A stretch of 64,000 nucleotides of DNA from assembly GCA_000934665.2 (NCBI GenBank), contig KZ538520.1:1-64000 (forward strand). Reading direction: 5' to 3'. Positions within the stretch are counted from its first letter, which is position 1. Each line of letters opens with the position of its first letter. The stretch comes from Catajapyx aquilonaris (lineage: Eukaryota). A model generated the notes under the pieces. It was given only the letters and a program-made list of their open reading frames with translations. It was not told where the DNA came from and did not search any database. Positions 1-64,000 of this stretch are shown here, one piece after another. The translations under genes were made by a program, and so were the position numbers.

Positions 1-3000
1 CTCTCCACATGACGATGTCCGAACACGACCAGTTGCCAGGTAACGCCAAAGTCGTTGTTTACACTTGTTATATGCTATTGTGTCCAGCACTGTACATATT
101 TGTAAAAAAATAAATAATAATAATAAAAAATAAAAAACGCCATCTGCACTGTACAGATTATGTGAACTAGGTATGAGCCACAGAATATGCTAGAAAAATA
201 GGAAATAAAAGTCTGAATCAAATTCCTGAGTGTCAGACGCTGTATTGTCACGTGTTGAATATGATTTCTTGCCCTAATCTCGCTGATGTTAGGATTGTTA
301 GTGCGTATCATAAGACGTATGCTAACTTAGGGAGCAAGTTTGGGGGATTACGATGCAGCATGATAATCCCTGCACATATGATCTATCTAATTCGATCCTG
401 GATCTAGAGTTGATTCCGCCTGATCTGTGATCTTGCATAAGTACGTATAGACTTGAGTTATCTCCTTTTCCACCACAGCACCTCATTTTGGACAAAAATG
501 AGCTCTTCGCCCGAGGACACAGTTCTTCGCGATTTGTCAATCGTAGACGACTGAAGATCCGAAAGGACCTTCATCAGCTTAATATTCTAATTTTTTTTAA
601 TTAAACACCGATGGTGCTATATCGCTCAAAAATTCGAGACGATTTTGCATTTGGTTTCAATGCAAAATCGTCTCCATCTCTTTGAGTGATATAGTACATC
701 AGTATGATTTCTCAATGGTTGTCAATAAGGTACTACGGAAGCAAATGAGTCGTTATAGACGATGTGTAGTAAATATGTGATCCAAACACTCCAGCACGAG
801 GGTCAACAAACTAATACGAACTTGCAATCTGTTGACGGTGATATGTAGTCGAGGGAAAACGCATCAAGATTTGCGGTTTTTAATGTCCGTGGATTAAGAG
901 CGTATAATGTTGCTTGCTCAAAGTGCTACTTACACTTAATGGAAGCTATAAAAACGAGGGTAACGTAACTTTGATTAGTTTAAGAGTCCATGAAATAAAG
1001 GTTGCATGCGAAAGAGGTCATTCATCGGCCGAATGAATGATTTCATTTTATTGTTCGTAATGAGTCAACTACGTGAAAAAGCGTAATATTCGAGGATTCG
1101 GTTTGGCTTGTGTAATGCGACTGGAAAGATTGTACCGGCATTTGACTCAGGTGAGAACGTAATCCTACAGACCTGCCCATTTATGTATTATTTCACATTT
1201 ATACTACGAGAGATATATTACTGTATTTGTATCATTTCATTAATTTTTTGCGGTTGGTTGTCTTCGCATCGTGTTACCATGTTGACGGATACAAACCGTA
1301 GTGGTTTGAGTCAGGAAGCACGGGAAGTGAGTTGAACAGTACACTATCTGACATTGACGTCACAATTATTGCAATTACTACTAACTGTGGGACACGCCTT
1401 GGTTGCATCCCCACGGGCTGTAGTGGCAGAGCTATAATGATATCAGATTACTAACTACTAGAAAACTATAGGATGACGGCAGGACGTCAATATTAGTGTC
1501 ATTGTATGGAATGGAGAGGATCCGAAGTGTGGGTGGAATTCTCTTCAGCCAGTTGAGCTTCATCAAGCTATTGACCTTGTATAAGTTCCGCCATTTCAAG
1601 ATAATAGCAGTACTTGGTTGAGCGTGTAAAGAGGTTGTTCATCTATCCTAACATCAGGTACAGCTTGTGAGACCGTTTAGATTGGCAGCAGTTGCGTCAC
1701 AGGGCACTTGTTTAGGTAGCCTTGCTTTCTCAATAGGATATTAATTTGAGTTGCTTGGACTGAGCGTGTGTAATAGGTGTGTTATTTAAAACTGTTATGA
1801 CTTGTGTAGTCGAGGACGGTCAGTGGCCACTGAGGGCTCCATTGAGGTGCAACCTTGCGAAGCGGATGGCTATACCTGCATAACTGGGAGTAGAATTATT
1901 TGCATGGTTCAGGTCCAACTCCAGAGGAGGAAGATATAGATGGAGTCAGATAGTGCGAAGATAGCCTGTAGGCACTTATTCTCGACGAAAGATAGTGACC
2001 GTCGATATTTAGGATTGTTGCACATAGAATCTGCAGGTGCATTAAAGCTATCCTTGTGGATTTGCAGGGATGTCTCATTTTCTAATGAACTTATTAACAT
2101 ACCTGTACTGTATATACTGTCAAGCAGAAATTTTGTTGACAAAAATTCCGATCTTCTAATGAATCTGATGGATTTGCATGACTTGTCTTTCACCCGGTGG
2201 TAACCTGCCCATAAGCTGTCGTGCAAGGATTAAGGTACCATGATGGTGTATAGTTTAGGCTACATCAATTCCACCACAGCTTGAGTTCGATCCAGGGGTC
2301 AGGTGATAATACGGGTTCCGCCGTGCTTGCCTGCAGGTTTTTTCTGGAGTTCACCTGTTGCCGTGTGCTGTCAAGAGCAGCGACGAATTGATTATGAGTT
2401 GGGTGCCTATAAGATCCCATAAGAAACTAGAGGCTTACCATCAGTTTAGCAAGTGGGATTGTAGAAGAGCAATAGCCTGCGTGACCTACCCACCTTGGTT
2501 TGACCCCGATAGTATACAGGAATGACAGGCGGGCAATATACTTACGTGGTCGAGGTGACCGGCGAAGGAAATGAATGACCTGATTGTTGGATGACCTTCT
2601 GTGATTCAATGCGGTGTTCAGCAAGTGAGGGTAATAATCGAGTGGTCTAGTGACGTCCCATGCTCATGTGGGCTGCTACTGGCAAGTGCTGGGTGCTGAA
2701 CAGTTTGAAGCGGTTTGAAGTGATTGACTGTTGGCTTTTCATGTCACCATGCAGAAATAACTGAATCATAGAATTGCCTCGGAGGTTGAATGTAGCTCAT
2801 TGTCACATGACGTTCAAGTGAGCTATGCACTTGCAGTCAGAACGAGCCGACAAGACATACGTGCTGTATGTATTGTCTGACCCATTCTGACCCATTCCTG
2901 ATCACCCACCACGATAACTGAACGCGATGGGATGGTCGGAAAGACGCGGAGTTGTCATGCGAAATTTTCAAGGTATACTGTACTGGACCTTGTGTCAAAT

Positions 3001-3998
3001 GTGTATAACACTATACAACTCCACGTCTTTCCGACCCTCACATAGCACTCAGTTATCGCGGTGGGCTATCCCCCCATCCGGAGTGGGTGGGGGCTGTCTC
3101 TTGAAGATGGACATTGGACAATATAGACTTATAGAGGGTGTTCCACTTGAAATGTTCGTAGGGGCTAGCCATTTTTGGCACTTAGCTGCTTAAGTTATTT
3201 TTATGGTTACTTTTACTGAGCTGTTATCAAAACTCAAAAGTATTAGCCGCTCATATTAAGTTGTGTGGACTTTTTAAAGTCTGCAAAATGGGGTCAATCA
3301 TTGATGCCAGTGATTCCAATGTGTTATTCCCAATTCATTGAAATTCACAGCTTGGATATATATTTCAGTACGTCAAGACTAATATTTGCAGCTAATATAT
3401 ATTTGATCACCATTAAAAGCATGCAGAAATGTCTTCTGAAAAATAACCGGCTTGGTGCCAGATATTGCTACTCACTAAGTATATTTTGGAGCATTCTGCA
3501 TAATAATATGCTACATAGCATAGCATAATATGCTTTCTTGATGTTGCTTAGAAGGCTACTTTTCAGTCATGGTAAAACACTGCAGTAATTAGTTGCAATC
3601 TAATTAAGTTAGGCATTCCTTAAGTCTTGGTTATACAAGTACACTAGTCAACTGAATATATTTAACCATTGCCAAGCAGAAGGTCAAGCAGGTGAGTTTA
3701 AATGCGTATAGTGAAACTACGAAATCCAAATGGGTGTCATTTCGATAGGGCCCAATTGAAAATACTGTATTTAGAAAAGCCATTTTGCGCATAAATATGC
3801 GGCATAGTGCGCGGCGTGTCATATGAATTATTCATTTCGGCAATAGTGTATAGCCTAGCACTCGGAAACGGCATCGACCTCGATAAATTGCCAATCGTAT
3901 ACATGCATATGTCGCTTCCGGTAAGCTACCGGGAAGTGACCAGAATGTTATCTTCGTGATATTGTTCTGCTACTAGCTTGGGATTTAAAAAATGGGGG

Positions 3999-4042
3999 GA
4001 GAGAGAGAGGGAGAGGGAGAGGGAGAGAGAGAGAGAGAGAGA
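3999..4042 (+). repeat. (GA)n microsatellite
   Basis: Read directly from the sequence. Confidence 0.9.
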
Positions 4043-7040
4043 GGATCAATGGTATAAACTATCAAGTAAAAAACGGTATTTAGGCGTGACAAATACATAC
4101 AGAAGCATAGGCAAGTTTATGGACTGAATTACTGGTATGTTGTGATCTAATATGGACGGTGGCTTACCTAGGATGTATAAGATCTGGGCTGGCATTTAGT
4201 TGGAATAGGTTTGGACTTGGCTAGGATGAACATGATCTCTTCATCTCTTTTGGCTATTTATTCGCAATTATTGGTCTGTAGACACACTATATACACTTTA
4301 GAAAATTTACGAATCTCGTATATCAGGCTACCAACATACCGGATACCCGCGTATAATGGTCATATATATAGAACGATTTCTATAGGTGAAGATGTTCTAC
4401 AGTATACATATGAGTAATTTTTCGCTAGGGCACGCAGTTATATAGGGCGGTATAGGAATTAGGTTTTGGTGACATCTCCATGCGCACAATGAGTATCCTT
4501 CTGGTTAGATCACTCGCCACCACGAGTGGTAGCAGAGTGATATGACCTGAAGAAGGACACTTACAAACTAACAAACACCGCTGTCATCAATCGTCAAGAA
4601 GCCGTGATCGTAATGTTACAGTGCAATATCGTATCCTAATCGTTCTAGTCGGGATGCCGGTAAATTGAAGTTGTTGGAAATGAAAAAATCTGAAATATGA
4701 CTGATGTATATTTATTACCTGCATAAATTCCATTATATCCGGGGCCAGTTCATCAATCCTTTTTGCAGCTGTCATTATCCAGATGGAAACGATTAATTCT
4801 TGATCTTGTATGTTACAGGCTCCTGACTGACCAGGTGAATCATCCGGAAGTACTGTAGAAGGAAGCCGTAAGCTGCATCTGGCCAGCCATCTAGCCAGAG
4901 TGGACTGTTTCGGTCGACAATAGGTGGACAACTCTCTGCAGGCTTGAGGTAAGGATAGCACAAGTGTGAATGAATGAGGCAAAGCTGTAGTACCGGTAGT
5001 TATGATCAAACTACCGTGAAAATTTGCTTTTAGTATGATTTTCGTTTTCAACGTTTGTAGGTGGCATAATTGGAGCGAAGTTAGGGCTTATCTAATGGCG
5101 AACAGTAATTTCGATGTCATGAGTGCGTGTGCTGTCGGGCAGGCAAGCTTTTGCCTTGGAGTTGAAATAAGCCCTTTTTGGATGGACGTTGCCTGCTACT
5201 TTTCCTCCTATTACGCACGATATAAAAATAACTCGTTGTTTATTTACAACTTTTTTTGCAAACTGATGCACTGTTTGGACGGCACATCCAGAATAGGCCT
5301 ACATGGTCCTCGAGTCGAGTATTCAATATTTGTGTGCAAGTTCCCTTCCACTATAGATCTATTTCAACGATTACAGCATAAGGAAAATGAAATATTGGTG
5401 TTAGCAGAAAAGGCAGGCTCTATCTTAGATTTCTTCAATATTATTATTATGACGGAATCGCTAAACAGACGTCACTCGTATATACGCAGCGCACCTAGAT
5501 TGCTGTTGTTTCTCTTTTTTGAAAAAAATAAAATAAAATAAACAGCTAGATATTTACTTGGCGTGCGCACATTTCAATCGCTTGATCTAAGAGCGTATAG
5601 TTTCTTTGCATGAGACTATAGTTCGTGTAATTATGACACCATATGCAAATTTGGTACGATCCGGAGTCGAGCTCGCAGTGTGAGGATATAGCCGTATTTC
5701 ATGCAGTAATTATCAGTTACATTCACATCACTTGGTAAGTTTGTACCTGCATGTTGTTGGACAAATTGTTACAGCTGCGTGAGAAGAGGAATTATTCATT
5801 ACAAAAAAAAAAAAAAAACGAAAGTGAAGGGGGAAAAGATCACCGGCCTTGAATTCATAAGTAGGCGGAAGTAAGTTAATCTCTTCTGCGGCTGCTGTCA
5901 AAGTGACGTTTTTGAGTTATACAATTGGTTACCCTCAGTTGTGTTAAATTATTTTGCTGGCATTTATGGTTCCATTACATCTGGTACTTAGGAAGTACAC
6001 AAACGCGCGGTAAATTGAATTGACTACAGTCGCACATTGGCTTGGGAAAAAAATATGATTTGTCTTCACTTGAGCGCATATTGTTTTTATGTGGGTGAGT
6101 ATGTAACTTCGAGAACAGTTCGGGCATCTGCCAGTTGAGATGGGGAGTTTATAGAGAAGTTTCGCAGTGAAGGCAGAATCTTTTCTACGAATGTGGAAAT
6201 TATTTGGGAAGTAGCCTACGCTGTAAAATCCTGTCTTGCGTATACTCGCCACCTGCACCTGATGGTATACTCGTGGATGCTGTGCAAGACAAGCGAAGGG
6301 GGTGGGGGTGGAGTGTTGGTTGGGAAGTATCGGGCTCGACATCCAAATTGGCTACGGGATCCATAGGCCATTACTTGAGTACGTGCCCCTTCTCCTTCCA
6401 AGGAAACTCCTGCCTGGTCGTTTGAGACGGCGAGTGCAAGTCGATGATTATTTGGTCCGAACCATTCGTACCTGGTGAATCTTGTGAACATTCGTACATT
6501 GAGCAGAACTGCTTTTATTAGACCTGCTTATTTTATTTTGGTACAGTTGTCTGACAGGTGAATAATCAGAGGAAAGCTGCAAATTTATGATCTTTTAACA
6601 TGTGTGTATTCAAAGATCTCACTAGGAATATGGACTATGGAACTGCGTCGCCTCTGGCGACCAAGAAAAATATCTTTGATAATAATATCTTCGCTGGTTA
6701 TTTTTCACGTATTATCCTATGGTTTTGTTAATGAGATAGTTGTTTTTCGTCGTGTCAGATGCTATTAGCCGTAGACTTTTCGTGCATTATCAACTGAGAA
6801 AATATGGAAATGAACAACCAGCCCACTCCATGTAGCCTGTACTGTACTGTACATGAACATTCGAATGTCACTACCTAAGTAATGGCGAAAAGATTGCGTC
6901 GTTTAACAAGACCCCGCGAAGATATCAGTTCTCTAATACTACAACAGTAATTACACGTTCAACCTAGCATCAATATCTCCAGGTTATCATGAAGATGCAA
7001 ATGAGAGACTGTTGCTGTATATACTGTAAGAGTGGCCAAT

Positions 7041-7118
7041 GCCCCTGTAGCTCAGTGGCAGAGCAAACGTCCAGATATGCGTGGATGTGGGACCCAGGTT
7101 CAATTCCTGGCAGGGGCA
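7041..7118 (+). pseudogene. tRNA-like sequence (tRNA pseudogene or SINE head) with an atypical anticodon arm
   Basis: Acceptor stem GCCCCTG/CAGGGGC, D arm GCTC-AGTGGCA-GAGC and T arm CCAGG-TTCAATT-CCTGG are present. The middle arm is a 7-bp stem with an 8-nt loop, so no anticodon can be assigned. Confidence 0.6.
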
Positions 7119-8459
7119 TTACAGGTATATGCAACGACCATCGACTCCCATGCACTTCAAGAGCTATTGTCTATATATTTATTATTTGGGCTCACCCCAG
7201 TTCAATTTTTGACACTTCCGACAGTCGTACTATCAGTATAGACTAGATGGACGCTTTTACGTGGCTTTGATTCGGCACTATATTATTAATATTGTTTCTT
7301 GACATGGAGTTTATTGATCACAAGATGACTTGGGTCGGATGTATCAACACAGATAACGGAGGAAATCGCTGCTTATGTCGGATCTTCCTATACCTAATAA
7401 TATCATCGCTTTAACTACGTAATTGATGTGACCAAGCAAGATTATCCGGATCTTGAGTTATTACTCGTACATCGGTCGAGGCCATCTACATTTTAATATC
7501 TAGCTAGCTATACAACTTGAGGGGAAAGGGGTATACTAATGTATGTTAAGTACATCGTACCAAACAGATTTTTTTTTTTCAATCCTGACTGCAGCACAGG
7601 ACTTTTCGCGCATTTCTGAACACAGGTGTGAGATGGGGAGATGGCAGTGTGAATAAAATATTGTTGTGCACGCGAGCATCGTAATCTCGTGCTTTCATTA
7701 CCTTTTGTTCATATTAGTAGGCATATCTACGGGATGGAATGTGCGTACATCGGCGGACGTAAATGTGTAAGTGCACAGCCGTATTGGGGGGTCACGGGAA
7801 TTTTTTTTCGGAAGTTCTGCTTGGTGATGACATGGTGCGTAGTAAAAGGCTGGGATTAGGATAATTCGGGCGTCGAGGGACTCCGGTAGATCCGATTGGC
7901 AGGCGGCTTTCCGATTCCCAGCGGTTATCCGTTCGGATTTTGATACACGATATACCGTGTGCTTCAGACGTGTGAAGTGTCCGGAGGATTTCCCATTGTA
8001 ACACTCGCAATGAGGGAACCACTGACGGAAACCCAATCGTGTTGTCAGGCCATGGACTTGCGCTTCCATTTACCTGCGTATCTTAAAAATCGGCCCAATG
8101 CGCAATGAAATCAAATGTGTCAAAAATCTAAATTGTCGGATTTATGATTTTTATTTTTTAAGACTGTGTGACGTGTGCTACCTTTGCATTGTACAGGATA
8201 AATTCATGACTGAAGAAATACCTGTTCCAGGTACAGGGTCGTTTTTAGTTATCGCTGTTATCGCCCGAAATAGTTATTTTTGTGTAACTTGTTGCGCGCC
8301 GATCCATGTGGTCGAATCATGGCCTTGGGTCGAATAATAATGGGGCAACTGGATTGCGGTGCAACGAGCTACACAAACAGTTCCGAACGAAATATCTGAT
8401 ATCACTAAAGCTGCCCGCATACTTTGAACACCCTTCATAATTACCCTATTTACTTTATT

Positions 8460-9045
8460 CTAACAAGGGAACTGTAAGTGTTCTGTAAATGGAGTTGCTG
8501 AATGAAACTTGGCACAAGAATATAGGCAGGTAAGTTATTAAACAAAATGCAAACCATTTCGGCTGAGCTATACAAGGTCAAAAGTTATGACCTCTCGAAC
8601 TCACAAGGGACAGTACACTTTCCAAGGTCTCACCGATTTTCTTGAAATTCGGTACATTAGTAGCCCACTCCAGGGGATGAAAAACGCACCTAAAGTGACC
8701 TGCTCAAAATGAGCCTTGACCCCTTTGGGGTGCAGAGGTCAACTCGTAAATGCCGAAAACTCGCCTATTTTCTTGAAATTCGGTGCATTGGTAGCCCCCA
8801 AAAAGGGGTCACCGGGTCATTTTGAGCAGGTAACATTAGGTGCATTTTTCATCCCTTATGGTGGGCTACCAATGCTATGTACCGAATTTCAAGAAAATCG
8901 GTGAGACCTTGGAAAGTGTCCCTTGTGAGTTCGAGAGGTCATAAATTTTGACCTTGTAGGAATTCGCCGAAACGGTTTGAATTTTGTTTAATAACTTACC
9001 TGTCTATATTATTGTGCCAAGTTTCATTCAGCAATTCCATTTACT
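8460..9045. mobile_element. Foldback/MITE with ~245-bp inverted arms; same family at 33839-34603 and fragments at 44050-44250
   Basis: 8485-8730 is the imperfect reverse complement of 8796-9044. A terminal motif CT(A/C)ACAAGGGA occurs at 8460, 8600 and 8929(-), and near 33839 and 34603(-). Confidence 0.7.
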
Positions 9046-9093
9046 TTTCTGTGTTCAAAAATACGAGAAAAAATGGGGTCTGTATAAGGATCA

Positions 9094-9204
9094 GGGGTGG
9101 AATTTTCGTCATATTACTAGTTACTGCTAACTTAGCAGTACCATTGCACTACACCGGTACTGCTAAGTTAGAAGTAACTAGTAGTACAACGAAAATTCCA
9201 CCCC
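9094..9204. repeat. Short palindromic element (related copy at 18710-18800)
   Basis: GGGGTGGAATTTTCGT...ACGAAAATTCCACCCC, with inner arms GCTAACTTAGCAGTACC/GGTACTGCTAAGTTAG. Confidence 0.7.
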
Positions 9205-9598
9205 AGGTAACAGTAGTACAAAGCTTTCTTCCATAGCTAACACTTGACTACTGAAAACTAGGGATACGACTTAGATTTGGGGTCGACTTTTTTCGAGTAA
9301 ATATGGTGTGTTAAATTTATGAACTTGGAATAAACAAATTTAAATTAGAAATTAGTTACTCTATTTACTCGAATCTAAGGCACACTTTTTGTCTAAAATA
9401 TAGGAGAAAAAAATTAGAGTTCGACTTAGATTCGAGTTAATACTGGTACTTTCATCGTCGTGGTACAACTCTTTCTTACGGAAGCCCTGAAGGGCAAACA
9501 TGTATTTATATATTCGGACGTCAATTAATAATAAAATGCGGATGTCAGATTATAATTATATTCGTATGTCAAGTTACAGATTTGTATGTCAAGTTATA

Positions 9599-9690
9599 CA
9601 GGGTGTTCCAAGTATCCGGGTCACTTTTGGATAACTGCTATCGGGAGATAGCAGTTATCCAAAAGAGACCCGGATACTTGGAACACCCTA
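9599..9690. mobile_element. Tc1/mariner-type palindromic MITE
   Basis: TA|CAGGGTGTTCCAAGTATCCGGGTC...GACCCGGATACTTGGAACACCCT; forms a near-perfect hairpin. Confidence 0.7.
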
Positions 9691-9713
9691 TGGCACCTTT
9701 CCTTTGCTGACAG

Positions 9714-12700
9714 ATGTGGTTCCAACGGCAGCTGAAGAAGCGGCAGTGCTCCAAGAAGGTGGTACACCGCCACCTGCCTATCCTCTCATGGCTACCCCAC
9801 TACAATGTGGGCAGTGCCATCTGCGATCTCATTGCTGGAGTCACTGTAGGCCTCACAGTTATCCCGCAGAGCATGGCTTATGCAGCCATTGCTGGTCTTG
9901 GACCCCACGTAAGTATAGAATCTTCTCAAGCTATGGGGGGTATAGTAGGCCTGCAGTGCTGATAAGGCTTTATATCAATTAACTTCTAAAGGGAAGCAAA
10001 ATGTTTCGAGTGCCCAACTTAATTTTATTAACTAGGTTGTTACTTAATGGTAAAATACCAGTCAAGATCTCGAATTTGTATGCATGTGTGACCCATGGGT
10101 GGACTGCAGAGTGTACTTGAGAATCATTGTTGTGTAGCACATGATTCATGAGATTTGCATAATTGGCTCTCCCAGTATGCCATCCTTACTGTAGTGATGC
10201 CCTATTGCACCAACCGAAATTACCGATCCGATAGCTCTTAGTGGATTTTTAGGAGCCCTTTTAACGTATGCTAATGATCTGTTAGGAGCTATCGAATCGG
10301 TAATTTCGTTGGTGCAACCGGGCACGAGAGTTTTAAAGCTTTGTGGTGTGGGCCGTGTGGCTAAGGTGCTATGTGTCTGCTATGTTATATGTGCATTGGT
10401 TTTTCATGTTTACATATGGCCTTCTGGTCTCAGTATGAAGAAATAATCAGTAATATGGTAGATTCATGATGAAGTGACATATTTATATTGTAATTTCATT
10501 GGTGCAAGTACCACAATAATGGTTGCCTGCAGGGGAATGGTTTGAGTTGAAGAATGAAGTTATGCAAATTTGTGCATCTTTACATGTATGGCTTGAAATT
10601 TGTTACTGTTCTAATACAGGCAGCCCCCCCAACTTAAGTGGATCATTTTGCAACATTTTACCTAAGTCAAATTTTGTAATTCTGAACCTATTTTTAAATT
10701 ATACATCATACTGTACTCTACCATGTGCATTAATACTGGAGTCACTGTCACATTCAAAAGAGGCTATTACAAGCAGAATGGGATTCACTGCATGGCCCAA
10801 AAATGGTCACAAATGTCGGTCACATGTAAACTGAATGAGCCTCAGCCTGCAGGTTCGAGCTGCCATGTCCTCCATTTCGTGCATTTTCTCACAATTGCTG
10901 GCATTTTATATGTTAGTACAGTGGTTCCCAATCTGTGGTCGCGAAGCCTTTTCCGGGTGGCCGCGCATGGCCGCAGTAATTTTTATAAATTAAAAAAAAT
11001 TGCTAAAATTTTAAACAAAACCAGGAAATTTCATCGTTAAGGTTTTTTTTCAACACCTATTAACACTTGGGGGAGGGGGGGGGGGGTTGTCGCAGGTTAC
11101 TTGACTATCATAAAAGGGGGTCGCGACCCGGAAAAGGTTGGGAACCACTGTGTTAGCAGTTTCTTCTGGCAATTTTGTAGATTAGATAGATGCACAAGTT
11201 GGAAATTGTTGAAGTATGTCCAGATCAACATAAGTTGGGGGTTGCCTGTAGTTCTTACTACCACTGCAAAAGTAAGTGTCCTTTCAAGTACCATATAATA
11301 TGGTATCACTTCATTGGATGAAGTTAGTCATATCTGGGTAACTGGAAGTTGTAGTAAGATCAAGAATTGTGCAAGAGTTCTTCTTGATGTAGTTTTGTTG
11401 TTTCCAGTATGGCCTCTATGCTGCCTTCATGTCCTGCTTTGTGTACATCATCCTGGGAAGCTGCAAAGATGTGACCATAGGTCCTACTGCTGTGATGGGT
11501 CTCCTCACCTATGAAAATACTTTTCGCCGTGGTCCATCCTTTGCAGTAATGCTTTGTTTCATGACAGGCTGCATTGAGCTTATTTTGGGCATCTTCCACA
11601 TGGGTAAGGTTTTGTCTTTATATTTTTCATTCCCAAGAAGTCAGATAATGACCTAAATCCTGCTCCTTTTCAAAACATTTGCATGGTGGATTCCTTAAAT
11701 TATGCTGCATGCAAAATCTGTTTCAACCTTGAATGGGGAGACCAGGATAAGAACAAGTAGTTATTTTTGAATATTATTTTCTCAGTCAAGGTGCCTTACC
11801 ATAATTGCAGAATATTAATCTGGTACCACAATACTTGCATATTGTGGTAGGCCAGTTTCTAAAGGGAGTGACCAGAATTGAGAAAATTCAGATCTGTGGT
11901 TACACTGGCATGTTGGTATAAGGCAAGGTATGGTGGTTCCAGACAGGGTTTTGCCTACTTTTCACCTGTGAAGAATACTAGTAAGGTTTTAAATTTTTAT
12001 TCATGAGCCTGAGTTAACATTTATAATTCTAACCTGTTACGGTATTAAAGGCAATCATATTGGATGAAGGTAATCTGACTGTCAAAGAGAACAGTTACAC
12101 TAGCTGGGAGATAAGAGGCAATAGGATGGTACCAATGGCTATTGAATACAGTGGAGCATCGATTATCCGAACAGAGTCTGCCCAGGGGGTGTTCGGATAA
12201 CTGATTGTTTGGATAACCGATCATTTACGGAAAAAAATTGTACGGTGTCATAGGAGCAATATGAAACCAAGAAACAGTGATATTAACCACAAACTGTATA
12301 TTTTCTGTCACAGGCACATCTTAAAAATACTGTACATATACCTTAGTGCCCTTACATGAAGTAGTCCTACAGTTTAGGGGGGGAAAGGCCAATTTTTGCC
12401 GACCCGAAAACGTTCCGTTAACCAATGGTTCGGTTGATGGGTGTTCGGATAATAATCGATGCTACACTGTATTCCATTCTTTTTGGCCAGAGTTTATTTG
12501 AAAATTAACTGCAAGCAACCACACTAGAAAATTGGCAAAACATTATACTGAAATACTTTCAGATTATAAAGTAATGGGACAGTATGTGTTTATTTTTTTC
12601 TTGACTGTTGATCAGATTACACCAGCCTGAATATAATCTTGTTTGCACAGGATTCTTTGTGGACTTCATCTCCATACCAGTGACGAGTGGCTTTACATCA

Positions 12701-15700
12701 GCTGCAGCCGTGACCATAGCCTCATCACAAATAAAACCCTTGCTTGGCCTGAACATCAAGAGCCAAGGTTTTGTGGAGACTGTTCGGGTGGTAGCTGAGC
12801 ACATACAGGAAACACGCTTAGGAGATACTCTGTTAGGTTTCTCATGCATCATTGTTCTGCTGTCTTTGAGGGTATGGATAGTAAGGTGTGCGTTTGTTCT
12901 GACTATGTCAAAGCATTATTTACTTGCAGAAATTGAAAGAATGGATTGCTACAAGTGGTGACAACAAGGTGACCCGCACAAAGGCCATATTCCGGAAAGT
13001 GATTTGGATCTGCTCCATGAGCCGCAATGCTTTGGTTGTTCTTGTTAGTGCAGTCACTGCATATTCACTTCATTCTGTGGGTCAAGAACCTTTTACTCTC
13101 ACAGGTAAGAGGAATATAAGTTGCCATAATGTTACACTTTTTCATAAGTTTAAGTGATGTAAGAGGGACATTGCCTCTACCTATTTAGCGTTCAAAACTC
13201 ACTACATGGTGTTTTCTTAAGCTAGGGTTCTCAAAGTCCTTCCGATTGGCTGTTTATTAAAAAGGCAACTTTATTATTGAAGGTTTAGAGGAGAGTGATA
13301 CACTTTGTGGGGTTTGGTGACCAAAGTGGGCCTTTTGCCCTAACCTTAGTGGGTCTTGGTCAAAAATCTTGGAGGAGCACTGCCAATTACTGCATCCACT
13401 CTTGTTGACTAGCTATTTATCATAGAAATGCCATTGACAAAAGCTCAGTTATTCAGGGCTGCTCATATATTTCTTCCATTTTGCTAGCAAAATTATTGAC
13501 CCTTGATCCCTAAATCATTAATGGTTTTTCTTGACAGGAGAGATTGTTGCTGGTTTGCCAAGTTTCCAGCCTCCACCTTTTGAATTCCATGATGGGAATA
13601 CGACTCTGTCATATTTGGAGATTTGGAAAGAACTTGGGACTGGAGCATTGATCACTTCACTTATTGCTATCCTACAAAATGTTGCCATTGCCAAGGCATT
13701 TGGTAAGACATGATTTATACTTGGTAAAAAAATCAGCAATAGTTATATTTGGCAGTCATTGTTCTGGGCTCAGTATAATGGGGAAAGAGGGATTGCATGG
13801 ATGTGGGTGGCACTTCATAAGGTTGAAACACAAGCGAAATTTGTGGGTCATCACATTTGGTTGGAGATTTAATTAGACGCCAACTGAATTTTAATGTTTT
13901 CATAAAATATTAGAAAGCAATCGCTGAAAGTTATGAGCTGAAACCAATCCTGGAACACATCCTTTCCTCGCTCTGGAATTTTCCACTATTCACCTTGTAC
14001 TGCTAAGAAACTTTGAATATGGTACTGTGACAATATTAGGTAAACTGAAGCTTGTTGTACTGAATGCCTGCAGCTCATGGAAAAAGTGTGGATGCAACTC
14101 AAGAGATGATCGCCTTAGGAGTGGGCAACATCCTTGGTTCATTTGTTGGCTCTCTCCCGGTCTCCGGCTCATTCTCTCGCTCTGCAGTAAACAACAGCAG
14201 TGGGGTCAAGACTACCATGGGTGGCCTTTATACAGGTGAGGTGTTTTTCTACTGAGAAAAATAAATGTTCACATATTATTGAAAACACATCTGTAGAGCC
14301 CAATTCATCAAATATCGTGGTCTGTGGTTGTCGAACCAGTTTATTCCAGTAGCATGTGCTAAATTAATTCCAGCCAATACAGGGCTTCATATTTTCTTAT
14401 ATTTGGTAATGTCATGCTTGAACTTTGGAAACATAATTGTGACACCCATGTCACACTACAATTGATTACCTGGACCCTTCAAAATTCCAATTGATCTGAT
14501 GCATGATGGGTAATGATTCTTTTCACTGAAAAATTTATAAGGGACTGAGAGCACAATTCAATTCACATCCTAGTAAAATATGATTTTCGATTTTCGACTA
14601 TATTTCAAAGATATTAATGACATGACAATCCTTTATTTGCAGGTGTTCTGGTGCTCCTGTCATTAGCCTTCCTCACTCCATACTTTTTCTACATTCCAAA
14701 AGCTACTTTGGCAGCAGTCATCATTTCAGCAGTGCTCTTCATGGTGGAGTATCATGTGGTGCGGCCCATTTGGAAGTGCAGGAGTAAGTGTGCTCTAGGA
14801 ATATGACCGTGTGTGTGTGTCACTTGCCCAAAGCTTCATTTTACAGAGTGCTATAGACAAACTTCCTGGGGTGAACTGATCATGAGATGATGACTTGGTA
14901 CACCAAGTAGTTGGTCACACCAGTGTTTTGGTGGTACACTACAGGAAAAAAATTGCCTTGTATCAACGGTTCAAAAAGAATTGTCCCTCGCGTCGAGCAG
15001 GCAGCCACTCGTCAGGATGAAAGCAACCAGTTAACTGGTTCCTTTCATCCTGACGCGTGGCTGCCCGCTCGACGCGAGGGACAATTCTTTTTGGACTGAT
15101 GATACCCCAGCAAGCAAGGCTAATGCTGGTGTCGGTGGAAGCATGCATGAGTGCAAGTTGATTCATGCCCACTTCCACCCATGCCTGCATTCGCGCTGCT
15201 TGCAGGGATACAGGGCAATTTTTTCCATTAGTGGACCTACTCTCGAAGCACATTGAAGTGTTCTGAGTAGGGCACTGGATTTTTTGATGCTCCAGTGTAC
15301 CTTTAAAAATGAATGACTGATCCCTTGATGTAGAAGTGTCATTATTTTGGTTTCTGATCCTCACTACTGAGATAATTAGCATTCATCAGATAGTGCCTTA
15401 TACCATGTGCTATGTTGCAGCTACAGCCTGTGACACTTTCACTGACTGCCTCAATAACTGCCTGCTGCACCAAATGAAATAGCAGCTTAAAGGATGTGTT
15501 CCAGGATCGTTTCTGTGAACTACCACAATTTTTGATGGAAGTTGTTCCTAATAATGTAAGATGTAAAAGTGAAACTCAGTTCCTGTATTCCAAAAACTTG
15601 CTATAGAAATTCACAATTTTGGACTTGTTTGATTTGCAATCCTAACTGGAGGCGCCAGGATCTGTATAGACAGTATAAATTTTTTTAAATATCAAGGACA

Positions 15701-18700
15701 AAACACCAGATTTTTAGAGTTTCATATTGTTTAGTCGAGTCAAAATAAGTGATTTTACAATATTACAGTTTTAGTTAACAATTGGCAACTCTAAAAATGA
15801 GTCCTCACCTACCATTGCCACATAAATTGGGACAGAAATTAACTAAGGTTCATTGCACCTCCTGCACCTCTTGTGGTAATTTTGAATTGAGAATAATTCC
15901 AAAATTGAGAATATATTTCAAGTGCAGATTCACAACACTGAAAAGATAGGACAAAACTCACCCAACGTTTCATTATTTAAACTGCCACTGAAAGTTGTGG
16001 CAGTGCATGGCAAAAGTGATTGTGGAGCACATACTTTACACTCAAATGGCAAGGTCACATGGAAGGGGGGACACCTGCCAGGATATTTAAGACTTTGTGT
16101 TTCAAGCCCATTATCTCAGTAACAAGGCCCTGGAACAGCGTTTCTCAACCGGGATTCTGCGAGCAATCGCCAGGGGTTCCGCGAGAAATAGTGACGAATA
16201 GGCTAATCATATATAAATGTATTTGAGTCATTAATCGATATTTATGTACGGAAGTTTGACAAAATAATAGGGATACTTGCAAAAAGTGGTTGAAAGTTCG
16301 CATCGGTTTTATTCAAAAATGAGATGTTACAAAGATTTTGAAGCTCTGTCAATGAACATTTGCCAAGGATGCAGATGGCAAAAAAATTGCGAGATGAGGG
16401 GGGAAAGGAAAGTCGAATGACACCACCTCAGCCGCAATTGTCGACCAGCGTCCCACCCTATTTGTTTGAAAACGAAAAGAGTTACAGATGTGACCATTAC
16501 TGTGTTTTCAAGCTCTATCGATGTCACTTTGTGTGGTATACAGATGGCCCAAAAAGCTACAAGAGATGGTGGGGAAAAAAGAGAAATCGCACACCCCAGC
16601 ACTAAATCTGAGACATCTACAGACTGTTCAAAACATGAATGCATCCACTGCAAGAAGGATTTGGCTGTAATAATTAATAAATTGTAGTGTACACTAACAA
16701 CTATCTGTAGCATGGGTTTCCATTATCCAACCCACCCCACACAGTTACATGAGTACCATACTCAATTACTACAATTTTATGTCAATTTTAAAAATTACTT
16801 CAATACTTCAATACCCAGTAAAGTCAATATCTGTAACTGCTTTTGTTTGCAAATGAAAAGGGAGGGACACTCTGGTCGAAAATGGCAGCTGGTGGGTGTC
16901 ATTCGAATTTTGTTGACCCCCCCCCNTAAAAGTCATGTATAACTTTTCCAGTTCCCGTTTTGTAATAAAACAGACACAGAACTTTCAACCTCCTTTAGCA
17001 GGTGTCCCTATTATTTTGTCCAACCTTTGTTAGGCTCAAACGACGAAAATGCTCATTGAGCGAAACAGTAACAATTTCGCGAAATGGTCATTTTCAAACT
17101 AAGCAATTTGAAACATGGTCGTTTTTTGTTTTTTTTCGCTCATTGATCGTTTTGTGTGTATTTAATAACTTCGGGTGAAAGGACATGGCACAAAAAGTGT
17201 GGGCCAGTGGCCTTCCGTTCGATTTGCCTGAAAATGGGATATGTTGTAGCCTAGACCGTCCTGATCAATGTTAGATATGGACATTTCGAGGAAGGACCTA
17301 CAGGGAGCATGCTAATCTCCGAAGGTAATATGGGGAGCAATAGACTACAATAATCTTGTCTCCAGGAACTCACCAGTTATTGCATGAAATGAACGATTAA
17401 TCTTGATTACCTAGTCACCTGGTTACATTCTACTCCTTGAAGGTTGTCATCAGGAGTTTCCTCCAGCTGCACTTCAGCATCCATTGGGTCAATGTAAGGA
17501 AGATATCTCTCACAGCAGTCTTCCATTGTGTTGAGTATCCTCCTCGATGGATAGCCGATATTTTCCTGGTGTCTAGGAAAACCTATATACCACAAATCAC
17601 TTGCCATGTGAGCACAACAGCCAAGCGTTCGACTCCTGTCTTACACTTGCAGTCCCATCCAAGAATTGGCTCAAATCCATCGTCTTCATTGTCGTCGTTC
17701 TGTTGATCATACGGAGCATCTTTGTACGCAATCCACAGATTGTATTCGGTGGAGTTGGAAAACCTGGCGTAAATTCTGGCTCTTGTAGTAAAATCTCAAT
17801 GGACCATTCTGAATCTTTATCAAGTTTATCCTGAACGTAGGACTTCGCAAGTTTGATTTAAGGAACCTAACATACGGAGTGTGCCAAGTCAAACTTGTGA
17901 AGTCCTATGTTCAGGATAAACTTGATAATGATTCAGAATGGTCCATTGAGATTTTACTACAAGAGTCAGGTTTCCTGAGAGCCACAATTTAGTCCAGGTT
18001 TTCCAACTCCACCTAATACAATCTGTGAATTGCGCACAAACATGCTCCGTATGATCAACAGAACGGCGACGAGGAGGCAATTCCTGGATGGCACTGCAAG
18101 TGTAAGACAGGAGCTCGAACGCTGGCTGTTGTGCTCACGTCGCAAGTGACTTGTGGTATATAGGTTTTCCTAGACACCAGGAAAATATCGGCTATCCATC
18201 GAGGAGGATACTCAACACAAGGGAAGACTGCTGTGAGAGATATCTTCCTTACATTGACCCAATGGATGCTGAAGTGCAGCTGGAGGAAACTCCTGATGAC
18301 AACCTTCAAGGAGTAGAATGTGAACCAGGTGACTAGGTAATCAAGATTAATCGTTCATTTCATGCAATAACCAGTGAGTTCCTGGAGACAAGATTATTGT
18401 AGTCTACTACTCCCCATATTACCTTCGGAGGTCATTAGCACGCTCCCTGTAGGAGTGTAAGTCCTATCTCGAAATGTCCCTATCCAATATTGATCAGGAC
18501 GGTCTGGGCTGCAATATATCCAATTTCCAGGCAAATCGAACTGAAAACCAGACCATGTCCCATATTACCTTCGGAGGTCATTAGTACGCTCCCTGTAGGT
18601 CCTACCTTGAAATGTCCCTATCTAACATTGATCAGGATGGTCTAGGCTACAACCATTTTCAGGCAAATCGAACGGAAGGCCACTGGCCCATCCTTTTTGT

Positions 18701-20277
18701 GGCATGTCCTTTTCGTCCCACTGCTAGTATGTTAATGCTAACTTAGCTAGTACCAACACTGGTACTGCTAAGTTATCAGTATCTAGCAGTGGGACGAAAA
18801 TGTGACACTTAATTTTAATGTAGGGGTTCCCTGAGACACGAATATAATTTCAAGGGTTCTGCATGGATAAAAAGGTTGAGAAACGCTGCCCTAGAGCCTA
18901 GAAGCAACAGCATATATCTTACCCTGAAAAACTATTTCAACTACTGGTGGAGACGTGGAGTACTTGTCAAATGGTATCAGATTGTGTAAAAACACGGGAA
19001 TGATTAATAATAATAATCATAATCATAATAATAAGTTTTATTACCCTGCTGGGCCTTGGCCCTTGTGCAGGGGGGAAGCACCTTTTTACATCAGTTCTAT
19101 TATGGTCTATTATACTCAATCATTCCCTCGTACAGGGTACATAATAGAACTGATGCAGTCATACCTGCATTAGCCTTTGAAATAAGGGTGACCATACATG
19201 GTGTGATCAATGAGAATGCAACATCTCCATCATACTTGTATGCCCCATTATGCATTTGGTTTATCAGTCTACAAATGCAGTTCCAATTGGTCAGAATATC
19301 TGTTAATTCTATGGCAGCTTTTTAAGGTTCTTCATAAATGGCTGCTGTTGTTGCAGAAATTGATCTCATTCCGGCATTTGTGACATTTGCTGCATGCCTT
19401 CTGCTGGGTATGGAGTATGGGATAGTTATTGGAGTGGCCATCAACCTCGTCTTCCTTCTGTATTCATCTGCCCGTCCATCCGTCCGAGTGGAAACTGCAG
19501 AGGTAGACCTCTTCAGAGTTTTTTTTTTTTTTACAAGATTAAGTAAGGGAGGAAAATAATGCAATTGATTTGTCCTCATAATTGTTTGTAACAGACCAAA
19601 TCGGGCATTGAGTACCTGCTAGTCACCCCTGATCGCAGTGTCGTCTTTCCATCTGTGGAATATGTGTGCAGTGCTGTCACTAAAGCAGGAATCAAGAATG
19701 GTTCCAGTACATTACCTGTTGTCATGGACTGCCGTTTTGTTCAGAGTGGTGACTTCACTACTGCAAAGGTCAGCTTTACATTTTATGAGCTTTCACTGTC
19801 ATTAAGGAATGAATTGCTATGTATGGCTGAATATGTAACAACTGGAAGCGTTTATTTTAATAATGGAAAGTGACATAGTCTTGTTCTTTTGAAATCAATG
19901 CGTAGGGACTGGAGTCCCTGACATGTGACTTTAAGAAGCGCAAGCAGCCCCTAGTGTTCTGGAATGTGCGTCCAAAAGTGTCTCAGCTGGTGAAAGGATT
20001 GAGCCTTAATGATTTAGTGCACTGTGACACTGAAGAAGAATTGGAGGCCCTTGTGCAAGGTGATGTCAATTTTTTGAAATCACATGCTTTATGTTATCTG
20101 GTGCTCTAAATTTCAGCTAGTGGAATAAACAGCATCAAGGAGCCGAATGGAGATGTGCCTGTGCCCATTGTCATTGAAGGGGTGGGATCTCAAGCAAGCG
20201 ATCCACTTTTGAGGGACATGGAAACCAAGATTGGCAGTCAGGAGAGCAGCAGAGATGACTCAACACGCGAGTCATGA
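9714..20277 (+). CDS. SLC26A11: SLC26/SulP family sodium-independent sulfate anion transporter (SLC26A11-like), 11 coding exons, ~629 aa
   Basis: Exons 9714-9908, 11408-11603, 12651-12871, 12930-13104, 13538-13702, 14074-14235, 14643-14783, 19357-19502, 19595-19768, 19906-20059 and 20117-20277. All introns are GT-AG with compatible phases (1890 nt, ending in TGA). Motifs: DLIAGVTVGLTVIPQSMAYAAIAGL, YGLYAAF, GSCKDVTIGPTA, GFTSAAA, DATQEMIALG, GSFSRSAVN, YIPKATLAAVI, and a STAS-like C-terminus (PVVMDC...DFT). The ATG at 9714 directly follows an acceptor, so an upstream exon (UTR or coding) exists but was not identified. Confidence 0.93.
10199..10323. mobile_element. Small palindromic MITE
   Basis: Inverted arms GCCCTATTGCACCAACCGAAATTACCGAT...ATCGGTAATTTCGTTGGTGCAACCGGGC. 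Confidence 0.6.
10919..11150. mobile_element. hAT-type MITE
   Basis: TIRs CAGTGGTTCCCAA/TTGGGAACCACTG and an 8-bp TSD TGTTAGTA/TGTTAGCA. Confidence 0.8.
12149..12469. mobile_element. Tc1/pogo-type MITE
   Basis: TA|CAGTGGAGCATCGATTATCCGAAC ... GTTCGGATAATAATCGATGCTACACTG|TA. Confidence 0.7.
14937..15233. mobile_element. CACTA-ended MITE with an internal ~130-bp hairpin
   Basis: Termini CACTACAGGAAAAAAATTGCCTTGTATC ... GATACAGGGCAATTTTTTCCATTAGTG; inner palindrome at 14970-15100 centred on GTTAAC. Confidence 0.6.
16355..16690 (+). mobile_element. Degenerate piggyBac-like transposase C-terminal fragment
   Basis: Frameshifted peptides (KTKRVTDV, YRCH...KRWW) and a Cys-rich end (TSTDCSKHECIHCKKD) resemble the piggyBac C-terminus. 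Confidence 0.35.
17178..18712. mobile_element. Large foldback made of two inverted copies of a SWIM-finger transposase 3' end (probably PIF/Harbinger superfamily)
   Basis: 17178-17858 is the reverse complement of 17886-18712, with indels and an ~135-bp duplication in the right arm. The arms encode, with frameshifts, LTYGVCQVKL.KSYVQ...GWHCKCKTGART/CCAHVASDLWYIGF (CxC...CxH, SWIM-like). Confidence 0.7.
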
Positions 20278-21367
20278 TGACTTTTAATTTCAGAGACTAC
20301 AGATTGTTTACCTCTAGGCAGTATCAAGTGGCAATGTGCATGGCCATTGTGCCACCAGGCACTGCATGTTCTCAACAAGATCTTTTAGCTATCTTCTACG
20401 TATTCAATATGGACCTACATTTTATTCTGTGTCTTAGCAAATTTTTTTTGACTTGGCTGTATCCACCTTGGAATTATACAGGGGGAAAGCCTAGAAAGTG
20501 TTTCAGACTGTAAAGAAGGGTCTTGGTGCACTTTGCAGTAGCAGAAGTAGAGGAAGGAATTTTTTCATCGCTGTACTGACCAGAGTTGGCCTTGTGATGC
20601 TCCTTGAATCTTTGATCAATAATCAGGGAAGTTCTTTTTTAATGCTTCCTAACAGTGTGGTGTCCCAACTGTGGTCAGTTGTCCTACTCCTCCCACCAGA
20701 AGTGACAGGTATACTGTAGATTCATACTTGTCTTCATATGTAATCTGTACTGTACAAAGGAACCAAGTATCTTGTGACAAACTGAAGATGTAGCACACTA
20801 AAGTTTAACATCCTGGTCATTATACCAATCTTTTGCTCCCTAACATCAGCCAATTCGAAAAATCGCAGAAGCACAAGAACACGGTGTCAAGAAAACTGCC
20901 GAAACTCGGAAACATGTGCACCTATGAAGACGAGATTTTTCAGACTAATAGATGATAGGTGCACCTAGCGCCCCCTACTGTCACAAGTTCGTCGCTCCAC
21001 TGGTTTGCACGGTATATCGACAGTCCGGGAACTTTTATATCACACCTCGTAGAGCTGGGGCACGAGTGTCAGGGGGCTGCAACTGTGGTTTCTGGAAGTC
21101 TTCACTGTAAATGATCAGGAAAAGAAGGAATGGGACTTGATTCTGCATTTCAGAGTGAATTTGATCTCACCAGTTCCATCCTTGAGTCTGAACCTCTAGT
21201 TGGACCCTTGTTGCAGGCCTCGTGAAGGCTCCTGTACGTGGCGAGACTGGTGTTTGTTGTGGAAGAATACGAACAGTTTAAGCAGTGAGGGATACTCTCA
21301 GGATTGGTTCGTATAACGAAGTGTATGATTCAGGTACATTATGACGTTATAGGCTACAGTACTGACG

Positions 21368-21585
21368 CCCCAAGCAAAAACCATGTATGTTCAGGTAAGC
21401 ATACCACTGAAATCCCCTTTATGTGGCCTACGTAATGGTACAAACCTCGTTTCTCTACGAGTCTCCGTTGCAAAGTTAGGGGCATAGTAAAACCATGTAT
21501 GTATATCCTTTTCAATGGAAAGAAAACTTCACATGCTCTTATCTCGAAATGATAAAAACTACACGTACTGGGTTTTTGCTTGGGG
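21368..21585. mobile_element. MITE with CCC-initiated TIRs
   Basis: CCCCAAGCAAAAACC ... GGTTTTTGCTTGGGG, with internal repeats of AAAACCATGTATGT. Confidence 0.55.
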
Positions 21586-22210
21586 AGTAGTGAGTAGTCG
21601 GCAAATAATAATAATTTTTAAATTTGCCTTGTGTATATTCCACAAATAATTTTACTGGTGGAATTTTTTTGCGGCTAAAATTGGCATTCCAAATTGCAGA
21701 ATGGATGAGTGCACTCAAAAGCTACCAAAATTGATACGGTACCTGAGATGTATTGTATTACTAGCGGGAATTTTAAAAAATCATCAGTATGCCGTACTGT
21801 TTTTAAAGCCTGGTTCACAAAAAAATGCTTTCTTCGCTGAGCTGTGGCCGGAATAGCTTATAATGCAAAACAAACACACAAAAACTAGATTTACCATAAC
21901 AGTTTGCTGACGACTGCACATTCCTGCGTGGGTACATTATTATCCATACAGTCAGCATTATTTTCATTTGTGGGTCACACTGTGTTAGTAGGTTGGTGAT
22001 CCAAGCCTAATGATGGGAAAGTTCCTAAGCATGGGTCCTATGTGAAAAAGCATACTTTAGATTCCACTTCACTCATTAAAATACAGCAACAGCAACATTT
22101 ATTTATGTATGCAATTCCAAAATTATAAGTTATATCAAATGTATTCTACAGCATGGGGCATTGATGATGCTGTAACCAGGAATGCCAGTAGTATGATGTA
22201 ACTCAGCATA

Positions 22211-23190
22211 ATGGAGGATACCTTAAAGAGGCAGCAACACAGAAATATCACAAAAGCTGTTAATGAGCATATGAGACAAATAGAACTTGCCCTGCATTCA
22301 CAGCCTTACCCACTCAGCAAGAGAAATGTCTCAGTGGAATGTCATAATATCCGCAGTAGCCATGTTTGGAGATGGTACTGGATTTATATGTAGTGAAAAT
22401 GGCAACAGTTCCGGGAGTGATGCAAAATGCAACAACAATCCTGTTAGTGATGAGGTTGCTGTGAGTTCAGTGCATGATGAGGATGATGACAAGAGTTCAG
22501 TCCGAAATGAAGTACAGTGTTGTGATGATAACTCGGACGAAGTGAGCTCAGGTGATAGTGAATGGGACTACCTCTTTCCATTACATCATGAAGATGAAGA
22601 TACTGAACACCAGCCCAGCACCAATGTGAGTGGGCTTAAGGAAAAATTGAGAGACTGTGCCATTAAGCACAGAGTCAGGCAGGGTGCTTTGAATGACTTG
22701 GTTGGGATATTGGGGGGTTTACATGACGAGCTACCACGTGATGCAAGAACATTGCTGCATACACCTAGAAAGACCATCACTACGAAACGAGAAAATGGAG
22801 AGTCCTATCATTTTCGATTGGAGCAGTGTCTGGATGCTACACTTGAAAACTGTGTCCATCTTCCAGCAGATATAACTGTTTCATTCATCATTGATGGTCT
22901 GCCTCTGTTTACAAGTACAAAAACGCAGCTGTGGCCCATTCTAGACACTATATATATGGCGATAGAGGTTCTCCTTTTGTTGTGGGTATATTTTGTGGAA
23001 CTGGGCAGCCTTCACCACTAGATGACTGTGTCAGGTGTTTCTTGGAGGATTTGCAGAATGCTTTAGGTAGAGGTTGCACCATTAAAGATCAACATGTTAG
23101 AGTGAAATTACGTGCCATATAATATGTGATGCTCCTGAATGGGCATACCTAAAATGCATCAAGTCACACAATGGCGATTATGGATGTAAG
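22211..23190 (+). mobile_element. Degenerate EnSpm/CACTA (CMC)-type transposase remnant
   Basis: Frameshifted ORFs contain LPRDARTLLHTP, IDGLPLFTSTKTQLWPIL, PFVVGIFCG and CDAP...KCIKSHNGDYGC. The remnant is truncated at its 3' end. Confidence 0.75.
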
Positions 23191-23256
23191 CTTGCTTAGC
23201 TTCTACATAAATCCGGCACTGTGCCTGGTGCTTCCTCTTCGAGTCCAGTTGCTGGC

Positions 23257-24099
23257 TCAAAGTTCCCTCCCCCTTTGGAACTCGTCCCAAAGGGCGTTGA
23301 AGACCCCCTGCATCAGGCCGATATGAACTTGGTTGTTGGAGATGACAAAGTGGTTCCAGTTCCCGTAGATCGCCTGGTTGGTCCAGTTCAGGGAGCCCAT
23401 CATGCAATAGTTGCCATCTAATATCACAAACGTGTTGTGCATCCTGTACGACCCTTTCTCAGTTGCCACAGGTATCCCTAGAATGTAACGTTAATTTTAT
23501 ATTACAACAAGAAGCCTTTTCCCTCAATCAGTGCCATGTAAGCCATCAGTGTGCCAAGTTTCATCACTCTCAGTAGTCTGAAAGTGGGTTAGGTAGACCA
23601 CACATACAGACAAACTTTCTGCTTTATTATGTTAGATTTGAATCGTTAAGAATTGGCCAACTTTCATGCTATTTGACAGGCACAGCAAGTATGCTCAAGG
23701 GTTATCCAATTCCCTTACGAGACATTTCCCCTTGGCAATGAAACGATTAGTCAGTTCTCCAAAGAGAATCATTATTCTACGAGGACAAGTCGAAACATAT
23801 TGAGACTGATTTTTTATATACAGGGTGGTCCAAGTTCAAGTGTCGTTTTATAACGGCGATTAATAGCAGTGATTTTGCGATGACGTAGCAGCGACGCGTA
23901 AAATGTCCCACTTCAGCGCATCTTCGGTGCAATCGAAGTGGGCAATTTTACACGTCGCTGCTACGTCATCGTTAAGCGCTTCTATTAATCGCCGTTATAA
24001 AACGACACTTGAACTTGGACCACCCTGTATTTGTTCATATATTTCAGATCCCAATAAAAATGCAACTTGGTTGAACTTTGTTTTCCTCACTTTCTGATA

Positions 24100-24139
<40 letters not shown>

Positions 24140-25072
24140 TCATACCCCGTTATCAGCCGGCGGCTCTTTAGGGGGGAGTTTTGTTTTGACTGGAACTCTT
24201 TGCATTTTTACTTCGCTTTTGGGGATAGGATAGGGACGGAAGGAAGCGGCTGTGGCCTATTATTTTAGGAAACAACCCCGGCTGGAGGGACCGTGGGAAA
24301 CCACAGAAAACCACGGTTAGGGTTGCCGGCCCTGGGGATCGAACCCAGGACCTCCCGATTAGCAGTCGGATACCATATCCCCTCCGCCACCACTGCTTCA
24401 GTCACTTTCTGATATGTACTTTCGGGTAATTAACTACAAAGAGCATGATATTGTACCATCTGGGTGAAACACACAGCGGGATATCCTCCGACGCACCTTC
24501 ATTGATAAAGACGGGCACCAGGGAATTCATGGCATGTACGTGGTTATACTCGGTGATGATCTGCACTTGGACTCCCCTCCAATGTGCACGAAGAGTGGCC
24601 TCGCTCAGGTGCTTATGGGTAATCATGGCCATGCAAATATCTAGTGTCTTCTCTGTCCGATCCAGGTAGCCGATAATGGTCCTGCAAATTAATCGATTAG
24701 ATCTATGCAAGTCGACGAAGTCGTACATCATCGTGCATTGTACCCAATGTGGTCCTCCTTGTGTATGAAGGGTGTCATGTCGATGTCCACCTCATTGACA
24801 CCTAGCTTACTGAAGCGCCAAGCAGGCTTCCTGGCGCATGGGAAGAACATGGCGTACTCCATGGGCGTCACCCCCACGCCGTACTCCCTCTCCACCTCCC
24901 TCCTGGCTCTCTCTGCCTCCCTCCTAGCCCTCTCTGCCTCCCTCCTGGCCCTCCTCCCCTCCCTCTTCTTCCGCCCCAACCACTTCTTCACAACGTGGTA
25001 TCCCAAAAAAGCTGCCCCCAGACAACCGACACGCAGCAGAATCGCAGCATTCACCATCTCACTCACTTTCAT
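23257..25072 (-). CDS. PLD6: PLD6/Zucchini (mitochondrial phospholipase D-family nuclease)-like protein, 3 exons, ~244 aa, with a non-canonical HKD motif
   Basis: Exons 25072-24744, 24681-24497 and 23477-23257, with GT-AG introns (62 nt and ~1 kb) and consistent phases (735 nt). The protein has an N-terminal hydrophobic anchor followed by a basic stretch, then IIGYLDRTEKTLDICMAMIT, AHWRGVQVQII and MHNTFVILD...GSLNWTNQAI...FNALW, matching the single-HKD PLD6 layout. An alternative start lies at 25057. Confidence 0.85.
23821..24027. mobile_element. Tc1/mariner-type palindromic MITE in PLD6 intron 2
   Basis: TA|CAGGGTGGTCCAAGTTCAAG...CTTGAACTTGGACCACCCTG|TA; the whole element is a hairpin. Confidence 0.8.
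24100..24397 (-). mobile_element. tRNA-derived SINE with (TTA)n tail
   Basis: Minus-strand B-box (GGTTCGATCCC); body shared with 52270-52487; microsatellite tail at 24109-24139. Confidence 0.7.
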
Positions 25073-25104
25073 CCTCAACCTGCAATTAATAACCACAAAT
25101 TAGG

Positions 25105-25375
25105 ATATGCTTCGATAGGCAAATATCATCAACAACAGTTTGTTTGTCCAGGCTTGGTTGCCATGGACAAACAAACAAGGCTGTTCCATGCCATGGGTAA
25201 TGTAGTCACAACAAGTTTGTCTGCTTGTTTGTCCAGACTCGGTTGCCATGCTGGTCAAACAGACAGACAATAAGGTATATAGTTTCTATCTATGGATAAT
25301 GTAACCAACAACAATTTGTCTGGCTGTTTGTTCGTCCAGGGCTTTGGTTGCCATGGGCAAGCAAGCAAACTTTTC
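25105..25375. repeat. Degenerate 3-unit tandem repeat (~85-105 bp) carrying GTTGCCATG cores; related units at 30100-30300
   Basis: CAACAA..TTTGT..GTCCAG..GGTTGCCATG recurs, with cores starting at 25157, 25242 and 25347. Confidence 0.65.
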
Positions 25376-27811
25376 CTTTTGCTCTTGTAAGGTTATGTGG
25401 GTGGGTGCGTGTCATGTGTCCAGGCGAGGCGGGGAAACCTCCCGTCCGCAACAACCTCCCCTCAGCAAGTGAGCGAAACGAACAAATGACACATGTCGCA
25501 TCCCGGCAATAACAGGGGCACAGCAAGTCCAACAATGACGATTTTGACTTATTACTAGAGCAGGGTCCATGACCGAGTGCACATTCAGAATGCATATTCT
25601 GATTTAAAAAAATTAATAATTAGTAATTCTGATTATTCGAATGCTGCATCAATACCTGATTTATGATAACACTATACCAACACTATACAACTTTCAAAGT
25701 GCTCTCCTGTGAAATTGACTTTTTGGACTTGTGCCCCTGTTATTGCCGGGGTGCGATGTGTACGGCCACGCCGCACCGCTCTCACCGGGGGCCCACGAGC
25801 CAGGTCCTTGTCCGGCAAAAGTGTAGTCCAGAGGCCAGAGGCGGTGTAGTCCTTTCAGAGTCCTTTGCAGTCTGGGTAAAAGCGTCTGGCGCCAGAGCGA
25901 GAGGGGTATTTGGCGGTATGTATCTGGCCAATCAGAGACAGGCACGCCCCAGCGCCACAGGAGAAGTGGTGGCATACGCTAGTACTTCCGTATACAGTAC
26001 CTAGAATACAGTGTCTGAAAACCAACTCAAGGAATGGACATATGATAAGTGTTTTGTGCAAGTTTCATTGTAATCGGTTGAACCGTTTTCATTTAATCGC
26101 AGGAAACCAAAATGCCATTTTAGTCGTGAAAAGGAGAGTTCAGTCAGGTCAATCAATAATATTGTTGTCAACTCTCAATGTGAATGTTCTATTAACACAA
26201 CTCTAATATTAAATGCCAGACACTATCGAGCTTCTTGGACATGGGAAGGTGGACATCGACATGACACCCTTCATACACAAGGAGGACCACATTGAGTATG
26301 AGGTTTTGCAAGACAAGATTTTGTTTACAAGACATACCGGTAGTTTGTATTGACAAGTGCTGTACCAGCGTCAGTTACAGTACCGTAGTGCACATGGTGA
26401 GCAGGGAGTGAGAGTCATGTGGGCTACAGGCATACATGTTGCGGCCTTGATTTTGCATCTCTGAGGCAGCAAAATGAATTCCACAAGACTTCATGTATTT
26501 TGATAACCAGCATCAGACCTTAGTTGCTTTGGCTTCTCCCAATCAACCAACGGTATAATGTATTTCGAAGATGCAATGGCAGCATTCTCTAGCTGCTGTG
26601 TAAATATAGGCCCCATGCCATGGTGTGAGCTTGCAGAATGATGTTGCATTATTGAAATACCATTGATCTAATGAAGCCAAATTTATTAATGCCGGTTTGA
26701 AATTTGAATATAGATGCCAGCATGATGCTGCTCTTTGATAGGCTGTTATCACAGTAGGCAGGAGGAAACTTTCACTGGAGCTACAAATTTAGCAGACCTG
26801 CTCTGAAATATGCATTCATTTATTTTGATTGTGAAATGATTAATATTTATTATTGATTTAATATATTCAAAGATTGTCAATTTGAAATAGGAGCCATAGT
26901 TCTGCATGTAACTCCCTCTTTGATAGGCTGGTGCAACAGGCAGGCATGTTGGTGATCCCAACCAGATCCCAACCGACAGAGCCAGTATCAGAAGGGTAGT
27001 TCCAGGTGGCAGGTGCAATCCACAGCCATCCCTGAGATTTGGTAGTGTGGTTCAGGGCTGGTAGAAGGATTTTGAAAGGTATGTATGAGAACATCAGGAA
27101 ACAAGGTCAATATTATGGCATGCCATACATAATTGCTGACCACCTAAAGATGGTCAAGGCATGATGTGTCTGTGAAAGTCGGTGCAAACCAAGAGTATCC
27201 GGTAAAGGCGTAAAATTTTGTAGTAATGTGGGCCGGTGGTAGGGCAAATAAAAGAGGCAGTTACAGAAACCAATAGCCTACTACATAATTTATTACCGAA
27301 CAGTATATGATACTAGAGTGTGAAGGTGGTAGTCATTATTACACCACAGCATTTGTGCTGTTACGATTAATTTGATTGTCTTGGCACCCATGTCGGTTAC
27401 TTTTGTAGGGCAGTTTCACTCGAGTGAGACCTGGCGTTTGTTTATGTACAATTTTCAAAACTCAGCATCCATGCAGAACCACTTTCAACCTTATCTGAAA
27501 TTTTTTACTTTGGTGAAGGCTAAGGTCATGAGACGATTATGATGCTTGGTCCCCACTCACCACTGTAGAAAGGAGACATACACCAACAATTCGGGAATTG
27601 TCCAAATTAGTGGTATCATATAATTAGAAATTTAGTGAAAATCAAAATATTGATAAACCTTTGTGTTGAATAGGAGAGTCATAGAAGCATATTAAGTAAG
27701 TATGAGCTATAGGGTGACCAAAAAGACATCCTTGATGCAGAATGTACCACAATTTTCCTGTGGAACATGTCTGTATAATGTAAACTTGGATATCAACCAA
27801 GTGGTCCGCTA

Positions 27812-28380
27812 CGAGGGCAGTATCAAAATGATTTACACTTTTATTTATTTTTGCCACAAATACAGGGCCCTTGCAGGTGGCAGATAGACACACATTATGA
27901 TAGAATCCTGGAGCCGAATGCACTGACACTGGTCACTGGTGTTGCAACCTCTCCAGGCCCACCAGGAACCACATTTTGGTGGTGCGGCACCGCCACACCA
28001 GACAACTGCTCACAGTCAACAATGTTCTCGAAATGGGATCAGTGAAGGGGTTTTTTCATGGATCTGAACAGATGACAGTCACTGGGGGCCAATCTGGGGG
28101 AGTACAAGGGTGTGGAAGCACCCAAACCAAGATTCATGGGAAACACCCTTCACCAATGTCACTTCGGGGACATTGTGTACTGGGAGCAGTTGTCTGGGAG
28201 TGGGTGTGCTGCATCACCAAAAAGTGATTCCTGGAGGACCTGGAGAGGTTGACACACCCATGGCGCCAGTGCATTCAGCTTCAGGACGATTCAGTCGATA
28301 ACATGTGCCTATCTGCCGACCTGCATGGGCCCTGTATTTGTGGCAAAAAAAAAAAGTAAATCATTTTGATACTGCCCTCA
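27812..28380 (-). mobile_element. Mariner-derived non-autonomous element with long inverted arms
   Basis: TA|CGAGGGCAGTATCAAAATGA ... TCATTTTGATACTGCCCTCA|TA. The centre encodes, on the minus strand with frameshifts, VLPHPLYSP.LAPSDCHLFRSM (the mariner YSPDLAPSD motif). Confidence 0.8.
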
Positions 28381-28989
28381 TACAATGAATGGCTTGCTGG
28401 GACTTGTAACATATTTGTTACTCAAAACTCTGTACACTGCTGGACATAACAGCAGATCCTTGTAAATTTTTCTAGTGTGGGCAGGTCAGGTGGGAATGGA
28501 TGCATACACCTGGCATCACCACCAGAAGGACAAGCTTATATTCAAACACTGCAGCCTTATTGTGCCACTTACCAGTTATGACATGGTCATCCCATGATGC
28601 ATGCTACAGTATTCTTGTGATTGTTGCCATTGTTTACAGATGCAGACAAACCATGACGGGTCTGCCTACTTCCACTATTAGTGCACTGAATTGGGATAAG
28701 TGGGGCGAGGGGAGATTATTTTGAGAAATTGCTTCATTTTCATCATACTCGTCACTTCCTATGATGATTCAGGATGGAGTTACTGAATGGGGTCAGGAAG
28801 GAATCTGGCATGCTCGAGTCTGCCAATGAGTAATGTGGGGAAGGTGCTGGTGGTGAAAATGGTAAGGCGACATTTACGTAGTGAGTGACCCTGCGCATGT
28901 CTTTGACCTTGGTTGGGAGTGGATGACATTGAATGTGGATCTTATTAAATTGGCAGACAAGAGCATACTGGACTCCTTCTCCGCCATTA

Positions 28990-29534
28990 CAGGGTGTTTC
29001 AGAGTCACGGGTCAAGTGCGCACAAGGGGGTGGGGAAAAATCGTAGGTGGTGACAACCCCGGTCGGTTTTATAAAACAATTAGAAATACGGCTGTAATAA
29101 TTTTATTTATTACGGCCGTACGGCGTGACATCACATCCTTTCTGTATTCGAATTGACCGGCGCAGACTGGCAGATTCAGCGGTTTGAACCTGGTTGAGCG
29201 GGTTTTTAGCCTTGCGGGTTTGCAGGGTACTGTACAAAGTAGTAGTAGTAGTGTAGGTGTTCAGTACCCTGCCGGTGTAGCATGAGAGCTCCTTCTTCAG
29301 TGCAACCCGCAAGGCTAAAAACCCGCTCAACCAGGTTCAAACCGCTGAATCTGCCAGTCCGCACCGGTCAATTCGAATACAGAAAGGATGTGATGTCATG
29401 CTGGACGGCCGTAATAAATAAATTGATTACTGCTGTATTTCTAATTGTTTTATAAGACCGACTGGGGTTGTCGCCACCTACGATTTTTCCCCACCCCCTC
29501 GCGCGCGCTTGACCCGTGACTCTGAAACACCCTG
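28990..29534. mobile_element. Tc1/mariner-type foldback MITE (545 bp, ~240-bp arms)
   Basis: TA|CAGGGTGTTTCAGAGTCACGGGTCAAG ... CTTGACCCGTGACTCTGAAACACCCTG|TA. Confidence 0.85.
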
Positions 29535-30986
29535 TATAATTATGTAATTCCATCCCGAGTCATCAAGGAAAATGCAGCACTTTCTTAACCCAGATATGCC
29601 GAGCATCCCCTATAGGGGACACCTGCACAGTTGTTACGTTTTAATTTTTTTGAGCAGGTTCTTCCGCTGTTAAAGAGCTGGCAGTAGTCATGGGTGCTTC
29701 CGTAAAGTCTCAGCTATCGATACAAGTTCAAACCCGCTCAATATTGCTTCAGATTTTTGAGATACAGGTGTTCAAATTTTAGCGCAGGAAATAATGGCTG
29801 CATCTTCATGTTCCAATAATGATTAGTAATTAATTACGGTATCGAATATTGATTAGTGTTATAAGTTATTTATTGTTTGTAATACTTCGAAAACTTATGA
29901 ATGATGATGTCGATGTGGAAATATAGGCAAATTTTTTTACTTTCCTTGTCTGAGAGTAGTGTTGAAACCTGGTGTCCCGTCAGGGGAACACAAGAGGCAA
30001 ATGCACCCACATTTGGACAAGTGAAGTATGTGTGTGGATTTTGTACGCTTTGTTGAACTGTATTTTAATGAATCCGTATAATTAAAACGAGATTACAGGG
30101 CAATTGGTTAGCATGGCAACCGTGGCAACAATCCTTGATTGTTGTTGATTGTTACTCAATCACAACCCCTTCGTTGCACGGCCTGTTTCAATGGTAATGT
30201 AATCGACAACAATCAATCATTGGTGATATTATGAAACTATGGGTATTGCTGAATGTCATTGTTGCCATGGTAATGTAATCAACAACTGTTATAGCCACAC
30301 TAGGTTACATTTTCCTAGCATCCAATAATTATAGGGGACGGTAATTTTCTCGAAAACAAGCATTCAGAAAAATGTTTTATCTCAATTTTTGTGTTTTGGG
30401 AACTAATATGAACTAATAGAAACAAAAAAAGTTCAAAAATTCAACAAAATATTTTTCTGGCATATCTAGGTTAAAGTAATCTCCCTTCACCCTGCTCATA
30501 CCGATGCAGTGTACTATTACTGTAAGCAGACAGACCTGTCACGGGTTGTCCGTGTCACTCACTCTTTGCAAACAGTGACTACAATTGCAAGAAGACTGTA
30601 GCACTCATCATGGGCTGATCATTCATAACTGGCCCATGGTAAGATGGCTCCAACTCCTGCAGCGCTTGAATTCGCACTCATCCTCCCAGCACAAGTGCCA
30701 GGTGCATGCAGCCATCCCACACCCAAGTTGCCCATGCTGGAAAACTTTTACCAGGAACTGTTACTATGTCCAGCAGTGTCACATATGGTTGACTGGTTTG
30801 AACTTTAATCTGAATGAACCTTGTAGTAGGTACTAGTGTTATCATTACCAGCTTCTCTTAGCTGGCAATTAGAAAAAGTATGCGCAAGTCAGACTGCTAC
30901 AATCAAGCATCCGTATACATTTTGTCTCCCATGATCAGCCCCCGGTTACTTCTATCCCAGGCCAATATAAAAATCTGTGCCGTTAT

Positions 30987-31212
30987 CTCTTCCCACATTG
31001 GCGCTAGTATATCTGCAATGGAATCACACTGTGGAACTCGCTGCATCATAGCGACTAGCGACCCTGACAGTACAACTTTGCATTAACACCTAGCTACCAA
31101 TAGAGATACACCAAGATGCAGAGTTGTACCGTCAGGGTCGCTAGTCGCTATGATGCAGCGAGTTCCACAGTGTGATTCCATTGCAGATATACTAGCGCTA
31201 ATGCGAGAAGGG
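30987..31212. mobile_element. Palindromic MITE with a piggyBac-like end (GGG|TTAA)
   Basis: ~100-bp near-perfect inverted arms; the right end reads GCGAGAAGGG|TTAA and the left end is degenerate. Confidence 0.65.
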
Positions 31213-31420
31213 TTAATGGTACGCTCGATGGCGGCGAGTGCCCCGACCTATTCTTCTAAGACCGTGCACATGATGCAGAACACAATCTGAGAATCTGCTA
31301 TATGTTTTCCAAAGATAGAATATTTATTATACACAATATTGTATACATGACTAGCATTTATAAGTGATGTTTCCGATGTGAAAGAATACTTGGTTTCCAT
31401 TCCACTTGCATGAAATTGGG

Positions 31421-31753
31421 TTAAAATTTCAACTCCATTAACAAGAAGACACGAAGATTTGGATCTTCAATAGCTTCAATGGCTTTCTTAGCAGCAGCTC
31501 CCCCATCTTTGTAGTACTCTTGCAGCTCCTTCGCGTAGTCGATCCAAACGCAGTTGGCACAACCTGATGAACAGCATGTGGTAGGAGGTTCTGGTGGGCC
31601 CTCTTTCTTTTCCTTTACCTTCTCAGGCTCAGGTGGATCTTGCTCTGTGCAGTATTTATGCCGATGTTCAAAGCTGACCAAGTGTGTGGGTAGCACTGGG
31701 TGTCGATGCAATCGACTTGCGCAATAGGCCATCTTCCTCAGACGACCTTTCAT
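31421..31753 (-). CDS. OXLD1: Oxidoreductase-like domain-containing protein 1
   Basis: ORF contains PPEPPTTCCSSGCANCVWIDYAKEL...IEDPNLRVFLLMELK, the Oxidored-like signature. The N-terminus is basic, like a mitochondrial targeting peptide. There is an acceptor (ttcattctag) at 31769 and the first ATG is at 31753. Confidence 0.9.
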   Translation of the reverse strand: MKGRLRKMAYCASRLHRHPVLPTHLVSFEHRHKYCTEQDPPEPEKVKEKKEGPPEPPTTCCSSGCANCVWIDYAKELQEYYKDGGAAAKKAIEAIEDPNLRVFLLMELKF

Positions 31754-32239
31754 GCTACTCTTCAAGTACTAGAATGAAACAATGTTGATAAGTGTGGGAT
31801 TAATGGTAGCTCCTTAATATTGGAGTACTACACCAAAATGGTTTGGATGACTGGTTGCAAGTTTGGTTTGATTTTTAGGAAATGAGGCAGCACAGTCCAT
31901 GAAGTATGGCTAGTTGCAGGTGTATAGACAGACATGTCAATCAAAGCATTTTCAAACTGTGATACTAGACATGGTTAGCCTATGCTGAACATGCCCACTG
32001 CTAAGCCTATTCTTTCATCTCTTAGTAATTCTTGAAGCCCCAGCCTGCCAAATATATTTTTGCAGGAGGCAAAACAATGGTCACTTGTTGCAAGGTCTGA
32101 ACCATGGTCTGGCCTACATGGAGGATGCTCACACTAGTCACAGAAGTTTGACTTAAAACACCGGAGAAGGATTCATGACAATACCTTTCAAGCCTCATAT
32201 GGGCGTTTCTCAAAGTCTTGAACAGTTCGAGTGGTTACC

Positions 32240-32462
32240 TTTGAGTACCCAGACTGTGGTCCAAATTGTGCTGTAGACCTAAGTGACCTTCACATGTTTC
32301 ACCACCTCCAGAAAAATGTTGGCAGGCCAATTCCTATAGGAAGTGCCGAAGTGGTGACGTGAATAGGCTTGGCAGTGAGTGTGCTTGACATAGGTTTATG
32401 AAATATGGTACCATGGGATAGAAAATGACTCGATTAGTATGATGTTTATGTGCTGTAATAGT
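32240..32462 (+). mobile_element. Highly degenerate mariner transposase C-terminal remnant
   Basis: Residual PSDLHMF motif, followed by a degenerate GL*NMVPWDRK*LD...YV pattern resembling mariner GI.KLV.R..KC....DYVE. Confidence 0.4.
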
Positions 32463-33459
32463 TAAAAGATATATACCATAATTCTGCTATTTAGTTTCTA
32501 GCGCTACCCACAAAGTTACAGTATGCTGGGATAGGCATTGATAAGCAGCTTCTGTTTCTACTAATGCTGAAATGGGTCTGAGTCACTGATAAAATTGCAC
32601 TGCAGCATTCACTACAGCGTCAGGTATGGCCATACGTGCTTTGAGGGAAAGGAAAGACAAGGTCTGCCATTATCTCCTCCCACTCTACCTGTCTCAACCA
32701 AGACGACATTCATATCATTTCCTCCATTCATGGCAGACATGGACAAACCTAATGATTATATCCAGTGATGTTGGTATATCACAATGGTGTTGCATATCCA
32801 TATTTTTGATGCCAGTATTATGGAGAAAAAAATCTTATGCACTGGAACATCCAATCTCCTATTGAGATATGTGAAGGTTGGCCTTGATAATGCATGTTGT
32901 GTGCATATGTAGCAGTAGTTGGAAAAGAGCAGGTGATGGCTTGAGCTTCCCCGTTCTTATTAGGCCTACTCCAAAATATTTACATAATGGCAAACAAATG
33001 TGTTGCAAATGTAGACGAAGGATAAAATACAGGCAGTTGTCCATTAGATCATTACTAGTGTGCACCTAGAATGTGTGGTACTGTAATCTGTAAGTGGATG
33101 CTGGAGATGTATGATCTGGACATAACGTCAAAGAAAATAATGCAGATCTCTCATCTTTCACACACTCATGCCCATCAAAGAAAATTATTACCATTGTTGC
33201 ATCAGCTGCTTGCAGATTACAGTACCACATATGCCATGTGCACATTCATAGCAGACAATTGCTCACATTTCATCCTTCATATACATTAGCAACACACGTT
33301 TGTTTGCCATGTCTCCTGGAGTAATGATGATGGGCACACTCTAACCAGCACTAGCTTGTTTCTGACTACCTCCACGCAGTTGTGCAACATGCATGATCCA
33401 GACCAACAACAATCACATAATGCCATAGGAATACGTGAATACCCCTCCACCAGTACATA

Positions 33460-33668
33460 CAGGGTGTTTCAACTTTTTTGTCCCAACAGTTATTGGAAAT
33501 ATTGGACTAAGCTGCTACTTTGTAAGCAGTGACTTGCAACCGGTTTGTCAGAGGAATGGGGAATATTCCCTGTGAATCATAGGTTGAAGTGGCATACACT
33601 ACTTACAAAGTAGCAGCTTAGTGCAATATTTCCGATAACTGTTGGGACAAAAAAGTTGAAACACCCTG
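33460..33668. mobile_element. Tc1/mariner-type palindromic MITE
   Basis: TA|CAGGGTGTTTCAACTTTTTTGTCCC ... GGGACAAAAAAGTTGAAACACCCTG|TA. Confidence 0.85.
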
Positions 33669-33838
33669 TATTTTAAAAACCCTGTAAGTACGTATATCGG
33701 CTTCAAAAATATGGAGAGCCAAAACTTCTTTTTGGACTACCACTCTACTTGCCATTCCACCTACCTAGGCAAAATCTAATTAGTTATTTTTAAACCACCT
33801 ACTGTAGTAGTTTAGGCACTGGTTGCTTGGATCGCTTC

Positions 33839-34603
33839 TGACGAGGGAACTTCACGAATGCCTAGATGGATTTGCTAAATGAAACTTGGCACAATGATAG
33901 AGGCAGGTAAGCCATTCACCAAAATGCAAACTGTTTAGGCTGAGGGCTACAAGGTCAAAAGTTATGACCTCTCAGTCATCCCAGGCAGCTTACCTTATGA
34001 GCGAAGTTTCAGATATTGCGTTCAAAAACGCATACATTTTATTACATCATTGGAAAGGGGTAATTACTCTGATCAGCAGAGCTCTAAATTGCTACGGAGG
34101 GAGGAAGATAAGAAGACCACATTCCTAATCTACCTGCCTGGGGCTTATAGCAGGTAGGGAACTGGACCTTCTACAATAATCCGGGAACTTTTTTAAAGAG
34201 GTCTCTTTTTGCATTTTTGACAGCAAATATGAACTTGAAGGTGTCGAAAACCTATCTTTTCATACTAGATTCATACCAGGCATGTCACAAACAGGCCTAC
34301 GGAAACCCACGTGTATGTCAAGAAAAACTTGTCATCATGTTAGAGCTACTTGTCACATACCTGGCACGAATCACATATGAAAATATACGTTTTCGACACG
34401 TTATTCATGTTTGCTTATTTTGTTTTTTACACAATTAAAAACATGCATAAACGCTTATTTGCTAAGATGCTCTTTTCATCTGCCAGTGCTTTACCCTTCC
34501 TGCTGTCTGGGTTTGTATTTTGGTGAATGACTTACCTGCCTATATTATTATGTCAAGTTTCGTTAAGCAAATCCATCTTCAATGTGTGCAGTTCCCTTGT
34601 GAG
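33839..34603. mobile_element. MITE of the same family as 8460-9045
   Basis: Arms TGAAACTTGGCACAA..GCAGGTAAG at 33880 and their reverse complement at 34530-34565; termini CTGACGAGGGAAC/GTTCCCTTGTGAG. Confidence 0.6.
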
Positions 34604-34608
34604 ATGTA

Positions 34609-34786
34609 CAGTTTGCTAAAGGATTTCCTTTCCACATGAGGAGGGATTATTAGCCTCCAACAGAGGTGAGCTGCCTCCCCCTGATGCAACTGATGACCCC
34701 CTGATGACTCGCACTCTGCTAGCTAGCACCTCTGTTGGAGGCTAGTAATCCCACCTCCTGTGGAAAGGAAATCCTTTAACCGACTG
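34609..34786. mobile_element. Palindromic MITE with TA TSD
   Basis: TA|CAGT..AAAGGATTTCCTTTCCACA ... TGTGGAAAGGAAATCCTTT..ACTG|TA. Confidence 0.7.
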
Positions 34787-35645
34787 TACAGGCAGATTAA
34801 GAAGACTGTTCATTGCATAAAATTTGTCTTGTGATATTTGGGGGCATTGCTTCTGTTCCTGGTTGAATATTTGGAAAGTGAAACATTTCCAAGGGAAAAT
34901 TGGAGACTTGGTGGCTCTCAAAATTGTGATTTTGAAAAATGGTTAATGAATGTTATGGACAAATTCCAGTGTACCATTTCATTTGTCTGTTCTTGTTAAT
35001 ATTTCATTTCTTAGTGTGTGGAACACATTACATTCTGTTATAACTCGGCCAATTGAGGGCAAAATTCCAAGGTTTTACTTGAGAAACATAAAGTGTTGAA
35101 TTGAACAGTTTATCAGCCAGTTATGGAATCACCACTTCAGAATCTTATTGGTGCCCTTCCTGAGAAATACAGTAGGCCTTGAGTGATCACTGCTCCAAGA
35201 TAATACTGATACCTATGAAATATCTGGAACTAATTCATTGGAAATGAAAGTTTGAAGGATGGTCCCTACATAAAAGGACATATTTTGGTACAAGCAAAAA
35301 ATACAAAGCTCATCTGTAATTGACCATACAAAAATGAATCTGTTCTGATACTTGTCTCTCCTTCATTAGGGCTGGACTACATTGGTGTTGGTGCATCTTG
35401 GAAGAAAAAGTAAGTAAATCTTTTTATTTCATTGTAAAACTATGCCTGCAATAATAATTCCTTAGCACTGGAAGCATTTAAACCTGCTATTGGTGTCTGT
35501 GCCATTGTAAACCAGAACTTACAACTTGGCAATCAGTGGTGCTTCTATGCATAATGATAAGCTCTATTAAGTCTGTGATGAGATTGAATGAACCTACCAC
35601 TATAAATCTGATGTCATCTTGCTATTTCAAAATCGAAACTGACAC

Positions 35646-35980
35646 CTACGACTTCTGCTCAGACAGAAGGAAGGCATGAAGGTTGGGGTCTAATAGATTC
35701 AATGAATTTCCTTGCTTCTGTCTTTGTAATACTTTGGTAGCTGATCAATGTATTCCAGCCACCCGGAGTTGGCACAAGCAGACATGCAGCAAGTGGTAGG
35801 TGGCTCGGGGAGTCCGCCCTTCTTTTCCAGTCCCTTTGAACTATCTGGTGGATCTTCGTCTCTGTAGTATTCACGATGGCATGCACTGGTAACAATAATT
35901 TGCTCGAGGTCACCTGATGCACCTGGCGTTCTGCTAGTTATCATTCTCAGGCATGCTTCCAGGGTTGCCTCCCATTAATG
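35646..35980 (-). pseudogene. OXLD1: Frameshifted tandem duplicate of the OXLD1 coding exon
   Basis: LPEPPTTCCMSACANSGWLEYIDQLPKYYKD is followed by two frame changes (EARKFIESI, then DPNLHAFLLSEQKS*). These segments align to the intact copy's AKKAIEAIEDPNLRVFLLMELKF*. It has its own acceptor (cattgcag) at 35981, and the 4th Cys is changed to Ser. Confidence 0.8.
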
Positions 35981-36559
35981 CTGCAATGTAACAAAATGCC
36001 AGCCCTCACTTGCATGCCTTATAAGCAACAACAATGTACTGTGATTTTACTCTGGGATAATTTGCATGTCCTAACTTGCCTAACCATATCTACCGTCACA
36101 CCTTGGCTAACTTAAAAGGTGAGTTTGCAAGCTTGCAAGAACTGGTGGTTGGGAGACTCTAGAACTTGAGCATGTCGAGAACTAAATTGCTAACTTATGG
36201 TGCTCTCACAAGCACATGAGAAAAGCCAATAAAGGTGCTGTTGAGGCGTTTCTCTTGAGCTTCTGAACACACCTTAGCAAGCCAATGAGACTTTTGCTGC
36301 AGCACAGAAACCGTGAAATTCTGTCACAGCAAGATCGAGAAGCAAATTCTCGTACCCCATTTGTCACCTATTCAAAAATGTCTCTCCAATGTGCTCGAAA
36401 ACAGATTCTCACCAGCTTGTGAACACATTTTTTCGGTAAGGTTTTATTTAGCCCCTAGTTAGAGGCGCTCAACCCGATCACATGTAACATAAAACCAGCC
36501 CACAAATGAATTCGCAATGTTAGCTATTATTCAGGTCACAGTGGATACGCCCCACTAAC

Positions 36560-37262
36560 CTGTACAGGTAAATTTTAAGGATGGAGCCGGACGCAAACGC
36601 GTGTTTTGGCCGAATCAGATATCTTGTTCACATTTCACTGCAGGCTGACATGATTGTTCTGCAGTGAGGTGCGTTCGGCAGTCGACACGGACTCGCATGT
36701 CTGATAACTGAACACGCCCGAGCACGCTCTCCACTAGCCTGCCATCTAGCCGAATTCAGGGGGAAGTAGCCAGTAGGCCTGGCGTAGCAACGTGATTGCA
36801 TCATCCTTTGACGGTGGTTGAGTGGAGCCGGCGTGAGTTTATCAAGCTGTAAGCTAAAGTTAGTACGCGAGAATATTAATAACTCAAATATTATGTTCCT
36901 TTCGGGATCAAATGACTTTTACAATTTAATGCGTATATTTTTGGCTGTAGATTGCCGTGACAGGCTTTATACAGAAGATGTGGCACTAAATCCTTGCAAA
37001 TAGAGAGTAGAAAGGGCATGTAAACGTCCAGTAGTTATTTGCTACAAGTAGCAGTGGGCGCGTAATAACCATGTAGCTGCTGCGCTTATTGAAAGTGTGG
37101 GAAAAATCCTGATACCCTTTGTCTTCCACCCCCCAGTCTTGAGCTGATTGAGCTGCCGGCTGCCGCACCAGTTGGCGTCTTGAAGACTTCAACTGGGCGC
37201 TCTGTGTAGTCGCAGGCCTTTGTTTCGTGTGCTGCCCGTACAAGAGTTGCGAGCTTGCGACC
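36560..37262. promoter_or_regulatory. Probable bidirectional promoter / 5'UTR region shared by OXLD1 (-) and the MSH6-like gene (+)
   Basis: CpG-enriched segment between head-to-head genes. It has a minus-strand donor CAG|gttagt at 36560, a plus-strand donor GGC|gtgagt at 36833, and an acceptor gtcgcag at 37215 upstream of the ATG at 37263. Confidence 0.5.
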
Positions 37263-38016
37263 ATGCCGAAATGGGATAACGACGAGGAAGCTGGCCCGAG
37301 TGGGATGTCCAAGCGGACACCGAGCCGAACTCCCAAGAGGCCTCAGCAAAGCAATACATTGTTGAACTATTTCACTCGAACTCCGGTGAGTGAGGACAAG
37401 CGAGCCCGGACTGATGAGAAGACCACCGACAAGGGCGCGACTTCAGGTGGCGATGAAGTACGAAGGAAGAAGGCAAGCCCTATGATAGTTGACCAATGTA
37501 CAACCCCGAAGCGGAAAAGGATAAGCCGAAGGAGTGAGGCAGGTGGAAACATCAAGAAGGAGTGGACTGCAGGTGACCTGGCATGGGCCAAACTAGAAGG
37601 CTACCCCTGGTGGCCGAGCTTGGTGTGTACATCCCCAAAGGGTATCACACAAAAAAATGGCAAGATCCACGTTCAATTTTTCGATGAACCCCCAACCAGA
37701 GCCTGGGTATCGCGCACCATGATGCGAGAGTATAATGATGCAGATTCTCAGCCCCCTGCCATGCCTCCCAAGAGCAAGGTTAGCAGAAATGACATTGGTT
37801 GGGATCAACCTAGTTGGGATAATGCTTGCAAGGAAGCAGTGCAAGCTCTTGCGATCCCTAGAGAGGATCGACACAAGCTGGTGGTTGAAATGGAGGAGTC
37901 GGGAGAAGAGCCTGAAGAGCCTGGAGAGTCAGACAGTGATTGCTCGCCACCCGGCAAGAAGACTCGCCAGGATCTACCTTCAGATTTAGAGGACTCGGAG
38001 GATGAGTATAAGCCAG
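37263..38016 (+). CDS. MSH6: MSH6-like N-terminal coding exon (PCNA-interacting PIP box + PWWP domain + acidic region); downstream MutS exons not found
   Basis: ATG at 37263. Contains a PIP-like box (QQSNTLLNYF), a PWWP domain (GDLAWAKLEGYPWWPSLV...HVQFFDEPPTRAWV) and an acidic stretch (DSEDEYKP). It ends at a phase-1 donor, CCAG|gtaggc, at 38016. The PIP+PWWP arrangement is typical of metazoan MSH6. Confidence 0.75.
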
Positions 38017-39422
38017 GTAGGCATAAAAGCATGAGGACAGACATGCCCTTTTTTTTCTCTACTGCTCAGTTGTAGCTCACAGAAAATTTTTGCCCTGCCA
38101 AATGGGTGATTTTACTGCAACCAACCCTGCAACTGCTAATGCAGATCAGTTTTAGCCTGGGTATCTGCAGTTTTGACCTTTACCAGTGCATAATATCTTG
38201 GTTGAGTGAATTTGTGTTGCAGGTCTAGCTTCACATTATTTGAGGAGTGTGGTGGGAAAATGTGATTACCTTAATTTTTGTCATTTTTTACCTCAGCACC
38301 TAACAACTATGTAAAAGACCTGACAAACAGTTTGGTATACTCAAAGTGCACGTATCATGCATGAAACAACCACACAGACTTTAGATCAAAACCCGAATTC
38401 TCTATGATTTGTGAAGAGAATGCAAACTTAAATTCTCTCTCCTGGACAATTAGATCTCTGTGGATTATCAGATTTTTCCACCACACCCCTCATTTTTAGC
38501 TGTCACTGTCATGTCCCTTGGAGTTTAAAAATGTTAATCAACAACAACTAATGCACTACAGATTCCATTTTATATTTATTTTACAAGGTGATAAGATACT
38601 ACATTCTGTAAACACCATCGCAACACAGTCACGCACCTTCCATGCATTCCTACCATGTACAGCTAAACTGAATTCCTCTTCAATACGCCGGAAAAAATTT
38701 AACACCACTAAAAATAACGTTTCTACTTTTTTCTTCAATAACTATTCGCAATTTGGTTTCTTCTTTAAAGGGCTGAATGTGCAATAGGGCGGTGCAGATC
38801 TGAGTTCAAAACCGAACAGTTCCACATGCGACAGGATTGGAGTAATGAATTATTTGTCTTATTTTTCCCCATCACTACTTCATTAGTTTATGACAAAGAG
38901 TTCTGCTATAATATACCGTATACTATATACCTAGAGGAAGTACTCCCTGTCCTTTCCCATTAGACAGGCTGAGGCAGCCTCCATCTTTACTTGAGTCATA
39001 TTGTTGTTCTAGCAGTTGTCTAGCAACTGGGACAACAACCAATAATGACAACCAGGGTCACCTACATGAGTGCCTCCCCCACCTAGACAGGGTATTGTCT
39101 CTCCGCCATATTGGAGCTAATTCACATAGGAGCTACATGCAGTGAAAAAAAAACAATTGATGACTTTCCAGTTGCACGCTCCTAGCGGCCAAATTTGACC
39201 TGCCATCAAAATGGCGGCGTTAGATATGCAGAGGCGGGATTTTCCTATCCCTGCCCATGTTAAATGGCCTCTGCTTGCTCGCCTCTGGGGGTCTGGCCCC
39301 GGGGCAAATCTTGTTGACATATTTTTTTCTGGAGTGAGGAGGTTCCTGGCCTGCCCTCACCAGGTTCCAAAACGTGTCCAGGAATATCCGGCATCGCCTC
39401 TTTCCACAAGGCGTAATGGGGC

Positions 39423-39763
39423 CTTACTTAAAACCGCTGTAGCTTTGTCATTAATTACACTAAGCGCATGATTTTAACATGTGAATGAGATATTTATGGG
39501 TATAACATGAATTGGCAGCCAAAAATTAAATACCCCCATAATTACGTAAGATATCCAGGAACATTTCCAGCAACGCTATTCTGCTATGCAAAATTAAGAC
39601 CTTGCTGAAAACCGCTGTAGCTTTGTCATTAATTACACTAATCACAAAATTCCAGGATGTGAATGAGATATTGATGTGTATAACATGAATTGGCATCCAA
39701 AAATTAAATGCTCCCATAATTACGTAAGCTATCCAGGAACATTTCCAGCATCGCTATTCTGCT
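39423..39763 (+). repeat. Direct tandem duplication (~178 bp x2)
   Basis: AAAACCGCTGTAGCTTTGTCATTAATTACACTAA...CCAGGAACATTTCCAGCA is repeated. Confidence 0.75.
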
Positions 39764-40447
39764 TCCAAAATACATCATATGGGGGCCTATATAACTCCGA
39801 ATGTCCTGAATATTCTACTGTATGAATCATTATGCTGGGGCTTTGACGTGTGGGAAATACGATAAACATGCTTCGGTAATGATCGGTCGATCAGGAAGGT
39901 CTTAATTTGGTGTCTCGAAGTTATAATTATGATCAAATGTTCAAATCCATTTCCCTTCTGCCTGGTATATCCTGAGTGTAGTTGGCATCACGGCAAGACA
40001 ACCAGGGGCCTCGGGCGAGGTCGCGATAACTGGTAAGTGCTGTACCCGGGTGGGGGGGGGGNGGGGGGGGGGCAGCGGGCGGCAGAAAGGATTAGGATTA
40101 AAACTACTGATAATGCGACAACTGTTTCGAAAATAGCATGGTCACATACCACAACAACTCTGCTTGACTTCTTTTCCTAGCAACGTTAATTTTTATACGA
40201 GGGCGAATCAGAAAGTAATTGAAACCTTTTTTTTTAATTCAGAAGTTTTTGATCAATGACGAAATAGGATTGTATAGAACCTTACCTGGGCTTGGAATAT
40301 CGCAAAATCAGCAAAGTAGTCACAACTGTTTGGACATTAGTAAAGTTATACCATGAAATCCTCTGAAATGCAGAAGCAAGTGAAAGAAATGAAAAGCTTG
40401 ATTCGACTTCCAAATTTAACTGTGGAATGGAAAATAATTGGGATTAA

Positions 40448-41717
40448 CCCCTTGAGCCCCAGCTATACCGCCATCGCCTAGATTTTCGTTTCTGTTAAAC
40501 TTACATGTACTCCGAGGATAAAAAATAAGATATTTTACCAATAATAACAGCTATACTTACACGTTCATGCTCTACTCTATGTATGTGTTTGGAACCAGTT
40601 TCATCGTCTATAAGTGAAGAAACTAATTTCCCAAAGGATCGCCGCAGAGTATAGCTATACTACCATCTCCTAGTTTTTGTCTAGCACGTACTCTGAAGAT
40701 AATTATAAGATATTTTACAAATAATAACAGCTATATTGCCACGTTCAGGGAAAACATAACGTATATCTTGAAAACTATTTGTCTTGTCTAGAAGTTTCTA
40801 AATTAATTTCCAAAACGATCGCTGTAAATTCCATCGCCTAGATTTTCGCTTGCACTTACTCTGAAGATAAGGACAAGATATTTCACAAATAATAACAGAT
40901 ACACTTACACGTTCATGCTCTACACTATGAATGCGTTGGGAACAATTTTAACTTGTCTAGACGTCCCTAAATTAATTTTCAAAAGTAATAAATTCAATTA
41001 CTGTACTACTGGCCAACCGTTTGGCCACCGCCTATAGATTTTCCCTTGCACGTACTCTGAAGATAGGGACAATATATTTTACAAAATAATAACAGCTATA
41101 CTTATATGTTCCTTGAAAATGCTATGAATGTGTTAGGAACAATATTCCTCGGCTAGAAGTTCCTAAATTAATTTCCAAAAAGATCGCAGTAAAAAAACTA
41201 GAAATTCGAGAACTGTCGGCCAACTGTTAGGCTGATTTAATTATGTAATACATTAAAATATACTGAATATTAACCTTGAGAACCTTGCCAGACGAAGTTG
41301 TTTAAATCGTCGTACTTCGCGAGAAATAAATAGTCTATGAATTTGAGAGATTTCCGAAGTAAACAGGAACGCCGCAAATAAGAAATACTTTATTTCTCGC
41401 AAAGTACGACAATTACAGCAAATTCGTCTGGCACTATTCTCAATATTGTTATTCCGTGTATTTCAACATATTTCATAATTAAATCAGCCAAGTAGTTGGC
41501 CGGAAGTACTCGAATTTAGAGTTTTACAGCGATATTTTTGGAAATTAATTTAGGGACTTCTACACGAGGAAAAATGTTCCAGACACATTCACAGTGTTTT
41601 CCCTGATCGGCTAAGTACAGTACAGCTGTTATTGTTTGTAAAATATCTTGTCCGTATTTTCAGAGTACTCGTAAGCGGAAAACTAGGCGATGGCGGGTAT
41701 AGATGGGGCTCAAGGGG
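40448..41717. mobile_element. piggyBac-like non-autonomous element with internal ~175-bp tandem units
   Basis: TTAA|CCCCTTGAGCCCCA ... TGGGGCTCAAGGGG|TTAA. Four direct units (TACTCTGAAGATA...AATAATAACAG) lie on the left and one inverted unit on the right. Confidence 0.8.
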
Positions 41718-42392
41718 TTAATTAGAAATGGAACAAAAACCTATTGGCTATAGTTCTTGTTGGTATTGCTCCATATTAGAATTCCTCCAATATTACACCA
41801 TTTCAGTCTCCAATAAAAATGAAATGTTTGAACTTCAAATTGGCTATCTTATTCGAGAATATTTCTAATATATTGAAGGCTGTTTTGACTGATAATATTG
41901 GTCCATAAAATATGTCCTTTACATGCATTTTAAAAATTCGCGTTCAAATATGACTGGATGTGACTAAAATTAACTAAAAAGTGCCACAAAATGACTTCTT
42001 TTTAAGACAAAATACGAAGATTGCAAAATACAAAATTCAAGCGTTGCATTTACCTCATCTGGAATAAATGCAATACTAACTGACCAACCCCTACGATATT
42101 GGGTGTTGCTGGAATTGTGACGTAATTCCAACACTGCTGGAAAATATATATATTTAAATTTTTCTGAAATTTTCTTTTTAACGTAAAGTAAATGTAAAAT
42201 TGAAAAGAGCTGATAACACGCAATTTTCACTTCATTTTTTAAAAACTTTGAGCGGCTGTAGAAAAATGGACCAAAAACATTTGGAGGTGGCTCAAGGTGG
42301 CTTCAACCCTCAAAATACCACATATGGTGTCTAGATCACGAAAAAATTTTAAACTGGCTTTTGGCTCGAAGTGCATAATTCGGTAAGAAATG

Positions 42393-43728
42393 TATGGGGA
42401 GGGAAAAGGGAAAATATTACCAATGAAAATTTAAGCATGGTCAAACAGAAACAAGTGCGGAAAAAAAGTTTGTGGCCAAAAAAAAGCGTGGGAAAAGAAA
42501 TATATGGGCAAAAATAAGCATGGGCAAAAAAAGCATGGGCAAAAAAAAGCGTGGGCAAAAAAAAGCGTGGGCAAAAAAAAGCATGGGCAAAAAAAGCATG
42601 GGCAAAAAAAAAACATGCGCAAAAAAAAGCGTGGGCACGGAAAATATTCGGCCAGAATAGGGGAACAGTTATATTACAATAGCTGCTAGATGCTAACCAG
42701 TTAGTACTTTGATCCGCTATCCGCTATGCGCTGCATAGGGTTCAAGATAGGGTTGCAGGTTGCATATAAGCGTGTATCTGCTGAAGATAGGCGTGTATCC
42801 GCTGAAGATAGGGCTGTATCCGCAACGAAGGAAGGTTAGGCTGGGTTAGGTTGGGTTAGTACATAGTACCCCAACCCCCTGTGTATCCGCTGAAGATAGG
42901 CGTGTATCCGCTGAAGATAGGGCTGTATCCGCAACGAACGAAGGTTAGGTTGGGTTAGTATATCGTACCCCAACCCCCTGTGTATCCGCTGAAGATAGGC
43001 GTGTATCCGCTGAAGATAGGGCTGTATCCGCAACGAAGGAAGGTTAGGTTAGGTTAGTACACCGTACCCCTACCCCCTGACACACGAAACAGTGACAATG
43101 AATATTCCAGGACATTAACACTCTTGATCTTGGTGATAATATCAGAGACCGGTTCGAAGCTAGTCCAGGCATGAACGGTGTCGTAGTGTAGTGCTTAGGG
43201 TTAGGGACTATAAATCATAGGGTCGTGGGTTCGAACCCCGTCGAGTCGCCTTTTTTTCCCTCGTTTTAACCCATTTCTCTTTGTTTTCATCACTTTCTTT
43301 TTCACTCCCCTGCCAACTAATATATTTACTTTCGCAAACAACAGAGAGGTGCATTTTAAATCGCATAATTATGTCATTTACTACGGCCAACACAGCCCAA
43401 CCACTCGATCATGGAATAGCGGATAACATCAGCTGCTACTGAGTCACCTAATGCCATAATAGCTAATATAGTTTCTGGCTAGCGGCTACGCGCTAGGAGC
43501 CCCCAAAGCTTTTTTTTGCCCATGCTTTTTTTTGCCCATGCTTTTTTTTGCCCACGCTTTTTTTTGCCCATGCTTTTTTTGCCCATGCTTTTTTTTGCCC
43601 ACACTTTTTTTTTGCCCACATATTTCTTTGCCCACGCTTTTTTTGGCCACAAACTTTTTTTCCACACTTGTTTCTGGTTGACCATGCTTAAATTTCCTTG
43701 GTAATATTTTCCCTTTTCCCTCCCCATA
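42393..43728. mobile_element. Foldback element with ~220-bp TIRs containing (GCRTGGGCAAAAAAAA)n arrays, internal tandem repeats and a tRNA-like unit
   Basis: TATGGGGAGGGAAAAGGGAAAATATTACCAA ... TTGGTAATATTTTCCCTTTTCCCTCCCCATA, flanked by GAAATG on both sides. ~100-bp tandem units lie at 42770-43080. Confidence 0.8.
43177..43250 (+). pseudogene. Degenerate tRNA-like unit followed by T7
   Basis: A-box-like TAGTGTAGTG, B-box GGTTCGAACCC, GGTG../..CGCC ends, and an oligo-T immediately downstream. Confidence 0.5.
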
Positions 43729-44286
43729 GAAATGCCTCGAAGCAAAATAGATAAGTGAGAAAGGAGGGGACGGAGATTACTAAACCTGTTCGCCCCACTG
43801 AAAGACAGGAGGGCATCTTACTACTGGACTTTCAGGGAATACCTGGCAGAGGGTTCTGATTGCAATCAACTTTTAGTAAAATCCCCCTACAGTAAAAATT
43901 AGGCACTATTTGGGCCATGTCCGGGAATCCTGGACACGTGAAAATGACCTTTCGACGTCACACAAAGCAACTGGATCATTCTTGAAAAGTTAAATGTCTT
44001 GTACTGTACAGCCAGTTGATACGGCATGTCTATATGTGCCCATCAAAATATGGGTCAAGAGGTCAATATGAGCAGGTCATTTTATGTAGGTTTTTCATAC
44101 GGTGGGGTGGGCTAAATAAGCAACAAATTTGAAGACAATCGGTTGGAAACTACGTGATTTGATAATTTGACCTGTGCCCTCCAAAATAGGGGTCAAGAGG
44201 TCAATATGAGCAGGTCACTTATATAGATTTTTCATCCCTTGGGGGCCAATAAGGTATTCCAAACCCCCAGAACCCCCCACCCCACC

Positions 44287-44464
44287 ACCTTGGTTGTGAA
44301 CTACGATCTGCCCATTGATCGAATAGGAAGAGCCGACTGTAATACATACATACATCGCATTGGCCGCACAGGAAGGTTTGGACAGGCGGCACTTGCAATT
44401 ACTCTGGTGGAGGATCTTGATGGCATTTCCATGAATCTCCTCAGGCAGATCGAGAATCACTTTG
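44287..44464 (+). pseudogene. DDX19: Isolated C-terminal exon fragment of a DEAD-box helicase of the DDX19/Dbp5 (Dbp80) type
   Basis: [32 protein letters not shown] (motif [12 protein letters not shown]) ... [12 protein letters not shown], ending at a donor G|gttagc. The 5' side is fused to repeat DNA with no acceptor, and no other helicase exons were seen. Confidence 0.75.
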
Positions 44465-44928
44465 GTTAGCTATAACATATTGTTAGAGGTTAAAAGTGCA
44501 GTCAGGTTTATGTAAAAATTTGTAGTGTCTATAGCAGTGATTTTCCAAGTGGGCTACTTCTCAGAGGCCTTCTTATTGGGAGAGGGAGGGGGGCGCTGTG
44601 AAATGGTCAAAAATTCAATTCCTTATTAGAGTTTACTTGCAAATGACAATATGCTTATGGGATTAAGTGAGCCTGCAGGCCATGCCATGAATAATATATT
44701 TAGCAAGTTTAAATAGACCTCGCACACTGTTAGGTCCCTTCAACCAGGTTGGGTGGGACTGCACCTGTGCAGGGAGGAAAAAGTCTGCTGAACATTCTTT
44801 TTTCTGCCTCCAGATGCTACTCTCATCCAATTTTCCTGTCAGTCCTTTCCTGATCATGTCAATAACACTATTTCAAATACTCTCTTATTAGCCATATTTT
44901 TGACAGCAAAATTTAATTTCTTATTGCT

Positions 44929-47900
44929 TGTAACCTATTTCTGCATACCAAATTGACTCCACTGCATAATATAAAGCAAAAATAAACTTTTCTTCATGTG
45001 TAATATTACTCATGAATCATGATTATAAAAGCCTGAGTGCGACCTCAGAGGTCAAAGGTTACCTTCTATGCCGATTACATAATCAGAACACAGACTGCCT
45101 CGTTACGCTTTGCTTTAATGATCAAGGTAGGATTACAGCACTTGTTACAGCTCACCTCAGGGGAGACGACCCACCAAGCGTCCGCCCTACTTGGCTGCCT
45201 ACACTCGACTCTCTCCTCCCTCTCCCCCGCCTCCCCCCTCCCCGCCGCCGGCAAGTGGTGCCTCTCCCGGCGGGGAAGAGCAAGGCGGGCAGTACAATTC
45301 TGTCACATCACCCCGGACACTAGCTTGAGTGACCAGGAGGAACTCACCAAACATTACAAAAAATATCAATGTGATGTGGCGGGGGGTGGGGGTAAAAGGG
45401 AAAACAGTTTGTCCAAAGTGCCGGTTCATCTCCAGCCGTCCACATCCGGATGGTCTCGGGCTTTCGCTGGGCTGCAACCTCCTCTCTAAACCACTGCTTC
45501 ACGCCGGGTCAGCATCCAGACAGCCCCCACGCCAGCGGTGCACCAACGTCCTGGTCCATCCCGCATGACACCATGTCCGGCGCCTCTACGTAGCTCACTG
45601 GCAGTCTCGGTCGCCAGCTAACTCACGCCTGTAGCCCAGACCATGGCCGCCAGGCATGCGGCGAGGTCACCCCAGCGTCGTCCCGAACTGTCCAACACCA
45701 CACCCGGGTGTCACAGAAGTCGAGCACTTGCCAACACCAACACATCAGGACCCAAAAGGATTAACAGGGGGGGAGGGGGGGGACGGGATTAGGGAGGAAA
45801 AGGGATGGGTATCCACCACAAAACAACTTCCAAAAAAAATCAAACAAAAGTTCAAAAGCTTGAAAAATTCCGGAGTTCAAAAGTTCACAAGGCATTTTTT
45901 AAAAAGGAATTCAAAAAAATTCTAAGAGTTCCAAGCAGAGCTCAGTTTTAAACCACAAAAACAAAAATACCAATCATTTAAAAAAAATTCACGACTAAAA
46001 AAGGAAACACTGGGGGCTACCCCATGCACAGTTCATCACATCCTCTGGAGTCACAACCAGCAGCCGAAGAACCAGCCAGGAGAAGAGCTCCACCATCCAA
46101 CTCTCCACCATGGTGAACTTCAGACATCCTGTCACAGGAGTCAGGGCAGCCAATGCCGATCTAAGTGGCACTTACAGCATGGGGTCATCAGCCACAGATG
46201 TGTCCGCCTCCGAGGAGAATGAAGGCGTCAAACGTCAAAGTCCCAGTCAACCGTTGGTGGTGGCGTCACAGCGTCAAAGTCCATGGTACTCAGCAGTACC
46301 AATTCAAAATTAATTAATCGTAGGGGAGTCAAAAAGTGTCAGAAGCTTCAGACTACTGCAGAAAGCGTGTCACCGGGGGGCCAAATCCCCGGGAACCCAC
46401 GTAATAGCTAGAGTCCGAACTGAGCCACCAGTCAGCGCTCTGACAAGAACCGTTCCCTTCAGAAATGGAACGTACTCCCACGACCAACTGCGTCCAAACC
46501 CACGTGCTTAGCAGCACTCTAGTGGGTCCTTCAGCCAAGCCACCACTTGAGCCTCACTCCAGATCGTCTCCAAAGACCAAACTGAGAGCGACAAGGCCCA
46601 AAATGAAAATGGCTGGCGACAGCTCAACCACAGGTGGGAGGGGAGAGGAGGGGGGTAACCAGGCTGCCGAATGCCTTCCCGGCCATCGACTGTGCCAACA
46701 TGTCCACGCCTCACCGACCGGACGACCAGGACCAGGTCACCAGATGCACACGGCCATCGGTTTACGACCTGTCCCCGCCCGGCCAGAGCGTCCAGGACCA
46801 GGGAATCAGGGGAGGGGGGATGAGGCCTAGGTACTGACAGGACTGTGCTTGCACCAGGCACGTCCGCCTTTTTCTCCAGACCTGCATCCCGCACCAAAGG
46901 AAGGGCATCGCCACCACGTGTGCCACCCCATGCTACACTTCGCCGTTTAGAAACGACTCCAAGTGGTCACAGGGTGCCGTCCATCTTACAGATGGACCGG
47001 CTCTAGCGGGCCTGAAAAGTTACAGCGCCCCATGATCTACCTAGATCACCGCATGCACATACGTATCAGATCGCTAGGAGCTCCATGTCCGTGGCGAAAC
47101 AGGAGAGCTCCTCCCAACTGGAGAAACAATCGGTCTGCTTGCAACAGCACAGGGGCTACCAAGCCCCGTATCATCCCCATGCAGAGGACTGACCCTATCG
47201 CAAAGCATTTCGGAGTTCCCGCGCAGACTGCTCTCAAAGAGCTTCTCTTTTCACTCCCTAGATGGCAAGGGAGGTCCAACACTCCAGTGGGGGCTTAGCA
47301 AAGCCACGCGTTCTCCCGCCCACCAACAGACGGCGCGGGAGTGCAGTGCCCGTCCTCTCCCTTTCCAAAAGGGAGGGAAGAGGAGGGGAGGAGGAGGGGG
47401 GGGCTTCACAAAGCCCCCCTCACTCCAACACCCTCCTAAAGACGTCTCCAGCCTAGTGCGGGACCCGATTCCTCCAATCAGGGGGCTGGAGAGGAGCGAG
47501 TTGGAACGGAGTAATGGCGAATGGCGGGGCGGTGCACCATCACCACTGGTGCCGGCCAACAAGACCGGCAACAGCCCCTGGCTCTCCCGCTAAGGAGCGT
47601 GGAGAGACCACGAGGTGCTGAAAAACGGCCATCTTGGGCCTTTTTCAGGTTCTCGGTTCCTTTGTGCCGTACTCGGTCAAGGCCTCGTGCGGCTCTTTCC
47701 TCACGGAAAATATGGACCTTAAAAGGTCGGCATTTCCTTCCCCGGTACTCGGGCGACCTATGCAGGTCCGTACGCCCGAGTAACGAACTGGGGATACCAG
47801 ACTACCTTATTAAAGCAAAGCAAAGCGGGTGTGGGTGGGCGGCTTGACCTTAATGCGGTCCTGCCGCCCCACGTTGGGCGCCAATTTGGCCTGCAGTAGG

Positions 47901-48263
47901 CCACTGATCCTACTCAGGACCCCAGAAACCCTAAGCCCCAAAGCAAACACTCACAGTTCGGGCAACTCCTTTCTTTTATTCTTCCACGAGCTCAGCAAAT
48001 ACACGTCCGTCCCCTTGGTCTCTTCTTGGCTCTCTCTTCATTTCCCTTGCCTCCCGCTAGGCGGCTCCCCACACGGCCACCAACTGCCACTTTCCAGGGG
48101 AGCCAACCTAGGGGAGGCGCGGGCCATACAAACACGACCCCACATGCCTCGCCTTAATCCCAGATACTTGTACCCCTGACCGCCGTCAGCCAGACCAAGC
48201 TGCTCAAGACCAAGCCGATAGGCCAGGTGCGGGGAGGCCGCCGTGCCCGATAAGGGGTTTACA
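44929..48263 (-). mobile_element. Degenerate LTR retroelement region (gypsy-like)
   Basis: Minus-strand LTR-like segment 48263-47887 (TG...CA, AATAAA), followed after 3 nt by an 18-nt primer binding site TGGCGCCCAACGTGGGGC (47883-47866) complementary to the tRNA-Lys(CTT) 3' end. The interior is GC-rich and no pol motifs were recognised. A second, dissimilar LTR-like segment lies at 45307-44929. Confidence 0.6.
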
Positions 48264-48580
48264 TGCAAATGTAGCTTATCAAAACTGCAGATTGCAGAAT
48301 TTAAATTTTCTGTCAAAATGAAGGGAATCAATAGCTCACTGAAATACAAGTAGTTATTGGAACTAATAAAAGAGGCAGTGTATGAATAGAGGCTCATCAG
48401 ACTGTCAATCAAGGAGGGCCCTTGCAGGTAAAGGGATGACAATGTGAATGAAGGTCAAAGTAGGAACACCTGTTCAATCAAGTCGCAGGCAGGCAGTCGC
48501 ATTTTGGCAATTATTAAATACTATCTATCAGGAGTTAATGCTTGGGAGTAAGCAAAATCCATGAAGACATATAATAATAA

Positions 48581-48882
48581 CTAGCAGGTTACCCGGCGTT
48601 GCCCGGGTAAGTTATGGTGGTAGGCCTACAATGTAATGAGGGCATTACCATGGAAATCTATGAATATTGTTAAATAGGTAATTGACAATTGGTTAATTGG
48701 GAATATGCGTGTTATGGGTGTTAGGTACATTTTCGGAAGCTGAAACATGCGGCATTAAATTCCTTGAAAAATGTAACTCCCGATATGCTAATTTAAGGCG
48801 GTGTAGGGGCCTTCCCCCGGATTTCTATAAGGGACAAACAAACAAACAAATTGACAAACTTCCTTATTTATAGAGATAGAGA
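48581..48882 (-). mobile_element. Non-autonomous Helitron
   Basis: Minus strand: 5' end A|TCTCTATCTCTATAAA..(TTTG)n, and a 3' hairpin CCCGGGCAACGCCGGG followed by CTAG|T. Confidence 0.8.
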
Positions 48883-50470
48883 TAATAATAATAATAATTG
48901 TTGTTGTTGTTGTTATTGTTATTGTTATTTCTATTTGCAGGTCGGAAAATTGTCGAACTGGACAGTGGCAGTGTGGATGAACTAGAAAAGCACTTCCAGG
49001 ATTACTAATTGTTTTCCATGTGCCTGGTTGAAAGGGAGTTGTGTACAGATAAAGGATGTAGTAGTAAAAATAGAACACTTTATGAAATAAGTACCAAAAA
49101 TCTAATGATTGCTTCTATCATTGTAGTGGAGGAGAGTATAAAAAATCCTGAAAATATAAACAACTTTTAAAAATATTAATAAAAAAGTTGCGGTACATAG
49201 TTGGGCGCCAAGTTGCCCAACTATGGTCCATGATTTATTGATCATGATATTACGTTATTAAACATTCTTACATTGCATATCTTTATGATAATGCATTTTC
49301 AAATCCAAAATAATAATTAATTCACGCTTCACTTTCCGTTACTTTTTGATATGGAAAAATAAAATAAACGGAGTAACGCAGTGGATCTCAAACTCTGCCA
49401 CATCGGGCTCCCATAGAAAGAGTATTTTCAAATTTCACCCCCCCCCCCCNNNNNNNCCCCCCCCCCCCCCCGACCCCCGAACCGAATAAGCCCGCAGGCG
49501 GAAATTTATGTTTTGTTCAAGGTCACACAATCTTAGGTGAATGTCATAACTGACAAGGTACAGTGGAATCCTCCTATACTGTAAGCACATCGGATGATAT
49601 AAGGAAGTAGAAAGATCAGTCCATTCATATTTCCAGCAGTGCCAATGTCAAAGCGAAGTTGAATCCGGATATAACAGACTTGTCTGCTATTATCTGACTG
49701 CACAAATCCTTATTCGGAACTGCATATTTAGCTTTTAGAACTGCGCGAATTGTGTAGAACTGCACGCTACAGTAAGCCCTGAGAAGTAGTTCTTACCTAA
49801 TCAGTGCGACTTTTGTCCTGTTTCATGTCACATAATTTTTCGAATCACACACCCCCCCCCNTGCCACCCCTTCGCGCATAGATCAAGAAGAAAAAACGAT
49901 GAAAACAATATTTTATACAGTTATACAGTATACAAACATTCGTTCTTTATTTTCATTTTTATTTCCTGCGCAAAGCATACATTTATTTTATTGATTTAAA
50001 ATGCCCACACAATAAAATCTACCCTCCGAACCAGAGTCAATTTTATTTAAAAAGTAGTTTCACTAGCAGTCAATTACATAGTAGCCTACGTAGTCTACAT
50101 ATAAAACATAATGTTTTGACAATCTTCCATGTATTGGGCATCTCGGGCTGTGAACATTTTGGATCTTCAATTTTATTAATTTTAAGGCGCGCATGATGAT
50201 CAATTAATAATTAAGGCAATATTGATACAGACTGCCGTAAAATGTACATTGATATGGCCTGTAATCACAACATGCGTATATCCGTGAAGCACTAGCNNNN
50301 NNNNNNNNNNTGGGGGGGGGGGGGGGGGGGAGTTTATTATCATTGCCTAACATTTTTTTTACAGCTGTTCATTTTGAGGACTGTGTCAACATCACAGTTT
50401 TGCCCCTTTTTTCTACCTAATTCACATTTTTAAAATAATTGTCTCATATTTTTTTTACAGCTGTTCATTT

Positions 50471-50917
50471 CGGGACACAGTGTGCATTTCGGGGCACAGT
50501 GGTACATGGACCACTGTGCCCCGCAAATGACTGGACCACTGTGCCCCGGACAGCAGAAACTGACATAATGCTATGATTGTAACTTTGATTGCAAGTTAGG
50601 CTTACCAAACTTCCGGTAATTCATGAGCAAAGGGCAGAACTATTCTACAAGATTTTTATATCAGGCTCATGCCCAACATCTACGCCTGAAGTGGCATTTA
50701 AACTGTGGGTTAGTAATTTACTTCACATATCTTCAAATCGATTTCGCTGGATATCTATCGATCGATCGATCGCTAGCCGTTGCCAGCCATGTTGGCAGGA
50801 GCATGGCAGTGACTTGTTTCACTTGGTACCAGATGAAAAAAAATTGGCGGCTTTTTCGATTTTTAAAATGGAAAGGTCCACTGTGCCCCGTGGTCCACTG
50901 TGCCCCAGTCTCCCCTA
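50471..50917. mobile_element. MITE-like element with CCACTGTGCCCC subterminal repeats
   Basis: Repeated GGACCACTGTGCCCCG/CGGGGCACAGTG; the right end reads CCCCAGTCTCCCC|TA. Confidence 0.5.
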
Positions 50918-51056
50918 TTTGTCATGTATTAAAATTGAAGCGAATGGGGCCCAACTCTGAATCTAACAAGTGCGCAAGTGAGATTATATAATTAGTGACG
51001 CAACAAGGTACTGTACGTGACAATTGAAAGATGAATGTCTGTCTCTATGATTCCAG

Positions 51057-51301
51057 GTGTTCCTATTCTTGAGGAGATCAACACTTCACACGACACAATT
51101 GAATCCGCCATTGAGCAGAAGGCAGACTCCTGCGCAGATGGTGATCAATCAACCAAAGGGGGAAGCATAGCCATGGAGGGCTCTGACAGCTTCTATTCTG
51201 TCAAAAGTGGAGTCAGTGACGAAGCCGAGGATGAAGAGGAAGATGGCACAATTCCTGCGGAGGAGGAAACTGACTTCTCCGTCTGTGAGCAGTCCTCCTA
51301 G
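51057..51301 (+). CDS. Candidate terminal exon encoding an acidic/Ser-rich low-complexity peptide (possible partner of the PWWP exon)
   Basis: Acceptor atgattccag at 51056, then an open frame VPILEEINTSHDTIESAIEQK...DEAEDEEEDG...CEQSS* with coding-like composition. It is phase 1, which is compatible with the donor at 38016. Confidence 0.4.
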
Positions 51302-52269
51302 CGGTATGGTTGGGGAGGTTGAGATTTTTAAAATATGAGAGCTCGGATGTGTTTTTGGTCCCTCTCCAGGAAGCTGGGGAGGGGGCATGGCCTCTACCCG
51401 ACGTTTTTGGTGCCTCTCCAGAGAGTGGAGAGGGGGGAAAAGGGGGGTGAAATGGGCGGAGCTCTCCACAAATTCCCAAAAAGTGTCTTCTCTCCTCGGA
51501 GGTGGAAGAGACTTTCTGGAGAGGGGGCTGGAGCGGAGGGAGGGCGGGAAGCGGGTGAAGGTTTAAGAATTAAACGTCACCAAGGAATTGGTTGCAGAAT
51601 TAAACCTCCTTGGGCCCAGGGTCCTCGCCTCGCCTCGCCTCGCCTCGCGCTCTCCTCAACTGTTTTGAGTGCTTTCTCCCCTAGCTACACCATTCCGCCC
51701 GTTTTTGGGTTTAATAGTGGAGAGGGGGGATGTGGGAGATATTCCGGAAGCCCCGCCGTCTTCTACCTCTCCTCTCCATCTTCCTGGAGAGGGACCAAAA
51801 ACACACCCTTCAACTGTGAATCGGCTGTGTTTGTGCGGATATTTTTTATGCTTTTCTATTTTTTGTTACGTGTTTAATAAAGGCAAGTTGAAGTCATCCA
51901 GTTTTGTGTTGTCTATGGGGGTGCAACAGTTTTTTTCCCATAATTTTCCATAAAGCTGACCTAGAAACGGTTTCATCTTGGAGACTTGAATTCAATCGGC
52001 CCGCCAGTTTGGGTGATGTCATGAGATGACTGCGCGCGCATTGGCCGGTTCCTTTAAATTAAACTGTAAAAATTGGTGCAATTTTTTAAAGTTTTTAAAT
52101 ATTTTCATTAAAAGTAAGACAATAACATTAATTTTTTTCAGGTAGGTACATGATGTTTCTCAGATCGAGATTTGGCAACGCTGCGCTGGTTTGGACGGAA
52201 GAAACAAGAAATTATAGGGTAATAAACCATACAGTTACGGCACGGGCCACCATACTTTTAATTGATATT

Positions 52270-52487
52270 TAAGGAGGTTGGCCCAGCATTTGCCATTCAA
52301 CCTCCAAGGATAGGGAAGGAAGGAAGCGGCTGTGGCCTATTATACGGAAGCGACCCCGGAAGTATCCTAGAAAGACCGTGGAAAACCACAGAAAACCACG
52401 GTCAAGGTTGCCGGCCCTGGGATTCGAACCCAGGACCTCCCGATTAGCAGTCGGACGCCTTATCCACTATGCCAACCTGCTTCGGTC
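52270..52487 (-). mobile_element. tRNA-derived SINE (same family as 24100-24397)
   Basis: Minus-strand A box TGGCATAGTGG and B box GGTTCGAATCC; shared body sequence. Confidence 0.7.
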
Positions 52488-52998
52488 GGGCCACCATACA
52501 GTTGAGCCACTTATATTAAAGATTAATATAAGTGGCTCATTACTGTATGGTGGCCCTTATCTTATTTATATTAATGTGTGTAGTGAAAGTAGTGATCATT
52601 TTCGCCCATGGGTGGCTGCTGCACTGCATTGTTGGACGAACGTTGTGTACAATTTTTTCCCGGTTATTGGACTTTCATCAAGGTCACCGCAGAGCCTCTC
52701 GTCTCTGAGGTACAATAGCATTGAAAGAACGGCACCTCTCTTAGTCATTCCCCAACCCCAAAATGGCCAACCTGGCAAGGGTGACTGTGCCAGCAGGCAG
52801 CTATGGGCTCACTGGAGAACTCAAGGCCCACCACCACATCAAGGTGGAGATGAGCTTTTTTTTTCTTTTGGATTTTTTAAAAATAAATGTGAATGAAGTG
52901 TGGCATGGTACTAATCTGCTGTGGTGTGACAAATTAGGATGTGAGGAAGTGAGCGTGAAAGAGTGTCAGGAAGAGCGAGAGAGGTCATGAAGTAATGA

Positions 52999-53472
52999 TC
53001 AGCCCAGGGCTTTGGTGTATACAATGTTCTTAGTTTTCCCATCTGGTGCATAAACATAGAGACTGTTAGGGCTTCCCACCCGTGACGCTCCAACATACAA
53101 CTGTCTGTGAGAGAAGCAGGGCTCTTCCAGTTGCAGCCCAGCTACCTTCAAAGTTTGCCCCTGAGACTTGTTGATGGACATGGCGAAGCTGAGCCTTGCA
53201 GGGAGCCTCCTGAACTCAAATGGCAAGTATGTCGGGATGACTGGTATTCTGGGAATGTGGACGTCTTCTCCCTTGCCACATCCCGAGAGAATTGTAGCCT
53301 GGATGACATAGGGCATAAGAGTTTTGACAGCAAGTCTAGTGCCATTGCAGAGTCGGGGTGGATCCAGGCTGCGAATGAGCATACTGGGATGAGTACCAAT
53401 TTTTAAAGTGAGAGAATGAGGTGGGACTCCAGGAGGTTCTAGTGAATAATTTAGAAATATTCTGTTGGGTAG
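52999..53472 (-). mobile_element. Helitron RepHel (PIF1-like helicase) C-terminal fragment
   Basis: [59 protein letters not shown]. Confidence 0.85.
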
Positions 53473-54080
53473 TGCACCACCTGGGTCTCCTCTGGGACTG
53501 TGTCCACAGACTTGTAGCAGTGGCAAGGACCGTGGGTGGCCCGGCGAGGTGCGAAGTAGTGGGCGCACGTGGTAGTGCTCTACCCTGGAGCCTCCTTGGT
53601 CTAGCGCAGGGTCACACTAATTCAACATATACACCCGACAAGCGGGGGCTATCGGGGGCTATTTTTTTACGTGCTTCCGTTCGGCTTTAAACCATTTATT
53701 GTATACTTAATAGGATTTATTCGGACTGTTTATTCAAAAATAACATAAGCTAAATTCTCACCAGAGGATATTTGTGGGTAAATATCAAGTGCGTCGTCAA
53801 ATCACGTAGGAAAAATAATTTCAGCCATTTTCACCCACGCATATGACAAGCAGGGAATATTGTAATAGCTGCATGAAACGCATCGCGAAATCCAAAACGG
53901 AAGAGGGGAAAGTGTCGGCCTCCAAATAGAAAAAAAAAAACGGGCAGTGTTTTCCAATTTCCAATCTAAAGTGTCATTGTGGAAGTCTTGTCTTTCATTT
54001 ACTGTTCCTTAAAGGATGTTTTGATAAAATTCGCAAAACCTATTTATGTCGTCCTAAACTGAGCTCCGCGCCCATTGTGC

Positions 54081-54300
54081 GCCGGTGGACTGGTGGTAAG
54101 CGCGCTCGCGTCTGGTCCCAAAGTTGTGAGTTCGAACCCGGCCGAGGTCGGTGACTTTTCTCCAGGTGGGAGAAAAGTGAGAGTGAGGCTTCCTTCGGAG
54201 GGGAAGTAACGCCGTCGGTCCCGTGTGCTTGTGACAATGCTGGAGTGCACGTTAAAGATCCCCAGAGTGGCCAAATTTCCAGGAGGAGGACCACCCCCTG
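54081..54300 (+). mobile_element. tRNA-derived SINE
   Basis: A box TGGACTGGTGG and B box GAGTTCGAACCC, followed by the body GGAAGTAACGCCGTCGGTCCC...CACGTTAAAGATCCCC. Confidence 0.65.
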
Positions 54301-54398
54301 GCGAAAAAATGCAATAGGAATCGCACATTCATGTACATGGGCTAGAAAAAATAGTTAAATTTTGTTCCCTATAGTGACTAGTGTTATTATATTGTTAA

Positions 54399-55384
54399 CT
54401 AGCAGGATACCCGGCATTACTCGGGTTATGACATACTTCTTCATAGGAGTAACTCATTCATTTGGTAGTTACCTTTGCAATAATTATGCAATAATGGCGG
54501 CCGAAATGGAACTCTTTCAATATATTATAAACAAAACATCGTCATCCCCTAACTACATCAACAGTCTCGCAACCAATAGGCAACACTGGTTAAACTCGAA
54601 ATTGGATTAAAGTACAACCAATGTGAGTACAAAACAGTGAACAAAGTACAGACACCACGTAGAAATGTCATAACACACAAGGGTGACGTTAAACCAATAA
54701 CCACTATGTACTGAATTCGAGCCCACCTATTCAGTTCAGAGCCCACGAAGGGAAGGATGTAATGCGCGATCTGATCGCACCGCAAGGTGGAGTCTGACTG
54801 CTCCTCCAATTCCTCCTGGTGCGTCAAGAAAAAAACTCCACCTTTCTGACCCTGTCTACTATTGCAGATTGCATGTCCCACCTGTTCCTATTGATTTGTT
54901 TTGAATGTGAAATTCGAAAGTGGGCAGGGGAAGGTGGGGGTGGGTGTAACAACAGAGTGGAGGGGAGGGCGGATGGAGGAGCGAGTTGATGGGCAGGGGG
55001 GGGGGGGCTTTGCTGGGGGGAATGGAATGGAAGGGCTGGAGCCTGGAGGTGGCAATGGGGAGAGGGCGATGTGACCCCTTCGGCCGTCAGAGAACGAAAG
55101 GACAGTGTCCCCGGCAACTCAACAGAGGAGTTGTTTACACCCAATTGCGCATGATTAGAACGCGGGCCCATGGGGAGGTGGCCTTTTCGACTCCTGCGGC
55201 CAAGGATGACCTCGGAGGTCAAGTCCAATGTGCTTATGACCTTCCCAGTAAAAAAACTACCCCTATAATCATTCCCCTGGGACATTTGTCGAGGCCTCCG
55301 TATATGGATTTGCATCGGGATCAGACAGACACAGACAGACAGATATACTTCCAGAAATATGTACCGGTATTAAATTAATAAAGA
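54399..55384 (-). mobile_element. Non-autonomous Helitron
   Basis: Minus-strand 3' hairpin CCCGAGTAATGCCGGG + CTAG|T at 54399, nearly identical to the end at 48581. A 5' TC and (CTGT)n lie near 55384-55320. Confidence 0.6.
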
Positions 55385-56214
55385 AAATCTGACGAACCAT
55401 TCAAGAAGAGAATACAGATCGACAAAAGCATAATTAAGCTTGATCTCTGTTCGGACATGTTCGATTCAAACGCGATGTGCATAGAACGGTCTGGGTCCAT
55501 CTGACTCGGTCTGACTTGCAGGCACGCAGCCATCCATGGCTTCAATATGGCGGGCATGGAACAGAACAGTAATACCAAATACATTGTTCGAATGTGATCG
55601 CACTATTGGATACACCATGGCTGCCAGAATATATACCGTGAGCCCGTGGTGAGCCACACGCTATTCACATTTGAAGATACCAGTGGTAATGATCCTATCG
55701 ATTGTGACCCAATAACGGCAAAGTTTCAACTTGGTTTCAATCCATCCTTTGTAATAATTTTGCATACGGTACTGTTCAATACAGAATGGACGGTGTTATG
55801 CAATAATGAGTCAACCCACATAAGAAGAGTTTTGAGAAAAATGGCTTTGAAGGTCATGATTACCTGTGAAATTAATTCAGTGTTCTTTTCGGTCATTTAT
55901 GTCAGAAGTATGCAGATTTCACCAGCGTGATTTTAACTGAATTAAGTAGGATCCTTCAAGTATCATACGTTCCTGGGCTTATTAGCTCAATTTTGACATT
56001 TTTGTGGGTTGACCCATCATTCCATAACACCGTACAGATGAGGGTAATGATGCTAGTCTTGTTATGCTCACATGGCGTTATCCATTGTGACGCGTCATGT
56101 CAGCATTCAAAAACTTGGCCATTTTCGGACTTCGAAATTTCGGGAAAAGAGGATTCTCAACCTGTATCTGTCTCTTCGAACGTAGCAACAACACTTGTCC
56201 CTTGCTGTCTCCAG

Positions 56215-63252
<7,038 letters not shown>

Positions 63253-63459
63253 CATCCCAAGGAGCTTTGTTACTCCCGCCTGTCCTCATCCTCGTGTTTT
63301 GTTCCCCCACGTACTGGTATACCATTTCCAGTTGAGTTTGTTTGAGTAGCCATGCGTGTGATGGGTTTTCCTTGTGAAGACTGGCTTGTAAATAAATTCT
63401 TCTTTTTAAAGTCCATTCAACGGTCCATTCGACGGTGTGATTCACTGCATGCGAGGGGG

Positions 63460-63500
63460 GGAGAGAGACGGGNAGAGAGAGAGAGAGAGAGAGAGAGAGA
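63460..63500 (+). repeat. (GA)n microsatellite
   Basis: Read directly from the sequence; contains an N. Confidence 0.85.
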
Positions 63501-64000
63501 TCTCAAACCATACCTACTCTATCTCCTCTCTCCACCTATTTCCTAATTATTGTTCCCACAATTTTTTAAAAATAACATAATATTTTACGACCAAGCACGT
63601 TAGATCGGTTGAAATCAGTTTCCAATGATTGTTGGAGTTGTCCGGAACAGCCTATTCCGTAGCATTATTCACCTATTATGTGACCTCTTTTAAAATGCAG
63701 ATCGGGGCCATTAATTGTTTGATGGAGTGGAAGGAGTGGCAGTTCTCAGCAGGTGTGAGTGACAAAAGCATTTGACTTAAACAAAGAGTATGTGTTGTTT
63801 TGTGCTGCGGGACAGGTAATTATTTTTTTTTGTAACTTGAGGAACATTTGAGGCGAAAGTGCAAATAATTTGCAGATTTGGGCACTAAATATGTGCCTCA
63901 TTTTGGGCACACTGAAGTATTTAAGGGGCGATAGCCCCTTAGTAAGACCGTAGCATAGATTTCAACAATGAATTTGTTCAACATCTTGTTACGCTTTTTT

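Follow-up and report, generated by a model that had tools for sequence, protein, structure and literature searches.

A transcribed Zucchini/PLD6 copy in Catajapyx aquilonaris with threonine in place of the HKD lysine, a candidate non-cutting paralog

The minus strand of contig KZ538520.1 of Catajapyx aquilonaris carries a three-exon Zucchini/PLD6 gene, with both introns of the GT-AG type and an ORF of 244 aa, in which Thr187 occupies the place of the HKD lysine. This copy, called HNT here after the altered motif, is transcribed and spliced, and its residues suggest that it is probably inactive as a nuclease. Our tentative reading, which we put somewhat short of an even chance, is that of a fold-preserving, non-cutting Zucchini kept by selection; its competitors are weighed below with the evidence that bears on each.

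Gene structure and read evidence

The window analysed comprises 64,000 nucleotides of the contig, and its features are collected in Table 1. An earlier note made from the letters alone had called the gene a Zucchini/PLD6 homolog, which agrees with our searches: PF13091 was matched above the cut-off in exons 2 and 3, and six out of six PDB matches of exon 3 are PLD6/Zucchini. The N-terminus has a best 19-aa hydropathy of 1.75 followed by KKWLGRKK, from which a membrane anchor is predicted. A segment similar to the helix encoded by the 21-nt repeat is also found in the paralogs, while a 12-nt insertion in the exon 1 wing region occurs in the HNT copy alone. The homologue of intron 1 is 53 nt long in the five close paralogs, and intron 2, at 1019 nt versus 69-81 nt in the same five, has been enlarged by high-copy repeats, both of its splice sites having outlasted the insertions.

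Table 1. Features of the HNT gene and of the surrounding window
Feature	Positions	Strand	Remarks
Coding exon 1	25072-24744	-	Hydrophobic N-terminal segment, then basic residues, 21-nt repeat helix, FFPC wing region
21-nt tandem repeat	24886-24965	.	3.8 copies; codes for Arg/Glu-rich helix between predicted anchor and domain
Intron 1	24743-24682	-	62 nt, GT-AG; skipped in X5 contig
Coding exon 2	24681-24497	-	First half of PLD domain; PF13091, E 2.4e-7
Tyr128>Ala	24629-24627	-	Exon 2
Arg150>Gln	24563-24561	-	Exon 2
Intron 2	24496-23478	-	1019 nt, GT-AG; skipped in X5 contig
Repeat presumed SINE-like	24140-24404		Inside intron 2
Inverted repeat presumed MITE-like	23818-24030		Inside intron 2
Coding exon 3	23477-23257	-	H-N-T-F-V-I-L-D, intact GSLNWT, NWNH, last helix, stop; PF13091, E 5.8e-10
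His185 codon	23439-23437	-	CAC
Thr187 codon	23433-23431	-	ACG, in place of HKD lysine (AAG in paralogs)
Asp192 codon	23418-23416	-
NWNH codons	23361-23350	-
Asn213 codon	23355-23353	-	AAC, in place of His-positioning Glu/Asp
A run	23276-23274	-	One base longer than in five close paralogs; just past last helix
Upstream repeat block	25402-25080	-	Common to five close paralogs; three CATGGCAAC motifs
Oxidoreductase-like domain	31421-31768		Pfam
PWWP domain	37152-38075		Pfam
Pif1 helicase piece	52999-53616		Pfam
RFX BCD domain	60883-61929		Pfam

Contigs from four of the five listed runs were compared with the window. Over positions 23377-23570, the contig from DNA run X1 shows no differing letters at a depth of 20.8, similar to that of the single-copy flanks, with the proviso that the DNA runs, X1 included, may come from the assembly's own sample. 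One 346-nt contig with a depth of 5.1 came from run X5, which belongs to a different sample and a different study. This contig exactly skips both introns and matches 23377-23476, 24496-24680 and the 3′-terminal 61 nt of exon 1 without a differing letter, the ACG codon included; the intron-skipping joins have a depth of 0 in the three DNA runs. The record of X5 states no kind, and we take the run as RNA because of the exact intron joins and the small run size. Its cover is absent over 23264-23354 and over most of exon 1, which says nothing either way, and its depth cannot rank expression among the paralogs. As the X1 and X5 contigs both carry ACG, and that of X5 is spliced, neither the Thr codon nor the splicing is an artefact.

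In principle the threonine could nevertheless stem from a mistake in sequencing or assembly, or from a rare private allele, since a single base separates ACG from AAG, the assembly's own sample may underlie the DNA runs, and the Asn213 codon falls, with the rest of NWNH, outside the listed contig pieces. We consider this highly improbable in view of the spliced contig from a different sample and study, the lack of any other letter or variant listed between 22900 and 23546, and the many correlated changes described below. The bases have thus been checked against reads, as the earlier note had advised, and its reading of HxKxxxxD as H-N-T-F-V-I-L-D holds, as does its view that an error is unlikely: the contigs give ACG, unchanged in two studies, and not AAG.

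The same note had taken the ORF and splice sites as intact. The open frame and both joins, seen in X5, uphold this, but a 1-nt insertion relative to the five closest paralogs qualifies it: the extra A shifts the frame beyond the domain, and the acidic tail of the paralogs is replaced by five residues, RGREL, and a stop. The contigs of DNA runs X1 and X2, in pieces covering 23141-23320, have no gap at the A run. The two next-closest copies stop at roughly this point as well, and the tail therefore looks dispensable.

The upstream repeat block ends in a putative acceptor AG at 25080. Motifs of the CATGGCAAC type, which we take to resemble an RFX X-box half-site, are present at 25157-25360 of the window and upstream of the five closest copies (1-7 copies within 600 nt), and were copied along with the duplicated unit; there are 0 copies within 600 nt upstream of loci L016 and L017. 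Over the whole window CCATGGNAAC is not enriched (3 matches, a number reached in 8 of 100 shuffles). Just past the 3′ end of the HNT gene, a 245-codon open frame on the plus strand (22284-23021) has no Pfam match, and a 55-bp fragment of exon 1, 87-96% like the paralogs, lies on the opposite strand at 26247-26301.

Zucchini and Piwi gene families

The genome contains at least ten Zucchini-like loci, the same ten being returned by searches with exon 3, with PF13091 and with a leafhopper homolog. Two further PF13091 matches, on contigs C101 and C1102, were rejected, as they read like exons of other PLD genes. His and Lys are kept in all nine other loci, seven of which show no break in the parts read, while two are broken; the active partners presupposed by the earlier note thus have candidates in active-looking paralogs 65-70% identical to the HNT copy. 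The five closest copies (L011-L015) are dispersed duplicates with approximately 87-92% DNA identity and the same introns and upstream repeats as the HNT copy. One of them, L014 on contig C3863, carries a stop, and another, L012 on C1748, reads HDK instead of HNK, an Asp that is found at this position in 4 of 228 outside domains drawn from the best 150 of 6275 matches. The other broken locus is the intron-bearing L016 (C1167), which has a stop, a frameshift of 4 nt and an inserted inverted repeat; close to it stands the intronless and intact L017 (C1697), which looks like a retrocopy outliving its parent. Loci L018 (C1549) and L019 (C7986) constitute a separate divergent pair on a long branch, with HHKF and, after a poly-Glu stretch, a candidate wing exon with multiple Cys.

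In a protein tree of 88 rows and 138 columns, built by a quick method, eight copies form one clade (support 99), within which the HNT copy belongs to a six-copy group (97), and the clade itself is joined (93) by proteins of leafhopper and cricket, among them one named zuc; an earlier nucleotide tree of 7 copies was unresolved. The paralog search and tree proposed in the earlier note therefore place the HNT copy inside a Zucchini-like clade of this genome, and its position among Lys-bearing copies makes the threonine a derived state.

Zucchini genes here form a birth-and-death family, and with two broken members in it the plain decay of a spare copy becomes a strong rival to retention by selection. 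On this account the HNT copy would be a redundant duplicate which was constrained for part of its history and relaxed late, once other copies did the work, having lost its lysine at no cost; it would now be drifting, yet transcribed, and without function. Such a fate would fit the stop in L014, the stop, frameshift and insertion in L016 and the HDK of L012, as well as the frameshifted tail of the HNT copy itself.

The Piwi domain (PF02171) has 57 matches on 31 contigs, and all three Piwi loci that were compared with PDB gave Piwi-clade proteins as their best match (20 of the 31 contigs were examined). By these domain counts, the expansion extends to the entire piRNA pathway. Scoring the Piwi loci by YRDG and the last His, which we take to be the slicer motif, we observed YRNG for YRDG in 4 of 20, and in 5 of 20 the last His was replaced by Glu or Gln. 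Slicer residues are absent from divergent Piwi copies on contigs C5214, C7657, C3711 and C2009 (L033-L036) and C1234 (L051), and loci L045 and L048 also lack that Asp of YRDG. L033-L036 are 87-98% alike with an uninterrupted PIWI domain, and may represent a clade of several candidate pseudo-slicers, whose case is perhaps stronger than that of the HNT Zucchini copy. Excerpts of two papers (PMC5521735, PMC11753138) describe Piwi duplications, not Zucchini ones.

Active-site residues and selection

The lysine of Zucchini is itself essential for activity, and a CCCH zinc wing is a feature of the active protein. For comparison with outside homologs we used the best 150 of 6275 matches of the intronless paralog plus one further protein, in which 239 domains were found; after 11 incomplete ones had been dropped, 228 remained, of which single-domain proteins supplied 78. 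No relative more than 43% identical to the intronless paralog appeared among these best 150 of 6275 matches. A homolog search with the same paralog among longer proteins returned 1 of 40 candidates, 35% identical, and a search for homologs of exon 3 among longer proteins returned 0 of 1 candidates, a weak result.

In this set (the best 150 of 6275 matches), the HKD lysine is Lys in 226 of 228 domains and Thr in none. The acidic site is occupied by Glu in 67 and Asp in 11 of the 78 single-domain homologs, and never by Asn; Asn does occur in 27 of the 228 domains, all of them among the 150 domains of multi-domain proteins, and for that reason we rejected the argument that the Glu-to-Asn change is harmless. 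The earlier note had also regarded NWNH as an altered motif. The Glu-to-Asn change in it is indeed specific to the HNT copy, but the His is common to four Lys-intact paralogs, and a double change was rejected accordingly. Many two-domain Zucchini-like proteins are present among the best 150 of 6275 matches, one of them named, from a dinoflagellate.

The intact GSxN motif (GSLNWT), together with His185 and Asp192, leaves room for an enzyme with altered chemistry or substrate, in which the lost positive charge could reflect a shift from RNA to a lipid or small phosphodiester, or which could serve as one working half-site of a mixed dimer with an active paralog. Among the best 150 of 6275 matches, 24 of 71 two-domain homologs pair a first-domain Asn with a second-domain Glu, which shows that an asymmetric site can tolerate Asn in one of its halves. 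The Asn-bearing halves, however, keep the lysine, which is absent in just 2 of the 228 domains from these matches, and PLD3 with one lysine is inactive: mutation of one of its two lysines, named both K418A and K418R in the portion of the source cited, abolishes nuclease activity (PMC10783504). We therefore regard continued catalysis as improbable.

The loss of nuclease activity suspected in the earlier note gains from further changes in the HNT copy, in which Arg150, Tyr128 and some six basic residues have likewise been lost. Column 128 is aromatic in 212 of 228 outside domains (best 150 of 6275 matches) and Ala in the HNT copy. Arg150, in a column 99% conserved among the same best matches, may be structural rather than catalytic, and its replacement by Gln is a CpG transition, a kind of change that suits decay. 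Conservation reaches at least 70% in 28 columns; the HNT copy keeps 25 of them and changes Arg150, Lys187 and Glu213, while the seven compared paralogs have at most similar-residue changes at the 28. The three changed columns represent 3 of 7 charged versus 0 of 21 other columns (Fisher p=0.011, a post hoc comparison chosen after seeing the data), and the sparing of the uncharged columns counts against decay; a total of three changes in 28 is not significantly below the neutral expectation (mean 5.1-5.2, P 0.17-0.18). In the wing, the HNT copy and its seven clade mates alike have two His and a single Cys, as against several Cys in insect homologs.

The domain of the HNT copy contains 7 Lys and Arg residues, down from about 13, versus 12-15 in seven paralogs, and none of the 78 single-domain homologs from the best 150 of 6275 matches has fewer than 10; neutral simulations reach 7 with P 0.0016-0.0029, and this directional loss speaks against decay. 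So do changes that need at least two bases, which make up 4-5 of the 12 polarised ones (P 0.046-0.009). Ancestral states are uncertain at about half of the changed sites, and a higher count of multi-base changes, 14 of 24, was set aside in favour of the 12 because half of the 24 sites were unpolarised.

Estimates of selection depend on how the branch is timed. Pairwise dN/dS between the HNT copy and the five close copies is 0.32-0.37, along a path that includes their stem. A codon model with four classes and free branch lengths gave a branch dN of 0.097 and dN/dS of 0.345, with a value of 1 not rejected (p=0.19); with two classes, dN/dS was 0.21 and 1 was rejected (p=0.003). Under a synonymous clock, dN/dS was 0.25-0.40 and 1 was rejected in all three codon models (p 2e-7 to 3e-4), while a synonymous rate 3-5-fold lower on the HNT branch would give 0.5-1.2, with 1 mostly not rejected. 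Parsimony assigns 7 synonymous changes to the HNT branch, 10 to its sister and leaves 9 unplaced, a split that fits a rough clock. Introns and upstream DNA have diverged far less (p 0.14-0.25) than synonymous sites (dS 0.46-0.55), and dS may therefore overstate neutral time; the GC3 of the sister copies, 0.77-0.83 versus 0.71 in the HNT copy, could inflate their dS. No sister-species ortholog of the HNT copy was found, and the copy is single.

Late relaxation draws on the failure to reject neutrality in the absence of a clock, on the high branch dN (0.097 versus 0.024 on the sister stem), and on the ORF, whose chance of staying open through a final neutral stretch of 0.03-0.05 substitutions per site is 0.50-0.31. 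If the whole branch were neutral, the probability of finding no stop would be 0.10 for a length of 0.1 substitutions per site and 0.005 for one of 0.25, and drift across its entire length is unlikely; the lysine change cannot be placed in time along it. Weighing these points with the directional losses above, we give decay of a redundant duplicate a substantial chance, although one clearly below even.

Possible role and comparison with known systems

If the HNT copy is kept by selection as a non-cutting Zucchini, a duplicated gene would have preserved the fold and the predicted membrane anchor while giving up the cutting of RNA. According to excerpts of the literature, the PLD6/Zucchini active site is formed by two chains (PMC10783504), the paired His and Lys make the phosphate pocket while an acidic residue positions the His (PMC10690185), and the groove is positively charged (PMC5714352). 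A homodimer of the HNT copy would have neither a lysine pair nor an acidic partner for His185 and so should be unable to cut, and the lost basic residues suggest that it binds RNA poorly. With less assurance, we infer retention as a non-catalytic subunit on the mitochondrial surface. The simplest role would be pairing with the active paralogs and damping them, the mixed dimer having one lysine and presumably being inhibited, not activated; alternatively, the protein may act as a scaffold for piRNA factors. The fuller proposal, in which such heterodimers would set the dose or timing of phased piRNA production within a piRNA-pathway expansion that includes a Piwi clade without slicer residues, strikes us as unlikely. 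Folding the intronless paralog from its single sequence gave a mean pLDDT of 42, and the model was set aside.

Because the Zucchini site is built from two chains, a dead chain is a ready-made brake. Should selection have kept this one, piRNA phasing would be tunable at the nuclease itself, and the changes would map the charged residues that matter for RNA; even if the copy is decaying, the pathway is unusually expanded, as ten Zucchini loci and the matches of the Piwi domain on 31 contigs show.

In the literature searched, mostly without subscription papers, no natural inactive or duplicated Zucchini was matched by title or start of abstract, and no publication was matched for a dominant-negative MitoPLD H156N. 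The engineered Zucchini K171A (PDB 4GEM) is reportedly inactive. In the alignment, Thr187 stands opposite the Ala that replaces this lysine in 4GEM, the difference being that the latter is a laboratory mutant, listed as K171A in an excerpt of PMC8004604. Among pseudo-PLDs, the FAM83/SACK1 proteins with DUF1669 and PLD5 have a degenerate HKD and no detected activity, and FAM83 is described as a protein anchor (PMC6008594, in part). Those are vertebrate families that mostly lose the His, whereas the HNT copy keeps His and loses Lys, is not their ortholog, and is a recent single copy beside active paralogs; no DUF1669 or two-domain PLD5 architecture was found by Pfam on its three exons, which encode a single domain. 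PLD3/PLD4 and two-domain Zucchini-like proteins resemble it in having Asn at the acidic site of one half, an asymmetry of two-domain PLDs described in the cited part of PMC10690185, but in PLD3/PLD4-type asymmetric PLDs both halves keep His and Lys, within one chain. The closest relatives are Zucchini/PLD6/MitoPLD themselves (PDB 4GGJ, 4GEL and 9LKX; PF13091), with which the HNT copy shares a single PLD domain after an N-terminal hydrophobic segment and the GSxNWT motif; it differs from them in Thr for Lys, Asn for Glu, the loss of Tyr128 and Arg150 and a halved content of Lys and Arg, and in being one of ten loci in a single genome, within an eight-copy clade with one wing Cys.
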